This document shows, one piece after another, positions 1 through 50,285 of a stretch of DNA of 50,285 bases (positions are counted from its first letter, which is position 1; each line of letters starts with the position of its first letter). Source of the stretch: Candidatus Eiseniibacteriota bacterium (GTDB taxonomy: Bacteria > Eisenbacteria > RBG-16-71-46). Where the stretch lies: the NCBI GenBank assembly GCA_041483195.1, contig JBGPFC010000030.1, positions 1 to 50,285 on the forward strand. Direction: 5' to 3'. Both the position numbers and the translations under genes were made by a program. Under the pieces are notes generated by a model. That model saw only the letters and a list, made by a program, of their open reading frames with translations, ran no database searches and was not told the DNA's origin.

Positions 1-235
1 GGTGGAAGACCGGAGCGAGCAGCTCGGGGCGCTTGAGCCAGTAGCTGGTGCGAAAGGTCTGCTCCGAGAAGTGACGCCGGCAGTGACAACACTGGAAACG
101 CTGGACCCGGCGCGGCGCCGCGGCGCGCGCAAAGAACCCGGCGCGCTTCCAGCGCCAGGCGGCGCGCGGGCCGCGATGAAACTCACAGCCGGGATTGGGA
201 CAGAAGGGGGGCGATCGGGGGCTGGCGAGCGGCAT
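1..235 (-). CDS. N-terminus of an IS1/IS1595-like zinc-ribbon (transposase-related) protein, running off the window edge
   Basis: Not in the ORF track. Manual translation from ATG at 235 gives MPLASPRSPPFCPNPGCEFHRG...RVQRFQCCHCRRHFSEQTFRTSYWLKRP, with a CPNPxC...QRFxCxxCxRxF zinc-ribbon pattern like InsA. Confidence 0.6.
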   Translation of the reverse strand, partial: MPLASPRSPPFCPNPGCEFHRGPRAAWRWKRAGFFARAAAPRRVQRFQCCHCRRHFSEQTFRTSYWLKRPELLAPVFH

Positions 236-394
236 GCGCGATCAGCTCTGCATCCCCCGCGCCAGCTGCATTCTTCGGAGCACAACCCGTCGCTTGAAGT
301 CACGAGCCTCCTCGGGCATACTCCCCGGCCGCTGTTCTACCCAGGCGGAGCGCCCGGCATCGGGCCGGGGAACGCCGCCGAATCGGAGATCGAC

Positions 395-655
395 ATGAAA
401 GCCGGAATCCATCCCGTCTACGAGCTGCGCACCTTCCACTGCTACGGCTGCAGCAGCGAGTGGCAGACGCGCACCACGATTCAGCCGCACAGCAGTGACG
501 GCAAGATCCACCTCGACATCTGCTCGAGCTGCCATCCGTTCTTCACCGGCAAGCAGAAGCTGATCGACAAGGCCGGCCGCGTCGAGCGCTTCCGCAAGCG
601 CTACGAGAAGAACGTGCCCGCGCCGGCGGCTCCGGTCGAAACCACGCAGAAGTAG
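395..655 (+). CDS. rpmE: 50S ribosomal protein L31 (Zn-binding C+ type)
   Basis: MKAGIHPVY...CYGC...DICSSCHPFFTGKQKLIDKAGRVERFRKRY; GGAG RBS upstream. Confidence 0.97.
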   Translation: MKAGIHPVYELRTFHCYGCSSEWQTRTTIQPHSSDGKIHLDICSSCHPFFTGKQKLIDKAGRVERFRKRYEKNVPAPAAPVETTQK

Positions 656-722
656 CGTCGCACGCACGGCTTCCGTTCCGGGCACCACCCGGCCGGGAGC
701 CGTGCTGCATTTTGGAGGCGCA

Positions 723-1655
723 GTGCCATTTCTCCCGGTCGGAGGACAAGCGGTCATCGAAGGCGTCATGATGCGCTCGCCGACGCGCATGGCCGTCGCG
801 GTGCGCCATCCCGACGGCTCGCTCGGCTACCTGGAGCGCCCGTTCGAGTCCATCACCCGCCGCGTGAAGGTGCTGGGGATTCCGGTCGTGCGCGGGGCGG
901 TCTCGCTGTTCGAGACCCTGTTCCTCGGCATCACGGCCCTCAACTTCAGCGCTGACGAGGCGGTGAAGGACGGCGCAGCGCCGAAGAAAACCTCGGTGTG
1001 GCAGAGCGCGGCGCAGGGCCTGATCGTCGTGCTCTCCCTCGGGCTGGGGGTGCTGCTGTTCGTGGTGCTGCCGGCCAGGCTCACCGCGGCGCTCGGAGCC
1101 TCGAGCCGCATCACGTTCGGACTCGTGGACGGCGCCTTCCGGCTGCTCGCCTTCGTGCTCTACCTGCTGCTGATCAGCCAGTGGAAGGAGATGGCGCGGG
1201 TGCTCGGGTATCACGGCGCCGAGCACAAGGCGATCCACGCGCTCGAGGCGGGCGCGCCGCTGAGCCCCGAGAGCGTCCAGACGTTCTCGCGCCTGCATCC
1301 GCGCTGCGGCACCACCTTTCTGTTCCTGGTCGTGCTGGTGAGCATCGTGGTGTTCACCTTCATCGGAAAGCCGAGGCACGTCGCGGAGCACCTGTTGCGG
1401 ATCGCGGCCATGCCGCTGATCGCGGGCGTCGCATTCGAATTCATCCGCCTCTCGGGGAAGTATTTCGAGAAGCCCTGGGTGCGGGCGCTGGTGTGGCCCG
1501 GCATGCAGTTCCAGCTCCTCACCACGCGCGAGCCCGACCTCACCATGTGCTCGGTCGCGATCGCCGCCCTCGAGCGCGTGCGCGGCGACGAGGCGGTGCT
1601 GGCGATCGAGCGCGCCGGCGTCAGCGCGCGCGCCGAGGTCGCGTTCATCCAATGA
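723..1655 (+). CDS. DUF1385 (YqhQ-like) membrane protein
   Basis: [33 protein letters not shown] and TTREP motifs; GTG at 723 follows GGAGG; typical rpmE-DUF1385-prfA-prmC context. Confidence 0.92.
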
Positions 1656-2755
1656 GCGCCGCCGGCCCCGATTCCGCCATGTGGGACGCCCTCAAGAAGG
1701 TCGAGGCGCGCTTCGCCGAGCTGACCGACTTGCTCGGCCGTCCCGAGGTGGCGAGCGATCCGAAGCAGCTGCGCGAGCTGTCGAAGGAACGCTCGGTGCT
1801 CGAGCGCACCGTCCGCGCGACCGACGAGTACCGCCGGATCGAGCGCACCGTGGCGGACGACGAGCGCGCGATCGCGTCTGGCGACGCAGAGCTCTCGGAG
1901 CTGGCGCAGGCCGAGCTGCCCGAGCTGCGCGCGCGACTCGTCACGCTCGAATCCGAGCTCAAGGCCATGCTGCTGCCGCGCGATCCCGACGACGACAAGA
2001 ACGTGATCCTCGAGATCCGCGCCGGGACCGGCGGCGACGAGGCCTCGCTGTTCGCCGCCAATCTCTACCGCATGTACACCAGGCACGCCGAGCGGCGCGG
2101 CTGGCGGCTGGAAGTGCTGAGCTCGAGCACGACCGAGGTGGGCGGCATCAAGGAGATCATCCTCTCGCTCCAGGGCGAGGGCGTGTACCGCGAGATGAAG
2201 TTCGAGAGCGGCGTGCACCGCGTGCAGCGCGTGCCAGACACCGAGGCTTCGGGACGGATCCACACCTCGGCCGCAACGGTCGCGGTGCTGCCCGAGGTCG
2301 AGGACGTTGACATCGAGGTGCGCGAGCAGGACCTGCGCGTCGACGTCTATCGCGCCGGCGGCCCCGGCGGGCAGGGCGTCAACACCACCGACTCCGCGGT
2401 GCGCATCACCCACCTGCCAACCGGCGTGGTCGTGACCTGCCAGGACGAGCGCTCCCAGATCAAGAACCGCGCGAAGGCGATGAAGGTGCTGCGGGCGCGA
2501 CTCTACGACGCGAAGCTCCAGGAGACGCAGGCGAAGTACGCGGCGCATCGCAAGTCCCAGGTCTCGAGCGGCGACCGCAGCGCCAAGATCCGCACCTACA
2601 ATTTTCCGCAGGGCCGCGTCACCGATCACCGCATCAACCTCACGCTCTACCGCCTGAACGACGTGCTCGAGGGCGACATCGACGAGCTGGCCCGCGCGCT
2701 CCACGCCGCCGACACCGCGGAGCGGCTCGCCGCGATGGCGGAGTCGGGGCGCTAG
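1652..2755 (+). CDS. prfA: Peptide chain release factor 1
   Basis: [24 protein letters not shown] (PxT), [26 protein letters not shown]; start at 1652 or 1679. Confidence 0.97.
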
Positions 2756-2799
2756 GCGGGCGCACTGCCCGCACCCCGGCCCCGCGGAGCCTCGAGCCC

Positions 2800-3708
2800 A
2801 TGAGCGAGACGATCGCGGAGGCGTTGCGCGTCGCGCTCGCGCGTCTCGCGTCGCTGCCCACCGCGCGCGCCGACGCTGACGAGCTGGTGAGCCGCCTGCT
2901 CGGCGTCCCGCGCGCCGCGCTTCAGTTCGATCGCGGGCGCGCGCTCTCGCCCGCGCAATGGTCGCGCCTCGACGAATGGCTCGCGCGCCGCGCCGCGGGC
3001 GAGCCGGTGCAGTACATCACGGGCCGCGCGGCGTTTCGCGGGATCGATCTCGCGGTCGACCCGGGGGTGCTGATTCCCCGCCCGGAGACCGAGGGCCTGG
3101 TCGAGGCGGTGCTCGGGGTGCTGCGCGATGAAGCCGCGCGCTGGCGCGAGCCGCGCGTGCTCGATCTCGGCACCGGCTCCGGGGCGATCGCGCTCGCGAT
3201 CGCGGCCGAGCATGGAACCGCGCGCGTCACCGCCACCGACGCGAGCGAGCCGGCGCTCGCGACCGCACGCGCCAACGCCGCCGCGCTCGGGCTCGATGGA
3301 CGCGTCCAGTTCCTCGCGGGCGACTGGCTCGATGCGCTCGGCGGCGACGACCGGTTCGAGGTCATCGTCTCGAACCCGCCCTACATCGCGACCGGCGAGT
3401 GGGAGGCGCTTCCGCACGACGTGCGCGCATTCGAGCCGCAACTCGCCCTGTTCTCGGGATCGAGCGGGCTCGAAGACCTGCGCGAGATCGTGGAGAGCGC
3501 GCCACGGCACCTGGTCGCGGGCGGCTGGCTCGCGCTCGAGCTGGCTGAGGCGCGCGCGGCCGAGGTCGCGGGCTGGCTCGATGGGGCGCACGACTGGAGC
3601 GAGGTGCGGCTGCTGGACGACCTCGCCGGGCGGCCGCGCGTGCTGCTCGCGCGGCGCGAGCGCGGCCCCGCGATCGCCCCCGCGCAGTGGGAAGAAGAGC
3701 GGCGCTGA
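2800..3708 (+). CDS. prmC: Release factor glutamine methyltransferase (HemK)
   Basis: LIPRPETE, DLGTGSG and SNPPY motifs; follows prfA. Confidence 0.96.
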   Translation: MSETIAEALRVALARLASLPTARADADELVSRLLGVPRAALQFDRGRALSPAQWSRLDEWLARRAAGEPVQYITGRAAFRGIDLAVDPGVLIPRPETEGLVEAVLGVLRDEAARWREPRVLDLGTGSGAIALAIAAEHGTARVTATDASEPALATARANAAALGLDGRVQFLAGDWLDALGGDDRFEVIVSNPPYIATGEWEALPHDVRAFEPQLALFSGSSGLEDLREIVESAPRHLVAGGWLALELAEARAAEVAGWLDGAHDWSEVRLLDDLAGRPRVLLARRERGPAIAPAQWEEERR

Positions 3709-3772
3709 AGGCGCCGGGCGCGCGGCTCATCGCGCGCGCCGCGCGGCCCCGACGCCGTCCGCGCCCCGATCG

Positions 3773-4675
3773 TCAGTGGTAGTGCGAGTCCATCTCGCCG
3801 GCGCGGATCGCGACCTTGAGCGTGTTGGCCTTCGGCGGGATCGGACAGTTGTAGTGCTCAGAGACCGCGCACGCGGGGTTGTACGCGTTGTTGAAGTCGA
3901 GCACGAAGCGTCCGTCCGAGAGCGGCTCGACGTCTACGTAACGGCCCATTCCGTACGATTCCTTCCCGCTGGTCGCGTCGCGGAAGAAGACGCTGAGGTC
4001 CTTCTCGCCGACGCCGGGCTCCAGCAGCCGCGTCGCCTCGAGGCGGCACTTCTTCTTGCCCACCGTGAAGTCGAACCACCCCACGCGCAGCGCGTGGCGC
4101 TGATTGCCGCGCGTCGAGAGGATGATGACGGTGTCGGGCTTCGGATTGGGCGTGAGCGCCAGCACGTAACGGTACGAGAAGGTCACCGGGAACCAGTTCA
4201 GCCCCTTGTACTGTCCGAAGCGCGGGTTGTTCGGATCGAACACGATGATCGCCGGGAATCGCTGGTGGGAGAGGCGCAGCATGAAGCGCCCGACCCCGAT
4301 CCCGCCCGGCGCCACGGTCGCCGCCCGAACCGCGGTCTTGCCGACCCGAAAGTACGCGGTGTCGTCGAGCGCCTCGACGCGGAACGAATCTCCGGCCACC
4401 GACACCTGCAAATGATTCGGCGCGATCTCGGGGTCGTCGATGCGCACGTCGTTCCCCACCTCGCGGCCGACGGTCAGCGTCGTCCGGTAGCCGAAGTCGC
4501 GGCGCTGGACCGTGGCCAGGTAGGAGTTGGGCGCGCTCTTGAGCCAGTCCCTCGTATCATCGCGGTCCTTCGTGATCGCGCGGGTGAGCGAGTCGGCCGT
4601 GAGCGTGTCGACATGGGCCGGCGCCGCGGGCTTGACGGCGGCCAGAGTCGCGAGCGTGGCGAGCAGGACGAGCAT
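3773..4675 (-). CDS. DUF1684 family secreted protein
   Basis: Signal peptide; FRDATSGKESYGMGRY and LDFNNAYNPACA..YNCPIPP motifs. Confidence 0.88.
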   Translation of the reverse strand: MLVLLATLATLAAVKPAAPAHVDTLTADSLTRAITKDRDDTRDWLKSAPNSYLATVQRRDFGYRTTLTVGREVGNDVRIDDPEIAPNHLQVSVAGDSFRVEALDDTAYFRVGKTAVRAATVAPGGIGVGRFMLRLSHQRFPAIIVFDPNNPRFGQYKGLNWFPVTFSYRYVLALTPNPKPDTVIILSTRGNQRHALRVGWFDFTVGKKKCRLEATRLLEPGVGEKDLSVFFRDATSGKESYGMGRYVDVEPLSDGRFVLDFNNAYNPACAVSEHYNCPIPPKANTLKVAIRAGEMDSHYH

Positions 4676-4944
4676 CGGATTCTCCGGTAGGTGTGGTATG
4701 AGCTGGCGAGCGCAGCATACGACGCGCCCTCGTTCCGCGCCACGCCTCCGCCATTGATTTCCCCCACGCACCTGCCGATAATGCCGTCACAGTTCCGCAC
4801 GAACGCTCCCACTGCATCGGTCCCGTGAGCGGTTCCGCGAGAGGACCAGGAAGGACACGCCCCATGGATGTGGCGGCCCGAGCCCATCACGCATCATCCG
4901 CACCGAACGGCGCGACAACCTCCGAGGCCAGCGAACCCACCACC

Positions 4945-6198
4945 ATGGACGCCCTCGTCATCCGCGGCGGCAAGCGCCTGAGCGGCCGGGTCGAGATCAG
5001 CGGCGCCAAGAACGCCGCGCTTCCGATGATGGCGGCCACCCTGCTGGTGCCTGGCGTGCACACGCTCCGCAACGTGCCGCTGCTGCGCGACACGCAGACC
5101 ATGGCGCGCGTGCTCGAGCAGCTCGGGGCGCGGGTCGAATTCCGCGGCCACGCGTGCAAGATCGACACCTCCAACGTGACCTCGGTCGAGGCCCCGTACG
5201 ACCTGGTGCGCACCATGCGCGCCAGCATCTACGTGCTCGGTCCGCTGCTCGCGCGTTTCGGAGCGGCGCGGGTCTCGCTCCCGGGCGGCTGCGCGTGGGG
5301 ACCGCGGCCCGTGAACCTCCATCTCGAGGGGCTGAAGGCGATGAACGCCCAGCTCGAGATCGATCACGGCTACATCGTCGGCCGCGGCGTGAAGCTCAAG
5401 GGCGCGACCTTCGACTTCGACGTGGTCTCGGTGGGCGCGACGGCGCAGCTCATGATGGCCGCCGTGCTCGCCGAAGGCACCACGGTGCTCGACAACGTCG
5501 CGATCGAGCCCGACATCACCGAGCTGGGCAACGTGCTCCGCCAGTGCGGCGCGCAGATCGAAGGGCTCGGGACCCGCAAGCTGGTGATTCGCGGCGTGAA
5601 CGCGCTGACGCCGATCGACACCAACATCATTCCCGACCGCATCGAGGGCGCGACCTTCCTGGCGATGGGCGCGATCACCGGCGGCAGCGTCACGCTCGAG
5701 CGCTGCGAGGCGGGCGACATGGCGGCGGCGATCCACAAGCTCGAGGAGACGGGCTGCGAGGTGCTGCCCGGTAATCGCGAGATCACCCTCACCGGGCCGC
5801 GGCGTCCGAAGGCGGTGGACGTGACGACCGCGCCTTTCCCGGGATTCCCGACCGACATGCAGGCGCAGATGATGGCGGTGTGCTCGATCGCGGAGGGCAC
5901 CAGCGTCATCACCGACACGATCTACCTCGATCGCTTCACGCACGTGCCAGAGCTCACGCGGCTCGGGGCCAACATCGAGCTGAAGGGCAACGCCGCCGTG
6001 GTGCGCGGCGTCGACCACCTCTCGGGCGCACCCGTCATGGCGACCGACATCCGCGCCAGCGCGGCGCTGGTGCTCGCGGCGCTGGTCGCCGAGGGCGAGA
6101 CCCGCATCTCCCGCATCTACCACCTCGATCGCGGCTACGAGTCGCTCGATCAGAAGCTCGTGAAGCTCGGGGCGAGCGTGGAGCGCGTGAGGGAATAG
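4945..6198 (+). CDS. murA: UDP-N-acetylglucosamine 1-carboxyvinyltransferase
   Basis: SGAKNAALP, MRAS, LPGGCAWGPRP (active-site Cys retained), PGFPTDMQAQ, HLDRGYE. Confidence 0.97.
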   Translation: MDALVIRGGKRLSGRVEISGAKNAALPMMAATLLVPGVHTLRNVPLLRDTQTMARVLEQLGARVEFRGHACKIDTSNVTSVEAPYDLVRTMRASIYVLGPLLARFGAARVSLPGGCAWGPRPVNLHLEGLKAMNAQLEIDHGYIVGRGVKLKGATFDFDVVSVGATAQLMMAAVLAEGTTVLDNVAIEPDITELGNVLRQCGAQIEGLGTRKLVIRGVNALTPIDTNIIPDRIEGATFLAMGAITGGSVTLERCEAGDMAAAIHKLEETGCEVLPGNREITLTGPRRPKAVDVTTAPFPGFPTDMQAQMMAVCSIAEGTSVITDTIYLDRFTHVPELTRLGANIELKGNAAVVRGVDHLSGAPVMATDIRASAALVLAALVAEGETRISRIYHLDRGYESLDQKLVKLGASVERVRE

Positions 6199-6911
6199 TG
6201 CGCGAGCCGCGCCCGGTCTCCCCGTTGCGCCGTGCCGCGGGAGTGGCCATCGGCCTCGCGCTGATCGCGGGCGCCGATTTCGCCCACGGGGCGGCGGGCG
6301 AGCGGCGCCCGCCCGCGCGGAAGTCCGCGCCGCCCGCGCGCGTCGCCCCCGAATCCACTCCGCCCATTCGATTCGAGGGCCGCCTCGCGAGCGGCGAGCG
6401 CTTCGAGCGCGCGCTGCCGCGCGGCATGCGCTTCGTGCTGGAACCCGAGAGCATGGGGGGCGCGACGTCGCTCGGGTGGGACATCCGGGTGCTGCCCGCC
6501 GGCACCGACACCGCCGACTACGCCGGCGTCGCGACGCCGCCCTATCGCGGAGTGAACGACCTCCAGCTGATGGGCTGGCACTTCCGCAACGCGGCGAACA
6601 CCGGGCCCAACCGCGGAGACGTGAACGCCCCGCAGGAACGGCGCGAGTTCTATTTCGCGGCCAGCGCCGCGGACTACCGCGCGATGTCGGCCGCGCTCGA
6701 CATCGTGATGTGGCCGGGCGACCGCTCCGACGCGGTGGTGGATAGCGCGCTCGCCACCCTCGAGGGGCCGGGGCGCGGGGAGGGCACGTTGCGCGTGACC
6801 CGGCTCTGGCTCGGCCACCTGGTCGCCGGGGAGCAGGCCTGGATCGACTCGATGCGCTTCGAGGTCGAGCTGCAGCTCCCCGCCGCGCGGCCCGGCCCGC
6901 CGCCGCGTTGA
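6198..6911 (+). CDS. Hypothetical exported protein
   Basis: GTG overlaps the murA stop; hydrophobic N-terminal stretch; coding-like composition. Confidence 0.6.
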   Translation: MREPRPVSPLRRAAGVAIGLALIAGADFAHGAAGERRPPARKSAPPARVAPESTPPIRFEGRLASGERFERALPRGMRFVLEPESMGGATSLGWDIRVLPAGTDTADYAGVATPPYRGVNDLQLMGWHFRNAANTGPNRGDVNAPQERREFYFAASAADYRAMSAALDIVMWPGDRSDAVVDSALATLEGPGRGEGTLRVTRLWLGHLVAGEQAWIDSMRFEVELQLPAARPGPPPR

Positions 6912-6974
6912 CCCTGGGCCCGCGGGCGCCGATGCGATTTCTTCCCGTGGCGGCGCGGCGGTAGAGTCCGCTGC

Positions 6975-7886
6975 ATGCTCACCGCGCTGTCACGCCTCGC
7001 GACCACCGGGCTGCTGCTCGGCGCGCTCGCCGGGGTCGCGCGCGCGGAGCCTCCCTACCGGCTCGTCGATTCGACAGCTATCGAGATGCCGACTCCGGGC
7101 CGCGCCGCGCTGTATCTGACGCGCGAGCAGCTCGCGCGTGCCACGCCGCTCAAGCCGGAGGCGCTGTTTCTCGACGGCGTCCCGCTCGGCTACCTGCCGC
7201 AACGCTCGTTCCTAGGGTCGGATTCGCTCGCGCCGGGCCAGCATTGTCTCGCCGGGCTCGCGGGCATGCCCGAGTTCTGCATGCGGGTGCGCGCCGGGGA
7301 GCGCGTGCTGCTGAGGCTGCGCGAGATCGTCGACGCGGACGACCACCTGGCCATGGAATGGCTGCGTGACGACCCCGATCGCATCGAGTCGCTCGCGCGC
7401 GACGGGCCGCTGCGGCGCGCCATCACCACGCCGCAGGGCATGCGGGTCCTGGCCCGGCACACCGCGCACCGGGTCACCTCCGCGGAGCCGGCGCTCGCGT
7501 CCGCGCCGCTGCCGATCACGCTCGATGAGGCGTGGCTGGAGATCGCGACGGAGTCGGAAGACGGATCGAGCCTGCGCCATCGCGCCAGCTGGCGGCTGGT
7601 CGTCGATTCGATCAGCGTGCACGCGATTTCGAACCGCTACGCGCTCGACGTGCCCATCTCGGGGATCCGGCGCGTCCATTTCGGCGGCGTGCGGCAGGGG
7701 AGCCCCAATCCCTGGATCGAGATCGAGTACGGCAACGACGGCGAGACGCGGATCGTCGCGTTCGCGGACTCGCGGCCCGAGAGCGCAACGCGCAGCTACA
7801 ACGCGATCTTCGGCGCGCTGCGCGAGCTGCGCCTCGCGCGGGCGATCGAGAGCGCCGCGCCCGATTCGGCGGGCGCGCCGCGCTAG
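6975..7886 (+). CDS. Hypothetical exported protein
   Basis: Signal peptide MLTALSRLATTGLLLGALAGVARA; fills the gap between neighbours. Confidence 0.65.
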   Translation: MLTALSRLATTGLLLGALAGVARAEPPYRLVDSTAIEMPTPGRAALYLTREQLARATPLKPEALFLDGVPLGYLPQRSFLGSDSLAPGQHCLAGLAGMPEFCMRVRAGERVLLRLREIVDADDHLAMEWLRDDPDRIESLARDGPLRRAITTPQGMRVLARHTAHRVTSAEPALASAPLPITLDEAWLEIATESEDGSSLRHRASWRLVVDSISVHAISNRYALDVPISGIRRVHFGGVRQGSPNPWIEIEYGNDGETRIVAFADSRPESATRSYNAIFGALRELRLARAIESAAPDSAGAPR

Positions 7887-7904
7887 CACGCGCGCCCTCC
7901 GGCC

Positions 7905-9812
7905 TCAGGGCCCGCCGCGGGCCCGCATGATCGCGGCCGCGAGCCGGCGGCTCGGGCCGTGATTGGGATCGAACCGCAGCACGCTGTCCACCTGCACAGC
8001 GGCCTCGCGCAGATCGCGGCGCTGGTACGCCACGAACGCGAGCGCGAAGTGGCCGTAGACATTTTCCGGCCACAGCGCGCAGCCGCGGCGGGCCTCCAGC
8101 TCGGCGGGCTCGAGCTGGTGCAGGAACGCCAGCACCGTCCCGCGCTCGCCCGCGAGCTGCGCCGCGAACAGCACCGCGTTGGGGTCGCGCTGCAGCGAGT
8201 CGGCGCGATGGAGCCCGGCGAGCGCCGCGATCCAATCCGCGCGTCCCACCGCGTCGATCGCTTCGAGCAGATTGCGCATCGCGTCGGGCTCGACCAGCGC
8301 GATCTGCGGATGCCGGTCGGGCTCGAACTCCGCGATGGTCACGAGCGGGATGTCGTGGTGCCGCACCAGCTCGGAATACGCGACCCAGCTCAGCGTGCTG
8401 TCGCGATACCAGACTTGAAGCGAACGCGCGCCCTCGTACGCATAGTCCGCGTGGCGCGGCAGATGGTAGAGGCCGACCCGGCCGCCGCGCGGCAGCGTGG
8501 GGTAGCGCTCCGCGAGCGCCCCGCGCGTCTCGCGCATCAGGCGCTGTAGCCGCGTGAGGCGCTCGAAGTCGATGAACGCCCCGGTGTCGGGCGCCCGCTT
8601 CTCGATCTCGCGCCGCGGTGAGGGGCTCAAGGAGAACGCGGTGAGCCGCAGCGCCACCAGCGCGGCGAGCAGCGCGGGATGCGCGGCGCCGCACAGCGCG
8701 GTGGCCGCGACGCCGAATCCCACCGCGCCGTACGCGCAGCGGTAGGGCGCCCAGATCGGGAATACGGGCGTCATGGTGGCCGCGGCGATCGCGAACCACG
8801 CGACGCCCCAGCCCGCCGCGGGGAGCAGGCGCCGCAGCGCCCCGTCGCGGCGCCCGCGTCTCAGCGTCATCGCCAGCGCGACCGCGAACAGCGCGAACGC
8901 CGCGATCACGACCGGCCACTCCCACGCCGCGTGCGTCTCGCCGGTCGGCAGGCTGAACAGCGCGCGCGCGCAATGCTCGATCGCCCACCAGATGCGCCCG
9001 AGCAGCGGGGTCGCGCTCACCTGGGCGCTCGCCTCCGCCTGATGCGGGATGTGGAGCCCCGCGTGCTGGCGCACCGCCGCGTAGGCCAGCCCCCAGGCCG
9101 CGACCAGCGCGCCCGTCGCGGCGGCCCAGCGCACGCGCTCGCGGCGATCGTGCGCGCCCGGCATCCACGGAATGAGCAGCGCCGCGACCACCGCGACCTC
9201 CTTGCAGAGCAGCGCCGCCAGCAGCGCGAGCAGCGTCGTCCACAGCCGCCGCGCCGCCGCCTCGTGAATCGCGATCGCGGTGAAGACCCACGCGCCGAGG
9301 TCCACGATCTGGCTCGGCCACGCGATCAGGCCGCGCGTGGATTCCGAGAGCAGCGGAAAGCTCGCGACCGCAGCGGACCACGGCCCGGGCCACGTGCGGC
9401 GCAACGCGCGATAGACCAGCAGCGATGCGAGCGCGAGCAGCGCGGCGTGAAACCCGGCGATCACGCCCGGGTGGGAGAGGATCACGCCCGCCATCGCCTG
9501 GAAGTAGACCTGGTGTGCGAGCGGCCGCCAGAACGCTGCCGAGCCGCCGCCGTCGAACAGCGAATGCGTTCCGGAGAACAGCGCGCGGTGGAGGAAATCG
9601 AAATCGTCCGCGACCGGCTCGCCGAGCGGGGCCCCGAGCGAATGCAGCACCACCGGGATCACCGCGAGCGCGCTCGCCCACGCCCAGCGGTCGCGCCATG
9701 GCGGGGGCGCTGGCGCGGGCGGCGCGGGCGCGCTCGCGCGGGCGGGAGCCTCGCCCGCGGCGCGCGCCGCCGGGCGCGGGCTCCTCGATTCGGAGCGTCG
9801 GCGCGGCTTCAT
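7905..9812 (-). CDS. Multi-pass membrane protein, GT-C/TMTC-like glycosyltransferase candidate with C-terminal TPR-like helices
   Basis: Many TM segments; ADDFDFL acidic loop, FWRPL and LLCKE motifs; TPR-like C-terminus. Confidence 0.65.
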   Translation of the reverse strand: MKPRRRSESRSPRPAARAAGEAPARASAPAPPAPAPPPWRDRWAWASALAVIPVVLHSLGAPLGEPVADDFDFLHRALFSGTHSLFDGGGSAAFWRPLAHQVYFQAMAGVILSHPGVIAGFHAALLALASLLVYRALRRTWPGPWSAAVASFPLLSESTRGLIAWPSQIVDLGAWVFTAIAIHEAAARRLWTTLLALLAALLCKEVAVVAALLIPWMPGAHDRRERVRWAAATGALVAAWGLAYAAVRQHAGLHIPHQAEASAQVSATPLLGRIWWAIEHCARALFSLPTGETHAAWEWPVVIAAFALFAVALAMTLRRGRRDGALRRLLPAAGWGVAWFAIAAATMTPVFPIWAPYRCAYGAVGFGVAATALCGAAHPALLAALVALRLTAFSLSPSPRREIEKRAPDTGAFIDFERLTRLQRLMRETRGALAERYPTLPRGGRVGLYHLPRHADYAYEGARSLQVWYRDSTLSWVAYSELVRHHDIPLVTIAEFEPDRHPQIALVEPDAMRNLLEAIDAVGRADWIAALAGLHRADSLQRDPNAVLFAAQLAGERGTVLAFLHQLEPAELEARRGCALWPENVYGHFALAFVAYQRRDLREAAVQVDSVLRFDPNHGPSRRLAAAIMRARGGP

Positions 9813-9957
9813 GGTGGCGCATGCTCGCACGAGCAGGGCCCGCGTGCTACCGCGCCCGTGCCGCGCGGGCGGCGCTTCGAACCGCCGCGAGTCCCCCCGC
9901 ACGGATGCCGCGGCGCGCCATCCGCTCCATCCTCGGTTCGTCTACAATGCGCGCGCC

Positions 9958-11925
9958 ATGCCGACCCCCGCCGCTCCCACGCCCGCGCCAGGGAACGCAG
10001 CTTCCATCGCGACGCGGCTCGCGGTGGTCGGCACCGCCGGCCACATCGATCACGGCAAGACCGCGCTGGTGCGCCGGCTCACGGGCGTTGACACCGACCG
10101 GCTGCCCGAAGAGAAGAAGCGCGGCATCTCGATCGACCTCGGTTTCGCGCCGCTCGTCACCCCAGCCGGCGTTCACGTCGGGATCGTGGACGTGCCAGGG
10201 CACGAGCGCTTCGTCAAGAACATGCTGGCGGGCGTGGGCGGAATCGACCTGGTGCTGCTCGTGATCGCGGCCGACGAGGGCGTGATGCCGCAGACCCGCG
10301 AGCATCTCGCGATCGTGAAGCTGCTGGGGGTGCCGCGCGGGGTCGTGGTGCTCACCAAGCGCGATCTGGCGGATGCCGCATGGATCGAGCTGGTGCGGCG
10401 CGACGCGCGCGCGCTGATCGCGGACACCGCTTTCGCGGAGGCCCCGATCGTGGAGTTCTCGGCGACCACCGGCGCGGGAGCGCCCGAGCTGCTCGCGGCG
10501 CTCGACCAGCAGCTCGCCGCCGGCGAGAGTCGAGCGCTCGACGAGCCGGCGCGCCTCCCGGTGGATCGCGTGTTCACGGTCGAGGGCTTCGGCACCGTGG
10601 TGACCGGCACGCTGTGGCGCGGGCGCGTACGCACCGGCGACCATCTCGAACTGCTGCCGGCCGCGAAGCCGGTGCGCGTGCGGCGGGTCCAGGTGCACGG
10701 CGCGACGGTGGAGGAGGCGCGCGCCGGGCAGCGCGTCGCGCTCGCGCTCCACGGTATCGAGCGCGATCAACTCGCGCGCGGCGACTGGCTGGTGGCGCCC
10801 GGTTCGCTGCGCGGCTCGCACATGCTCGACGTGCGCTTCGAGCTGCTGCCCGACTATCCGAAAGCCTGGGGCGCCAACGTGCGGGTGCGTTTCCATCTCG
10901 GCGCGAGCGAGATCATCGGGCGGCTGGCGTTGCTGGAGGGTGCCGCGCTCGAGCCCGGACGAAGCGCGCTCGCGCAGCTGCGGCTCGAGCGTCCCGCGGT
11001 CGCGGCGCGCGGCGATCGCTTCGTGATCCGCTCGTATTCGCCGTCGCGCACCGTCGGCGGCGGCAGCGTGATCGAGCCGGCCGCCGCGAAGCGCCGCCGT
11101 CATGCGGTGGGCCTCGATCAGCTCGCGGTGCACGAGAGCGGATCGCTCGCCGCGCGGGTGCTGCAGCGGCTCGCGGCCGAGACCAAGCCGGTCGCGACCG
11201 GCGCGCTCGCTCAGGCGCTGGGCGAGAGCGAGGCGGCCACCGGCACGGCGCTCGCCGCGTTGCGCGGGTCGGGCGAGGCGGTCGCGCCCCTCGAAGGGCG
11301 CTGGCTCGCGCCCGCGCGCTGGGGCGCCGCGCGCGAGACCGTCACGCGCGAAGTTCGCGAATACGCCGCGCGGCACCCCGCGCGCTTCGGCGTGATGAAG
11401 GGCGACCTGAAGAGCGGGCTCAAGGGCGCCCTCGATGCGACGCTGTTCGACGCGGCGTTCGACGCGTTGCTGCGCGATGGCGCGCTCGAGCAGCGCGGCG
11501 AGCGGGTGCGCCCCGCCGGCGCGCCATGGTCGCCGCCCGCCGAGACGCTCGCGGCGCTCGAGAAGATCGAGCGCGAGCTGGAGGCCGCGGGGCTCGCGGT
11601 ACCCGAGTCGGCGGCCTGGCAGGCGAAGCTCGGCGCGGGGGCGGGGGAGATCGTGGCGCTCGGCGCGTTTCTCGGGCGGCTCACGCGCGTGAGCCAGGAG
11701 TTCACGTACACCACGCGCCAGCTCGAGGCGCTGCGCATGAAGCTCGCCGCGCACTTCGCGAAGCGCCCCACCCTGAACGTCGCCGAGTTCAAGGAAATCG
11801 CCGGCGTATCGCGAAAGTTCGCGGTGCCGCTGCTCGAACACGGCGATCGCGTGGGCTGGACGGTGCGCTCCGGCGACGAGCGCAAGCCGGGCGGGCGGTT
11901 GAATACGGCTGGAGCCGGCGCATGA
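9958..11925 (+). CDS. selB: Selenocysteine-specific elongation factor
   Basis: [37 protein letters not shown]-terminal winged helix [11 protein letters not shown]. Confidence 0.96.
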
Positions 11926-11974
11926 GCGAGGCGCATCCATGACGGCACCGAAGCATGGAGCGAGAACTTCCATC

Positions 11975-12003
11975 TTGAAATCCGCGGTCGCGGCGCCGAT
12001 AGT
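11975..12003 (+). promoter_or_regulatory. Putative sigma70 promoter
   Basis: TTGAAA-N17-GATAGT directly upstream of a structured leader. Confidence 0.5.
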
Positions 12004-12009
12004 GTGGCC

Positions 12010-12117
12010 ATGATGTTCCCGTGTGGGGTCGTGGCGCCCACGCGAATTACGTTCCCGGGTTCTTCGGAACCCGCATCTCGTCCCCGGGGGGGCAGCACTG
12101 CCCCCCGGGCATTTTTT
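12010..12117 (+). ncRNA. Putative short structured RNA upstream of the NYN gene
   Basis: Hairpin 12020-12044; CGGGTTC-TTCG-GAACCCG hairpin 12056-12073; possible closing GATG/CATC; then a terminator. Confidence 0.5.
12083..12117 (+). terminator. Intrinsic terminator
   Basis: CCCGGGGGGGCAG..CTGCCCCCCGGG stem followed by ATTTTTT. Confidence 0.75.
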
Positions 12118-12149
12118 GTCGAATGCCTCCGTACGATCGGGGGCATTCC

Positions 12150-12782
12150 ATGGTTCCTCGGGCAAGAGTCTTCGTCGACTTCTGGGATTTCCAGCTGCAG
12201 TGGAACAACCGGACGAGGAAGGCTGGATGCGATTGGACCAGACTTCCGCCCGTGCTCGCGAATCAGACGAGCGCCATTCTCCTTTACGCAGGTGTGGCCG
12301 GATCACTCAGCCTCGAGGAGGTTCGCGTCTACGCCTCGGTCGCGACGGACAGCCGGCGCGAGACCCGCCTCCGGCGCTGGCTCGATTTGTTCCTCGACCG
12401 CCAGCCCGGGTTCCGAGTCTTCGTTCGCGAGCGGCGCTCGCAGAGGCGTCCAGTTCGCTGCACGAAATGTGGCGGTACGCTCGAGGTCTGTCCCGTCTGC
12501 TCCAGCGCGCTGCGGAGCGCACCCGAGAAGGGAGTCGATGCGGCGATCGTCACGGACCTCCTCTCGCTCGGGTGGGATTCCGCATTCGACGTCGGCATTC
12601 TGGTCTCGAGTGATGCCGATCTCATTCCGGGTGTCGAGCGAGTCCAGGTCCGAGGGATCAAGATCGTGAATGCGGCGTGGCTCGGCCATGGACATCAGCT
12701 TGCAAGGACCTGCTGGGCTCATTTTCAGATCGATCCCCTCTGCGAGTCGCTGAGCCGGCCACGGAGCCATGACCCAACCTAG
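12150..12782 (+). CDS. NYN domain (LabA/DUF88, PIN-like) ribonuclease with a zinc-ribbon insertion
   Basis: RVFVDFWDF, EKGVDAAIVTD, ILVSSDADLIP acidic motifs; CTKC...CPVC insert. Confidence 0.88.
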   Translation: MVPRARVFVDFWDFQLQWNNRTRKAGCDWTRLPPVLANQTSAILLYAGVAGSLSLEEVRVYASVATDSRRETRLRRWLDLFLDRQPGFRVFVRERRSQRRPVRCTKCGGTLEVCPVCSSALRSAPEKGVDAAIVTDLLSLGWDSAFDVGILVSSDADLIPGVERVQVRGIKIVNAAWLGHGHQLARTCWAHFQIDPLCESLSRPRSHDPT

Positions 12783-12837
12783 GCCCATGCGCACAAGTTT
12801 CCAGGGAGCTCCGCCTTCGGGCCGGAAGCCGCCGCGG

Positions 12838-14778
12838 ATGAATCGCGCCGCCGATCCCGCGGGCGATCTCCTCTACCGCTCCGTGCTGGTGCTGGGCACG
12901 GCGGTGCTGCTGCTCAACGCGGCGGGGCTCGGTCCGCTGCGCGATCAGCTCTGGGGTTCGCACACCTACGCGTTCTTCCCGGCGTGGGTGTTCGTGATCG
13001 GGGCCGCCGCGCTGATCGCGATCGCGGCGCACGTCATGATGCGCGGCTTCACGCTCCCCGCGCTCACGCTCCCGAAGTGGGCGGGTCACGCGCTGCGCGC
13101 GCTCGGCGCCGCCGCGTTCTTCTGGCTCGCGCGCATCCGGCACGCGTTGCTCGGCGACGCCAACTCGCTCTCGCAGAATCTCCCGAATGGCGAGCACTTT
13201 CATCCCGACAGCCCGCTCACGCTGCTCGCCCATCAGGTGTTCTACCGGCTCACGCGCGCGCTGTTCGCCCACGTGCGCTTCGAGCCGGGCACCTTCTGGA
13301 ACGCCGACGCCGCGACCGCGTTCGCGACGGTGGGGCTCGGGAGCGCGATCTGCGGCGGCCTGTTCGCGCTGGTCGCGTGGGCGCTCGCGGGCGAGATGCT
13401 CGCGGCCCGGCCGCAGGCTGGCGCGAGTGCGGACCCGAAGAGCGAGCCGTTGCGCTGGCTGCTGTTCCTCGTGCTCATGGGCCAGGGCTACGCGCTGCTG
13501 TTCTGCGGCTACGTCGAGAACTACACGTACCTGCTCTTCACCATGGCGGCGTACCTGTGGCTCGCGCTTCGCCACCTGCGCGGCGGCGCGCTGTTCTGGC
13601 CGGGGCTGGCGCTGATGTTCGCCGTCGCATGGCACCTGATGGCCGCGATCCTCGGGCCGTCGTTCCTCGTCATGGCGTGGCTCGCGCTCGCGAGGCGCGA
13701 GCGCCGCGTCGCCGCGATCCGCGATCTCGCGCTGCTCGCCGCCGCGCTCGCGGCGCTGCTCGCGTTCCTCGCGTGGGTGGGCGGGGGCTACAACCTGTTC
13801 GCGCACCTGTTCCAGATGATCCACACGGCGGGCACCGGCGAGGTGCAGCAGGATCACGTCGGCATGTTCGCGCCCGAGCACTGGCGCGATTTCCTCAGCG
13901 AGCAATTGCTGATCGGACCGCTCGGCTTCCTGCTGCTGGTGCCCGCCGCGGCCTGGGTGCTGCGCGGCGGCCGCTGGCGCGAGCCCGCCGCGCTGGTGCT
14001 GCTGGTCGCCGCGGGGCTGTGCGCGCTGATGAGCTGGGTGACCCGCGACCTGCGCCTCGGCTACGGACGGGACTGGGACCTGTTCGCGCCATATGGAATG
14101 GTGATGAGTGTGTTCGCGCTCTACGTGTTCGCGAGCGGCGCGCGCGCCGCGGCGCGGCTGCAGTCGAGCCTCGCGCTCGCGGTGGCCGTCTCGCTGTTCA
14201 CCACCCTGCCGTGGATCGCGCTCAACACGTCGTGGGACCGATCGTTCGCGCGGCTCAAGACCCTGCCGCTCGGTCGCGGGCGCACCGAGGGCGTGGTCGG
14301 TTACTGGTACGGACAGCGCAAGGACTACGCGAACGCGCACGCGTGGCTCGATCGCTCGCTCGAGATCTACCCCGGCAATCTCTCATCGACGATCATCTCC
14401 GGGTACTTCTACCTGCAGGAGGGCAAGTTTCTCGACGGGGCGAAGAGTTTCTACATGGCGACCAGGCTGCGGCCGAGCTTCATGAGCTATCGCGTGCGGC
14501 TGGTGGACGCGCTGGTGCGCGCGGGCCAGCCCGAGGCCGCGGTGACCGAGGCCGAGACGCTGGTCGAGAAGTGGCCGACCAACGCCCAGGCGTTCGCGAT
14601 GTACGGCATCGCGCTCCACGGCGTGGGCCGCGTTGACGAAGCGCGGGCGGCGCTGGGCGGCGCGATTCAAATGGCGCCGAACGAAGTCGCGTATCGTGGG
14701 GCGCTCGCGAATCTCGCCATCGAAGGCGGCTACGAGCTGACGCTGAAGACGCTATGGCAACGCGTGGCGGGGGAGTGA
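12838..14778 (+). CDS. Multi-pass membrane protein with C-terminal TPRs (GT-C-like)
   Basis: About a dozen TM segments; LLGDA, GYVENY and RDWDLF motifs; TPR-like C-terminus; start could be 12769, 12787 or 12838. Confidence 0.7.
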   Translation: MNRAADPAGDLLYRSVLVLGTAVLLLNAAGLGPLRDQLWGSHTYAFFPAWVFVIGAAALIAIAAHVMMRGFTLPALTLPKWAGHALRALGAAAFFWLARIRHALLGDANSLSQNLPNGEHFHPDSPLTLLAHQVFYRLTRALFAHVRFEPGTFWNADAATAFATVGLGSAICGGLFALVAWALAGEMLAARPQAGASADPKSEPLRWLLFLVLMGQGYALLFCGYVENYTYLLFTMAAYLWLALRHLRGGALFWPGLALMFAVAWHLMAAILGPSFLVMAWLALARRERRVAAIRDLALLAAALAALLAFLAWVGGGYNLFAHLFQMIHTAGTGEVQQDHVGMFAPEHWRDFLSEQLLIGPLGFLLLVPAAAWVLRGGRWREPAALVLLVAAGLCALMSWVTRDLRLGYGRDWDLFAPYGMVMSVFALYVFASGARAAARLQSSLALAVAVSLFTTLPWIALNTSWDRSFARLKTLPLGRGRTEGVVGYWYGQRKDYANAHAWLDRSLEIYPGNLSSTIISGYFYLQEGKFLDGAKSFYMATRLRPSFMSYRVRLVDALVRAGQPEAAVTEAETLVEKWPTNAQAFAMYGIALHGVGRVDEARAALGGAIQMAPNEVAYRGALANLAIEGGYELTLKTLWQRVAGE

Positions 14779-14806
14779 AGAGCGATTTCGCCGCGGCCCC
14801 GCGATC

Positions 14807-17287
14807 TCAGCGCAGCGCGATCACCCGGGTCGTGAGCATGCGTCCGCCCGCGATCAGCCGCACGAAGTAGAGCCCGCTCGCCGCCGGCGCGCCGCCCTCC
14901 GCGCGCCCATCCCAGGGAATCGCGTGTTCCCCGGCGGTCTGCTCGCCGCTCGCGAGAGCGCGCACCCGCCGCCCCGCCGGATCGAAGACCTCGAGCGACG
15001 CCGGCATCGCGCGCGGCAGCGAGAAGCGCAGCACCAGCGGACCGTGCGCCGGATTGGGCGCGACCGGCGCCAGCGACACCGTCGCCGGCAGCGCATCGTT
15101 CACCACGTCCACCGTGCCGCCCGGCGAGAGCAACGCGAACGGGCTCTCGTTGCCGTGCACGTCGATCGCGGAGAGCTTGTAGTAGCTCCCCGCGGCGCCG
15201 GCGTCTGCGAAGCCGGTGTCGGAGAGCGACGCGATGCGATTGCCGGGGTCTGGCACGAAGCCCGGCGAGCCGCCGCGATAGAGCCGGTAGCCGTCGAGAT
15301 CGCTCTCGAGGTTGCGACCCCAGTGCAGGTGCGTCGCGCCCGCCAGATACGCGCCGGTGAACGGCGCGGGCATCGCGGGGCCGAGGTTGTCCACCGAGTA
15401 GCCGCTGTCGGCCGGCGAATCCCAGTACACGACTCCACTCCCGCGGGCCTCGACCATGAACGCCGTGCGTGGATTGGATCCGGGCACGGAGTCGGCCGCG
15501 GTCGGGGCCACATAGCTGTATGCAGGGAAGCCGTTCGCCACCTGGCTCGCCACGTACTCCCAGTAGAACGTCTGCTGCGCGGACGAGGTGGTGCGAAGGA
15601 TGCCGATGCCCGGCTCGGACGCGGGCGTCGCGGTTTCGTCGTCGGGACTCTCGAGCCGCGCCGCGCCCCGCGCGATCTCCGCGCGCGCGAGCGCAGCGGG
15701 GACCTGTCGCCAGAGCCAGTACGACGACACGCCGAACGTGGGGAACACGTCCACGTAGCTCGCATTCCAGCTCACGCGCACCTTGCCGCCCTGATCGTTG
15801 AGCACGTCCTTCACGCCGGCGATCGAGGGCTCGGGATTGCCGAGCTGGCCGAAGCGCTCGATCCGCTGCACGTAAAGGTCGGGGTTGGAGTCGAGCGCAC
15901 GGTCGTCCAGAAACGCGATCACCGCGCCCGACGCGCCGTCGGTGACTCCGGTCGCCGTGGACTGCGAGTAGTTCGCGGACGAGATCGCGTTGCCGTTGGT
16001 CGCCCAGCCCGGGACGATCGCGCCGGCCGCGGTCACGTGCTGGGCGAAGATGTCCTCCTGCGCGTTGTCGCGCAGGTCGGTCCAGAAGACGATCGCTCCG
16101 CCCGCGCCATCGGGAACGACCGACGGTTGGTACTGGTTGTTTGCCGCGCCACACACGGCGAGGGCCGAAGCGACCGGCGGCCAGCCGGCAGCCACGCCTC
16201 CCGATCCCGTGACGTGCTCGGCATAGATATCGAAGTCCGGCGCGCGTCCATCCCGCCACGTCACGAACACTCCGGTGCCGCCGTCGCTGCAGACGGAGGG
16301 CACGACCTGATCGCCGGCCGCGACGCACACCGCGCGGCCGCCACCGGGCACGGCGGGGTTCCCGGCCGCGGTCATGTGCTGCCAGTAGACGTCCGAGTTG
16401 CCGCTCCGGAAATCCTCCCAGACGATCATCGCGCCGCCCGCGTTGTCTGCGACGATGGCCGAGTTGGATTCGGGCCCGATTCCTCCTCCCGCCAGATTCC
16501 CCGAGCCCCCCCAGCCAGCAGCGAGTCCGCCGGTGGTCGTGAGACGCGTGGCGAAGATCTGGGAGGGTGCGGCGCGATAGTCATCCCAGCAGATGACGCA
16601 GCCTCCCGAGCCGTCGGGGACGACCTCGGGATTGAGCTGGTCGTTGACCGCGGCGCACGCGAGGTTGCCGTCCGCGACCCAGCCGCCCGCCGCGAGCGAT
16701 CCGACGCTCGTCAGATGCTGCGCGTAGATGTCGTACTGCCCGCCCGATCGTTGGTCCTCCCACGCGATGAACGCGCCGCCGCCGCCGTCCGGAGCGACGG
16801 TCGGCCGAAGCTGGAGGCCGGTCGAAAAGCAGACGGTGATACCATTCGGTCCCCAGGTCGTGGCCCCGGCCGCCGTGATGTGCTGCGCGTAGATGTCATG
16901 GTCGCTTATCGAAAAGTCCTGCTCCCAGGTGACGATCGCGCCGCCCGCCCCGTCGGAGCAGATGTTCGGATAGAACTGCTGCTGGCTCGGGATGCCGAGG
17001 GCGAGTCCGACTCCATTGGTGGTCCAGCTGATCGGGATGCTGCCATCCGCGAGCACGCGCCCGGCGTAGATGTGTTCAATCCCGCTCCGCGAATCCGTCC
17101 ACGCCATGATCGCCCCGCCCGCGCCATCGGAAACGGCGACGGGATTCGAGCGGGCTCCAGTGGTCGTGCAGATCGGCACGTTGATCGCGGGGTCGTGTGG
17201 CCATGCGGCGGCGCTGATGCGTGGCGCGGTCGCGATGAGAAGCGTGACGCCGAGGGCGACGCGGGCGGTGAACGGAGAGCGGGCCAT
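14807..17287 (-). CDS. Secreted repeat (beta-propeller-like) protein with C-terminal FlgD-Ig/sorting-like domain
   Basis: Signal peptide; 8 repeats of DGxGGxxxxWxDxR...DIYAQH; C-terminal PNP...GRRVR...WDG...ASGLYFVRL. Confidence 0.85.
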   Translation of the reverse strand: MARSPFTARVALGVTLLIATAPRISAAAWPHDPAINVPICTTTGARSNPVAVSDGAGGAIMAWTDSRSGIEHIYAGRVLADGSIPISWTTNGVGLALGIPSQQQFYPNICSDGAGGAIVTWEQDFSISDHDIYAQHITAAGATTWGPNGITVCFSTGLQLRPTVAPDGGGGAFIAWEDQRSGGQYDIYAQHLTSVGSLAAGGWVADGNLACAAVNDQLNPEVVPDGSGGCVICWDDYRAAPSQIFATRLTTTGGLAAGWGGSGNLAGGGIGPESNSAIVADNAGGAMIVWEDFRSGNSDVYWQHMTAAGNPAVPGGGRAVCVAAGDQVVPSVCSDGGTGVFVTWRDGRAPDFDIYAEHVTGSGGVAAGWPPVASALAVCGAANNQYQPSVVPDGAGGAIVFWTDLRDNAQEDIFAQHVTAAGAIVPGWATNGNAISSANYSQSTATGVTDGASGAVIAFLDDRALDSNPDLYVQRIERFGQLGNPEPSIAGVKDVLNDQGGKVRVSWNASYVDVFPTFGVSSYWLWRQVPAALARAEIARGAARLESPDDETATPASEPGIGILRTTSSAQQTFYWEYVASQVANGFPAYSYVAPTAADSVPGSNPRTAFMVEARGSGVVYWDSPADSGYSVDNLGPAMPAPFTGAYLAGATHLHWGRNLESDLDGYRLYRGGSPGFVPDPGNRIASLSDTGFADAGAAGSYYKLSAIDVHGNESPFALLSPGGTVDVVNDALPATVSLAPVAPNPAHGPLVLRFSLPRAMPASLEVFDPAGRRVRALASGEQTAGEHAIPWDGRAEGGAPAASGLYFVRLIAGGRMLTTRVIALR

Positions 17288-17439
17288 CGAGACCTCCGGG
17301 GGGTGCGCGGCGGCGCGGCCGGGGTCTGGCGGGCGCCGCGTGACGGGATAAAGTCTGCGCCGGGGGGTGAAGCGGGGGCAAGGGGAATTGCGGGGGCTTG
17401 CCTACATGCTTGTCGGGGGACGCAGAATGGGCACAGATG

Positions 17440-18411
17440 TTAGATTCCCGCCCACTCACGGTGCATCCGCAATGCTTCCCTGCTAGGTTGCAACTCGGCA
17501 TCCGAGGGTGGACGGAGCGGGGCATGCTCGAAGCTCTTATAGCTCGTCTTCCTCAGGACCTGGCTCACCACTATTCGAGAGTGGTCAGTGTCAACAGCAA
17601 TCAAACCGAGATCGAAAAGCGTGTGAAGATCGGAACGAAACAGCAGCCCATTTGACTCGTGATTTGTTGCCAATCCGCGATAGGGGACAATGTGTGCCGC
17701 CTCGAGTACTTCAATCGCCTCGCAGTCCGTTACCACGCACCGATTGCTATAGATTCGTAGCAGTTCTCGCCTAAAGCTTGGCTGTCCCCGCCGCTGGGTA
17801 ATTAGGCTCAGCGTCCGCTTCCGTTCATCGACAACTGTGCGCGGGTCAAACGTCGTCGCCAAGATGTCGGCCCGCCTTGTTGGAGAGTCGCCGCCGGCTA
17901 TCCGCTGGAACTGACGTCCCCTGTCCGAGGCGAACTCTCCTCTGAGCCCTTCGAGCACGAAGTGTCCGGCGTCCCATCCCGTAATGAGCGCCAGGCCGAG
18001 CACGCGGTACCGGACATTTGGCTTCCCTTGCGTCTGAATCATGACTCCCATAGGGACAATTGCTCGATGACATGCGATCAGCGAAACATTCGTGTACATG
18101 GAATCCCGTTCATCGAGCGAGAGATTCTCTTGATAGTACCTGTAGCTCCACGTGCCGTCGGGACGCTGCTCGGGGGCTTGATCCGGATAAGGGCTGCTCA
18201 GCGTCTCCCGGATGCTCAGTGCGAACTTGCTCCAAGCAGGCTTGTAAATCCCCTTGGCTCGAGTGGCGAGCAGGGTGCCGTCGGGGAGCGGCCTAGGCCA
18301 CGGCTGTTCGGTGCCCGCGCTCTCCGCAAACCAGCGAAGGGCGGCCTGATGGCGCTCGGGGAGCGAGGGCAGGAGATCTAGTATGGGGTGGGGAGTCAAT
18401 CGCGTTCCCAC
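17440..18411 (-). CDS. HNH endonuclease, putative restriction enzyme
   Basis: RRGQPSFR, CVVT, LEAAHIVPY, NGLLFRSDLHTLFD; visibly more AT-rich than the flanks. Confidence 0.85.
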   Translation of the reverse strand: MGTRLTPHPILDLLPSLPERHQAALRWFAESAGTEQPWPRPLPDGTLLATRAKGIYKPAWSKFALSIRETLSSPYPDQAPEQRPDGTWSYRYYQENLSLDERDSMYTNVSLIACHRAIVPMGVMIQTQGKPNVRYRVLGLALITGWDAGHFVLEGLRGEFASDRGRQFQRIAGGDSPTRRADILATTFDPRTVVDERKRTLSLITQRRGQPSFRRELLRIYSNRCVVTDCEAIEVLEAAHIVPYRGLATNHESNGLLFRSDLHTLFDLGLIAVDTDHSRIVVSQVLRKTSYKSFEHAPLRPPSDAELQPSREALRMHREWAGI

Positions 18412-18690
18412 CTACACTCATCAAGCGGTCTGTAGATTGAATGCGCTCCGGCATGATGTGTCTCGTACGTGGGGCTGCAAGGCCGGCCATGCACAAATCT
18501 TCGCAGACCACATCGCGCGACCGCAGCGTGCGCCAAGGCGGCGCTGGGCGAGACTCGAGACTCTCTGTTCCCTTGACGGAGCCCGCATTCCAGGCCAGGG
18601 TTCAGAGGTTGGCTCGCCGGTTGGTGTTGGGGCGGTATGTGCGAGGACCACAGGCCCAAGTTTTCGAGGACAAGTCCTTCGAGTCCATCC

Positions 18691-18909
18691 ATGACCACCC
18701 CATCCTTCGGACAGCGCCTCGCGCAGCACCCGGATCTCGTCGCCGAACTCTACTATGCGGCTTCCGAGATCGTCGACGACTTCGACGACTGGGGCCCGGT
18801 CATCCAGGCCAACGAGAACAGCGTCTACGACGATTCGACCACGATCGAGCACCTGCGCGCCGCTCGAGCCGCCATCATCCGAGCGATAAGGGAAGAGCCG
18901 CCGGAGTAG
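18691..18909 (+). CDS. Small acidic hypothetical protein
   Basis: 72-aa ORF with host-like codon use (GC-rich third positions). Confidence 0.5.
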   Translation: MTTPSFGQRLAQHPDLVAELYYAASEIVDDFDDWGPVIQANENSVYDDSTTIEHLRAARAAIIRAIREEPPE

Positions 18910-19098
18910 GCGCCCTCTGGCCCCAACCCCCGCGTTCGCCCCCCGCTTCCCCCGCGCCCGTCACCTCATTCCTTGCGCCCCCGTGACCTCCCGGGCCTTC
19001 GGTCGTCTAGACTATCACGCGGTCCCGGCGCATTATTTCAGGTTCGAAGACGCGAGCGATCCGGCCATGGGGGCCGGCATCCAATCACGCGCCCCATC

Positions 19099-20265
19099 AT
19101 GAAACTCTCCCCTGATCCCTTGATGCACGTCCGCCACGAGGCGCGCCAGTTCCCGCGCCCGGCCTCCGCACTCCCCGCGCTCCTCCTCATCGCGCTGGCC
19201 ATCGTCCTCGCCAGCTGCACCGCCACCTCCAACAAGCCGCGCACGCCGCGCGTCCCGGTCACGGTCGCCACCGCGCGCGATCGCGCGATGCCGTTCGATC
19301 TGATCTCGACGGGCACGGTCGAGCCGATCCAGTCCGCGGCGGTGGGCTCGCAGGTGGGAGGCGTCATCACGCGCGTCGCGTTTCACGAGGGCGACGAGGT
19401 GAGCGACGGTGAGGTGCTGTTCGAGCTCGACCCGCGCCCGTTCCGCGCCTCGCTCGACCAGGCGCTGGGCGCGCTCCAGCGCGATCGCTCGCATGCGGAG
19501 ACGGCGCGCCTCGACATGGAGCGCTCTCAGAAGCTCTTCGAGCAGGGGATGATCTCGCAGTCGGAGTGGGACCAGAAGCGCAGCACCGCCGAGACCTGGG
19601 CGGGAACCGCGCGCGCCGACTCGGCGGCGGCGGTCACCGCGCGGCTCAACCTCCAGTACGCATCGATCCGCGCGCCGTTCGCGGGGCGCACCGGGCGCCT
19701 CATGATGCACGAGGGCGATTACGTCAAAGCTGCATCCGCCGATCCGCTGGTGACGATCAACCAGATCCATCCGGTGCGCGTGAGCTTCACGGTGCCGGAC
19801 AACGCGGTGTCGCTGGTGCAGCGCTATCGCAACGCGCGGCCGCGCGTGCTGCTCGAGCCCCAGGGCGACGACTCGACCATGATCGAAGGCAGCCTCGCGT
19901 TCGTGGACAACGCGGTCGACGCATCGAGCGGCACGCTGCTCCTGAAGGGTGAGTTCGCGAATCGCGACGGGCGGTTGGTGCCTGGACAGTTCGTGGGCGT
20001 GCGCCTTCGGCTCTACGTGCAGGCCCACGTCACGGTGGTGCCGGCTCCGGCGGTGACGAGCGGGCAGCAGGGCGCGTACGTGTACGTCATGAACGCCGAC
20101 TCCACGGTGACACCGCGCCCGGTGGTGGTGGACCGCACCGCCGACGAGCTGGCGATCGTCTCGCGCGGACTCCAGCCCGGCGAAACCGTGGTCACCGACG
20201 GACAGCTGCGGCTCTCTCCGGGCGCGAAAGTCGTCGTGCGCAAGTCGAGCGAGGCGGCCTCGTGA
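19099..20265 (+). CDS. RND efflux membrane fusion protein (MdtA-like)
   Basis: Lipobox-like LASC; IRAPFAG, DNAVDASSGT and VVTDGQLRL motifs. Confidence 0.92.
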   Translation: MKLSPDPLMHVRHEARQFPRPASALPALLLIALAIVLASCTATSNKPRTPRVPVTVATARDRAMPFDLISTGTVEPIQSAAVGSQVGGVITRVAFHEGDEVSDGEVLFELDPRPFRASLDQALGALQRDRSHAETARLDMERSQKLFEQGMISQSEWDQKRSTAETWAGTARADSAAAVTARLNLQYASIRAPFAGRTGRLMMHEGDYVKAASADPLVTINQIHPVRVSFTVPDNAVSLVQRYRNARPRVLLEPQGDDSTMIEGSLAFVDNAVDASSGTLLLKGEFANRDGRLVPGQFVGVRLRLYVQAHVTVVPAPAVTSGQQGAYVYVMNADSTVTPRPVVVDRTADELAIVSRGLQPGETVVTDGQLRLSPGAKVVVRKSSEAAS

Positions 20266-23200
20266 ACCTGTCGTCGCTCTTCATCCGCCGGCCGGTCATG
20301 ACCACGCTGGTAATGAGCGGGATCCTCTTCTTCGGCATGGTGGGTTACTCGGCGCTTCCGGTGAGCGACCTGCCGAACGTGGACTACCCGGTGATCTCGG
20401 TGAGCGCGAGCCTGGCGGGCGCATCGCCAGAGACCATGGCCTCGGCGGTCGCGACGCCGCTCGAGAAGCAGTTCACCACCATCGCCGGCCTCGACGCGAT
20501 GACCTCTTCGAGCGGCCAGGGCTCGACCAACATCACGATGCAGTTCGCGCTCGATCGCAACATCGACGGCGCGGCGCAGGACGTGCAGGCGGCGATCGCG
20601 AAGACGCTGCGCTCGCTGCCGACCGGCATCGTTCCGCCCTCTTACCAGAAGGTGAATCCGGCGGACCAGCCGATCCTCTACATGGCGCTCACCTCGAAGC
20701 TGATGCCGCTCTCGCAGCTCGACGAGTACGCCGAGAACGTGCTGGCGCAGCGGCTCTCGACGGTGGCGGGGGTGGCGCAGGTGTCGGTGTTCGGCGCGCA
20801 GAAACGCGCGGTGCGAATCCAGCTCGATCCGCGCGCGCTCTCATCGCGCGGCATCCCGATCCGCGACGTGGACGCCGCGATCGACGCCGCCAACGTCAAC
20901 CTCCCGACCGGAATTCTCTGGGGCCCCAACCGCACCGCGACGGTGCAGGCGAACGGCCAGCTCCAGACCGCGCAGGAGTTCGGGGACATCGTCATCGCGG
21001 TGCGCTCGGGCCGGCCGGTGCGGTTGCGCGATCTGGGCAACGTGCTGGAGGACGTGCAGAGCAACAAGGTCGCGAGCTGGTACCGCGGGCAGCGCGCGAT
21101 CGTGCTCGCGATCCAGCGCCAGCCCGGGACCAACACGGTGCAGGTGGCGGACGACGTGCAGAGCCTGCTCGCGAGGCTCAAGCCGCAGTTCCCGGCCTCG
21201 GTCGAGATCGGCACGCTCTACGATCGCGCGGCCTCGATCCGCACCTCGGTGCGCGACGTGAAGTTCACGCTGCTGCTCACGCTGATGCTGGTGGTGATGG
21301 TGATCTTCCTGTTCCTGCGCAACCTGCCGGCGACGGTGATCCCGAGCCTCGCGCTCCCGCTCTCGGTGGTGGGCACCTTTGCGGTGATGCGCCAGCTCGG
21401 CTACAGCCTCGACAATCTCTCGCTGATGGCGCTCACGCTCTCGGTGGGATTCGTGGTGGACGACGCGATCGTCATGCTCGAGAACATCCACCGCCACATG
21501 GAAATGGGAAAGCCCGCCTTGCGCGCGGCGCTGGACGGCTCGCGCGAGATCGGCTTCACCATCCTCTCCATGACGGTGTCGCTGGTCGCGGTGTTCATCC
21601 CGGTGCTGCTGCTGGGCGGCCTGTTCGGGCGGCTGTTCCACGAGTTCGCGGTCACCATCAGCGTCGCGATTCTGGTCTCTGGCTTCGTCTCGCTCACGCT
21701 CACGCCCATGCTGTGCAGCCGCTTCCTGAAGCACGACCACACGCAGCGTCACGGCCACGCGTATCAGGCGATCGAGAACGCCTACCTGCGGACGCTCGGG
21801 TTCTACGAGCGCACGCTGGCGTGGGTGATGGACCACCGCGGCATCGCGATGCTGTTCTCGCTCGGCGTCCTGATCGGCATGGTGCTGCTGTTCGTGGCGG
21901 TGCCCAAGGGCTTCATCCCGAGCGAGGACACCGGGCGCATCGTCGCCAGCACCGAGACCGCCGAGGGCACGTCGTTCGACGCGATGGTGCGGCATCAACA
22001 GGAGGTGGCGGCGATCGTCGGGAAGGACCCGAACATCCTCGAGTTCATGTCGTCGGTGGGCGCCGGCGGCCCGAACTCCGCGGCCAACCAGGGCCGCATG
22101 ATCATGCACTTGAAGCCGCGCTCGCAGCGCAGGCTCTCGGCCGACGAGGTGATCCGCGAGCTGCAGCCCAAGCTCGCGGCGGTCCCCGGCATCCGCGTCT
22201 ACCTCCAGAACCCGCCGGTCATCAACGTGGGCGGACGGCAGTCGAAGAGCCAGTACCAGTACACGCTCCAGAGCACCGACCTCCAGGCGCTCTACGCCGG
22301 ATCCGACGCGCTGCTGGCGCGGCTGCAGAACCTGCCGGGCCTGCAGGACGTGACGAGCGATCTCCAGATCAAGAACCCGCAGGTGAACGTGCAGATCGAC
22401 CGCGAGCGCGCCGCGGCGCTCGGGGTGAGCGCGCAGTCGGTGGAAGAGGCGCTGTACGACGCGTACGGATCGCGGCAGGTCTCGACCATCTACACCTCCA
22501 CCGACCAGTACTGGGTCATCATGGAGCTGATGCCGCAGTTTCAGCGGGACCTCTCGGCGCTGCAGAGCCTCTACGTTCCGGCGCGCAACGGGGCGGTGGT
22601 GCCGCTCTCGGCGGTCGCGAGCATCGCGCCGGGCGTCGGCCCGCTCAGCGTGAACCACATGGGCCAGATCCCGGCGGTGACGCTCTCGTTCAATCTCCGG
22701 CCCGGCACCGCGCTCGGGCAGGGCGTGGACGCCGTGCAACGTGAGGCGCGCCTCACGCTGCCCTCCAACATCACGGGCAGCTTCTTCGGCACAGCGCAGG
22801 TGTTCCAGTCCAGCCAGCAGGGACTGCTCGCGCTGGTGCTGCTCGCGGTGCTGGTCATCTACCTGGTGCTCGGGATCCTCTACGAGAGCTTCATCCACCC
22901 GCTCACGATTCTCTCGGGGCTCCCGTTCGCGGGGTTCGGCGCGCTGCTCACGCTGCTGGTGTTCCGCACCGACCTCAGCATCTACGCGTTCGTGGGCATC
23001 ATCATGCTGATCGGGCTCGTGAAGAAGAACGCGATCATGATGATCGACTTCGCGCTCGACGCCGAGCGCACCGAGGGCAAGAACGCGCGCGATGCGATCA
23101 TGGAGGCGTGCAGCATCCGTTTCCGTCCGATCATGATGACCACCATGGCGGCGCTGATGGGCACGCTGCCGATCGCGATCGGATTCGGCTCGGGATCGGA

Positions 23201-23480
23201 GGCGCGCCGGCCGCTTGGCCTTGCGGTGGTGGGCGGGCTCGCGTTCTCGCAGCTGGTCACGCTCTACGTGACGCCGGTGATCTACACCTACCTCGACGCG
23301 TTCCAGCGCCGGCTGCGGGGGAGAGGCGCGGGTTCGCTCGACGAGACGCTCGTGATCGAAGGCGACGGCGCGGATGGCGCGAACGGCGCGGACGGCGAAG
23401 GAATCACCGGGGAGCCGGCGGGCGCCGCGCGGCCCGGGTCACCCGCCGCGAAGCCGCGCGACCCCGTGCGCGTGGCCTGA
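20262..23480 (+). CDS. RND efflux permease (MdtB/C-like)
   Basis: FIRRPVMTTL, GFVVDDAIVMLEN, RFRPIMMTT, GLVKKNAIMMIDF. Confidence 0.95.
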   Translation: MNLSSLFIRRPVMTTLVMSGILFFGMVGYSALPVSDLPNVDYPVISVSASLAGASPETMASAVATPLEKQFTTIAGLDAMTSSSGQGSTNITMQFALDRNIDGAAQDVQAAIAKTLRSLPTGIVPPSYQKVNPADQPILYMALTSKLMPLSQLDEYAENVLAQRLSTVAGVAQVSVFGAQKRAVRIQLDPRALSSRGIPIRDVDAAIDAANVNLPTGILWGPNRTATVQANGQLQTAQEFGDIVIAVRSGRPVRLRDLGNVLEDVQSNKVASWYRGQRAIVLAIQRQPGTNTVQVADDVQSLLARLKPQFPASVEIGTLYDRAASIRTSVRDVKFTLLLTLMLVVMVIFLFLRNLPATVIPSLALPLSVVGTFAVMRQLGYSLDNLSLMALTLSVGFVVDDAIVMLENIHRHMEMGKPALRAALDGSREIGFTILSMTVSLVAVFIPVLLLGGLFGRLFHEFAVTISVAILVSGFVSLTLTPMLCSRFLKHDHTQRHGHAYQAIENAYLRTLGFYERTLAWVMDHRGIAMLFSLGVLIGMVLLFVAVPKGFIPSEDTGRIVASTETAEGTSFDAMVRHQQEVAAIVGKDPNILEFMSSVGAGGPNSAANQGRMIMHLKPRSQRRLSADEVIRELQPKLAAVPGIRVYLQNPPVINVGGRQSKSQYQYTLQSTDLQALYAGSDALLARLQNLPGLQDVTSDLQIKNPQVNVQIDRERAAALGVSAQSVEEALYDAYGSRQVSTIYTSTDQYWVIMELMPQFQRDLSALQSLYVPARNGAVVPLSAVASIAPGVGPLSVNHMGQIPAVTLSFNLRPGTALGQGVDAVQREARLTLPSNITGSFFGTAQVFQSSQQGLLALVLLAVLVIYLVLGILYESFIHPLTILSGLPFAGFGALLTLLVFRTDLSIYAFVGIIMLIGLVKKNAIMMIDFALDAERTEGKNARDAIMEACSIRFRPIMMTTMAALMGTLPIAIGFGSGSEARRPLGLAVVGGLAFSQLVTLYVTPVIYTYLDAFQRRLRGRGAGSLDETLVIEGDGADGANGADGEGITGEPAGAARPGSPAAKPRDPVRVA

Positions 23481-23497
23481 GGTTCCGGGCCTCCGGC

Positions 23498-24433
23498 TCA
23501 CCGCAGCGTGATCTGCCGCAGAATGCGCGAGCGCACCGGCTCGCCGCATTGCGTGAGCGCCGAATCGGCGCAGGTGCGCTCGAGCACCTCGACCGGATTG
23601 TTCATGCTTGCCGAGAGGAGCCGGCCATCGTCGAGCGCGACCTGGAGCGTCACCTCGAAGGACTCGGATCCCACCGCTGCCGACTTCTTGCCGTCCCCGC
23701 CGTCGCTCACCTCCACCCAATTGTTCGGCGTCCCGGCCACGGGCGCGCTCATCCACGCCGCGGGCAGCTTCAGCCGGGACGAGTCGGGCGGCACGTGGCG
23801 CACCACGACGGTCTCGACGTTCCGCTTGCGATCGATCGCCCCGAGCGTGATGTCGAAGTCGATCGCGTCCTCGCCCAGCGTCACCACCCGGCCATCGGCC
23901 CACGAGTTGGTGCCCTGACCGGGAAAGCGGGCGTGATCTCCCGGGTGGCGCAGGACGGGCAGCCTCGCCGCGAGCCGGAGATCCACGTAGAACGTCATCA
24001 GGTCGAGCACCGGACCGACCAGCCGGGGGTCGGTGCGCGACAGGTCGGGCGGCAGCATGTAATCGGGGGAGAGCGTGAGCCGCTGCCGCACGGCAGGGCT
24101 CCCCGCGGTGAGTGCCACGGGTACGTCGTCGCGCACGAGGTTCGACCATTCGAAGTCCTCGTACCAGTGCCCGAGCGAGTCGCGGCGGACGATTCCCGTC
24201 GCGTCGGCGTGATAGCGCACCGTGTGGCGGCGATCCTGGTTGGTCGCGTCCATGTGGAAACGCAGCGTGTCGCCCTCATGATAGCGGCGTGCGAGCGGAG
24301 GCGGCTCGCCGCCCGGCCGCGTTCCGTGAGGCGGAGCGGCCACGGCGCCGGCCGTGACGATCAGCGTCCCCAGAACGACCCACGCCGCGCCGAGACCGGC
24401 GCGGCGAACGCGGTGCGCATCGGCTTCGAGCAT
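23498..24433 (-). CDS. Hypothetical exported protein
   Basis: Hydrophobic N-terminal segment; directly downstream of the PadR gene (alternative GTG at 24442 overlaps its stop). Confidence 0.65.
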   Translation of the reverse strand: MLEADAHRVRRAGLGAAWVVLGTLIVTAGAVAAPPHGTRPGGEPPPLARRYHEGDTLRFHMDATNQDRRHTVRYHADATGIVRRDSLGHWYEDFEWSNLVRDDVPVALTAGSPAVRQRLTLSPDYMLPPDLSRTDPRLVGPVLDLMTFYVDLRLAARLPVLRHPGDHARFPGQGTNSWADGRVVTLGEDAIDFDITLGAIDRKRNVETVVVRHVPPDSSRLKLPAAWMSAPVAGTPNNWVEVSDGGDGKKSAAVGSESFEVTLQVALDDGRLLSASMNNPVEVLERTCADSALTQCGEPVRSRILRQITLR

Positions 24434-24438
24434 GCTGT

Positions 24439-24972
24439 TCACCTTTCCTTGCGCGCCGCGGTCCGACACCAGGCCGCACGCGCCCGCACGAGTGTGATTC
24501 CCAGGTCGAGCGCGAGCGCCGCCGACCGGGAGAGCTTCCCGGCCATCGCGCCACGCGCCCGTGTGAGTTCCGCCAGATACGCTTCGAGCGCCTCCGCCTG
24601 GCCGCGCAGGAACGGCCGCAATTCGTGGCCCGGCAGCACGGCGCTCAGGAACGCGAGCCGCAGCTCGAAAGCCCCATCGCCGTTCGCGACCTGCGCCGCC
24701 GACACCGGCTCCGCGAGCCACCGCTTGAGCGCCGCGCGCCCGGCGGCCGTGAGCTTCAGCACCCGGCGGCGGCGGCCATGCGCCTCGCCGTACGCGCGCG
24801 CGAAGCCGCGCGCCTCGAGGCGGCGCAGCGCGGGGTAGATCGAACCCGGGCTGTCGCTGTACATGCCGAGCGGGGTCTCCTTGAAGATCTTGCGCAGCTC
24901 GTACCCCGACGACGACTTCAGAGCGAGCAGGCCGAGCAGGGCGTAGTCGAGATGAGATGGCAGCCGCGACAT
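24439..24972 (-). CDS. PadR family transcriptional regulator
   Basis: LLGLL..SGYEL..SPGSIYPALRRLE..LTAAGRAAL. Confidence 0.92.
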   Translation of the reverse strand: MSRLPSHLDYALLGLLALKSSSGYELRKIFKETPLGMYSDSPGSIYPALRRLEARGFARAYGEAHGRRRRVLKLTAAGRAALKRWLAEPVSAAQVANGDGAFELRLAFLSAVLPGHELRPFLRGQAEALEAYLAELTRARGAMAGKLSRSAALALDLGITLVRARAAWCRTAARKER

Positions 24973-25079
24973 AGAACTAACCGTACCATACGAATCGTAC
25001 TATCGCGATATGGAATTCGAGTGGAGGTGGGGCCGACTCGGATCGTTGCGGCCCGGCGCATGGCGCGGCCGGCGCGGGC

Positions 25080-26054
25080 TCACGCCTCGTCGGCGAGCGC
25101 GTCCTTCGGGGGTTCCTTCGGCCGCACCATCACGCTCTTCTCGCGCTCACACACCACCAGCCCGGGCGGCGCCTTGCGCGGCTTGCGCACGTACTTCTTG
25201 CGCGTGACGATCACCGGCACCTTGCCGGCGGTGCGGGCCTGCGAGTAGAACGCGGTCCACGCCGCGACCTCCTCGATGGTCTGCTTCGACGGCTCGCTTG
25301 GGCTCTTGCCGCGCCGCAGCACGACGTGCGATCCCGACGCGCCGTGAACGTGGAACCAGTAGTCCTCGGGACGCGCGAGGTGGTGCGTGAGGTAGTCGTT
25401 GCCATCGTTGTTGCGGCCGATCAGCACGTCCCAGCCCTCGCGGGTCTTGAGCCTGCGCGGCTGGAGCCGCGACGACGGCGCGCGCGCGTCCCCGCGCGCC
25501 ACGCGCGCCGGGGTCGATTCGAGCGCGCTCGGGGGCTCGATCTCATCGCGCATCGCGGGCGGCAGCTTCGCGAGCGCCGCGGTCGCGTCACGCTCGAGCG
25601 CGGGCGGCGGCGCAGCGCCGGTCGCGCCCTCGAGCGCGCGCTCGATGCGGCCGAGCACCGCCTCCAGCGCCTCCGCCTCTTTCTCGGTCGCGGCGATCCG
25701 GCCCGGCGTGTCGGCGAGCCCGCGTTCGGCCTTCGCCGCGCGCTTGAAGTAACGAGCCGCGTTGGCCTGCGCGGTGAGCGCCGGGTCGAGCACGATCTCG
25801 ATGGTGCGCGCGTGGTGGGCCGGATCGGGAAGCGAAACCTCCTTCGCGCGAGCGGGCACCTGCTTGAGGTAGGCGAGCAGCGCCTCGCCGTGACGGCGGA
25901 ACAGCGGCCCGCGCTCCGCCTCGGCGAGATCGCCGCGCAGCGCCTCGATCTTGCGCACGAGACGGCGGTGGAAACGCCGGGCGGCGCGCAGGATCGCTGC
26001 GGCGCGCTCGCGCTCGGGCGATGACGAAGAGGAAGCGTCGGAGGGGGCAGCCAT
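25080..26054 (-). CDS. NFACT RNA-binding domain protein (C-terminal half of RqcH/FbpA)
   Basis: NAARYFKRA coiled coil; IGRNNDGNDYLT, WFHVHGASGSHV, YVRKPRKAPPGLV. Confidence 0.85.
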   Translation of the reverse strand: MAAPSDASSSSSPERERAAAILRAARRFHRRLVRKIEALRGDLAEAERGPLFRRHGEALLAYLKQVPARAKEVSLPDPAHHARTIEIVLDPALTAQANAARYFKRAAKAERGLADTPGRIAATEKEAEALEAVLGRIERALEGATGAAPPPALERDATAALAKLPPAMRDEIEPPSALESTPARVARGDARAPSSRLQPRRLKTREGWDVLIGRNNDGNDYLTHHLARPEDYWFHVHGASGSHVVLRRGKSPSEPSKQTIEEVAAWTAFYSQARTAGKVPVIVTRKKYVRKPRKAPPGLVVCEREKSVMVRPKEPPKDALADEA

Positions 26055-26140
26055 GGCCGCGCAAACCTAGTGCAGCGCGCGGCGCGCCGGCAAACGCCGG
26101 GCCTTGACGCGTGCGCGCGCGGGAGCGCAGGCTCGCCGCC

Positions 26141-26476
26141 ATGGCCTCGCTCCAGTGTCAGTTCTGCGGCACCGCGGTGCCGTTCGCAGAGCCCATCCCG
26201 CGCGATGGCGAGTGCGAGTCGTGCCGTCACGACCTGCGCTGCTGCCGCAACTGCCGGCACTGGGACCCGCACTACAACAACGAGTGCACCGAGAGCATGG
26301 CCGACCCGGTGGTGGACAAGGCGCGCCGGAATTTCTGCGAGTACTTCTACTTCAACCGCGCGCCGTTCGCCGCGGCGGCGGCCACGAGCAACCGGCAGCG
26401 CGATGCGCGGGCGAAGCTCGAGGCGCTCTTCAAGAAGCCGGCGCCCCGCGAAAAGCCGAAGGATGCCGACGCGTAG
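26141..26476 (+). CDS. Small Cys-rich, probably zinc-binding protein
   Basis: CQFC...CESC..DLRCCRNCRHW...C.E...NFCEYF...LEALFK. Confidence 0.8.
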   Translation: MASLQCQFCGTAVPFAEPIPRDGECESCRHDLRCCRNCRHWDPHYNNECTESMADPVVDKARRNFCEYFYFNRAPFAAAAATSNRQRDARAKLEALFKKPAPREKPKDADA

Positions 26477-26698
26477 CGAGGTTTTCCACACGCCTCGGTG
26501 AAACGGTGGAGGAGTGCGCCGTCCCCGCGCGCGGCGCCGTGCTCCGCTCCGGCCCCGCGCGAAATCGTGCGCGCACGCGCGCCGCGCGTTGACTTCGAGC
26601 GGTCCGCCGCAGTACCGTGGCCGCCCCCGCTCAGCCGCCGCTCGCCCCCGCTTTTCGAGCGCAGCGCGGGATTCCTACCCCTCCGCCGGAGGACGTGC

Positions 26699-27577
26699 AT
26701 GATCCGCAGCATGACCGGGTACGGCTCCGCCGATTTCGAGCGGGACGGCCAGCGCCTCTCCGCCGAGATCCGCTCGGTCAATCACCGCTACTGCGAGGTC
26801 TCGATGCGCGCGCCCAAGCTGGTCTCGCTGTTCGAGGACCAGATCCGCCAGCTGATCCAGGAGCGCTTCTCGCGCGGCAAGATCAACCTCACCATCAACT
26901 GGAGCGGCGTGGGGGAGAGCGGCGAGGTGCTCAAGCTCAACGAGCCGGTGGTGGACCGCTACGTCGCCCTGCTCGAGCAGCTGCGCAGCCGCTACAAGCT
27001 GGAATCCGGCATCGACGTGCGCACGCTCGCGACGCTGCCCGACGTCTTCACTTGGGAACATACCGCGCTCTCCGACGAGGAGACCTGGGCGCTGGTCAAG
27101 ACCGTCGTGGATCACGCCTGCGACAACATGAACGTGATGAAGGCGCGCGAGGGCGAGGCGCTGGCGCGCGACCTCGAGCAACGCCTCGCGATCCTGCGCA
27201 GGGAGCTCGACCGGGTGGTCGAGCGCGCGCCGCTGCGGCCGATCGAGGCCAAGGAGCGGCTCGCCTCGCGTCTCAAGGCGATGCTCGACGACGTCGAGAT
27301 GGACCCCGCACGGCTCGCACAGGAACTGGCGCTGATGGCCGACCGCCTCGACTGCACCGAGGAGTGCGTGCGGCTCTCCGCGCACCTCGACCAGTTCCGC
27401 TCGCTGATGGACGGCGCGGAGCTGGCGGGCCGCAAGCTCAACTTCCTGCTCCAGGAGATGAACCGCGAGGCGAACACCATCGGCTCCAAGGCGAACGACG
27501 TCGAGATCGCCCGCGCCGTGATCGTGATCAAGGAAGAAATCGAGCGCCTGCGCGAGCAGGTGCAGAACGTGGAGTGA
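26699..27577 (+). CDS. yicC: YicC/YloC family endoribonuclease
   Basis: MIRSMTGYG, EIRSVNHRY, GRKLNFLLQEMNREANTIGSK, REQVQNVE. Confidence 0.95.
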   Translation: MIRSMTGYGSADFERDGQRLSAEIRSVNHRYCEVSMRAPKLVSLFEDQIRQLIQERFSRGKINLTINWSGVGESGEVLKLNEPVVDRYVALLEQLRSRYKLESGIDVRTLATLPDVFTWEHTALSDEETWALVKTVVDHACDNMNVMKAREGEALARDLEQRLAILRRELDRVVERAPLRPIEAKERLASRLKAMLDDVEMDPARLAQELALMADRLDCTEECVRLSAHLDQFRSLMDGAELAGRKLNFLLQEMNREANTIGSKANDVEIARAVIVIKEEIERLREQVQNVE

Positions 27578-27579
27578 GG

Positions 27580-28224
27580 GTGAACCCGGCCGGATCCGCT
27601 CCCGAAGCCACCGACCGCCGCGTCCCGTTCCGCTTCGAGCGCGGCGGATTCCTGCTGGTGCTCTCGGGGCCGTCCGGGGCCGGCAAGGGCACGCTGGTGG
27701 ACCGGCTGGTCGCGGCGCGGACGGAGTGCGTGTTCTCGATCTCGGCCACCACGCGGCCCCAGCGCTCGAACGAGCAGAGCGGGGTCCAGTACGATTTCGT
27801 GACGCGCGAGGAGTTCGAGCGGCGGCGCTCGGCGGGGCTGTTCCTCGAGTGGGCCGAGGTGCACGACCACCTCTACGCCACGCCCACGCGCTTCGTCGAC
27901 GACAACGTGAAGGCGGGGCGCATCGTGGTGCTCGACGTCGACGTCCAGGGCGGGGCGAGCGTGAGGCGCGCGCGGCCCGACGCGGTCTCGGTGTTCGTCT
28001 ATCCGCCTTCGATCGACGCGCTGCGCCAGCGGTTGCTCAAGCGCAACACCGACGCGCCCGAGGTGGTCGAGCGCCGCCTCGCCAACGCGCCAGGCGAGCT
28101 GGCGGAATATCGCGAATACGATTATCTGGTCATCAACGACGATCTGGAGTCCGCGCTCGCCCGGCTGCTCGCGATCGTGGACGCCGAACGCGCGCGCGTC
28201 AGCCGGATGCGCGCGGCGCCCTAG
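27580..28224 (+). CDS. gmk: Guanylate kinase
   Basis: SGPSGAGKGT, SATTRP, FLEWAEVH, DVDVQG. Confidence 0.96.
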   Translation: MNPAGSAPEATDRRVPFRFERGGFLLVLSGPSGAGKGTLVDRLVAARTECVFSISATTRPQRSNEQSGVQYDFVTREEFERRRSAGLFLEWAEVHDHLYATPTRFVDDNVKAGRIVVLDVDVQGGASVRRARPDAVSVFVYPPSIDALRQRLLKRNTDAPEVVERRLANAPGELAEYREYDYLVINDDLESALARLLAIVDAERARVSRMRAAP

Positions 28225-28255
28225 CCTCAACGCAACCCCGAAGGAGGAAAGCATC

Positions 28256-28453
28256 ATGAAGCTTGCTGCTCTCATTCCACCCCCAGGCATCAGCAAGTAC
28301 GAGATCGCGATCGTGGCCGCGCGCGAGGCGCGCCGGCTCAACGAGTGGTCGCGCCAGACCTCGCAGACGGTGACCGGCAAGGTCACGGCCCTCGCGCTGG
28401 AGCGCACCATTCGTGGCGAAGTCCCGTTCGGGTACGAGGACATCGCGCCGTAG
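28256..28453 (+). CDS. rpoZ: RNA polymerase omega subunit
   Basis: SKYEIAIVAAREARRL; lies between gmk and coaBC; AGGAGG RBS. Confidence 0.85.
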   Translation: MKLAALIPPPGISKYEIAIVAAREARRLNEWSRQTSQTVTGKVTALALERTIRGEVPFGYEDIAP

Positions 28454-28460
28454 GCCCGCC

Positions 28461-29786
28461 ATGCTGAAAGGGCGCACGGTGGTGGTGGGGGTGTCGGGAG
28501 GCATCGCCGCCTACAAGGCGTGCGAGCTGGTGCGCTGGCTGCGCACGCGCGGTGCCTCGGTGATCGTGGTCATGACGCCGGCGGCCTGCGAGTTCGTGAC
28601 GCCGCTCACGTTCCAGGCGCTCTCCGGCAACCCGGTCGTGCGCGAGCTGTGGGGCAATCAGCGCCCGGGCTTCGACCTGCCGGCGGCGGCCGCGAACAAA
28701 GTGGGCGGCGCGGTCGAGCACGTCGACGTCGCGGAGGCCGCAGACGCCATCGTGATCGCGCCGGCGACCGCCGATCTCCTCGCGCGGCTCGCCCACGGCG
28801 AGGCGCCCGACGCGCTCACCGCCTCGGTGCTCGCGAGCCCCGCGCCGCTCGTGATCTGCCCCGCGATGGACCTCGAGATGTGGCGGGCCGCCGCGACCCG
28901 CGACAACGTCGCGACGCTGCGCCGCCGCGGCGCGACGGTGGTGGACCCGGAGCGCGGCGCGCTCGCGTCGGGACTCGAAGGCCAGGGACGGCTCGCAGCG
29001 CTCGAGGTGATCGGAGCGGCGGTCGAGCGCGCGCTCGAGCGGCGCGCGAGCCTCGATGGCGTGCGGGTGCTCGTCAGCGCGGGGCGCACCGAGGAGCCGC
29101 TCGATCCGGTGCGGGTGCTCACCAATCGCTCGAGCGGCAGGATGGGCTTCGCGCTCGCCGAGGCCGCGCGCGATCGCGGCGCCGCGGTCGAGCTGGTCGC
29201 CGGTCCCGCCAGCGTCGAGCCGCCCGATGGCGTCACGCTCACGCGCGTGACCACCGCCGCCGAGATGGAGCGCGCAGTGCTCGCCGCCGCCTCGCGCGCC
29301 GACGTCGTGCTGATGGCCGCCGCCATCTCGGACTATCGCCCCGCGCGCATCGCCCGCGAAAAGCTCAAGCGCGCCGGCACGCCACTGACGCTCACGCTGG
29401 AGCCCAACCCCGACATCCTCGCCCAGGTCGGCGCCGCCCGCCGCAAGGGCCAACTCCTGGTCGGCTTCGCCCTCGAGACCTCACGCGGCATCCCCCGCGC
29501 CAGAGCCAAGCTCGAGTCGAAGCGCCTCGACCTCGTCGCCCTCAACTCCCCCGCCGAAGGCATCGGCACCGACACGAATCGCGTAACCCTGGTCGAGCCC
29601 CGCAGCGAAACGAGACTCCCGAGCCTCACCAAGCGGGAGGTCGCAGAGCACATCCTCGATCGCGTCATCGAGCTGCGCAGCAAGATGACGAGAGGAGCGC
29701 AGCCGCCAAAGGCGGCGCCCGCGACGCCCGTTCGAAGCGCGCCGGCGCCCGCGAAGCCGCCGCGCCCCAGAGGAAAGCGCAAATGA
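28461..29786 (+). CDS. coaBC: Phosphopantothenoylcysteine decarboxylase/ligase
   Basis: GGIAAYKA, APATAD, PAM, DPVRVLTNRSSGRMG, AAISDY, VGFALET. Confidence 0.96.
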   Translation: MLKGRTVVVGVSGGIAAYKACELVRWLRTRGASVIVVMTPAACEFVTPLTFQALSGNPVVRELWGNQRPGFDLPAAAANKVGGAVEHVDVAEAADAIVIAPATADLLARLAHGEAPDALTASVLASPAPLVICPAMDLEMWRAAATRDNVATLRRRGATVVDPERGALASGLEGQGRLAALEVIGAAVERALERRASLDGVRVLVSAGRTEEPLDPVRVLTNRSSGRMGFALAEAARDRGAAVELVAGPASVEPPDGVTLTRVTTAAEMERAVLAAASRADVVLMAAAISDYRPARIAREKLKRAGTPLTLTLEPNPDILAQVGAARRKGQLLVGFALETSRGIPRARAKLESKRLDLVALNSPAEGIGTDTNRVTLVEPRSETRLPSLTKREVAEHILDRVIELRSKMTRGAQPPKAAPATPVRSAPAPAKPPRPRGKRK

Positions 29787-30700
29787 CCGACAAGGAAGTG
29801 CGTGACGAGCTGGCCAGCGTCGCGCGAAGCGCCAGCCGCCTGCTCGGCCGCGAGCGAGCCGCCGGCACCGGCGAGCTCCTCGCGCAAAGCGCCGCCCGAG
29901 CCGCCGAACAAACCGCTCGGCCGACGGGGCTCTCGCATGGTGAGCCCGGAGCGGGGGCGGAGGGCACGTCGGGCCGAAGGTTTACCTCTATGAGGCCAGA
30001 CGTGCCCTCCGCCCCCGTTCCGGGCCCCCCAATAGAGCTCCCCGACTTTCTCCACCCGGATCATCACGACCCGCTAGCCCCCGCGGGACTAGACGCCCGC
30101 TCCACGCTCCTCGCCGCATCGCATCCGGTCCTCGAGACCATCGCCGGCGAAGTGCGAGCCTGTCGCATGTGCGGGCTCTGTGAGACGAGAACGAACGCCG
30201 TGCCCGGCATCGGCTCCGCGCAGAGCGGGATCGTGTTCGTCGGCGAGGCTCCCGGGGCCGATGAAGACCGGCGTGGCGAGCCGTTCGTCGGACGCGCTGG
30301 CGAGCTGCTCACCAAGATCATCCAGGCGATGGACGACGCGCGGCTCATTCCGGGCGTGCCGCTCACCCGCCAGTCGGTGTATATCTGCAACGTGCTGAAG
30401 TGCAGGCCACCCGAGAATCGCAATCCGCTGCCGCACGAGATCGAGAAGTGCTCGCCGTACCTCCACCGCCAGCTCGAGGCGCTCGATCCGAGGATCATCT
30501 GCTGCCTCGGCAAGTTCGCGGCCGAGCTGCTGGTGGGCGTGAAGGGCACCATCGCGAGCATGCGCGGCAGCACCTATCGCTTTCGCGGCGCCAAGCTCAT
30601 CGTGACCTATCATCCCGCGGCGTGCCTCCGGAACCCGAACTACAAGCGCCCGGTGTGGGAAGACATGCAGCGCCTGGCGCACGAGTATCAGACGGACTGA
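29783..30700 (+). CDS. Uracil-DNA glycosylase family 4 (4Fe-4S)
   Basis: CRMCGLC, VGEAPG, PFVGRAG, NVLKCRPP, TYHPAA. Confidence 0.93.
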   Translation: MTDKEVRDELASVARSASRLLGRERAAGTGELLAQSAARAAEQTARPTGLSHGEPGAGAEGTSGRRFTSMRPDVPSAPVPGPPIELPDFLHPDHHDPLAPAGLDARSTLLAASHPVLETIAGEVRACRMCGLCETRTNAVPGIGSAQSGIVFVGEAPGADEDRRGEPFVGRAGELLTKIIQAMDDARLIPGVPLTRQSVYICNVLKCRPPENRNPLPHEIEKCSPYLHRQLEALDPRIICCLGKFAAELLVGVKGTIASMRGSTYRFRGAKLIVTYHPAACLRNPNYKRPVWEDMQRLAHEYQTD

Positions 30701-30767
30701 CCGGGCGTGAAGCCCGCCGCGGCGCGAACCCGCCTCTCCGGGCGCGCGTGCCGCGAAAGGACGTGAC

Positions 30768-32684
30768 ATGACCGACATTCTCTCGCGCCCCGCGAGCCTC
30801 GGACCCGAAGGGCTCACCCCGCCGCAGGCGCTCGAGGCCGAGCGCTCGGTGCTGGCGGCGCTCATGCTGGAGCATGAGACGATCGGGCGGGCGCTCGAGC
30901 AGCTCGAGCCCGTGGCGTTTTACCGCGTCGCCCACCAGAAGATCTACGAGGCGATCCTCGCGCTCTACAACCGGAACGAGCAGGTGGACCTCGTGACGCT
31001 CACCGAGGAGCTGCGCAAGCGCGGCGAGCTGGAGGCGGTGGGCGGGACCACCGCGCTGTCGCAGATCCTCGAGTACGCGACCACCACCGCGAACCTCGAT
31101 CAGCACATCCGGATCATCCACTCGAAGTTCATCCTGCGCTCGCTGATCCGCGCGACCGGCGAGATCCAGCAGGAGGCCTACGCGGGCTCCGACGAGACCG
31201 CCGCGATCCTCGACCGCGCGGAGTCCCGCGTGTTCGCGATCACCGACTCGCGCGTGCGCCAGGGATTCGTCCCGCTCAAGGACCTGCTCAAGCCGGCGTT
31301 CGAGCACATCCAGAAGCTGTTCGAGCGCAAGGTGCAGGTGACCGGCGTGGACACCGGCTACGACGACCTCAACAAGCTCACCGCCGGGTTCCAGAACGGC
31401 GATCTGATCGTGATCGCGGGGCGGCCGAGCGCCGGCAAGACCTCCTTCGCGCTGAACCTCGCCGAGAACGCAGCGATTCGCGCGCGCGTGCCGGTCGCGG
31501 TGTTCTCGCTCGAAATGAGCAAGGAGCAGCTGGTGCAGCGCCTGCTCTGCTCGCAGAGCGAGGTCGCGCTCCACCGCCTGCGCAACGGCCACCTCTCGAA
31601 CGAAGACTGGCCACGGCTCACGACCGCGGCGGGGCTGCTCACCCAGGCGCCGATCATGATCGACGATTCGGCGTCGCTCACCGTGATGGAGATCCGCGCG
31701 AAGTGCCGGCGGCTGCGCGCCGAGAGCAAGCTGGGCCTGGTGTTCATCGACTACCTGCAGCTGATCCGCGGCGCGGGCAACGTCGAGAACCGCGTGCAGG
31801 AGATCTCGCAGATCACCCGCGGGCTGAAGAGCCTTGCGAAGGAGCTCAGCGTCCCGATCATCGCGCTCTCGCAGCTCTCGCGCGCGGTCGAGACCCGCGA
31901 CAAGACCGGCCGCCCGCAGCTCTCGGACCTGCGTGAATCGGGCTGCCTCACCGCGGACTCGCGGATCCTGCGCGCCGACACCGGCGACTGGATGCCGATG
32001 GGCACGCTGCTCGCGCGCGGCGAGCGCAACATCCCGGTGTGGACGCTCGACGACGACCTGCGGGCCGCGCGCGGCACCATGACGCGCGTCTTCCCGAGCG
32101 GGCTGAAGCCGGTCTTCGAGCTGCGCCTCGCATCGGGCCGCAGCGTGACCGCGAGCGCGAACCATCCGTTCTTCACGCCCGACGGGTGGACGCGGCTCGA
32201 CGCGCTGGGGCGCGGCGCTCCGCTCGCCACGCTGCGCAGCGTTCCGTGGGGTGTCGACCTGCGCCCGCGGACCCCGCCCGGGCGGCGGCTGAGCCGCGTC
32301 ACCGCCACCCACGGCCCGGCGCTGCTCGAGGCCCTGAGCCTCCGCCGGCCCGAGTCCACCGACGTGATCTGGGATCCGGTGGTCGCGATCGAGCCGCGCG
32401 GCGAGCAGCCGGTGTTCGACGCGACGGTGCCGGGCACCCACAACTTCATCGCGAACGGAATCTTCGCGCACAACAGCATCGAGCAGGATTCGGACGTCGT
32501 GATGTTCGTGTACCGCGAGGTCATGTACAACCGCGAGACCCAGGAGCCCGGCAAGGCGAACATCATCGTCGCCAAGCAGCGCAACGGTCCGACCGCGGAC
32601 ATCGACATGACGTTCCTGCGCGAGTGCACCAAGTTCGTGCCCTACAGCCCGATGATGCCCGGCGAGGCCGAGACGTCCTTCTAA
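30768..32684 (+). CDS. dnaB: Replicative DNA helicase containing an intein
   Basis: AGRPSAGKT, FSLEMS, IDYLQL, LSQLSR, LRESG|intein|SIEQDSD, KQRNGP. Confidence 0.97.
   Translation: MTDILSRPASLGPEGLTPPQALEAERSVLAALMLEHETIGRALEQLEPVAFYRVAHQKIYEAILALYNRNEQVDLVTLTEELRKRGELEAVGGTTALSQILEYATTTANLDQHIRIIHSKFILRSLIRATGEIQQEAYAGSDETAAILDRAESRVFAITDSRVRQGFVPLKDLLKPAFEHIQKLFERKVQVTGVDTGYDDLNKLTAGFQNGDLIVIAGRPSAGKTSFALNLAENAAIRARVPVAVFSLEMSKEQLVQRLLCSQSEVALHRLRNGHLSNEDWPRLTTAAGLLTQAPIMIDDSASLTVMEIRAKCRRLRAESKLGLVFIDYLQLIRGAGNVENRVQEISQITRGLKSLAKELSVPIIALSQLSRAVETRDKTGRPQLSDLRESGCLTADSRILRADTGDWMPMGTLLARGERNIPVWTLDDDLRAARGTMTRVFPSGLKPVFELRLASGRSVTASANHPFFTPDGWTRLDALGRGAPLATLRSVPWGVDLRPRTPPGRRLSRVTATHGPALLEALSLRRPESTDVIWDPVVAIEPRGEQPVFDATVPGTHNFIANGIFAHNSIEQDSDVVMFVYREVMYNRETQEPGKANIIVAKQRNGPTADIDMTFLRECTKFVPYSPMMPGEAETSF
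31944..32474 (+). mobile_element. Mini-intein (177 aa) in DnaB, without homing endonuclease
   Basis: Begins CLTADS after RESG; block B TASANHPF; ends HNFIANGIFAHN followed by Ser. Confidence 0.93.
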
Positions 32685-32687
32685 CCC

Positions 32688-33491
32688 ATGCACGAGGATC
32701 TCGCGGTTCGCGGCGTGCGCTACCTCTGGCGGCGCACCGCCAACTGGATCGCCGAGGTCGGGCGCGTGGCGATGCTGCTCGGCGAGGTCGGACGCACGCT
32801 CGCCCCGGGCCTGCGCTCCTTCGGGCGGATCGTGCAGCAGATGAGCGCGATCGGGGTGGGCTCGCTCTGGCTGGTCGTGGTCGTGAGCGTCTTCACCGGC
32901 GCGGTCTCGGCGGTGCAGGCCGCCTACCAGTTCTCGACCGTCGTTCCCCTCAAGTACATCGGTTCCGTGATCATGCGCTCGGTCATCATCGAGCTGGGCC
33001 CGGTGCTCACCGCGCTCATCATCGGGGGCCGGGTGGGCGCGTCGATCGCCGCGGAGCTGGGCACGATGAAGGTCACCGAGCAGCTCGACGCGTTGCGCGC
33101 GATGGCGATCAACCCGGTGCGGTTCCTGGTGGTGCCGCGCGTGATCGGAGCCATCATCATGCTCCCGGTGCTCACCGTCTTCGCGAACGCCATCGCGATC
33201 TTCGGCGGCTACGTGGTCTCGGTGACCAGCATCGGCGTGAGCACCCACACCTACATCACCGGCCTCAAGGACTTCTTCTACCTCAAGGATCTGCTCTCCG
33301 GGCTGCTCAAGGCGGTGTTCTTCGGCGGCATCATCGGCACCATGGGCTGCTACTACGGCTTCGCGACCGAGGGCGGCGCAGAGGGCGTGGGGCTCGCGAC
33401 CACGCGCGCGGTGGTCGCGTCCTGCGTGCTGATCCTGATCAGCGACTACGTGCTCGCCAACGTCCTCTTCCGGTTCGTGTTCGCGAAATGA
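32688..33491 (+). CDS. mlaE: MlaE family ABC permease
   Basis: ELGPVLTAL, AELGTMKVTEQLDAL, GAEGVGLATTRAVV. Confidence 0.93.
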   Translation: MHEDLAVRGVRYLWRRTANWIAEVGRVAMLLGEVGRTLAPGLRSFGRIVQQMSAIGVGSLWLVVVVSVFTGAVSAVQAAYQFSTVVPLKYIGSVIMRSVIIELGPVLTALIIGGRVGASIAAELGTMKVTEQLDALRAMAINPVRFLVVPRVIGAIIMLPVLTVFANAIAIFGGYVVSVTSIGVSTHTYITGLKDFFYLKDLLSGLLKAVFFGGIIGTMGCYYGFATEGGAEGVGLATTRAVVASCVLILISDYVLANVLFRFVFAK

Positions 33492-34234
33492 TCCGGATCC
33501 GGGGGCTCCGCAAGCGGCTCGGTGGCAAGCGCGTGCTCGATGGCCTCGACCTCGACGTCACGAGCGGGGAGACGCTGGTGGTCATGGGCCGCAGCGGCAG
33601 CGGCAAGAGCGTCCTGCTCAAACACGTCATCGGGCTGATGAGCCCGGACGAGGGCTCGATCGAAGTCGACGGCACCGAGATCGTGGGCCTGCCCGAGCGC
33701 GATCTCGACGAGCTGCGCCAGCGTTTCGGCATGCTGTTCCAGGGCGCGGCGTTGTTCGACTCGATGACGGTTGGCGAAAACATCGGGCTTGCGCTGATCG
33801 AGCACCTGCACCTGCCGGCGGCGGAGATCCGGCGTCGCGTGGCGGAGCGGCTGGATTGGGTGGGGCTGCGCGGGATCGAGGCGATGAAGCCGGCTTCGCT
33901 GTCGGGCGGCATGCGCAAGCGGGTCGGCCTCGCACGCGCGATCGCGATGGATCCGCAGTTCATATTGTACGATGAGCCCACCACCGGCCTCGACCCCATC
34001 ATGGCCGACGTCATCGACCAGATGATCCGGGGACTCCAGCGCCGGCTGGGCGTCACGTCGATCGTGGTGACGCACGACATGATGAGCGCTTACAAGGTGG
34101 CGGACCGCATGGCGATGCTCGACGGCGGCCGCATCGTGTTCGATGGCACGCCGGACGAGGTGCGCGCCACGCGCGATCCGCTCGTGCGACAGTTCGTCGA
34201 GGGGACCAGCGCGGGCCCCGCGCAGATCGTGTAG
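33488..34234 (+). CDS. mlaF: MlaF family ABC ATPase
   Basis: GRSGSGKS, LFQGAALFDS, LSGGMRKR, YDEPTTGLDP. Confidence 0.93.
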   Translation: MIRIRGLRKRLGGKRVLDGLDLDVTSGETLVVMGRSGSGKSVLLKHVIGLMSPDEGSIEVDGTEIVGLPERDLDELRQRFGMLFQGAALFDSMTVGENIGLALIEHLHLPAAEIRRRVAERLDWVGLRGIEAMKPASLSGGMRKRVGLARAIAMDPQFILYDEPTTGLDPIMADVIDQMIRGLQRRLGVTSIVVTHDMMSAYKVADRMAMLDGGRIVFDGTPDEVRATRDPLVRQFVEGTSAGPAQIV

Positions 34235-34289
34235 CGTCGGCGGTGCATGGCGCGGCGGGACCGCGCCGGGTGACCATGGAAGGGGAGGC

Positions 34290-35183
34290 ATGAGCCGAAG
34301 AACGGAAATCCAGGTGGGCATCACGGTGCTGCTCGCGATCGCGATCATGGTGGTGGGCGTCACCTGGCTCAAGGAGATCTCGATCCGGCGCTCGGTCCGG
34401 GTCTGGAGGGTGAGCTTCGAGCAGACCGGAGGCCTGGGCCAGAGCGACGAGGTGCAGGTCAACGGCATCCGCGAGGGCGAGGTGCGCGCCATGCACCTGA
34501 TGGGCGACCACGTTCTGGTGGAGCTGGCGCTCGCCTCCGAGATCCAGCTCACCCGCGACTCGCGGGTCGCGATCCGCAACGTCGGCCTGATGGGCGAGAA
34601 GGTGATCGCGGTGGATCTGCGCGAGAGCGGCGCGCCATGGACCGAGCGCGACACCATCCCGGGACGCTACGAGAAGGGCGTGACCGAGGTGGTCGCGAGC
34701 CTGGGCGACGCGGTGGGCGCGATCGCCGAGCTCGCCGACGAGATCCGCGGCGTCGCCAACATCCTGAAGAAGAACGGCGATTTCGCGCAGACCATGCGCA
34801 ACTTCCGCAGGACGAGCGACGACCTCAAGCTGGCGGTCGAGGAGAACCGCGCGATGCTGCGCACGACGATGGAGAACTTCAGGGCGGCCTCGCAGACCAC
34901 GAGGAGCCTGACCAGCGACCGCGAGGCGTCGCTGCGCAAGGCGCTGGATCAGTTCGCGTCGGCGGCCGAGAAGCTCGACCGGCTCTCGGGGCGCCTCGAT
35001 TCGCTGCGCGTCACGCTCCACAGCGTGACCGCGAAGGTGGACCAGGGACAGGGAACGCTCGGCAAGCTGGTGAACGACGACAAGCTGTATACCGATCTGA
35101 GCGCCGCGATCCAGAGCCTCAAGGCGCTGATCGCGGACGTGAAGGCGAACCCGAAACGCTACTTCAAGGTGGGCCTGTTCTGA
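34290..35183 (+). CDS. mlaD: MlaD/MCE family protein
   Basis: N-terminal TM, MCE domain (GLMGEKVI), helical tail GTLGKLVND...NPKRYF; GGAGG RBS. Confidence 0.9.
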   Translation: MSRRTEIQVGITVLLAIAIMVVGVTWLKEISIRRSVRVWRVSFEQTGGLGQSDEVQVNGIREGEVRAMHLMGDHVLVELALASEIQLTRDSRVAIRNVGLMGEKVIAVDLRESGAPWTERDTIPGRYEKGVTEVVASLGDAVGAIAELADEIRGVANILKKNGDFAQTMRNFRRTSDDLKLAVEENRAMLRTTMENFRAASQTTRSLTSDREASLRKALDQFASAAEKLDRLSGRLDSLRVTLHSVTAKVDQGQGTLGKLVNDDKLYTDLSAAIQSLKALIADVKANPKRYFKVGLF

Positions 35184-35200
35184 TCACCGCGCCCGCTCTC

Positions 35201-36544
35201 GTGCGCTCGTCCGCGAACGGCGGCCCGCGCGTCTTCCGCCCAGCCGCGGCGTGGGCGATCGCCGTCGCGTGCGCGGCCGCGCTCGCGTGCGTGCCGCCTT
35301 CGCGCGCGGACGATCCGCCGGCGATCGCTCCGGGCGTGCGCGATATGCTGGATCAGGCCGCCCGCGCCGCGCGCGGCAACGCATCGGGCTCGCCGAGCAT
35401 GGAGTCCCCGGCCGCCGCGCGGCCCGAATCGACGCTGCGCGCGATGCTGGGGCGCGGGGCGCGCCCCGCGCAGGCGCTCATCCGCGGCGTGCCGTTCGTC
35501 GGCTGGCGCGAGGCCGCCGCCCACGATTACCCGCGCCGCGACCTGCTGAACCCCTCCGCCGAGGCCGCGCGCGAGATGGTGCTCGGGTACTGGGGCGCCG
35601 ACGTCAAGCCCGAGGCGTTCGCGGAGCTGATCGCGCGGGAGGGGCGCGATGGCGCGAGCCTCGAAGACCTCGAGGCCTCGCTCGCGCGCGGGGTGCCCAC
35701 GCTGGTGTACGCGGCGCTCACCCGGGTCGCGCATCCGGTCGATCCGGCCGCCGCGCTCGCGATCGGCAAGGTGCTGGCGCGGCGCTTCGATCCGCGGAAT
35801 CCCGGCCCCGGCTCGGGAGCGCTCGGGCCGATGATCCCGCTCGTCGCGTTGCGCGCGCTCCCGGACACCGTTCCCAACCCGGTGCGCGAGAGCATCCATC
35901 TCGCGGTGCGGGTCGCGATCGGCTACGACGATGCGCGCGGGGTGATCGTGCTTCACGACCCGTCGTTCGGCCCGGCGCTCGAGCTGAGCCGCGCGGATTT
36001 CGAGACGATGTGGGCGGCCGCGGGCCGGCGCCTCGTGCCGCTCCGGCTCGGCGATCCGGCCGCCGCCGCGGCGCGGCACGCGAACGAATCGTATCGCGCG
36101 CGTTCCGCTGACGAGCGCGGAGCCGAGTGCTTCGTGAACGGAGTCGCGCTGGCGGCGGACGGCCGGGGAGCCGACGCAGAGGCCGAATACCGGCGAGGGC
36201 TCGCCCTCTTAGGATTGAGCCCCGGGTACCGTCATCTGCTCGCGTTCGATCTCGCGCTGGCGCTCGAGGGCCAGGCCCGGGTCGCTGACGCGATCGCGGC
36301 GGCGCGCGAGGCGGCGGCGCTGGTGCCGGACGATGCCGGTCCGTGGCGCCTGCTCACGCGACTGTACGCCGCGACGCCGTCGCCGGAGCACCGCAAGCTG
36401 TGGAGCGAGGCGGCGAACAAGTTGCGGAAGCTGGAGCGCGACCGCCACGCGATCGAGGCGCTCGCCGCAGCGCTGCCGGCCGACTTCTTCATCCCGTCGC
36501 TCGGACCGGCGCGAGGCTGGGGCGCGAAGAAGGCGCTGCCGTGA
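35201..36544 (+). CDS. Exported C39-like peptidase-fold protein with TPRs, catalytic Cys apparently absent
   Basis: VPFV, MVLGYWG, GVPTLV, IGYDD..LHDPSFG..DFETMW, then TPR helices; start uncertain. Confidence 0.6.
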   Translation: MRSSANGGPRVFRPAAAWAIAVACAAALACVPPSRADDPPAIAPGVRDMLDQAARAARGNASGSPSMESPAAARPESTLRAMLGRGARPAQALIRGVPFVGWREAAAHDYPRRDLLNPSAEAAREMVLGYWGADVKPEAFAELIAREGRDGASLEDLEASLARGVPTLVYAALTRVAHPVDPAAALAIGKVLARRFDPRNPGPGSGALGPMIPLVALRALPDTVPNPVRESIHLAVRVAIGYDDARGVIVLHDPSFGPALELSRADFETMWAAAGRRLVPLRLGDPAAAAARHANESYRARSADERGAECFVNGVALAADGRGADAEAEYRRGLALLGLSPGYRHLLAFDLALALEGQARVADAIAAAREAAALVPDDAGPWRLLTRLYAATPSPEHRKLWSEAANKLRKLERDRHAIEALAAALPADFFIPSLGPARGWGAKKALP

Positions 36545-38022
36545 CGCGCCCGGCGAAGGCGGGGAAGGCCCACTTCTTCTGCTCGGCGTGCGGCAACGAG
36601 CAGACGCGCTGGTTCGGGCGCTGCCCGTCGTGCGGCGCGTGGAACACCGCGGTGGAGGCGCCCGCCGTGGCGGGCGCGAAGGGTGGAGGCGCGGGCCCCT
36701 CGCGCACGCGCTGGGCCCCGTCCGGCGAGGCGAGGCCCGCCGGACCGCGGCCGCTCGCGGGCGTCGAGCTCGCGCACGCGAGCCGTTCGAGCACCGGGCT
36801 CGCCGAGCTGGATCGCGTGCTGGGCGGTGGAGTCGTGGCGGGCTCGCTGATCCTGGTGGGCGGCGATCCCGGGATCGGCAAGAGCACGCTCATGCTCCAG
36901 CTCGCGCGCGCACTCGCCGCCGAGGGGCAGCGCGTGCTCTACGTCTCGGGCGAAGAGAGCGAAGAGCAGGTGCGGCTGCGGGCCGAACGGCTCGGCGACA
37001 TTCCCGACGCGCTCTACATCCTGTGCGAGACCGATCTCGAGGCGGTGCTCGAGGCGGCCGCCGGCCTCAGGCCCGCCGCGCTGATCGCGGACTCCATTCA
37101 AACCCTCGCGCGCCGCGATATCGAGGGCGGTCCGGGCACCGTGACCCAGGTGCGCGAGTGCGGGCTCGCGCTGCTGCATCTGGCGAAGGGCGCGAACACC
37201 GCGGTGTTCCTGGTCGGGCACGTCACCAAGGACGGCGCGGTCGCGGGCCCGCGCGTGCTCGAGCACATGGTGGATGCCGTGCTCTACCTCGAGGGCGAGC
37301 GCTACCAGCACTACCGCGTGCTGCGCGCAGCGAAGAACCGCTTCGGCGCCACCCACGAGCTCGGCGTGTTCGAGATGACCGACCGCGGGCTCGCCGAGGT
37401 CGCGAACCCGAGCGAGGCGTTTCTCTCGTCGGCCGGAGACGGCGCGCGCGCCGAGCCCGGCACCGCGGTGGTCGCGAGCGTCGAGGGCTCGCGGCCGCTG
37501 CTGGTCGAAGTGCAGGCGCTGGTCTCGACCTCGTTCTACGGAACGCCGCAGCGCGTGACCAACGGCTTCGACACGCGCCGGCTCGCGGTGCTGCTCGCGG
37601 TGCTCGAGCGGCGCGTGGGCTTGAGGCTCGGCCGGCACGACGTGTTCGTCACCGTGACCGGCGGCATCACGCTGGATGAGCCCGGCACCGACCTGGGCGT
37701 TGCGCTCGCGATCGCCTCATCGTTCACGAGCCGCCCGTTGCTCGAGCGCACCATCGCGGTGGGCGAGGTGAGTCTCACCGGCGAGCTGCGCCGCGTGGCG
37801 CGCGTCGATGCCCGCGTGCGGGAGGCCGCGCGGCTGGGATTCGTGCGCGCCGGGGTGCCGGCGGTGCAGGCGGGCGAGGCCGTGGCCCCCGCGATCGAGG
37901 TGGTCGCGCTCCGCACGCTGCGCGAGGCGATCGACAAGCTGCTGGGCGCGAAGGCTCCGCGCGCCGCCGGCGAGTCTCCAGAGCCGGAGCGCGGCGCCCG
38001 CGCGGAGACACCGTCCCGATGA
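36541..38022 (+). CDS. radA: DNA repair protein RadA/Sms
   Basis: CSACG..CPSC zinc finger, GDPGIGKST, KNRFG, Lon-like C-terminus. Confidence 0.97.
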   Translation: MTRPAKAGKAHFFCSACGNEQTRWFGRCPSCGAWNTAVEAPAVAGAKGGGAGPSRTRWAPSGEARPAGPRPLAGVELAHASRSSTGLAELDRVLGGGVVAGSLILVGGDPGIGKSTLMLQLARALAAEGQRVLYVSGEESEEQVRLRAERLGDIPDALYILCETDLEAVLEAAAGLRPAALIADSIQTLARRDIEGGPGTVTQVRECGLALLHLAKGANTAVFLVGHVTKDGAVAGPRVLEHMVDAVLYLEGERYQHYRVLRAAKNRFGATHELGVFEMTDRGLAEVANPSEAFLSSAGDGARAEPGTAVVASVEGSRPLLVEVQALVSTSFYGTPQRVTNGFDTRRLAVLLAVLERRVGLRLGRHDVFVTVTGGITLDEPGTDLGVALAIASSFTSRPLLERTIAVGEVSLTGELRRVARVDARVREAARLGFVRAGVPAVQAGEAVAPAIEVVALRTLREAIDKLLGAKAPRAAGESPEPERGARAETPSR

Positions 38023-38687
38023 GCGTCGGCGCCATCCTGCTGTGCGCGGGCAAGGGCGAGCGCCTCGGGCTCGCCATGGAAAAATCGCTCGCGCCGCTCG
38101 CCGGCCGCCCGCTGTTCGCGTGGGCGCTCGGAACCCTCGAGCGCTGCTCCGTGATCGAGGGGATCGCGATGGTGGGGCCGGTCGCGAAGCTGAAGGAGCT
38201 CGTGGCGGCGAGCGGGCTCGAGGCGCGCAAGATCGTGGCGTGGACCGAGGGCGGGCGCGAGCGCCAGCAGTCGGTGGGGCGCGGGCTCCACGCGCTGCCC
38301 GAGCGCTTCACCACCGTCGTCGTGCACGACTGCGCGCGCGCGCTGGTGAGCGCGGAGCTGATTTCGCGGGTGGTGGGCGATGCGCTGCAGCAGGGCGCGG
38401 CGCTGGCCGCGATCCCGGTCGAGGACACTCTCAAGCGCTCGACGCTGCAGCACGTGGACGCGACGGTGCCGCGTGCCGGATTGTGGCGCGCGCAGACGCC
38501 GCAGGCGTTCCGCCGCGACTGGCTCGAGGCCGCGCACCGCTCGGCCCACGGCGATGCGACGGACGACGCGGCTCTGGTCGAGGCGATGGGGCATCCGGTG
38601 AGGCTCACGATGGGCGATGCGCTGAACTTCAAGATCACCACGCGACAGGACCTGGAGCTGGCCGAGTCCTGGCTGGCCGGACACTGA
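38019..38687 (+). CDS. ispD: 2-C-methyl-D-erythritol 4-phosphate cytidylyltransferase
   Basis: AGKGER, GGRERQQSV, VHDCAR, QTPQAF, TDDA, NFKITT. Confidence 0.95.
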   Translation: MSVGAILLCAGKGERLGLAMEKSLAPLAGRPLFAWALGTLERCSVIEGIAMVGPVAKLKELVAASGLEARKIVAWTEGGRERQQSVGRGLHALPERFTTVVVHDCARALVSAELISRVVGDALQQGAALAAIPVEDTLKRSTLQHVDATVPRAGLWRAQTPQAFRRDWLEAAHRSAHGDATDDAALVEAMGHPVRLTMGDALNFKITTRQDLELAESWLAGH

Positions 38688-38701
38688 GGTGGAGAGCTGA
38701 C

Positions 38702-39181
38702 ATGGCGCTTCGAGTCGGAATCGGATACGACGTGCACCGCACGAAGAAGGGCAGGCCGCTGGTGCTGGGGGGCGTCACGTTCGAGAGCAAGTGGGGACTC
38801 GATGGCCACAGCGACGCCGACGTGTTGTGCCACGCGATCGGCGACGCGCTGCTCGGATCGCTCGCGCTCGGAGACCTCGGCACCCACTTTCCGCCGGACG
38901 ATCCGCAGTGGAAGGACGCCTCCAGCCTCGATCTGCTGCGCGTGATCCGCGCGCTGCTGCGCGACGCGGGCGCGAGCGTGCTCAACGTCGACACGACCAT
39001 CGTCGCGCAGGAGCCGAAGATCGCGCCGGAACGCGATCGCATGCGCACCCAGCTGGCGCAGGCGCTGTGGATGGACCCGGCGCAGGTCTCGGTCAAGGCC
39101 ACCACCAACGAGAAGCTCGACGACGTGGGCGATGGCAAGGGCATCGCGGCGTGGGCGGTGGTGATGGTCGAGGTGGCATGA
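38702..39181 (+). CDS. ispF: MEcDP synthase
   Basis: GIGYDVH, GHSDADVLCHAI, VSVKATTNE. Confidence 0.97.
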   Translation: MALRVGIGYDVHRTKKGRPLVLGGVTFESKWGLDGHSDADVLCHAIGDALLGSLALGDLGTHFPPDDPQWKDASSLDLLRVIRALLRDAGASVLNVDTTIVAQEPKIAPERDRMRTQLAQALWMDPAQVSVKATTNEKLDDVGDGKGIAAWAVVMVEVA

Positions 39182-39227
39182 GCGGGCGCGGCAGCGGCCG
39201 GCGGCGCGACACGCCGCGGAGTGCGGC

Positions 39228-40664
39228 GTGAGCGTGCGGGTGCGCTTCGCGCCGAGCCCCACCGGCTGGCTGCACGTCGGCGGGGCGCGCACCGCGTACT
39301 TCAACTGGCTGTTCGCTCGCCAGCACGGCGGGGCGTTCGTGCTGCGCATCGAGGACACCGATCTCGAGCGCTCGAGCGAGGCGAGCGAGAGCGGCGTGCT
39401 CGAGGACCTGCGCTGGCTCGGGCTCTCGTGGGACGAGGGGCCGGATCTGGGCGGTCCGCACGGTCCCTACCGCCAGAGCGAGCGGTTGCCGCGCTACCGC
39501 GAGGCCGCCGAATTCCTGGTGTCGAGGGGCGCCGCGTACCCCTGCTTCTGCACCGACGCCGAGCTGGATCTGCGCCGCAAGGCGGCGGCCGCGGCGGGGC
39601 GGCCGCCCCATTACGACGGGCACTGCCGCGCGCTGTCGCCCGCCGCGCGCGACGCGCTGCGCGCGCAGCGGCGTCCCGAGAGCGTGCGCTTCAAGGTCGA
39701 GGCCCGCGAGTGGACGCTCCACGACCTGGTGCGCGGCGAGGTGCGGTTTCCCGCCGGCATGGTCGGCGACTTCGTGGCGCTGCGATCGAACGGGCTGCCG
39801 ACCTACAACTTCGCGGCGGCGGTCGACGACGCGGCGATGCGCATCACGCACGTGATCCGCGCCGAGGAGCACCTGCCCAACACGCCGCGCCAGCTCATGG
39901 TGTACTCGGCGCTCGGCGAGACGCCGCCCGCTTTCGCACACGTGCCGCTCATCCTGAACCCCGACCGCTCGAAGATGAGCAAGCGGTCGGGCGAGGTGGC
40001 GGTCGCGGTCGGCGACTGGCGGCGCGCGGGCTACGTGGCCGATGCGCTGCTGAGCTACCTCGCGTTGCTCGGGTTCCATCCCGGCGACGACCGCGAGATC
40101 CTGAGTCGCGAGGATCTGCTCGCCTGCTTCACGCTGGAGCGCGTTGGCAAGAGCGGCTCGGTCTTCGACGCCGACAAGCTGCGCTGGGTGAACGCGCACG
40201 CGCTTCACCACGCGAGCGGCGCGCAGCTGCGCGCGTGGGGCGGGGCGTTCATGCCCGAGCGCGCGCTCGCGCTGCCGTCCGAAATGCAGGAGCGCTGGCT
40301 CGAGGCGGTGCGCGGCAATCTCGCGACCCTCGCGGACATCGGCTACGAGCTCGCGCCGCTGCTGGACGAATCGCCCTCGCTCGAGCCCGACGCAGCGCTG
40401 GCGCTCGAGCCGGCGCCGGCGCGCGCGCTGTGCTCCGCGCTCGCCGCCGAGCTCGCGCCGCTTGCGTCCTGGAGCGGGAACGCGGTTAAATCCGCGCTTC
40501 AATCGCTGGGCCCGAGGCTCGGCCTCAAGGGTCGCGCGCTGTTTCAGCCGGTGCGCGCGGCGCTCACCGGCCGCACCCACGGTCCCGAGCTGCCGCTCCT
40601 GGCCGATCTGCTCGGCCGCGAGCGCTGCCTCGCGCGGCTCGAACGCGCGGCGAGCGGAACCTGA
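39228..40664 (+). CDS. gltX: Glutamate--tRNA ligase
   Basis: RFAPSPTG.LHVGG, LRIEDTD, ITHVIRAEEH, KMSKR. Confidence 0.96.
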   Translation: MSVRVRFAPSPTGWLHVGGARTAYFNWLFARQHGGAFVLRIEDTDLERSSEASESGVLEDLRWLGLSWDEGPDLGGPHGPYRQSERLPRYREAAEFLVSRGAAYPCFCTDAELDLRRKAAAAAGRPPHYDGHCRALSPAARDALRAQRRPESVRFKVEAREWTLHDLVRGEVRFPAGMVGDFVALRSNGLPTYNFAAAVDDAAMRITHVIRAEEHLPNTPRQLMVYSALGETPPAFAHVPLILNPDRSKMSKRSGEVAVAVGDWRRAGYVADALLSYLALLGFHPGDDREILSREDLLACFTLERVGKSGSVFDADKLRWVNAHALHHASGAQLRAWGGAFMPERALALPSEMQERWLEAVRGNLATLADIGYELAPLLDESPSLEPDAALALEPAPARALCSALAAELAPLASWSGNAVKSALQSLGPRLGLKGRALFQPVRAALTGRTHGPELPLLADLLGRERCLARLERAASGT

Positions 40665-40683
40665 TCGATCGCGAGGAGGCGGG

Positions 40684-41724
40684 ATGAAAGTGGCGCTGCT
40701 GATGGGTGGCCGCTCGGCCGAGCGCGAGATCTCGTTGCGCACCGGGCGCGGCATCGCCCAGTCGCTGCGCGTGCTCGGGCACGACGTGGTCGCGATCGAC
40801 GCAGCCAACGGCCGCCTGCTTCCGGCCGGCGACGAAGATCGCGGGGCGCTCCCCGCCGCCGACGTGCAGCGCCTGCCCGCGGCGTCGACGACCGCGCTCG
40901 CGAGCGCCTCCGCGATCAACGAGGCGGAGGTGGTGCTGATCGCGCTGCACGGCGGCGAGGGCGAGAACGGCACGATCCAGGCGATGCTCGAGCTGGCGGG
41001 GAAGCCGTACACCGGATCGGGGGTGCTCGCGAGCGCGCTCGCGATGAGCAAGGCGACCAGCAAGAAGATCTTCGCGCACGAGAAGATCCCGACCCCGAGG
41101 TGGGTGCTGCTCAGCGCGGGCGACGAGCTGCCGACCGTCGACGCCTCCGCGCTCGGAGGCTACCCGCTGGTGGTGAAGCCGAACGCCGAGGGCTCGACGG
41201 TCGGGCTCACCATCGTCACCGACGCCGCCGCGCTGCCCGATGCGATCGGGCTCGCGGCCGAGTACGGGCCGGAGGTGCTGGTCGAGCAGTTCATCCCGGG
41301 ACGCGAGCTCACGGTCGCGGTGCTGGGGGACGAGGCGCTGCCGATCGTCGAGATCCGCCCGAAGGGCGGGCATTACGACTTCACGTCGAAGTACACGGCG
41401 GGCATGAGCGAATATTTCTGCCCGGCCGAGCTGCCGGAGTCGCTCGCCGCGCGCATCCGCGCGCTGGGCGTGCGCGCCGCGAGGTGTCTCGGATGTCGCG
41501 GCATTTCGCGCGTCGATTTCCGATTGGACCCATCGAACGAACCCTGGTGTCTCGAAGTCAACACCATCCCCGGGATGACGCCTACCAGTCTGGTGCCGAT
41601 GGCGGCGAAGGCCCGCGGGATCTCGTACGACGAGCTGGTGAGCCGCATGCTGGATCTCGCGATGGCGGAATGGCGGCGCCGCCGCATTCGCACACCCATG
41701 CCCGGCGAGCGCACGCGGGCCTGA
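40684..41724 (+). CDS. ddl: D-alanine--D-alanine ligase
   Basis: GGRSAEREISL, ALHGGEGENG, YDFTSKY, LEVNTIPGMT. Confidence 0.96.
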   Translation: MKVALLMGGRSAEREISLRTGRGIAQSLRVLGHDVVAIDAANGRLLPAGDEDRGALPAADVQRLPAASTTALASASAINEAEVVLIALHGGEGENGTIQAMLELAGKPYTGSGVLASALAMSKATSKKIFAHEKIPTPRWVLLSAGDELPTVDASALGGYPLVVKPNAEGSTVGLTIVTDAAALPDAIGLAAEYGPEVLVEQFIPGRELTVAVLGDEALPIVEIRPKGGHYDFTSKYTAGMSEYFCPAELPESLAARIRALGVRAARCLGCRGISRVDFRLDPSNEPWCLEVNTIPGMTPTSLVPMAAKARGISYDELVSRMLDLAMAEWRRRRIRTPMPGERTRA

Positions 41725-41748
41725 CCGACCCACTCTTCAGGAGATTTC

Positions 41749-42807
41749 ATGGACGCCACGCTGGAGTTTCTCAGGGACCTGGTGGATGCCCACGGCGCAC
41801 CCGGGTTCGAAGCCGATGTCGCCGTGGTGATGGAGCGCTACCTGAAGGGCCTCGGGCCGATTTCCAAGGACCGCCTGGGCAGCTTCGTGCTCGAGAAGAA
41901 GGGCGGCGCGGGACCGCGCGTGATGCTCGCGGGCCATCTCGACGAAGTGGGCTTCATGGTGAAGTCGGTGACCAAGGAAGGGTTCATCAAGTTCCTGCCG
42001 CTCGGCGGCTGGTGGGGTCACGTCGTGCTCGGCCAGCGGCTCATCATCAAGACCCGCAAGGGCGACGTGGTCGGCGTGGTGGGCTCCAAGCCTCCGCACG
42101 AGCTTCGCGAAGAGGACCGCAAGAAGGTGCTCGAGGTGCGCGAGATGTTCATCGACGTGGGCGCGGCCTCGGACTGGGACGTCAGGAAGAAGCTCGACAT
42201 CCGTCCCGGTGATCCGATCATCCCCGACTCGAAGTTCACCGTGATGGCGAATCCCAACCTGTTGCTCGCCAAGGCGTGGGACAACCGCATCGGCTGCGCG
42301 CTCGCGGCCGAGACCGCGAAGCGTCTGGCGGGGGAGAAGCACCCGAACACGCTGTTCGCGGTGGCGACGGTGCAGGAGGAGGTGGGGCTGCGGGGCGCGC
42401 AGACGTCGGCGTTCAAGGTGCAGCCCGACGTCGCATTCGCCCTGGACGTTGGCATCGCGCACGACACGCCCGGCACCGAGGGCGACGAGAAGCTGGGGGG
42501 CGGACCGCTGGTCGTCGTGTACGACGCGACCTCCATTCCGAACCGCCGGCTGCTCGACCTCGTGATGGACACCGGCGCGAAGCTCAAGCTGAAGCTCCAG
42601 TACGAGTCGGTCGAGCGCGGCGGGACCGACGCCGGAAAGATCCACGTCACCGGGCAGGGCGTGCCCTCGATCTCGATGGGCGTGCCCGCGCGCTACATTC
42701 ACAGCCACGTCAGCATCATCGATCGCCGTGACTACGAGGCCACGGTGAAACTGCTGGTGGCGCTGGTGAAGCGGCTGGATCAGAAGACGGTCGAGAAGCT
42801 GACCTAG
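41749..42807 (+). CDS. M42 family metallopeptidase
   Basis: GHLDEVG, KAWDNR, QEEVGLRGA, GGTDAG, RYIHSH. Confidence 0.94.
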   Translation: MDATLEFLRDLVDAHGAPGFEADVAVVMERYLKGLGPISKDRLGSFVLEKKGGAGPRVMLAGHLDEVGFMVKSVTKEGFIKFLPLGGWWGHVVLGQRLIIKTRKGDVVGVVGSKPPHELREEDRKKVLEVREMFIDVGAASDWDVRKKLDIRPGDPIIPDSKFTVMANPNLLLAKAWDNRIGCALAAETAKRLAGEKHPNTLFAVATVQEEVGLRGAQTSAFKVQPDVAFALDVGIAHDTPGTEGDEKLGGGPLVVVYDATSIPNRRLLDLVMDTGAKLKLKLQYESVERGGTDAGKIHVTGQGVPSISMGVPARYIHSHVSIIDRRDYEATVKLLVALVKRLDQKTVEKLT

Positions 42808-42910
42808 CGCGGCGCGCGAAGACGACGGGCGGGGGATCGCGGCGACCGCGGACCCCCGCCCGCGCGCCCCGGCTTGGCAAACGAGCCAAAATCCTCTTTC
42901 ATCTGCCGCC

Positions 42911-43810
42911 ATGACCCCGCTCCACATCGTGCTGCTCAAGCCCATGCTGCCCGAGCCCGATCGGCTCTCCGACATCGGGATCCGCATCGGGCTCACGATC
43001 GCCGTCGCGTTCGTGGTCCAGCGCCTGCTCTTCCTGCTGGTCGGGCGGATCGAGAAATTCCTGATCCGGTCAGGCCATGGCAGCGCGCAGGTGGAGCAGC
43101 GCGCGCACACGCTTTCGCAGATCTTCCGCAGCCTGATCACGGTGGTCGTGATCGCCGGCGCGATCATCCACTCGCTCGCGGTGATGGGCTGGAACGTCGG
43201 GCCGCTGCTGGCCGGCGCCGGCATCCTCGGCGTCGCCCTTGGATTCGGGGCGCAGACGCTGGTGCGCGACGTGATCGCCGGCGTGTTCATTCTCGCCGAA
43301 GACCAGTTCTCGGTCGGCGACCTGATCGAGCTGGACGGCAAGGCCGGAACGGTGGAGGCGCTCACCGTGCGCTGCACGACGCTGCGAGATTTCTACGGCT
43401 ACGTGCACTTCGTTCCGAACGGCGAGATGAAGATCGTCGTGAACCGCAGCCGCGGCTGGAACCGTCTCGCCGTGGACGTGCAGATCGCCCCCGATCAGGA
43501 CATCGACCGCGCGCTCGATGCGTGCCGCCGCGCGGCGGACGCGCTGAACGCCGATCCCGAGTGGAAGCCGCGGCTGCTCGATCCGGTGGAGGTGTGGGGG
43601 GTGGAGTCGCTGGGCGCGCAGGGCGCGCAGGTCCGGCTGGTGGTGCGCTCGCGGCCCGGCGGCGGCGCGGCCGAGGCCTCGCGCGCGCTGCGGCGGCTCG
43701 TGCATCGCGCGCTCGCGGAGGCCGGGGTGCGCACGGCGGTCGCTCCCGAAATCTCGATCACCGCGCTGGGCCCGGCCGAGGCGCCGATCCGCGGCTCGCG
43801 CGCGGGCTAG
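42911..43810 (+). CDS. MscS family mechanosensitive channel
   Basis: GAGILGVALGFGAQTLVRD..G.FIL.EDQFSVGD, VPNG. Confidence 0.93.
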   Translation: MTPLHIVLLKPMLPEPDRLSDIGIRIGLTIAVAFVVQRLLFLLVGRIEKFLIRSGHGSAQVEQRAHTLSQIFRSLITVVVIAGAIIHSLAVMGWNVGPLLAGAGILGVALGFGAQTLVRDVIAGVFILAEDQFSVGDLIELDGKAGTVEALTVRCTTLRDFYGYVHFVPNGEMKIVVNRSRGWNRLAVDVQIAPDQDIDRALDACRRAADALNADPEWKPRLLDPVEVWGVESLGAQGAQVRLVVRSRPGGGAAEASRALRRLVHRALAEAGVRTAVAPEISITALGPAEAPIRGSRAG

Positions 43811-43858
43811 AGGATCCGCCCGCCGGCTTCCCCCGGTCCCGCACTCAAGGAGATCGCA

Positions 43859-45250
43859 TTGCCGCTTCGCATCTACGACACCCTCGCCCGCGAGAAGCGA
43901 ACGTTCGTCCCGGTCGTCCCCGGGCGCGTCGGCATGTACGTCTGCGGGATGACCGTGCAGAACCGGCCTCACGTCGGGCACGTGCGCGCCTCGCTCTCGG
44001 GGGAGATCATGCGCCGCTACCTGGAGCGCCTCGGCTACGAGGTCGCGTACGTCTACAACTTCACGGACGTCGACGACAAGATCATCGAGCGCGCGGCCGC
44101 CGAGGGCGTCCCCTGGCAGCAGGTGAGCGAGCGCAACATCGACGCGTACTTTCGCGCGGCGGACGCATGCAACATCAAGCGCGCGACCGTGTATCCGCGC
44201 GCCACGCAGCACATCGCCGAGATGCACGCGATCATCGCGCGGCTGATCGAGAAGGGACACGCGTACGCGGCAGGCGGCGACGTCTACTTCGACGTCCGCA
44301 GCCGCGCGGACTACGGCAAGCTCTCGGGACGCCGGGTGGACGAGATGCGCGAGGGCTACCGCATCGAGCCGGGGGAGGCGAAGCGGGACCCGCTCGACTT
44401 CGCGCTGTGGAAGGGCACCAAGCCGGGCGAGCCCTCCTGGGAGTCGCCGTGGGGACCGGGCCGGCCGGGCTGGCACATCGAGTGCTCGGCGATGGCGATG
44501 AAGTACCTGGGAGAGACCTTCGACATTCACGGCGGCGGGCAGGACCTCATCTTCCCGCACCACGAGAACGAGATCGCCCAGAGCGAGTCGTTCAGCGGGA
44601 GGCCATTCGCGAACTTCTGGACCGAGAACGGCATGGTCAATCTCGGCGGCGAGAAGATGTCGAAGAGCACGGGCAATCTCTTCTTCACGGACGACATCCT
44701 CGCGAGCGCGGATCCCGAGGTGGTGCGCTTCTACCTGCTCTCGACCCACTACCGCAGCCCGATCGATTTCACGCTCGAGCGTCTCGCGGAGGCCGCGGTC
44801 GCCTATCAGCGCCTGATCGTTCCGCTCGAGCGCGCCGAGGCGTGGACGGCGCAGGAGGGCGGCGCGGTGGGAGGATCGCTGGGCGAAGCGGTGGCCGGGG
44901 CGGAGCGACTGTTCGCCGAGTCCATGGACGACGACTTCAACAGCGCGAAGGCGATCGGTCACCTGTTCGATCTCGCTCGGGAGGTGAACCGCGCGCTCGA
45001 CGAAGGGCTGGGCTCCGAGGCCCGGGCGGCCGCCCGCCATCTGCTCGCCCTCGGCGGGGTGCTGGGTCTGTTCTGGAAGCCGCGGGCCGCCGAGCAGTGG
45101 GACCCCGAGCTGGTGGCGCTCGCAACGGCTCGCGAGGCGGCGCGGAAGGGTCGTGACTGGAAGCGGGCCGATGCGATCCGGGATCAGCTCGCCGAGCGCG
45201 GGGTGACGGTCGAAGACGGACCCGATGGCCCTCGGCTCCGGCGGAAGTAG
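43859..45250 (+). CDS. cysS: Cysteine--tRNA ligase
   Basis: [39 protein letters not shown] start after AAGGAG. Confidence 0.97.
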
Positions 45251-45447
45251 CTGGGGCCCAAGCCACTCGACCGTTTCGCCCGATGGGCCGGAGCGCGTCG
45301 TCGTCGTCGCCGCTCCCGCTCCCGGCCGGACCGTTCGATCCTCGCGAGATGCCGGCGCCGGGATCGCGTCGCGCGGGTCCCCGGGCTCGGCTCCCGCGAG
45401 CGGTCCCTCCATTGGAACCCGGCCCCGTCCGGATGGGTAACTAATCC

Positions 45448-45477
45448 TTGACCGGGGTTCCCCGGCAGGCATAGCCT
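45448..45477 (+). promoter_or_regulatory. Putative sigma70 promoter for the small protein/activator pair
   Basis: TTGACC-N18-TAGCCT. Confidence 0.4.
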
Positions 45478-45630
45478 CAATGTGCGATCGGGCGTCGGCG
45501 TGCCAGGCCGAGAGGGATATCACCCCGTATCCAGCATCGCTCCCTCTGGCTTGCTTGACCGATGCCATCGTGCGTTTTTGGGGGCAGGTTGATCTGCTCC
45601 CGTGACCAAATAGGGACAGGAAGGAAAGTC

Positions 45631-45984
45631 ATGCCTCGATTCAATGCGAATCGCTGGTGGGCCTTCATCCTGGCGCTGAGCGTCAGTTTGACGTCCATCG
45701 CCGCGATGTCGCGACATGCGATTGCTGGCGTCCGCATGGGCGAAGGCGGCGGCGGAACAATCACGACGGGTGATCCCGGCTTGCCGCCCCCTCCGGGGGC
45801 GGGCGATCCCGACATTCCTTTGCCTTCGAAGTCTTCGATCCCAAAGGTGTCGGCTCAACGGGGTGCTCAGACCATCGCTTCGGTGCGCGCTGTGGGTGAC
45901 GGCTCCGCGCCGAGCAGCAGCGTCATGATGTGGCGTCTCCAGGCCGTGCTGCAGAGCCTGAGGCTCTGGTTCGTTCGCTTCTAG
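45631..45984 (+). CDS. Small secreted Gly/Pro-rich protein (candidate signalling pre-peptide)
   Basis: AGGAAGG RBS; signal peptide ending AIA; GDPG/GDPD motifs; amphipathic C-terminal helix; 117 aa. Confidence 0.75.
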   Translation: MPRFNANRWWAFILALSVSLTSIAAMSRHAIAGVRMGEGGGGTITTGDPGLPPPPGAGDPDIPLPSKSSIPKVSAQRGAQTIASVRAVGDGSAPSSSVMMWRLQAVLQSLRLWFVRF

Positions 45985-46011
45985 GTTCTGCATGATCGGC
46001 GTAGTAGAAAC

Positions 46012-48438
46012 GTGGACCGGAGTTTCGGCGTGCCGAACTACGACCCGAATCGCATCGCACATCTCGAGGGGCGCCTCGCCGTAGTTCCCGAGGCGGCATT
46101 CGAGACCGCGCTCTCTGAGCTGGAGATGCTGGCGGACCTGTACATGCAGGCCGACAGCTATCTCCCCGCTCTGGAGACCATCGAGCGTCTGCTGTCGCTG
46201 CCCGCCGCGCGCACGCTTTCGTTCACGCGTCGCGCGGCGCTGGAGAGCAAGGCGGTCTCCTGCCGACTCGCGCAGGGGGACTGCCAGGCCGCGCTCGCCC
46301 AGTGCCGCGACCTGCTCCAATCCGAATCCTCGATCGAATCCATTCCGATCCGAGCCCGGTTGCATCTGCTGTGCGCCGATGCGCTCTTCATGCTGAGCCG
46401 GCTGGCCGACAGCCGGCACCACGCCGAGCGCGTGCTCACGATGGCGGACGCGAGCGGCGATCTGGTGCTGTCCGCCGCCGCGCTCAATCATCTCGGCCGC
46501 ATCACGTATCGCGAGGGCGAGCTGCTGCGCGCGCGGGACCTGTACGAGCAGGCGCTGGCGCTCTATCGCAGACTGGGCGACGAGTTCAGCGCGGCACGGG
46601 TGCGGAACAACATCGGACTCATTCAGAAGAATCTCTGCGAGTGGGACTCGGCGATCGCGCACCTGACCTCCGCGCTCGAGATCTTCCGCAAGCTGGGGCG
46701 CCTGCCGGAGACCGGCCCCGCGCTCATGAACCTCGGCATCGTCTACCAGAAGAGCGGCGACTGGGTGCGGGCCGACGAGTGTTACCGCGGCGCCGAGGAG
46801 GTATTCCTTCAAATTTCCGACCACCTGCACCTGGCGCAGGTGGGCATCGGGCGCGGCAACGTGGCGCGCCTGCAGCGCCGCTTCGTCGACGCGGAGACCG
46901 CGCTGTTCGCGGCCCTCGACCGCGCACGCTCCCACGACGCGCAGCGCGAAGAGGTGCTGGCCCTGGAATTTCTTGGCGAGCTCGACGCCGATCGCGGCCG
47001 GCCGGAAAGCGCGCTCGCGCGCTATCACGAGGCGCTGGCGCTGGCGGAGCGGGTCGCGCCCGAGGGCGACCTGGTGGTGGAGCTGGAGCGCCGCCGGGCC
47101 GAGGCGCTGTGCGTGCTGCAGCGGCTCGACGACGCGGATCATGCCTGCGAGCGGGCGCGTCGGCTCGCGCGTCGCACCAACGATCGCCTCGAGAACGCGG
47201 TGAGTCACCGGGTGGCGGGTGAGATCGCATGGGCCAGGGGCCGTCGCGACGAAGCCGTGCAGAGCTGGAAGATCGCATCCTCGCTGCTCATGGACTGCCG
47301 CGAGCGCCTCGAGCTGGGGCGCACGCAGATGCTGCTGGGCCGCTCGAGCGGGGACCCTGCGGAAGCGCGGCGCCATTTCTACCGTGCGATCTCGTTGTTC
47401 GCGGAGCTCTCGACCCCCTACTGGATCGAGCAGGCGGAGTCCGAGCTGCAGCGCCTGATGGGCGCCCCCGGCGATCCCGCCCCGGTGCGCCCCGCGTCGC
47501 TGCTCGGCCGCCGGCACCGCGCGCCGAGCCTCGTTGCCTGCTCCCACGCGATGCGCCTGGTCGAGACCATGGCGCGCCGCGCCGCGAGCACGGAGCTTTC
47601 GGTCCTCATCACCGGCGAGACCGGGACCGGGAAGGAACTCGTCGCGCGCACCATTCACGTGCTTTCGCCGCGGGCGCCGCGACCGTTCCTCGCCGTGAAC
47701 TGCGGCGCGCTCCGCGCCGATCTCGCGCTGTCGCAGCTGTTCGGCCATCGCAAGGGGGCATTCACCGGCGCGCATGCCGAAGGCGTGGGGCTGGTCGAGG
47801 CCGCGCACTGCGGCACCCTGTTCCTCGACGAAGTGGGCGAGCTGCCGCACGACGTGCAGGTCACGATGCTGCGTTTCCTCGAGAGCGGCGAGTATCTTCG
47901 CCTCGGCGAGACGCAGGTGCGCCGCGCCGATGTGCGCGTGATCGCGGCGACCAATCGCGAGCTGAGGAGCGACGACGGCGAGCGGGCGTTCCGGCGCGAC
48001 CTGCTCTATCGCCTGAACGAGATCGAGATCCGGTTGCCGTCCCTGCGCGAGCGCGCCGACGACATCGCGCCGCTGGCGCGTCACTTCCTCGCGTTCTACG
48101 GCGGGCTCGAGGGACCGCAGCTCTCGCCCGACGCGGAGAGCGTCCTGCTCGCGTACGAGTGGCCGGGCAACGTCCGCGAGCTCGAGAACGTGATGAAGCG
48201 CATCGCGGCGCTGCACGCCGGGGACCGCATGCTCTCGGGCGCCGACCTGGTGCCGTTCCTCTCGAACGAGCGCAGCGCGCGTCCCGCGTCGTCCTCGGCG
48301 GAGCCCGACGAGCGGGCCGCGATCCTCGCAGCTTACGCGGTGTCGCACGGCAACAAGAGCCGGCTCGCCGCGCTGCTCGGCGTCAGCCGGAAGACGCTCT
48401 ACGCGCGGCTCAAGCGCTACTCGATCGATCTCCCCTGA
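46012..48438 (+). CDS. TPR-domain sigma54-dependent enhancer-binding protein
   Basis: Long N-terminal TPR array; GETGTGKE, intact GAFTGA, LFLDEVGE, WPGNVRELEN; Fis-type HTH; no receiver domain. Confidence 0.94.
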   Translation: MDRSFGVPNYDPNRIAHLEGRLAVVPEAAFETALSELEMLADLYMQADSYLPALETIERLLSLPAARTLSFTRRAALESKAVSCRLAQGDCQAALAQCRDLLQSESSIESIPIRARLHLLCADALFMLSRLADSRHHAERVLTMADASGDLVLSAAALNHLGRITYREGELLRARDLYEQALALYRRLGDEFSAARVRNNIGLIQKNLCEWDSAIAHLTSALEIFRKLGRLPETGPALMNLGIVYQKSGDWVRADECYRGAEEVFLQISDHLHLAQVGIGRGNVARLQRRFVDAETALFAALDRARSHDAQREEVLALEFLGELDADRGRPESALARYHEALALAERVAPEGDLVVELERRRAEALCVLQRLDDADHACERARRLARRTNDRLENAVSHRVAGEIAWARGRRDEAVQSWKIASSLLMDCRERLELGRTQMLLGRSSGDPAEARRHFYRAISLFAELSTPYWIEQAESELQRLMGAPGDPAPVRPASLLGRRHRAPSLVACSHAMRLVETMARRAASTELSVLITGETGTGKELVARTIHVLSPRAPRPFLAVNCGALRADLALSQLFGHRKGAFTGAHAEGVGLVEAAHCGTLFLDEVGELPHDVQVTMLRFLESGEYLRLGETQVRRADVRVIAATNRELRSDDGERAFRRDLLYRLNEIEIRLPSLRERADDIAPLARHFLAFYGGLEGPQLSPDAESVLLAYEWPGNVRELENVMKRIAALHAGDRMLSGADLVPFLSNERSARPASSSAEPDERAAILAAYAVSHGNKSRLAALLGVSRKTLYARLKRYSIDLP

Positions 48439-48454
48439 GGCGCTGACTTTCTTT

Positions 48455-48496
48455 CGGCGAGGGCGGAAGCGGTTGCTTCCGCCCTCGCCGCATTTT
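48455..48496 (+). terminator. Intrinsic terminator
   Basis: 16-bp perfect stem CGGCGAGGGCGGAAGC-GGTT-GCTTCCGCCCTCGCCG followed by CATTTT. Confidence 0.8.
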
Positions 48497-48521
48497 CAGC
48501 GCTTCGAGCGGCGCACGCGAC

Positions 48522-48632
48522 GGTGACCCCATGTCACCCTGTTACCCGACCGTAACAGGATCCCTATCCCGCTCGCGGGCCTCGAGTAAGCGCGAAGTTC
48601 GACGGCGTGGGGCTGTTAACCTCGCGGTGACA
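48522..48632. promoter_or_regulatory. Putative upstream activator (enhancer) sites
   Basis: GGTGAC-N5-GTCACC (48522-48538), CCTGTTAC-N6-GTAACAGG (48538-48559) and TGTTA-N9-TGACA (48614-48632). Confidence 0.55.
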
Positions 48633-48749
48633 CTTCTGCCTCCGAGTCGAATCCGGCTCACTCCCCCCGATGATCGAGGCGCGTGAAAGGCATTGTGCCG
48701 CAATGCATCGGCGGCCATTCGACCCGCGCACCGCGAGACGGGGTCACGC

Positions 48750-48765
48750 TGGCATGCAGGGTGCA
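48750..48765 (+). promoter_or_regulatory. Sigma54 (-24/-12) promoter
   Basis: TGGCATGCAGGGTGCA: GG at 48751-52, 10-nt spacer, GC at 48763-64; close to the TGGCACG-N4-TTGC consensus. Confidence 0.7.
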
Positions 48766-48775
48766 ATGGGAATGT

Positions 48776-49230
48776 CACGGATACGGGTACAGGCCGAAAG
48801 GCCTGAGTACAGCAGTTCGGAGCGGAGTCTCCTCAAGGGGAGAGGAACTCAAGACCGCAGGGTGGCCCGTGTGCAGTTCAGCACCTCCATCCGCACATGC
48901 CGGTCGCCCTCGGTCGGCTCCGAAGCAAGTGGTTGAACACGAAGCGAAGTCGGGCGGGAAGCCGCCCGGGGGCTCGTACCCTGAGGTTAGCCGCTGAAAC
49001 GAATTCAGCGGCCCAGCTCGAAAGGGGTGAGAGCAACTCAAGTCGGATCAGAGCAGTCTGGTGAGAAGTGAGTAGTGGTTCGCAGATCGACACAAAAAAA
49101 CCTAATACGCCCGGTCAACGAAGCCGGGAGAGCAGTGGGGTTCATCCCGGTCACTCCCTGTTCTCTCGGGAAGAGGCAGCCAGAGGTTACGGGAAGGAGA
49201 GTCCTTCCGTACCACTCTAGGCTGCCTTTT
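48776..49230 (+). ncRNA. Putative large structured ncRNA (~450 nt), family not recognised
   Basis: Starts at the predicted sigma54 TSS; at least 8 helices including a GAAA tetraloop and nested long-range pairings; ends in a stem plus TTTT; no convincing CDS. Confidence 0.65.
49174..49230 (+). terminator. Terminal stem/terminator of the putative ncRNA
   Basis: AGGCAGCC/GGCTGCCT enclosing TACGGGAAGGA/TCCTTCCGTA, followed by a T-run. Confidence 0.6.
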
Positions 49231-49316
49231 CGATTGTGGTCGCGAGGGCGCGCGCCGGCGCGCCGGACATTCCAGGCCGCCGGGCGCGGGGCGCATGGGG
49301 CGCGGGCCCGTCCTGC

Positions 49317-49345
49317 TTGACAGCCCATCGGCGGCTGACTATTTT
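49317..49345 (+). promoter_or_regulatory. Sigma70 promoter of the tRNA cluster
   Basis: TTGACA-N17-TATTTT. Confidence 0.65.
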
Positions 49346-49374
49346 GGCCTTGTTCCCCCGCGAGATACTGCTCC

Positions 49375-49447
49375 GCTGGCGTAGCTCAATTGGTAGAGCA
49401 TCTCATTTGTAATGAGGTGGTTGGGGGTTCGAGTCCCTTCGCCAGCT
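49375..49447 (+). tRNA. tRNA-Thr(TGT)
   Basis: Cloverleaf; anticodon loop TTTGTAA; TTCGAGT T-loop; CCA not encoded. Confidence 0.95.
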
Positions 49448-49492
49448 TGCTTACCCGCCGCCGAGCGGGATGATGGGTCGCCTGAATTTCGT

Positions 49493-49577
49493 GGAGGGGT
49501 TCCCGAGCGGTCAAAGGGAACAGACTGTAAATCTGTCGGCGAAGCCTTCGGAGGTTCGAATCCTCCCCCCTCCACCA
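49493..49577 (+). tRNA. tRNA-Tyr(GTA)
   Basis: Anticodon loop CTGTAAA; long variable arm; ends in CCA. Confidence 0.96.
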
Positions 49578-49601
49578 TCTTCAATTGTGGCAGCGATTTG
49601 A

Positions 49602-49677
49602 GCGGGAATAGCTCAGCGGCTAGAGCGTCAGCCTTCCAAGCTGAGGGTCGCGGGTTCGAATCCCGTTTCCCGCTCCA
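49602..49677 (+). tRNA. tRNA-Gly(TCC)
   Basis: Anticodon loop CTTCCAA; ends in CCA. Confidence 0.96.
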
Positions 49678-49770
49678 GCTTTGGCCTTCGCGGAAGGGCC
49701 GCGTCCCTCGGGGCGCCCGTTTTTCGGGCGTCCCGAATCTTTGAAATCTTTGTGAGGCCTCATTTTCACG

Positions 49771-49800
49771 TTGACACCCCCGGGCCCGGATTACTAAATT
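49771..49800 (+). promoter_or_regulatory. Internal sigma70 promoter for tRNA-Thr and tuf
   Basis: TTGACA-N18-TAAATT after a hairpin-rich spacer. Confidence 0.5.
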
Positions 49801-49968
49801 GCGTTGCTCGTGCATCTCACCGACGACTTTCGAGCGAAGAAAGCCGGCTCGGGAGAGTGCGTCTTGGTAGCCTGGGACGCTGAGCCACGTCATCACCGTC
49901 CGGTAGGGCACTCCTGAAACTTGCGCTGCGGAACATGTGCCGCCGGTCCGGACGCCCCGGTCGATTCA

Positions 49969-50044
49969 GCCCACGTAGCTCAGTCGGTAGAGCATTTGCA
50001 TGGTAAGCAAAAGGTCAGCGGTTCGATTCCGCTCGTGGGCTCCA
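49969..50044 (+). tRNA. tRNA-Thr(GGT)
   Basis: Anticodon loop ATGGTAA; ends in CCA. Confidence 0.95.
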
Positions 50045-50144
50045 CTTCGCTTGCGCTCGCGTCGCCCGGGAGAACAGGTCGCCACGCTGAAGTGATCGTC
50101 GCTGGATTCACGCAGACCGCAGGACGCCAACAGGAGCCTCGCAG

Positions 50145-50285
50145 ATGGCCAAGCAGAAATACGAGCGCACGAAGCCGCACGTGAACGTGGGGACGATCGG
50201 GCACGTGGATCACGGGAAGACGACGCTGACGGCGGCGATCACGATGGTGTTGTCGCAGAAGAACCCGAAGATCGCGGTGCGGGAC
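50145..50285 (+). CDS. tuf: Elongation factor Tu (5' partial)
   Basis: [41 protein letters not shown]; follows the Thr-Tyr-Gly-Thr tRNAs. Confidence 0.97.

Follow-up and report, generated by a model that had tools for sequence, protein, structure and literature searches.

A conserved tandem-hairpin RNA paired with a Zn-ribbon NYN ribonuclease gene: a candidate type III-like RNA-antitoxin module

What is the role of a short structured RNA encoded directly ahead of a nuclease gene, between selB upstream and the gene of a TPR membrane protein downstream, in Candidatus Eiseniibacteriota bacterium (GCA_041483195.1 JBGPFC010000030.1:1-50285)? The window, by which the whole analysed stretch of 50,285 nt is meant, carries at this place a module of ~0.8 kb that consists of a promoter-like site, three hairpins, the last of which is a terminator, and a gene for a Zn-ribbon NYN protein. 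A first-pass annotation of the same DNA had read this cassette as a possible NYN-based RNA-antitoxin or defence module. The parts from which that reading was built were all found again: the promoter TTGAAA-N17-GATAGT at 11975-12003, two hairpins at 12020-12044 and 12056-12073, the latter with a UUCG loop, a strong terminator formed by a G+C-rich stem (12083-12109) and T6 at 12112-12117, and a nuclease gene whose product matches Pfam NYN and has invariant Asp residues, in line with the acidic motifs described. Its placement of the cassette between selB and a membrane-protein gene was likewise correct, as was the lower G+C content that it reported (0.61-0.68 over 11850-12900 vs 0.70-0.78 on either side). 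The features of the locus are as follows.

11975-12003, plus strand: promoter-like site TTGAAA-N17-GATAGT (consensus match)
12010-12118, plus strand: predicted small RNA of ~109 nt with three tandem hairpin units and conserved linkers (covariance model R1)
12020-12044, plus strand: unit 1 hairpin, CGUGUGGG / CCCACGCG with a 9-nt loop, preceded by UUCC and followed by AAUUA
12056-12073, plus strand: unit 2 hairpin, CGGGUUC-UUCG-GAACCCG, preceded by UUCC and followed by CAUC
12083-12117, plus strand: unit 3, a G+C-rich hairpin (12083-12109) and then CAUUUUUU; this last unit is the intrinsic terminator
12121-12148, plus strand: post-terminator hairpin with a GGGGG ribosome-binding site inside (fold energy and comparison with sister genome G003)
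12150-12782, plus strand: NYN-domain ribonuclease gene, 210 aa (Pfam NYN; Zn ribbon C104, C107, C114, C117)

The promoter-like site is the single sigma-70-like site in 11000-13500, where 0.1 would be expected from shuffled sequences. Promoter and terminator calls are consensus matches, and the RNA is predicted to start ~7 nt past the -10 hexamer and to end in the U tract. The position after selB raises the possibility of tRNA-Sec or another known RNA, which was ruled out with ARAGORN, by which no tRNA was detected after selB, and with Rfam 15, in which nothing matched the RNA at E<=10 (window positions 11500-13000). The sole two Rfam matches in that interval (E 3.2 and 6.1) fall in selB, at 11745-11885. 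At gathering scores no Rfam family matched the RNA in 15 other loci.

One explanation would be that the terminator belongs to selB and that the rest consists of the generic G+C-rich hairpins of a genome with 72% G+C, unlinked to the NYN gene. The terminator could indeed serve selB too, and the fold of the 122-nt stretch is unexceptional (z = -1.69; 13/200 shuffles as stable); the reality of the fold therefore rests on comparison with other loci. Taken singly, unit 1 has a fold energy of -15.3 kcal/mol, and unit 2 has a z of -3.24.

For this comparison, relatives of the NYN protein were collected. Of the candidates scored, 585 reached E<=1e-3; these proteins measure ~200 aa, share 50-61% identity and are spread over many phyla. 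A scan of species-representative genomes gave 175 NYN loci, and the best 80 of the 175 were kept. In the 220 nt upstream of their start codons one arrangement recurs: first a promoter-like site, then two to four hairpins that have the same flanks, the last of them with a U-rich tail behind it, and finally a ribosome-binding site. The last two units of 27 loci, chosen by a regular expression that requires hairpins, were aligned with MAFFT as a seed, and RNAalifold predicted 14 pairs from this MAFFT-only alignment, 11 of them with compensatory changes. The covariance model R1, built from this seed, was then searched against the window, the 80 loci and the sister-genome locus (648 kb, both strands). 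In 50 of the best 80 of the 175 loci, from about 12 phyla, R1 found one full-length match, in every case immediately ahead of the NYN gene and on its strand; in the window the match covers 12044-12119 (50.7 bits, E 3e-11). The remaining matches are weak (E>0.01) and arise where the last hairpin, a palindrome, is read on the reverse strand, except for two weak partial matches on the plus strand (E 0.18 and 0.29).

Altogether 52 matches were aligned, 25 of which lie outside the seed. In this alignment 97.5% of the cells pair, compared with 74.1% after shuffling (a value this high in 0/500 shuffles) and 31-53% with the partners shifted against each other, a percentage that is inflated by the hairpin-requiring choice of the seed loci and by the fitting of the alignment (A5) to the model, the related sequences moreover not being independent. 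Both sides have changed in 13 of the 14 pairs, and 159 cells show a double change. Helix 1 of R1, which is unit 2, has 4 modelled pairs, all of which covary; helix 2, which is unit 3, has 10 pairs, 9 of them compensatory, and is followed by a conserved yAUU and the U-rich tail. A separate alignment of unit 1 from 12 RNAs with three units gave 8 pairs, 6 with compensatory changes. The first-pass annotation had named the lack of any conserved structure upstream of homologues as the outcome that would speak against its reading; strong covariation was found there instead, in 50 of 80 loci and also on plasmids. Comparative sequence evidence confirms that the RNA is a real structured class, not a chance fold, and one that is absent from Rfam 15.

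The RNA is present in single copy in the genome from which the window comes, as judged by blastn and R1, which excludes a repeated genomic element; one partial blastn match (L116) lies inside a coding region and was dismissed as chance. Each of five other RNA-bearing whole genomes (2.6-7.8 Mb) likewise gave one R1 match, at the NYN locus. Within the same genus, G001 has other DNA after selB, and no RNA was found by R1 anywhere in G001 or G002, the selB locus of the latter stopping at a contig end, with the DNA beyond selB unseen. Covariation across phyla, the occurrence of just one copy per genome, next to NYN, and absence after selB in G001 and from the R1 scans of G001 and G002 together make an unlinked selB terminator with generic hairpins a highly improbable account of the RNA.

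The architecture of the RNA is that of an array. The first-pass annotation had stated that tandem repeats are lacking, which is wrong in substance, as the RNA in the window consists of three structurally equivalent tandem units. A GATG/CATC closing helix around the hairpins, which had also been suggested, is kept neither in G003 nor in the family consensus. In the two units of the R1 alignment, the closing C-G of the hairpin is found in 51/52 and 46/52 sequences, a C before the hairpin in 51/52 and 52/52, and the yAU after it with A in 48-51/52 and U in 47-49/52. The linker, with a consensus of about yAUUAnAUCC, stands ahead of the first unit and between units, and is shortened after the last, where it merges into the U tract. 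Stems and loops vary freely among loci, and it is the hairpin flanks and the last stem that are conserved. On this ground an integron attC site and a riboswitch were rejected, as was an ANTAR-type two-hairpin site, conservation lying in the hairpin flanks and not in loops or junctions; furthermore, neither an integrase nor an attC array is present, and the free variation of loops and stems leaves no conserved aptamer core for a ligand-sensing attenuator.

The number of units per array is 2-4 across the family. A promoter-like site was detected in 39 of 51 loci, and the distance from the end of the -10 hexamer to the R1 model is 2-6 nt in 23 loci and 37-40 nt in 11, including the window. Hence 34 of the 39 detected promoters are in phase with the array, the other five loci having theirs elsewhere, and the two spacings indicate that arrays differ by one whole unit of ~35 nt. 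The other loci from Eisenbacteria, L027 and L030, have the same -35/-10 pattern as the window, 39-40 nt before the start of the model. Near-identical repeats occur in L037 only, where two of four units are almost the same (35-nt period, 2.3 copies, 89% matches); at the other loci the units are degenerate, with stems differing from unit to unit. This degeneracy outside L037, unlike the near-identical repeats of ToxI, counts against a toxin-antitoxin reading.

How closely the RNA is tied to the NYN gene was also examined starting from the RNA. Among 151 genomes of the phylum of the window, three have a match: the genome of the window itself, G071, in which an NYN gene lies directly downstream of the RNA, and G003, in which the RNA occurs without NYN. 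In the class around Sphaerisporangium, the RNA was found in two of 151 genomes, both with NYN downstream. Of the five matched genomes, then, four have NYN directly downstream and one holds a remnant. The RNA is essentially confined to NYN neighbourhoods, the linkage being tight in both directions, and the pair is rare (2/151 and 2/151 genomes sampled, plus the one remnant). Synteny does not explain the linkage: a search of the 40 nearest genomes yielded weak paralogue matches but no NYN orthologue, and G001 has different DNA after selB.

In G003, a sister genome of the same genus, the order from selB to the TPR-protein gene is retained, and the content between them is different. Behind selB there is an inserted MNT/HEPN pair, on whose flanks 10-11 nt from the end of selB are duplicated; next come a promoter-like site (TTGAAA-N18-GATAAT) and three hairpins, 78% identical to the window over 152 nt; and HicA and HicB occupy the place of NYN. 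Relative to the window, unit 1 has two one-sided changes that preserve pairing, and the loop of unit 2 is UACG where the window has UUCG. The hairpins are kept, the AU is mutated in the three linkers that follow hairpins, and the R1 score drops to 28 bits. We read the RNA of G003 as a probable decaying remnant in a hot spot of toxin-antitoxin genes, a reading in which we infer the direction of events.

A conserved protein partner was sought in the nearest ORF on each side of 50 cassettes (longest-ORF rule, 92 ORFs), and these 92 flanking ORFs share no common family. The neighbours include housekeeping genes such as metG, recA, alr, metH and priA. In 8 loci they are of defence or mobile type, namely type I and Eco57I-like restriction-modification genes, Type ISP, SNF2/NOV_C helicases, and, further among the same loci, an M78 peptidase, HARE-HTH and an integrase. 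Distant homologues of the NYN protein (30-36% identical) are encoded on five small plasmids of 6-12 kb, and on two of these, both alphaproteobacterial, the RNA and NYN occur together, with R1 matches in the expected position by the NYN gene: the 6.3-kb plasmid pKHC110_1 of Novacetimonas hansenii (46.3 bits) and an 11.8-kb plasmid of Pararoseomonas (39.1 bits). The copy on a Paracoccus plasmid reaches 11 bits only, in the right position. On the Cobetia and Aeromonas plasmids a variant two-hairpin leader is visible by eye. Cultured, non-pathogenic carriers are Sphaerisporangium rufum (NBRC 109079), Desulfatibacillum alkenivorans (DSM 16219) and Novacetimonas hansenii, the last on its 6.3-kb plasmid. 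No copy was found in the phage records and viral contigs searched, which counts against a toxin-antitoxin reading.

The protein of the window matches Pfam NYN (PF01936) with 29.9 bits against a cut-off of 24.2, and a Zn ribbon of the form CxxC...CxxC (C104, C107, C114, C117) is inserted within the NYN domain. Residues D10, D130, D136, D155 and D157 and the four Cys are invariant in 74 homologues. The AlphaFold2 model has a pLDDT of 95.4, and its best PDB matches by Foldseek are NYN domains (2qip, E 5.7e-8; MARF1, ~1e-3). Weak structural matches to sirtuins (TM about 0.33) were also returned; the probable reason for them is a Rossmann-like core into which a Zn module is inserted. By sequence, the PDB gave one match, a chance one (E 0.91), and NCBIfam gave no family match for the protein. 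PADLOC returned the HEC-09 and NYN models only; the HEC-09 match (E 1.1e-9) is partial and aligns residues 112-168 to profile positions 89-145 of 203. The fold and the acidic active-site residues are shared with NYN/LabA-like nucleases (PF01936; 2qip, MARF1), to which the present subfamily adds the inserted C4 Zn ribbon and a dedicated upstream RNA.

The arrangement of RNA and gene suggests how they are coupled. The distance from the last unit, the terminator, to the NYN start codon is 9-92 nt across loci and 31 nt in the window, which leaves no space for a separate promoter, so that NYN is presumably transcribed by read-through of the terminator. In the window a further hairpin follows (12121-12148; -19.8 kcal/mol, z = -4.54, 0/200 shuffles as stable), inside which the GGGGG ribosome-binding site, 5 nt ahead of the start codon of NYN, is buried. 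G003 has this hairpin too, with two changes that leave its pairing intact, and it is specific to the genus: absent from L027, it is not a general feature of the family.

These observations bear on the main alternative to a toxin-antitoxin module, in which the RNA would be the 5′-leader of the NYN mRNA and an autoregulatory attenuator acting in cis, with no role in trans. The NYN protein, a specialised but non-toxic RNase, or a host factor would bind or cut the units and in this way set termination, read-through and the stability of the message. RNase III and RNase E act on their own leaders. The RNA is always in cis on the same strand, directly upstream with its terminator 9-92 nt from the start codon, a single promoter is visible, and the second hairpin masks the ribosome-binding site in the window; a leader would look identical, which counts against the toxin-antitoxin reading. 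However, the rare and patchy distribution, with carriage on small plasmids, is unlike that of a housekeeping RNase in need of fine autoregulation, and the growth of arrays by whole units with conserved linkers is needless for a simple attenuator. The alternative also overlaps the explanation preferred here, as in type III loci, too, the same terminator serves to attenuate the toxin gene.

A second body of evidence on this point comes from the 30 loci without an R1 match, which comprise 29 from Solirubrobacterales and L058, the latter with just 24 nt of upstream DNA, too little to judge the presence of the RNA. In a quick IQ-TREE phylogeny of 80 proteins, from which L029 was dropped (ORF of 118 aa only), the 29 RNA-less homologues form one clade (SH-aLRT 99), nested among RNA-bearing Thermoleophilia and with the RNA-bearing L066 as sister. 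That the RNA is encoded elsewhere in these genomes was rejected, as R1 found none in five RNA-less Solirubrobacterales genomes and one match in each of five RNA-bearing control genomes. The 29 Solirubrobacterales loci that have NYN without the RNA count against a toxin-antitoxin reading, and the persistence of the homologues in this clade speaks for a cis leader.

The RNA-less proteins differ at D136 of the IVTD motif, which we take, from the NYN literature, to be a catalytic active-site Asp. It is Asp in 50/50 RNA-bearing proteins, and, of six distant NYN paralogues that could be aligned, all from related genomes, five have the equivalent Asp; D136 is replaced in 26 of the 29 members of the RNA-less clade (24 Gly, one Ser, one Ala). 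Asp136 is retained in L058 and in the subclade of L071, L075 and L076; as these last three hold it without the RNA, NYN alone is not necessarily lethal. The whole RNA-less clade has, in addition, other residues in place of R6, Q15, N19 and R203, of which R6 and R203 may be candidates for contacts with the RNA. The coincidence of RNA loss with loss of the active-site Asp argues against a cis leader, and a coupled loss would be what a toxin-antitoxin relation predicts, although the loss of the RNA and the change of D136 are a single evolutionary event (n = 1) without statistical weight. Taking both sides together, we regard a purely cis-acting leader as possible, if rather unlikely.

It is also conceivable that the RNA is the payload and NYN its dedicated processing enzyme, which would release single hairpins to act, for instance, as decoys, guides or regulators of targets in the host or in phages. 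The succession of units and linkers does resemble a processing substrate, the RNA comes with a phased promoter and a terminator of its own, and the remnant in G003 keeps promoter and hairpins without NYN. Against this, the freedom of stems and loops to vary, with the flanks alone conserved, leaves no conserved targeting sequence; the linker motifs are lost in the G003 copy; and no conserved third component was found among the flanking ORFs of 50 loci. A payload RNA is accordingly an improbable reading.

The arrangement is best compared with type III toxin-antitoxin systems. Type III loci consist of a promoter, tandem RNA units, an intrinsic terminator and an endoribonuclease gene, with no protein antitoxin (PMC13682666, PMC8860590), and PMC13682666 (October 2026) still recognizes three families, tenpIN, toxIN and cptIN. 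The gene order and the lack of a protein antitoxin in type III systems (ToxIN, CptIN, TenpIN; AbiQ/antiQ) are the same as here, and carriage on small plasmids, patchy distribution and changes of the array by whole units are common to both. As in type III loci, a terminator lies between the array and the putative toxin gene with one upstream promoter, both identified here as consensus matches. The differences lie in the parts. The protein has a PIN-like NYN domain, into which a Zn ribbon is inserted, and not the ToxN/AbiQ endoribonuclease fold of type III toxins; the type III repeats are near-identical and 36-45 nt long, whereas simple hairpins with variable stems and conserved linkers are found here; and, unlike in type III, the last unit is itself the terminator. 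The general picture of type III systems belongs in part to common background, and to our knowledge all three families have one common toxin fold. As judged from sequence, a widely conserved RNA-nuclease pair is confirmed that has a type III-like architecture and a protein without the toxin fold of the known families. The first-pass proposal of an NYN-based RNA-antitoxin system is borne out as far as the conserved order of promoter, RNA, terminator and NYN gene is concerned, the RNA having tandem units that are near-identical in L037 only, and falls short in that a ToxN-type fold is absent.

Two other groups of systems resemble the module in part. In the type II VapBC pairs, the toxin is a PIN-like metal-dependent RNase encoded in a small mobile two-part module; VapC is neutralised by the protein VapB, whereas the sole conserved partner of the present NYN is an RNA, with no conserved neighbouring protein. 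HEC-09, a PADLOC candidate embedded in Hachiman loci, is also an NYN protein of ~200 residues from defence contexts, and its profile aligns to residues 112-168 only of the NYN of the window. In the preprint on it, this distantly related NYN candidate did not protect E. coli from the phages tested (bioRxiv 10.1101/2024.01.29.577857), which counts against a toxin-antitoxin reading. According to the PIN-superfamily classification of Matelska et al. (2017; PMC5499597), no bacterial NYN.COG1432 member had by then been investigated as a nuclease. No NYN-based type III toxin-antitoxin system was found in a full-text search of the freely accessible literature, supplements excepted. A full-text search for an NYN domain with an RNA antitoxin matched a type II review only, and none of the titles listed concerned an RNA associated with a bacterial NYN.

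The explanation that we prefer, at about even confidence, is a self-contained type III-like module built from different parts, in which an RNA antitoxin is paired with an NYN toxin, or a defence module of the same make. The toxicity of NYN and its neutralisation by the RNA are both proposals. From one promoter, a short RNA of 2-4 tandem hairpin units with yAUUAnAUCC linkers would be transcribed, and, since the last unit is an intrinsic terminator, the RNA is proposed to be made in excess over NYN, whose gene would be reached by read-through transcripts only. In the genus of the window, the extra hairpin may additionally hide the ribosome-binding site of NYN. The NYN endoribonuclease would recognize the combination of hairpin and linker, probably cutting within the linkers, and the bound units would hold it inactive. 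If the supply of RNA failed, free NYN would degrade cellular RNA and inhibit growth, which could serve plasmid addiction or abortive-infection defence.

The module may then be the founder of a fourth class among RNA-antitoxin (type III) systems, and the first in which the toxin is a PIN-like NYN protein, its array being both substrate and inhibitor; it would be spread over at least a dozen phyla and small proteobacterial plasmids, with one lineage domesticated through loss of the RNA and the active-site Asp. To this whole picture we give roughly equal chances of being right or wrong. If it is true, RNA antitoxins evolved independently for a PIN-like nuclease, and the bacterial LabA-like NYN proteins, of which there are thousands of sequences, would have their first defined partner. 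The small size of the module (~0.8 kb) and its presence in cultured bacteria make the hypothesis directly testable. The RNA itself adds a well-supported structured class that is missing from Rfam, and even as a mere cis leader it would form, with NYN, a new conserved protein-RNA regulatory pair.

The DNA upstream of the NYN ribonuclease genes departs from the hairpin-array RNA in two groups. On the gammaproteobacterial plasmids of Aeromonas and Cobetia, two hairpins lie upstream of the NYN gene, each followed by UAGG...AU (locus L123, 2900-2997; locus L131, 640-733), and R1, the covariance model of the last two units of the RNA, captured neither of these leaders on the correct strand. By eye, this two-hairpin leader seems to be a divergent version of the hairpin-array RNA. 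In the RNA-less clade, which comprises 29 Solirubrobacterales NYN loci with no R1 match, the upstream DNA carries a feature that differs from the hairpin RNA (L089, 3841-3969; the same region of L071-L104). Three copies of a 43-nt unit occupy this region in L089, and in most members of the clade an inverted repeat, CAGGATAGG...CCTATCCTG, overlaps a -10-like hexamer, TATCCT, and is adjoined by a divergent gene whose product starts with MKFGGTS. The feature could be another regulatory element in place of a lost hairpin RNA.

The RNA upstream of the NYN gene is intact (55.9 bits) in the Eisenbacteria contig L029 (145-1323), where the NYN reading frame ends after 118 amino acids and a separate ORF (529-1323) carries the C-terminal part; the cause is either a frameshift in the gene or a misassembly. 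Two known RNAs lie near NYN cassettes:

L027, 531-661, minus strand: SAM-I/IV riboswitch
L041, 4852-5033, plus strand: cobalamin riboswitch

Both belong to adjacent genes and have no relation to the cassette.

In the window, the TPR membrane-protein ORF downstream of NYN is annotated to start within the NYN gene, with an overlap of 14 nt (12769-12782). In-frame alternatives at 12787 and 12838 leave it uncertain where this ORF really starts and whether it is co-transcribed with NYN. Toward the window's far end lies a cluster of four tRNA genes (Thr, Tyr, Gly, Thr; 49375-50044).

On the other side of the cassette lies selB, whose downstream region was compared with that of the same-genus sister genome G003:

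L107 (G003:C117), 2758-4330: selB-downstream region; window equivalent, 11926-12150

Both an MNT/HEPN pair and HicAB are present there in G003, and a duplicated 10-11-nt copy of the selB 3′ end flanks the MNT/HEPN insert. Within this genus, the stretch that follows selB is a toxin-antitoxin gene hot spot.

Follow-up and report, generated by a model that had tools for sequence, protein, structure and literature searches.

Organization of the small-ORF/activator operon

The window, the whole stretch of 50,285 nucleotides that was analysed, belongs to a MAG of Candidatus Eisenbacteria, an uncultured soil bacterium. Between cysS and a tRNA/tuf cluster it contains a module in the following order: a sigma-70-type promoter with a leader hairpin, the gene of a 117-aa protein, the gene of an 808-aa activator, a terminator, two inverted repeats, a TGGCAY-N5-NTGCW promoter and an RNA of ~457 nt. 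The first half of the module comprises:

45448..45477, plus strand: sigma-70-type promoter that serves the small-ORF/activator operon (-35 TTGACC at 45448-45453, -10 TAGCCT at 45472-45477; predicted start ~45484)
45484..45571, plus strand: 5′ leader hairpin followed by GUUUUU, attenuator-like (folding of 45484-45665 gives a hairpin at the 5′ end)
45487-45496, plus strand: 5′ element GAUCGGGCGU of the leader, complementary to box 1 of the RNA
45520..45532, plus strand: motif UCACCCCGUAUCC in the leader loop, the complement of the RNA's 5′ end
45631..45984, plus strand: gene of the 117-aa protein (N-terminal signal-peptide-like segment, GDPDxP motif, C-terminal amphipathic helix ending in RF)
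46012..48438, plus strand: sigma-54 enhancer-binding protein of 808 aa (TPR superhelix at ~residues 10-480, AAA+ with GAFTGA, AAA lid, HTH_8)
48455..48497, plus strand: operon terminator of the intrinsic type (a perfect inverted repeat of 16 bp around a 4-nt loop, with CATTTTC after it)

Pfam analysis of the activator revealed TPR_12 in four stretches, Sigma54_activat at 5e-60, AAA_lid_14 and HTH_8; the protein reached no NCBIfam equivalog cut-off. The GAFTGA and the Walker A motif GETGTGKE were readable in the translation, GAFTGA and HTH_8 were intact, and no membrane segment was found. Relatives numbered 499 at E<=1e-5, and the 120 listed were ~800 aa long with generic names. The structure model of the TPR domain (pLDDT 91.8) showed a long superhelix of ~12 TPR-like repeats that resembles the LGN/OGT-type superhelices among the structural matches listed. 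The genome contains rpoN and roughly 22 sigma-54 activators, and we infer that the present activator, not another of these, fires the promoter of the RNA.

From a basic N-terminus, a hydrophobic core and a site of the AxA type, the 117-aa protein is predicted to be exported; Pfam and NCBIfam contained no family for it. Alignment of 44 sequences revealed invariant columns at M1, R3, G58, D59, P60, D61 and P63. The small protein would be the input of the TPR domain. After export it might be processed to a peptide, including either the GDPDxP motif or the C-terminal helix, that re-enters the cell and binds to the TPR superhelix. The locus would then be a quorum sensor of the RRNPP kind whose output is the RNA, a reading that we consider distinctly improbable. 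As in RRNPP systems (Rap, NprR, PlcR, PrgX, AimR), the gene of a cytoplasmic TPR-type sensor lies beside a small ORF whose product carries a signal peptide. The GDPDxP motif does not vary, the small ORF and the gene of the TPR activator are always inherited together throughout the phylum, even where all other neighbours differ, and the closest solved relatives listed (LGN/Pins, OGT) hold extended peptides in the groove of their superhelix. However, no RRNPP receptor chain was among the top structural matches listed, in which the nearest solved folds were of LGN/OGT type, and the most conserved parts of the small protein lie along its whole length rather than in a short C-terminal peptide. The order of an N-terminal TPR with C-terminal AAA+ and HTH is also unlike that of RRNPP regulators, whose output is an N-terminal HTH or a phosphatase and not an AAA+ sigma-54 activator; the small ORF here is upstream and ~117 aa long, and the host is of a candidate phylum outside Firmicutes.

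The small protein might instead monitor export or the envelope, its un-exported precursor or a membrane-retained form binding the cytoplasmic TPR and switching the activator, and the RNA might then be made upon disturbed export or envelope, by analogy with PspA-PspF and SecM; we regard this, too, as unlikely. Lacking a membrane segment, the activator could meet only a cytoplasmic form of the protein, and the N-terminal segment MxRFxxNRWW.FILAL is conserved far above usual signal peptides, within the two RNA-bearing families only. In distant families, however, this N-terminal motif is lost, whereas GDPD/SPDE and the C-terminal helix are kept. Like PspF, the activator has no receiver domain, and its gene is accompanied by that of a small, envelope-related protein that might keep it inactive; unlike PspF, which has no sensory domain, it carries the ~12 TPR-like repeats, and unlike PspA, a peripheral membrane protein of known fold, the small protein has no known family. 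Sigma-54 regulons often serve the cell exterior, in keeping with such a monitor. For these regulons and the cell exterior, compare a part of PMC3162934.

The sigma-54 promoter and the structured RNA

Downstream of the operon terminator lie the following features:

48540..48557, unstranded: putative upstream activator site 1, TGTTACCCGACCGTAACA (TGTTACC-N4-GGTAACA), ~225 nt before the 3′ end of the sigma-54 promoter
~48614..48632, unstranded: putative upstream activator site 2, TGTTAACCTCGCGGTGACA (TGTTAAC-N5-GGTGACA), imperfect, ~153 nt before the 3′ end of the sigma-54 promoter; the copy in the window is one base longer and was identified by eye
48750..48765, plus strand: sigma-54 promoter TGGCATGCAGGGTGCA (GG at 48751-2, GC at 48763-4; predicted start ~48776)
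48776..~49232, plus strand: stand-alone structured non-coding RNA of ~455-457 nt (predicted ends) with its own terminator
48779-48787, plus strand: 5′ seed of the RNA, GGAUACGGG
49110-49117, plus strand: box 1 of the RNA, CCCGGUCA, invariant
49124-49169, plus strand: covarying hairpin of the RNA, with box 2 CCCGGUCA (49146-49153) in its loop
49171-49181/49220-49230, plus strand: terminator stem of the RNA (hairpin GGCAGCC...GGCUGCC, then UUUUC)
49317..49345, plus strand: independent sigma-70 promoter, TTGACA-17-TATTTT, which serves the tRNA-Thr/Tyr/Gly/Thr-tuf cluster; it lies outside the module and delimits it on the 3′ side

Comparison with related genomes, which are kin, so that the locus counts are not independent, revealed inverted repeats at two fixed positions. 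GTYAC-N3-14-GTRAC occurred at -250..-200 in 30/43 loci (site 1) and an inverted repeat at -165..-135 in 31/43 (site 2); 24 loci had both sites and 37 had either, and site 1 is the sole TGTYAC-N5-12-GTRACA in the 4.17-Mb genome. The strict sigma-54 promoter pattern was present in 19 of the first 20 loci, was followed by GGNYACGG within 29 nt in 34/43, and kept a constant distance to the conserved 5′ motif of the RNA across loci.

The RNA folds with an MFE of -261.8 kcal/mol, compared with -213.5 +/- 8.5 for 100 shuffles (z = -5.68; 0/100 as good). The alignment of 43 sequences demonstrated covariation, with 18 of 38 pairs compensated. In the 3′ domain 96.6% of cells were paired, and 14/27 pairs and 48 cells were compensated, a level that none of 500 shuffles reached, and slid controls were 38-55% paired; compensatory changes extended to the terminator stem. 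The RNA also contains an A-rich linker, 21 consecutive invariant nt that surround box 1, and a further copy of CCCGGUC in the hairpin loop. No conserved reading frame was found in it: in 23 of the 43 RNAs no open frame spans the conserved core, and the others do not share the same open frame.

All elements listed in the original prediction were recovered at or near their predicted positions, and the start it had chosen, 45448, coincides with the -35 box of the conserved sigma-70-type promoter. Pfam (HTH_8) and the translation confirmed its 808-aa TPR-sigma54 activator with intact GAFTGA and Fis HTH, and the terminator it had placed after that gene corresponds to the 16-bp inverted repeat with CATTTTC. 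Its secreted 117-aa protein before the activator is a confirmed ORF with a signal-peptide-like N-terminus, the export itself being predicted from sequence; its palindromic sites and GG-N10-GC sigma54 promoter are both present; and the shuffle test, covariation and absence of a conserved frame support its ~450-nt structured non-coding stretch.

The three parts had been proposed to form one module, and within the RNA's own two families no homologue lacking the ORF or the promoter and RNA was encountered: HMM matches placed the small ORF directly upstream of the activator gene in 53/53 loci with upstream DNA, and the RNA followed the activator gene in 43/43 loci with at least 760 nt after it, the C-terminus of the activator adjoining the RNA match in 20/20 of the first loci. 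In other families the proposal stood in part. The pair of small ORF and activator was kept where activators were 34-36% identical and cysS and the tRNAs were not neighbours, with ORFs related to the small ORF in 13/13 distant loci; a sigma-54-like promoter with a different short, terminator-ended RNA was found in 6/10, but no RNA lay directly downstream of the activator in the remaining 4/10 (L118-L121). Sequence comparison thus demonstrates the parts, their order and their co-inheritance, and supports small ORF, activator and RNA as one conserved module, whose elements are conserved far beyond chance as judged by conservation and covariation among 43 related genomes.

In most genomes tRNA-Thr/Tyr/Gly/Thr-tuf comes immediately after the RNA, which might on that account be a cis leader or processing element of this operon, or else a divergent housekeeping RNA (RNase P RNA, tmRNA). 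Either is highly improbable: the RNA has its own terminator with a compensated stem, the tRNA cluster is served by a promoter of its own, TTGACA-17-TATTTT, and in at least five loci (L050, L051, L073, L082, L083) the RNA follows the activator with no tRNA in >2.4 kb downstream. RNase P RNA was found elsewhere in the genome (263 bits), ARAGORN detected no tmRNA in the window, and the RNA matched none of 4227 Rfam models. The ~455-nt RNA is previously undescribed, and the original prediction that the system as a whole was undescribed agrees with the lack of a match in Rfam, NCBIfam equivalogs or the literature searched. In its size class, its densely packed conserved structure and its narrow phylogenetic spread it resembles large structured bacterial RNAs of unknown function such as OLE, GOLLD, ROOL and raiA; those are in Rfam, however, and the present RNA differs in its identifiable dedicated promoter, activator and candidate target.

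Complementarity between the RNA and the operon leader

In 44/47 loci the leader loop motif is preceded by CTTGACC-N17-18-TAGCCT at a constant distance of 70-80 nt, and this conserved sigma-70 promoter puts the leader hairpin at the 5′ end of the mRNA. The hairpin had a mean MFE of -27.5 kcal/mol in 45 leaders, compared with -18.7 with shuffled flanks; its stems vary in sequence between genomes with pairing kept, the loop motif occupies the apical loop in nearly all of the 45, and a T4+ run follows in only 23.

The loop of this hairpin has its complement in GGAUACGGGG, the 5′ end of the RNA. By sequence, the new element here is this complementarity to the leader of the activator mRNA, with compensatory changes in several lineages; the original prediction did not mention it. 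The best ungapped complement of a genome's own 12-nt seed was the leader-loop motif in 33/42 genomes, and in 36 genomes 98.5% of 324 cells of the seed-loop duplex were paired. Changes on both sides kept the pair in four cells (L047, L067 twice, L093), and of 2000 permutations that reassigned the leaders to other genomes just 1 reached this level. L090 carried a matching indel variant in seed and loop, family f3 a compensatory variant in which GGGUACGGGU is paired with ACCCGUACCC, and one-sided changes within the duplex led to G.U pairs (L064, L085). The seed deviated with no matching leader in L056, L079 and L080, L049 had one U.U mismatch, and no complement of the seed was found in L126. Box 1 paired over at least 7 nt with the leader 5′ element in 35/44 leaders, compared with 20% of 1320 background windows. 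Because box 1 is invariant, both its mRNA pairing and an intramolecular 5′-3′ helix go without covariation support.

Compensatory changes are also expected if GGATACGGGG, just after the sigma-54 start, and CCCCGTATCC, in the leader, were two copies of one protein's DNA site and not RNA partners. The motifs are exact inverted copies that change together (L047, L067, L093, f3), as a shift in protein specificity would also produce, and an energy-based duplex test on this GC-rich DNA is uninformative on RNA pairing, as real (-27.7 kcal/mol) and shuffled (-25.8) leaders were not separable. This reading is nevertheless very doubtful, since the leader copy sits in a hairpin loop whose stems vary in sequence but keep pairing, the other copy begins ~3 nt past the predicted transcript start, a typical seed position, the one-sided changes are transitions giving G.U on the transcribed strand, and there is a second complementarity, of box 1 with the mRNA 5′ end.

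Seed-loop complementarity with compensation, evident from these comparisons, suggests feedback as in Qrr-luxO. In Vibrio, the sigma-54 activator LuxO drives the Qrr small RNAs, which also repress luxO mRNA. In both systems an AAA+ activator of the NtrC family, with an HTH, acts from an upstream site on a -24/-12 promoter to drive a non-coding RNA, here as predicted, and this RNA is complementary to the mRNA of its own activator, which in the present locus would give feedback. Whereas LuxO is a phosphorylated response regulator, the present activator has a TPR superhelix and no receiver domain; whereas Qrr RNAs are ~100 nt, Hfq-dependent and multi-copy, the present RNA is ~457 nt, single-copy and highly structured, Hfq was not found, and the pairing site is the 5′ leader hairpin loop rather than a ribosome-binding site. 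For the LuxO-Qrr quorum-sensing circuit, compare part of 10.1101/2021.07.01.450815. In rhizobia, the part of PMC10746234 concerned with NtrBC-NfeR1 describes a sigma-54 system and a trans-acting small RNA in double-negative mutual regulation, a relation resembling that proposed here; as portrayed in that part, the activator is of another class, the RNA is short and no secreted protein is adjacent.

The size and conservation of the RNA far exceed the needs of a pairing function, and a second function, protein binding or as a ribonucleoprotein scaffold, is likely. The RNA might even be mainly a protein-binding or ribonucleoprotein part, a sponge or scaffold like CrcZ, RsmZ or 6S, with feedback pairing secondary or absent; the A-rich linker and both CCCGGUCA boxes, which are single-stranded, would be the binding sites, and we hold this to be possible rather than probable. 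Its ~457 nt, many conserved helices and invariant single-stranded blocks go much beyond the needs of a seed, it is single-copy per genome as searched (one genome holds two whole module copies), and shorter forms (f3, L089) keep the 3′ domain and lose the 5′ domain. On the other hand, no protein emerged as a candidate partner, a search of the genome (96.8% complete) did not detect Hfq, and the seed-loop compensatory changes would be left unexplained. CbrB-CrcZ of Pseudomonas and GlrR-GlmY of Enterobacteria are systems with sigma-54-dependent, protein-sequestering RNAs. There, too, a stand-alone RNA, several hundred nt long and with repeated single-stranded motifs, is under the control of a dedicated sigma-54 activator; the present RNA, however, has no A-rich Hfq/Crc motif repeats, GlmY-like fold or Rfam match, and its activator is a TPR protein, whereas CbrB and GlrR are two-component response regulators. 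Protein binding is compatible with the feedback circuit that we prefer, the two not being exclusive.

Proposed circuit

We estimate a probability of about 0.6 that the locus is a dedicated sigma-54 circuit of Candidatus Eisenbacteria with RNA feedback on its own activator operon. The sigma-70-type promoter would drive the operon for the small exported GDPDxP protein and the cytoplasmic TPR-AAA+-HTH activator; the activator, when active, would bind the two inverted repeats, ~160 and ~235 nt upstream of the -24/-12 promoter, and drive this promoter, with the ~457-nt RNA as its sole target. The 5′ end of that RNA, GGAUACGGGG, would then pair with the apical loop CCCCGUAUCC of the operon leader hairpin, and box 1, UACGCCCGG, could pair with the 5′ strand at the hairpin base. 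Since roughly half of the genomes have a U-run after the leader hairpin, this pairing would most likely open an attenuator or alter mRNA stability; the direction of the feedback on the activator operon is one that we infer. With its 5′ end complementary to the operon leader, the RNA would be a feedback element of this circuit as well as its output.

Locus architecture and its conservation

All of the elements that the original prediction had listed were found between cysS and the tRNA-Thr/Tyr/Gly/Thr-tuf cluster of the window. The genome to which the window belongs as contig C30, G000, measures 4.17 Mb and is 96.8% complete.

Features of the module and its neighbours, in window coordinates
43859-45250: cysS, upstream neighbour
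45631-45984: small ORF, 117 aa, with ribosome-binding site GGAAGGAAAG, a basic-hydrophobic N-terminus and an AxA site
46012-48438: activator ORF, 808 aa, with four TPR_12 stretches, Sigma54_activat (5e-60), AAA_lid_14 and HTH_8
48455-48497: terminator after the activator, a 16-bp hairpin followed by a T-run
48540-48557 and about 48614-48632: palindromes
48750-48765: sigma-54 promoter TGGCATGCAGGGTGCA
48776-49232: predicted large RNA, about 457 nt
49375 onward: tRNA-Thr/Tyr/Gly/Thr-tuf cluster, downstream neighbour

A DNA search with the 841-nt spacer revealed matches in 34 of 41 related genomes (by family, 23/24 in f1, 9/10 in f3, a weak 1/3 in f2 and 0/3 in three other families). The activator C-terminus lay directly 5' of the RNA match in all 20 returned loci, and the tRNA cluster lay 3' of it in most of them. 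The order cysS, small ORF, activator was common to all 20 extended loci; tblastn (E ≤ 1e-4) detected the small ORF in 19, and that of L038, the weakest, was recovered by HMM. Two side observations concern copies and neighbours of the cassette. One genome, G015, carries two whole cassettes (partial cysS, small ORF, activator and RNA) on contigs C3 and C6 (L030/L051 and L041/L083), and the activator match of the second copy is broken into two fragments that overlap, pointing to a frameshift or faulty assembly. Several loci with a 1.1-1.7-kb spacer, among them L018, L019, L010 and L016, contain an extra gene for a signal-peptide protein between the RNA terminator and the tRNA cluster.

A scan with the TPR-domain alignment, in which each species was represented by a single genome, yielded 66 loci, 54 of them with 55-85% identity and nearly all from Candidatus Eisenbacteria, whereas the remaining 12 were TPR-only matches of 24-32% identity in other phyla, where the HMM found no small ORF. 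All of this evidence is comparative, and the genomes are related MAGs, so that the counts are not independent. Of the 54 loci, 53 carry the small ORF, as detected by HMM, just 5' of the activator and co-oriented with it; the other one, L087, is without upstream DNA. An nhmmer profile of the RNA matched downstream of the activator in 43 loci (in L069 the RNA is cut by the contig end), and the 11 others stop inside the activator gene or at most 359 nt past its end; since these are too short to show it, the RNA was present in 43 of the 43 loci able to do so. No tRNA lay past the RNA in at least five of the loci whose downstream sequence exceeds 2.4 kb (L050, L051, L073, L082 and L083), indicating that the RNA travels with the activator and not with the tRNAs.

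Applied to a sample of 151 genomes from the phylum, a covariance model of the RNA 3' domain detected the RNA in 58, with 50/59 in f1, 6/6 in f3, 0/3 in f2 and 1/83 in all other families; that single match was weak and lay off the contig of the best TPR-activator match of its genome. The nine f1 genomes without a match are MAGs of 80-99% completeness. The TPR profile scored 650-850 bits in f1 and about 400-420 bits in f3; in f12, f10, f5 and f4 it matched frames of about 830 aa, at 260-330 bits. A second protein class of about 1050 aa, lower-scoring paralogues with the TPR domain at 200-245 bits, was also seen in many genomes of the phylum.

Thirteen deeper loci were taken, ten of them outside f3; statements on f3 come from L125 (genome G026, bearing on f3 only), L126 and L127. 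Along their full length, the f3 activators share 48% identity with that of the window; for those of the other loci the figure is 34-36%. As judged from gene order, the pair of small exported protein and TPR activator is phylum-wide and independent of the surrounding genes, because all 13 deeper loci keep an ORF with a signal peptide directly 5' of the activator, with a similar C-terminal helix, and cysS adjoins the activator in none of the ten non-f3 loci. The motif of the small ORF is GDPD in f3, f12, f5 and f4, and SPDETLNPPP in f10. In six of the ten non-f3 loci (L117, L115/L116 and L122-L124), a short non-coding stretch with a terminator at its end lies behind a sigma-54-like promoter, and the other four have other genes downstream (L118-L121). 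The predicted co-occurrence of the parts thus held for the small ORF, near and far, and for the RNA among the close relatives, and in part for an RNA gene in deeper families; judged from predicted promoters and terminators in this small sample, an adjacent sigma-54 RNA gene is frequent, not universal.

The short downstream stretches differ between families. The f10 loci (L122-L124; activators of 35-36% identity) share a different conserved RNA-like element of about 135-250 nt, located about 270-560 nt past the activator stop, with GTGTGACAT-type repeats as well as a CGGCAC-N5-ATGCW promoter on its 5' side; the core of the element, GGGCCGCGGA..GAUGGGGAGCUCUCAG..GGACAUAAAGGCUCC..CUGGGUGCCUC..GUCCGCGACCC, closes on itself and is common to the three loci. 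Those of f12 (L115 and L116) and f5 (L117) are terminator-ended stretches of about 130 nt, 140-520 nt past the activator stop, behind GGGTAC-N5-YTGCA and TGGCACGGCCTATGCT promoters, respectively, and both f12 copies carry GGAACGAGGUCA and CAGGCAGGCGUCG. Rfam searches of the deeper loci returned tRNAs only and matched none of these stretches.

The TPR activator and its predicted exported partner

Analysis of the activator revealed an AAA+ Sigma54_activat domain at residues 509-673 (PF00158, 5.1e-60), with Walker A GETGTGKE and GAFTGA intact in the translation, and a Fis-type HTH at the C-terminus (HTH_8, 3e-10). None of the named NCBIfam activator equivalogs (NtrC, RtcR, NifA, NorR, LuxO, PspF and others) exceeded its curated cut-off by whole-protein score; the best was NtrC, at 277 bits versus a cut-off of 558.6, and every match was limited to the AAA+/HTH part. 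The genome contains 26 Sigma54_activat matches, about 22 of them full-length activators, which for 4.17 Mb indicates a sigma-54-rich organism, and it encodes rpoN on contig C41 (Sigma54_DBD, 3e-63). In L025 and L031 the tblastn activator match is broken into two or three frames, probably by assembly frameshifts and not as pseudogenes.

The AlphaFold2 model of the TPR domain, built from 18 sequences, consists of about 12 helical hairpins (pLDDT 91.8). A Foldseek comparison with the PDB gave at least 500 matches, the best listed being TSK, LGN/Pins complexes with extended peptides, OGT, SPY and APC/C, with no RRNPP receptor chain among the top matches listed; the modelled fold is thus compatible with binding of an extended peptide or protein segment, and gives no placement of the activator in the RRNPP family. 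As in RRNPP receptors, the TPR sensor is predicted to be cytoplasmic, with no membrane segment seen, and is encoded beside a signal-peptide ORF (53/53 loci); those receptors, however, have an N-terminal HTH or phosphatase domain followed by the TPRs, whereas the window's activator is ordered TPR-AAA+-HTH. Prediction of a complex between the TPR domain (A2) and the small protein (A6) reached a score of 0.01 against a mark of 0.32.

The small protein belongs to no family in Pfam, NCBIfam or the named Atlas clusters, and the Atlas matched it solely to same-phylum clusters labelled "hypothetical protein". Mean identity among 44 sequences was 37%, and the invariant columns were limited to M1, R3 and G-D-P-D-x-P; in all of the sequences an AxA-type site lies beyond the hydrophobic segment, and the C-terminal end is an amphipathic helix whose last residue is mostly aromatic.

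The large RNA and its promoter

Region 48776-49300 had a predicted MFE of -261.8 kcal/mol versus -213.5 ± 8.5 for shuffled sequences (z = -5.68). Four tRNAs were the only sequences in the window to reach an Rfam gathering threshold, with nothing credible at 48300-49450, and no score at 48500-49340 exceeded 18.4 bits, versus gathering scores of at least 50. RNAalifold on the 43-sequence alignment (A3) predicted 38 pairs, 18 of which had both sides changed in at least one sequence. The alignment of the 3' 150 nt (A5, 39 sequences) showed pairing in 96.6% of 1053 cells and compensation in 14 of 27 pairs (48 cells); none of 500 shuffles reached any of these measures, and slid controls were 38-55% paired. 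The stem of the RNA terminator also covaries, and the helix predicted within the RNA between its 5' end and box 1 is invariant and so draws no support from covariation. Stops occur in all three frames over a 150-nt core in 23 of the 43 RNAs, and among the others the open frame differs and single-base gaps are common. With its own predicted promoter, its own intrinsic terminator, no conserved frame and covarying helices, the RNA has, by comparative criteria, the properties of a stand-alone non-coding gene.

The conserved blocks are 5' CGGAUACGGGG, GCACCUCCAUC, GGGGCUCGUACCC, GAAAGGGGUGAGAG, an A-rich linker and the invariant AAUACGCCCGGUCAACGAAG (box 1), followed by a covarying hairpin with a second copy of CCCGGUC (box 2) in its loop. 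Regions 48880-48900 and 49020-49035 of the window contain the near-invariant, anti-Shine-Dalgarno-like GCACCUCCAUC in a hairpin loop, the Shine-Dalgarno-like GAAAGGGGUGAGAG and a GGGGGA loop, for which each other, ribosomal RNA or mRNAs are candidate partners; a long-range pairing of GCACCUCCAUC with GAAAGGGGUGA, looked at by eye on A3, is a hypothetical one. In L072 and L081 the GGGGCUCGUACCC block is duplicated in tandem, with a hairpin inserted (A3 columns 328-395). A divergent RNase P RNA was ruled out, the true RNase P RNA being on contig C9; ARAGORN found no tmRNA in the window, and its "tmRNA" call in L015, which overlaps tRNA genes, was set aside.

A sigma-54 promoter of the form TGGCAY-N5-NTGCW was present in 19 of 20 loci, L014 being the sole miss, at 250-420 nt past the activator stop (939 nt in L020). 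The distance from the start of the promoter to the conserved CGGAUACGGGG was a constant 28-30 nt, and 34 of 43 loci had the strict promoter followed by GGNYACGG within 29 nt. The inverted repeat GTYAC-N3-14-GTRAC was located at -250 to -200 in 30 of 43 loci and at -165 to -135 in 31 (both in 24, either in 37), with a total of 82 occurrences over the 424 kb of these loci, and the stricter TGTYAC-N5-12-GTRACA occurred only at this locus in the genome of the window. We infer that the activator binds these repeats, whose uniqueness and fixed positions fit a dedicated activator with a single target. A recurrent false positive of the promoter pattern is TGGCACATCGAGTGCT within cysS, which encodes WHIEC, a conserved segment of CysS (for example L043:392, L045:3076 and L058:2909).

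Predicted pairing with the operon leader and its significance

The leader of the small-ORF/activator mRNA contains a motif, UCACCCCGUAUCC (45520-45532), about 108 nt 5' of the small-ORF start codon, whose core is the exact complement of the RNA 5' end (the seed), GGAUACGGGG. A strict pattern of the motif was found in 36 of 42 leaders, and when each genome's own 12-nt seed was compared with the leader for its best ungapped complement, the motif came out in 33 of 42. Both parts could be aligned in 36 genomes, where 98.5% of the 324 cells were paired, and four cells in three lineages were altered on both sides with the pair kept: L047 (GGGUACGGG / CCCGUACCC), L067 (GGGCACGGG / CCCGUGCCC) and L093 (AGAUACGGG / CCCGUAUCU). 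Only 1 of 2000 shuffles of leaders among genomes reached the observed pairing. L090 has a matching variant one base shorter, the f3 pairing GGGUACGGGU / ACCCGUACCC was complete in L125 (12/12) and L127 (10/10), and one-sided changes within the duplex led to G.U pairs (L064 and L085). Exceptions were L056, L079, L080, L049 (one U.U) and L126, and the apparent mismatches of L088 are an artefact of a wrong region in its row of the leader alignment. RNAduplex energies of seed and leader did not separate real from shuffled leaders, and position-wise counts were used instead. As for further targets, the exact seed complement CCCCGTATCC occurs seven times in the genome, about as expected by chance; the other six copies are in long frames with no hairpin.

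Nearly all of 45 leaders fold into a long hairpin with the leader motif in its apical loop and with stem sequences that vary between genomes; RNAalifold on the MAFFT leader alignment detected no pairs, since the stems do not fall into common columns, and per-sequence folds with shuffled-flank controls were used in its place. These gave a mean MFE of -27.5 kcal/mol versus -18.7 with the flanks shuffled, and a loop of at most 30 nt closed by 5 or more contiguous pairs in 24/45 leaders versus 165/900 shuffles. A sigma-70-type promoter, CTTGACC-N17-18-TAGCCT, was located 70-80 nt 5' of the motif in 44 of 47 loci, so that the hairpin would start a few bases past the predicted mRNA start. The bases that open this mRNA (GAUCGGGCGU in the window) are in turn complementary to box 1: a complement of 7 nt or more was seen in 35 of 44 leaders, versus 20% of 1320 background windows, and one of 8 nt or more in 22 of them, versus 8.5%; box 1 being invariant, this pairing is a predicted one that draws no support from covariation. 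GUUUUU follows the leader hairpin in the window, and a run of four or more T was found in 23 of 45 leaders. The RNA may invade the leader hairpin at the loop and 5' strand, which would alter termination or stability of the operon mRNA.

Feedback of the RNA on the activator operon is probable on these comparative grounds. It resembles Qrr-like logic in its conserved complementarity to the mRNA of the activator, with compensatory changes in three lineages, f3 and L090; unlike that logic, the Hfq chaperone was not found, PF17209 having no match in the window's genome, a 96.8% complete MAG in which absence is not proof.

Co-conservation of the parts bore out the original claim of one module forming a new system, for which peptide sensing and quorum sensing would be a hypothetical mechanism, and full-text searches returned, in the text they covered, no paper describing it. 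The module is best described, from its sequence conservation, as a variation on the theme of sigma-54 activator and regulatory RNA, comprising a large RNA family and a TPR activator class that are both new, together with an obligatory small exported partner. At roughly one chance in four, we consider a fuller reading in which this is a phylum-wide cassette of a new type: the exported GDPDxP protein would report the outside or the state of export to the TPR-sigma-54 activator, the sole target of which would be the adjacent RNA gene, grown to about 457 nt in two families, and the RNA would open the 5' attenuator of its own operon by two-site pairing and have a second function, ribonucleoprotein or catalytic.

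The RNA represents a new family of large structured bacterial RNAs and, unlike most, comes with its promoter, dedicated activator, enhancer sites and candidate target, so that its regulation and one function are directly testable in a heterologous host. The seed-loop pairing, if true, would make it another sigma-54-dependent RNA feeding back on its activator, here perhaps through a 5' attenuator. The activator belongs to an uncharacterised sigma-54 activator class whose sensor is a long TPR superhelix, always accompanied by a small exported protein, and may constitute a new link between the cell exterior and sigma-54 transcription in a phylum without a cultured member.

Follow-up and report, generated by a model that had tools for sequence, protein, structure and literature searches.

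A segment at positions 48776 to 49232 on the plus strand of the window (the whole 50,285-nucleotide stretch of DNA that was analyzed) constitutes a noncoding RNA gene of about 455 nt. The evidence strongly supports a real, self-contained, and uncatalogued gene that is equipped with its own promoter and with a terminal hairpin and U-tract. Its predicted 5′ end at 48776 agrees with the start site expected from a sigma-54 promoter at 48750 to 48765, and its predicted 3′ end, at approximately 49230 to 49235, is the U-tract behind the terminal hairpin. We are highly confident that this is an independent noncoding RNA gene driven by sigma-54.

The first-pass annotation had described the segment as a structured noncoding RNA that it did not recognize, and a covariance-model search of the window with Rfam 15 leads to the same view. 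Four tRNAs were the sole matches that reached the gathering score, which leaves the RNA without a family. With the threshold relaxed to an E value of ≤10 for the interval 48400 to 49400, the hits over the RNA scored 13 to 18.4 bits against cut-offs of 50 to 80, and all of them were on the minus strand; these are chance matches on the wrong strand. A divergent housekeeping RNA is ruled out, as the canonical RNase P RNA (contig C9, 263 bits), tmRNA (contig C11, 175 bits), 6S RNA (contig C5, 67.5 bits), and SRP RNA (contig C44, 81.4 bits) are all encoded on other contigs of the genome; the annotation had likewise seen no hallmarks of RNase P, tmRNA, or SRP. A tmRNA-like tag frame was sought by eye in the invariant stretch of the RNA and rejected, since no stop-bounded frame is present there, and aragorn, run with the tRNA-gene setting only (-t), calls nothing but tRNAs. 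In the part of the literature that was accessible, we found no publication on such an RNA or on noncoding RNAs of Eisenbacteria, and to our knowledge nothing is in print on RNA regulators of this phylum.

Fold, covariation, and conserved blocks

The minimum free energy (MFE) fold of positions 48776 to 49235 on the plus strand has a value of −223.1 kcal/mol, compared with a mean of −171.2 (standard deviation, 5.9) for 100 shuffled sequences (z = −8.77), and none of the 100 shuffles was as stable as the native RNA. The fold of the minus strand is weaker (z = −3.88), which fits the choice of the plus strand made in the first-pass annotation. Most of the helices that had been read by eye in that annotation recur in the MFE fold. 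They include CAGGCC-GAAA-GGCCTG (48790 to 48805), the pairing of 48816-23 with 48917-24, TCTCCT-CAAG-GGGAGA (found as a hairpin at 48825 to 48850), a long arm at 48853 to 48915, CGGGCGG-GAAG-CCGCCCG (48951 to 48968), the pairing within 48990 to 49012, the stem at 49124 to 49169, and the terminal stem; the long arm and the last two stems are also confirmed by covariation in 67 relatives. The exception is the helix proposed to close the 5′ domain, GGGTAC (48785-90) with GTACCC (48976-81). It is absent from the MFE fold, which pairs the 5′ end with the CCCGGUC region and GUACCC with GGGGUG (49024-29) instead. The variants found in relatives, as judged by eye, suit both the closing helix and this alternative, so the helix is ambiguous.

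The fold is strongly supported by compensatory changes that keep the helices, above controls, and the homologues thus covary as the earlier reading of a structured RNA had demanded. Over the 67 relatives and 74 base pairs, 88.4% of the cells are paired versus 40.0 to 47.8% in slid controls. Changes on both sides were observed in 43 pairs and 289 cells, versus 22 to 36 pairs and 87 to 144 cells in the slid controls, and none of 500 shuffles reaches the observed covariation values. Both-side changes affect 4/4, 9/9, and 3/3 pairs of the arm helices and 6/6 pairs of the GAAG-capped hairpin (helices 3 to 6). Helix 8 (49124 to 49169) comprises 18 pairs with 95% of cells paired and 11 pairs changed on both sides, and the top pairs by mutual information lie within this hairpin; helix 9, the terminal hairpin, comprises 14 pairs, of which 9 changed on both sides (94.3% paired). 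Helix 1, formed by the 5′ end with 49110 to 49121, is 96.5% paired with no pair changed on both sides, and helix 7, formed by the block at 48968 to 48981 with 49024-33, has 80.6% of cells paired and a single pair changed on both sides. A candidate tertiary or pseudoknot pair between G/A at 49028 and C/U at 49181 (99% Watson-Crick) was rejected; the signal is treated as phylogenetic because it tracks two large clades and has only three stackable neighbors (by eye).

The RNA consists of a core of about 300 nt (a 5′ hairpin, the GGGGUGA block, an A-rich tract, the covarying hairpin, and the putative terminator) into which a variable 5′ domain is inserted. For the nearly invariant 5′-terminal block CGGAUACGGG (48778 to 48787, at least 90% conserved in A1), there are two possible pairing partners, CCCGGUC (49110-16) and CUCGUA (48972-77). 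The variable domain, backed by fold and covariation, extends from 48790 to 48969 and contains the GAAA-capped hairpin, the hairpin at 48825 to 48850 with GGGGA in its loop, the arm at 48853 to 48915, and the GAAG-capped hairpin at 48951 to 48968. The apical loop of the long arm, GCACCUCCAUC (48881 to 48891), is unpaired in the fold, and GCACCTCC within it is at least 90% conserved in A1. Its CACCUCC equals the anti-Shine-Dalgarno heptamer of the general 16S rRNA consensus, which was used for the comparison because the rRNA operon (16S) is missing from the assembly. A junction block, GGGGGCUCGUACCC, spans 48968 to 48981, where T201 and G203 are invariant and their neighbors are at least 90% conserved (A1). 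It is followed by a conserved Shine-Dalgarno-like block, GAAAGGGGUGAGAG (49020 to 49033), which reads GGAGGUGA in family f3 and is retained in the short forms despite their loss of the 5′ domain, and by the conserved block GUGAGUAGUGGUUCGCAG (49068 to 49085; consensus of A1).

The A-rich tract and the invariant 17-mer behind it, ACGCCCGGUCAACGAAG, occupy 49090 to 49123 (17-mer, 49107 to 49123) and are predicted to be single stranded, save for a possible pairing with the 5′ end. The 17-mer is invariant in both A1 and A2 and intact in all 30 loci that were found by BLAST, where its invariance is independent of the 17-mer pattern because of how those loci were found; 74 further loci were selected by the pattern itself, and invariance among them is not independent. 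The covarying hairpin at 49124 to 49169 exposes a 13-nt loop, UUCAUCCCGGUCA (49141-53), that bears a second CCCGGUC copy, with CCCGGT invariant in the loop. The sequence CCCGGUCA occurs twice in the RNA, at 49110-17 and 49146-53, approximately 36 nt apart. The gene closes with a long bulged hairpin and U-tract, GAAGAGGCAGCC ... GGCUGCCUUUUC (49170 to 49235), in which GGCTGCCTTTTC is at least 90% conserved and which may be read as an intrinsic terminator. The stem ending in GGCUGCCUUUUC is backed by fold and covariation, and the U-tract amounts only to UUUU-CGAUU. A simple terminator scan does not call this hairpin on account of its bulged stem and long loop region.

Promoter, activator, and distribution

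The sigma-54 (−24/−12) promoter TGGCATGcagggTGCA at 48750 to 48765 on the plus strand carries its GG at 48751-52 and its GC at 48763-64, which places the expected start at about 48776. The expression TGGCAY-N6-TGCW finds two matches in the window versus 0.31 expected, and in 102 of 104 loci, among which there are 78 distinct RNA sequences, the −24/−12 element is found at a constant distance. At the two loci without a canonical promoter, CGGCAC replaces TGGCAC, and these are probably one genome found twice, as their contigs are equal in size. The conserved canonical promoter, the presence of rpoN in the genome, the adjacent activator gene, and the upstream sites predict a transcription unit that depends on sigma-54.

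The gene directly upstream (46012 to 48438, plus strand) was assigned by its Pfam domains to the sigma-54 activators (bEBP) and encodes 808 amino acids. The protein is built of an N-terminal TPR region, an AAA+ sigma-54 interaction domain, and a Fis-type HTH, with Pfam matches to Sigma54_activat (5.1e−60), TPR_12 (5.6e−30), AAA_lid_14, and HTH_8. An orthologue lies directly upstream on the same strand in all 30 loci with 1.5-kb flanks, and clear orthologues of the TPR part (E ≤ 1e−83) are confined to the two families that bear the RNA. We consider it likely that the RNA gene is the output of this activator. A G+C-rich hairpin read from the sequence behind the activator gene (48455 to 48490, plus strand) is probably its terminator; it gives rise to the chance subthreshold Rfam hits at 48438 to 48500. 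Farther upstream are genes for an M42 peptidase, D-Ala-D-Ala ligase, IspDF, and an uncharacterized 760-aa protein, which offer no functional hint.

Two adjacent palindromes, GGTGAC-N5-GTCACC and CTGTTAC-N6-GTAACAG, are located at 48522 to 48558, some 210 to 227 bp upstream of the −24 element. Most of 29 upstream regions have sites of the form GTNAC-N3-9-GTNAC near −210 and −137, and the commonest 7-mers across these regions are GGTAACA (23/29) and GGTGACA (22/29). A third, imperfect enhancer-like site, TGTTAACC-N4-GGTGACA, was read from the sequence at 48614 to 48632, with a distance of about 137 bp to the −24 element downstream, and matches the conserved −137 position but not the GTNAC-N3-9-GTNAC expression. 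Among 38 sigma-54-like promoter matches in the genome, a crude scan found palindromes 60 to 320 nt upstream only at the RNA promoter. We infer that the activator binds these enhancer-like palindromes. The sigma-54 promoter, the upstream activator gene, and the enhancer-like sites together make a regulated, trans-acting role the leading reading of the RNA. The first-pass annotation had noted none of these three, and its own suggestion of a sponge, scaffold, or regulatory role was, and is, an inference.

By BLAST, 32 of 41 related genomes contain relatives of the RNA. With a covariance model of the 3′ core, it was detected in 50/59 and 6/6 genomes of two families that belong to one order, and in none of 85 genomes from 15 other families of the phylum Eisenbacteria. 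The relatives are 300 to 546 nt long; in the short forms (family f3, L011; 300 to 331 nt), a small hairpin takes the place of the 5′ domain. Related activators are followed by shorter RNAs of about 135 to 300 nt, both in family f3 and, as judged by eye, at three of the five loci from other families. The 3′ core of relatives is also present on contigs from RNA libraries of four studies, with strong cover confined to 49057 to 49245; as these matches are contigs in which DNA carry-over is possible, they are weak evidence of transcription, and the missing cover at 48700 to 48860 is uninformative.

Comparison with known regulatory RNAs

Activator genes situated beside a sigma-54-dependent RNA are known from cbrB-crcZ, nla19-pxr, luxO-qrr1, and glrR-glmY. 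The present layout resembles cbrB-crcZ and nla19-pxr, with a much larger RNA. The likeness to CrcZ of Pseudomonas consists in an RNA gene directly behind a sigma-54 activator gene (cbrB) with its own −24/−12 promoter, a length of about 400 nt, an independent transcription unit, and an A-rich single-stranded element. In the Rfam search, the present RNA shows no sequence similarity to CrcZ, and it differs in its large, covarying, multidomain fold. CrcZ contains several CA-rich Hfq-binding motifs, whereas here, in place of several AANAANAA motifs and an Hfq protein as in a CrcZ-type Hfq sponge, we found one A-rich tract (49092 to 49106) and no Hfq. The activators differ as well, CbrB having a receiver domain where the present protein has a TPR sensor region. 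With Pxr, next to nla19 in Myxococcus, the locus shares the arrangement of an activator gene and a regulatory RNA ending in stem-loops, in a G+C-rich soil lineage of non-proteobacterial type; Pxr measures about 100 nt with three stem-loops, versus 300 to 546 nt for the present RNA, which no Rfam family matches.

Features of Qrr/LuxO and GlmY/GlrR include a sigma-54 activator with a small-RNA gene as its main or only direct target and long, absolutely conserved RNA stretches, both in keeping with our locus. Those RNAs differ in being linked to Hfq or RapZ, 100 to 200 nt long, and gammaproteobacterial. The large structured RNAs OLE, ROOL, GOLLD, HEARO, and raiA, whose functions are unknown or only recently emerging, are similar in size class, in their multihelix architecture and GNRA-type loops, in narrow phylogenetic range, and in having invariant junction nucleotides. 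All are in Rfam and none matches the present RNA, and none is known to be linked with a sigma-54 promoter and a neighboring activator gene.

Eisenbacteria occur widely in soils and sediments, and no member is known to be in culture. With its sensor-activator, enhancer sites, sigma-54 promoter, and RNA, the locus offers a complete switch, which lends itself to testing as one unit and could be reconstructed in a laboratory host. The RNA ranks among the larger bacterial noncoding RNAs without a family, and its modular build, a conserved core with an inserted domain, together with the shorter RNAs behind related activators, illustrates how an RNA of this kind can gain in size. If its partner is a protein or the ribosome, it would represent a new class of regulatory ribonucleoprotein.

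Possible modes of action

We tentatively propose that the RNA is the dedicated trans-acting regulatory RNA of the activator, with control by base pairing as its most likely mode. The TPR region of the activator would sense a signal, upon which the protein would bind the palindromes and open the sigma-54 promoter. The RNA, a dedicated and possibly the only direct output of the activator, would then act in trans, its exposed invariant stretches serving as seeds for pairing with target mRNAs, whose translation would be blocked independently of Hfq; no Hfq was found in the genome (96.8% complete). Candidate seeds are the two copies of CCCGGUCA and, in the long form, the CACCUCC loop. The core of about 300 nt would carry the basic function, and the variable domain of about 180 nt would be accessory; the anti-Shine-Dalgarno-like loop cannot be the core function, since it is missing from the short forms. 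A genome-wide search with the reverse complements of two 12- to 14-nt pieces of the invariant stretch returned the locus itself and one 12-mer on contig C17, which is at chance level. Several observations weigh against base pairing: 17 to 20 nt that are fully invariant across the order fit a protein or ribosomal partner equally well; the size, multihelix junctions, and GNRA-type loops are features of protein-binding or scaffold RNAs more than of small RNAs that base pair; and part of the invariant stretch may be paired with the 5′ end (as in the MFE fold and in helix 1), which would hide a seed. That the RNA works by base pairing rather than by binding a protein is a choice to which we give somewhat less than even credence. 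Feedback by the G-rich loops, which would require a C-run where the activator mRNA begins, was rejected, as 45980 to 46040 shows no such run.

Possible, if doubtful, is a protein-binding RNA that acts either as a sponge titrating an RNA-binding regulator, in the manner of CrcZ (Hfq/Crc), CsrB (CsrA), and 6S RNA (RNA polymerase), or as a ribonucleoprotein scaffold, for which OLE is the precedent. The large and complex structure with covarying helices and invariant junctions and loops is consistent with such a role, as are an invariance of 17 to 20 nt that exceeds the need of most mRNA seeds, the lack of a target in the antisense search of the genome, and the gene layout shared with cbrB-crcZ. 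One motif is also displayed twice in apparently unpaired contexts, and the two copies of CCCGGUCA would then be sites for a dimeric protein. Classical sponges, however, carry many motif copies rather than two, Hfq was not found in the genome, and no conserved neighbor except the activator could supply a partner, the next gene being that of a c-type cytochrome in 16 loci.

An unlikely role is that of a modulator of the translation apparatus, holding 30S subunits or competing with mRNAs when the activator is on. The Shine-Dalgarno-like block (GGGGUGA; GGAGGUGA in f3) and the anti-Shine-Dalgarno-like CACCUCC loop, both conserved, point in this direction, as does a tRNA-Thr/Tyr/Gly/Thr-tuf cluster, which in 25 of 30 loci is encoded downstream with the same orientation. 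In its fullest and equally improbable form, the RNA would be a conditional ribosome regulator rather than a conventional small RNA; by imitating a Shine-Dalgarno sequence and, as regards the long form, also the 16S 3′ end, it would capture 30S subunits or reprogram start-site choice when the TPR activator fires, while the twin CCCGGUCA copies would dock a ribosomal or translation-factor partner. The gene order may, however, be inherited synteny, with the cytochrome c gene between the RNA and the tRNAs in those 16 loci. The tRNA-tuf cluster is a separate transcription unit with its own sigma-70-type promoter outside the RNA (49317 to 49345, plus strand; TTGACA-17-TATTTT, 10/12 matches). Moreover, the two motifs may pair with each other or with neighboring blocks (helix 7), and the short forms do without the anti-Shine-Dalgarno-like loop.

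A CsrA antagonist of the CsrB/RsmZ type is very improbable. The genome encodes CsrA (91 bits), and FliW, the usual protein antagonist of CsrA outside the gammaproteobacteria, was not found; the RNA also has conserved GGA elements in CGGAUAC (5′ end), the GGGGA loop (48835-41), and CGGGAAG (49167-73). By eye, however, there are only about three conserved GGA sites, where RNAs of this type have many, mostly in hairpin loops. By estimate, GGA is not clearly enriched over the base-composition expectation, the invariant stretches are not GGA based, and Rfam gave no CsrB/Rsm match. Of 151 genomes from the phylum, 132 encode CsrA, among them members of families that lack the RNA (f2, 3/3; f10, 30/32; f13, 10/10; f15, 12/12), so the distributions of the two are not linked.

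Least probable of all is that the transcript is a small-protein mRNA or that it serves a downstream gene as a cis-acting leader. Overlapping open reading frames of 50 to 104 codons are present, and translated searches with the 3′ frames match 64 to 65 of 66 relatives, but these matches span three frames and strands at once, which indicates conservation at the nucleotide level. The homologues show no protein-coding signal, as the first-pass reading had required: the reading frames of the 5′ domain are kept in the nearest relative only, the 3′ core appears conserved in three frames simultaneously, insertions and deletions relative to close relatives are mostly not multiples of three (9/10, 14/17, and 14/17), and compensatory substitutions mark 49124 to 49169. 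A leader is countered by the conserved hairpin and U-tract that close the unit and by the genes that follow, which vary among loci between tRNAs and the cytochrome c gene.

Novelty and distribution of the RNA family

The RNA at positions 48776 to 49232 (+ strand) represents a real, new family with a well-defined, conserved control module. A search of the window against Rfam 15 at the gathering score returned only four tRNAs and no match to the RNA, and the matches overlapping it at an E value of ≤10 scored 13 to 18 bits, against cut-offs of 50 to 80, on the wrong strand; the first-pass annotation had called the RNA unrecognised, and it remains so. That annotation also saw no RNase P, tmRNA, or SRP RNA here, in agreement with the ordinary RNase P, tmRNA, 6S, and SRP RNAs found on other contigs of the genome, which exclude a divergent housekeeping RNA. 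A search of the openly available literature found no paper naming both "Eisenbacteria" and "ncRNA," and broader searches returned nothing relevant. The non-coding assignment is borne out by indels that are mostly not multiples of three (9 of 10, 14 of 17, and 14 of 17 relative to the three closest aligned relatives) and by two ORFs over the 5′ domain (48790 to 48969) whose conservation extends no further than the nearest relative. Three ORFs over the conserved 3′ core, in two + frames and one − frame, each match 64 to 65 of 66 relatives, but simultaneous matches in three frames are the expected outcome of conservation at the nucleotide level, and the changes within 49124 to 49169 are compensatory.

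BLAST identified the RNA in 32 of 41 related genomes, including the window's own, with a distribution confined to two families of the phylum (f1, 22 of 24; f3, 9 of 10; f2, 0 of 3; three further families, 0 of 3). Across 151 genomes of the phylum, a covariance model built from 77 sequences and covering 112 positions of the 3′ core matched 57, comprising 50 of 59 in f1, 6 of 6 in f3, and the window's own genome, and none of the 85 genomes in 15 other families. Scanning a single genome per species for an exact pattern gave 74 stretches, almost all of them in MAGs titled Candidatus Eisenbacteria. These genome tallies include one unpublished genome (G026), of which the alignments are independent. 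The covariance model finds a single copy in every positive genome but G015, which carries two 3′-half copies (C3:1227077-1227257 and C6:891242-891414); its second RNA copy adjoins a split match to the TPR region of the upstream activator. The loci yielded 78 distinct sequences: 67 long forms (363 to 546 nt), 10 short forms (300 to 331 nt; f3 and one f1 genome) in which a small hairpin replaces the whole 5′ domain, and 1 cut off at a contig end.

Fold and invariant elements

The + strand of 48776 to 49235 folds at −223.1 kcal/mol (z = −8.77), a stability equalled by none of 100 shuffles, whereas the − strand folds more weakly (z = −3.88), as expected from the strand originally chosen. Nearly all pairings previously read by eye recur in the predicted fold, except the closing helix GGGTAC (48785 to 48790)/GTACCC (48976 to 48981), which is missing: the fold pairs the RNA 5′ end with the CCCGGUC region, and the partner of GUACCC is GGGGUG (49024 to 49029).

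Covariation among homologues, counted on an RNAalifold consensus (74 pairs in 9 helices) over the 67 long forms aligned with MAFFT, supports a structured RNA. Paired cells amounted to 88.4%, versus 40.0 to 47.8% in slid controls, with 43 pairs (controls, 22 to 36) and 289 cells (controls, 87 to 144) changed on both sides, and none of 500 shuffles attained any observed measure. The best helices are the hairpin at 49124 to 49169 (18 pairs, 95% paired, 11 compensatory), which also holds the top mutual-information pairs, the long arm around 48853 to 48915 (9 of 9 pairs of its main helix compensatory), and the terminal stem (9 of 14). Pair counts in the variable hairpins are underestimates because the MAFFT alignment is poor there. 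Two long-range helices join the 5′ end to CCCGGUCAACG (96.5% paired, no pair changed on both sides) and GCUCGUACCC to GGGUGAGAGC (80.6% paired, one such pair, and 2 of 8 pairs unpaired in 27 to 28 of 67 sequences); their blocks barely vary, so covariation neither proves nor disproves them.

The 17-mer ACGCCCGGUCAACGAAG (49107 to 49123) and the loop CCCGGU (49146 to 49151) are intact in all 30 BLAST-found loci; the 74 exact-pattern loci were chosen by this pattern itself and are uninformative on its invariance. Also conserved at ≥90% in the long-form alignment are CGGAUACGG at the 5′ end, the apical loop GCACCUCC (48881 to 48888), GGGCUCGUACCC, the GGG of the GGGGUGA block, and GGCUGCCUUUUC. 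By the consensus sequences (the 16S gene is absent from the assembly), CACCUCC in the RNA is identical to the 16S rRNA anti-Shine-Dalgarno core, and GGGGUGA/GGAGGUGA resembles a Shine-Dalgarno sequence. In the relatives L007 and L072, the GGGGCUCGUACCC junction block occurs twice, the second time within an enlarged insert (alignment columns 380 to 460), which suggests that the 5′ domain has grown by internal duplication.

The predicted sigma-54 control module

Directly upstream lies a sigma-54 activator gene (46012 to 48438, +; 808 aa) encoding an N-terminal TPR region, a sigma-54 interaction AAA+ domain (5.1e-60), and a Fis-type HTH. It is followed by a −24/−12 promoter of canonical spacing, TGGCATGcagggTGCA (48750 to 48765, +), whose predicted start at about 48776 coincides with the RNA start originally assigned; rpoN is present in the genome. 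In 102 of 104 loci, the core is preceded at a constant spacing by a promoter of the form TGG[CT]A-N6-8-TGC; in the other two, which share a contig size and are probably one genome found twice, CGGCAC replaces TGGCAC. The promoter pattern has two matches in the window against 0.31 expected; the second, TGGCACATCGAGTGCT (44471 to 44486, +), is probably a chance match inside a 760-codon ORF (42874 to 45156, +) that has no Pfam family at an E value of ≤1e-8 and is flanked by the activator gene and a gene for an M42 peptidase.

An activator orthologue (53 to 84% identity) lies upstream on the same strand in all 30 loci with 1.5-kb flanks, and clear orthologues of its TPR part (E ≤ 1e-83) are restricted to the RNA-bearing f1 and f3. 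Between activator gene and promoter, GTYACC-N-GGTRAC-type palindromes lie repeatedly near −210 and −137, and the 7-mers GGTAACA and GGTGACA are the commonest shared words (23 and 22 of 29 upstream regions). In a crude scan, only the RNA's site among 38 genome-wide TGGCAY-N6-TGCH sites had such palindromes 60 to 320 nt upstream, and we infer that the activator binds them. A long bulged hairpin (49170 to 49231, +; base GAAGAGGCAGCC/GGCUGCCUUUUC) forms the 3′ end of the RNA; a simple terminator scan did not call it, its stem is supported by covariation, and the block with the U-tract is conserved.

Other families hold distant activator homologues (about 35% identity) and lack the 455-nt RNA. Inspection by eye of five such loci showed, in three, the gene followed by a sigma-54-like promoter and then by a unit of about 135 to 150 nt whose end is a hairpin plus U-tract (L130:2529-2680 in G039, family f5; L127:2819-2975 and L126:2687-2840, family f12); the blocks common to L126 and L127 include GGAACGAGGTCA. 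Judged from these sequences, the pairing of activator and sigma-54 RNA may be older than the long RNA.

Possible function, expression, and gene neighborhood

The layout of activator gene, putative enhancer sites, sigma-54 promoter, and non-coding RNA with a putative terminator is that of cbrB-crcZ, nla19-pxr, luxO-qrr1, and glrR-glmY, and on this analogy we read the RNA as a trans-acting product dedicated to the TPR activator. The genetic logic is a variant of known sigma-54/activator-coupled regulatory RNAs; the family stands out for its unusual size, modular growth, and invariant elements. A thin case exists for base pairing, from the exposed invariant stretches, a motif in two copies as in several seed-bearing small RNAs, and the anti-Shine-Dalgarno-like loop; another, also thin, for a protein partner or scaffold, draws on the size and architecture, the extreme invariance, and the failure to find a complementary site. 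A CsrA sponge loses more than it gains, for although CsrA is present and FliW, like Hfq, was not found in the window's own genome (96.8% complete), GGA sites are few and 132 of the 151 genomes examined in the phylum have CsrA, some of them in families that lack the RNA. Feedback on the activator mRNA through a C-run near its start is not supported, as none is seen at 45980 to 46040.

In six metatranscriptome runs, a small fraction of the words sampled from the stretch was present. Contigs aligned from four of them, from four studies, cover 49078 to 49235 with relatives' sequence, and summed word depths reach 592 and 227 in two runs. The family core is therefore present in RNA libraries, in contigs that give neither ends nor strand and with DNA carry-over possible.

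Downstream of the RNA is a tRNA-Thr/Tyr/Gly/Thr-tuf cluster with a sigma-70-type promoter of its own (49317 to 49345, +). The RNA precedes this cluster in 25 of 30 loci, which may reflect inherited gene order. In 16 loci (L005, L007, L008, L012 to L016, L018, L019, L021, and L024 to L028), what looks like a small c-type cytochrome gene (CxxCH motif by eye) lies between the two. This gene, absent from the window's genus, fills the gap from the putative RNA terminator to tRNA-Thr in most of these loci with about 155 to 195 codons; the N-terminus of its product resembles that of a secreted protein or lipoprotein, and CxxCH is accompanied by GKGxMPAW.
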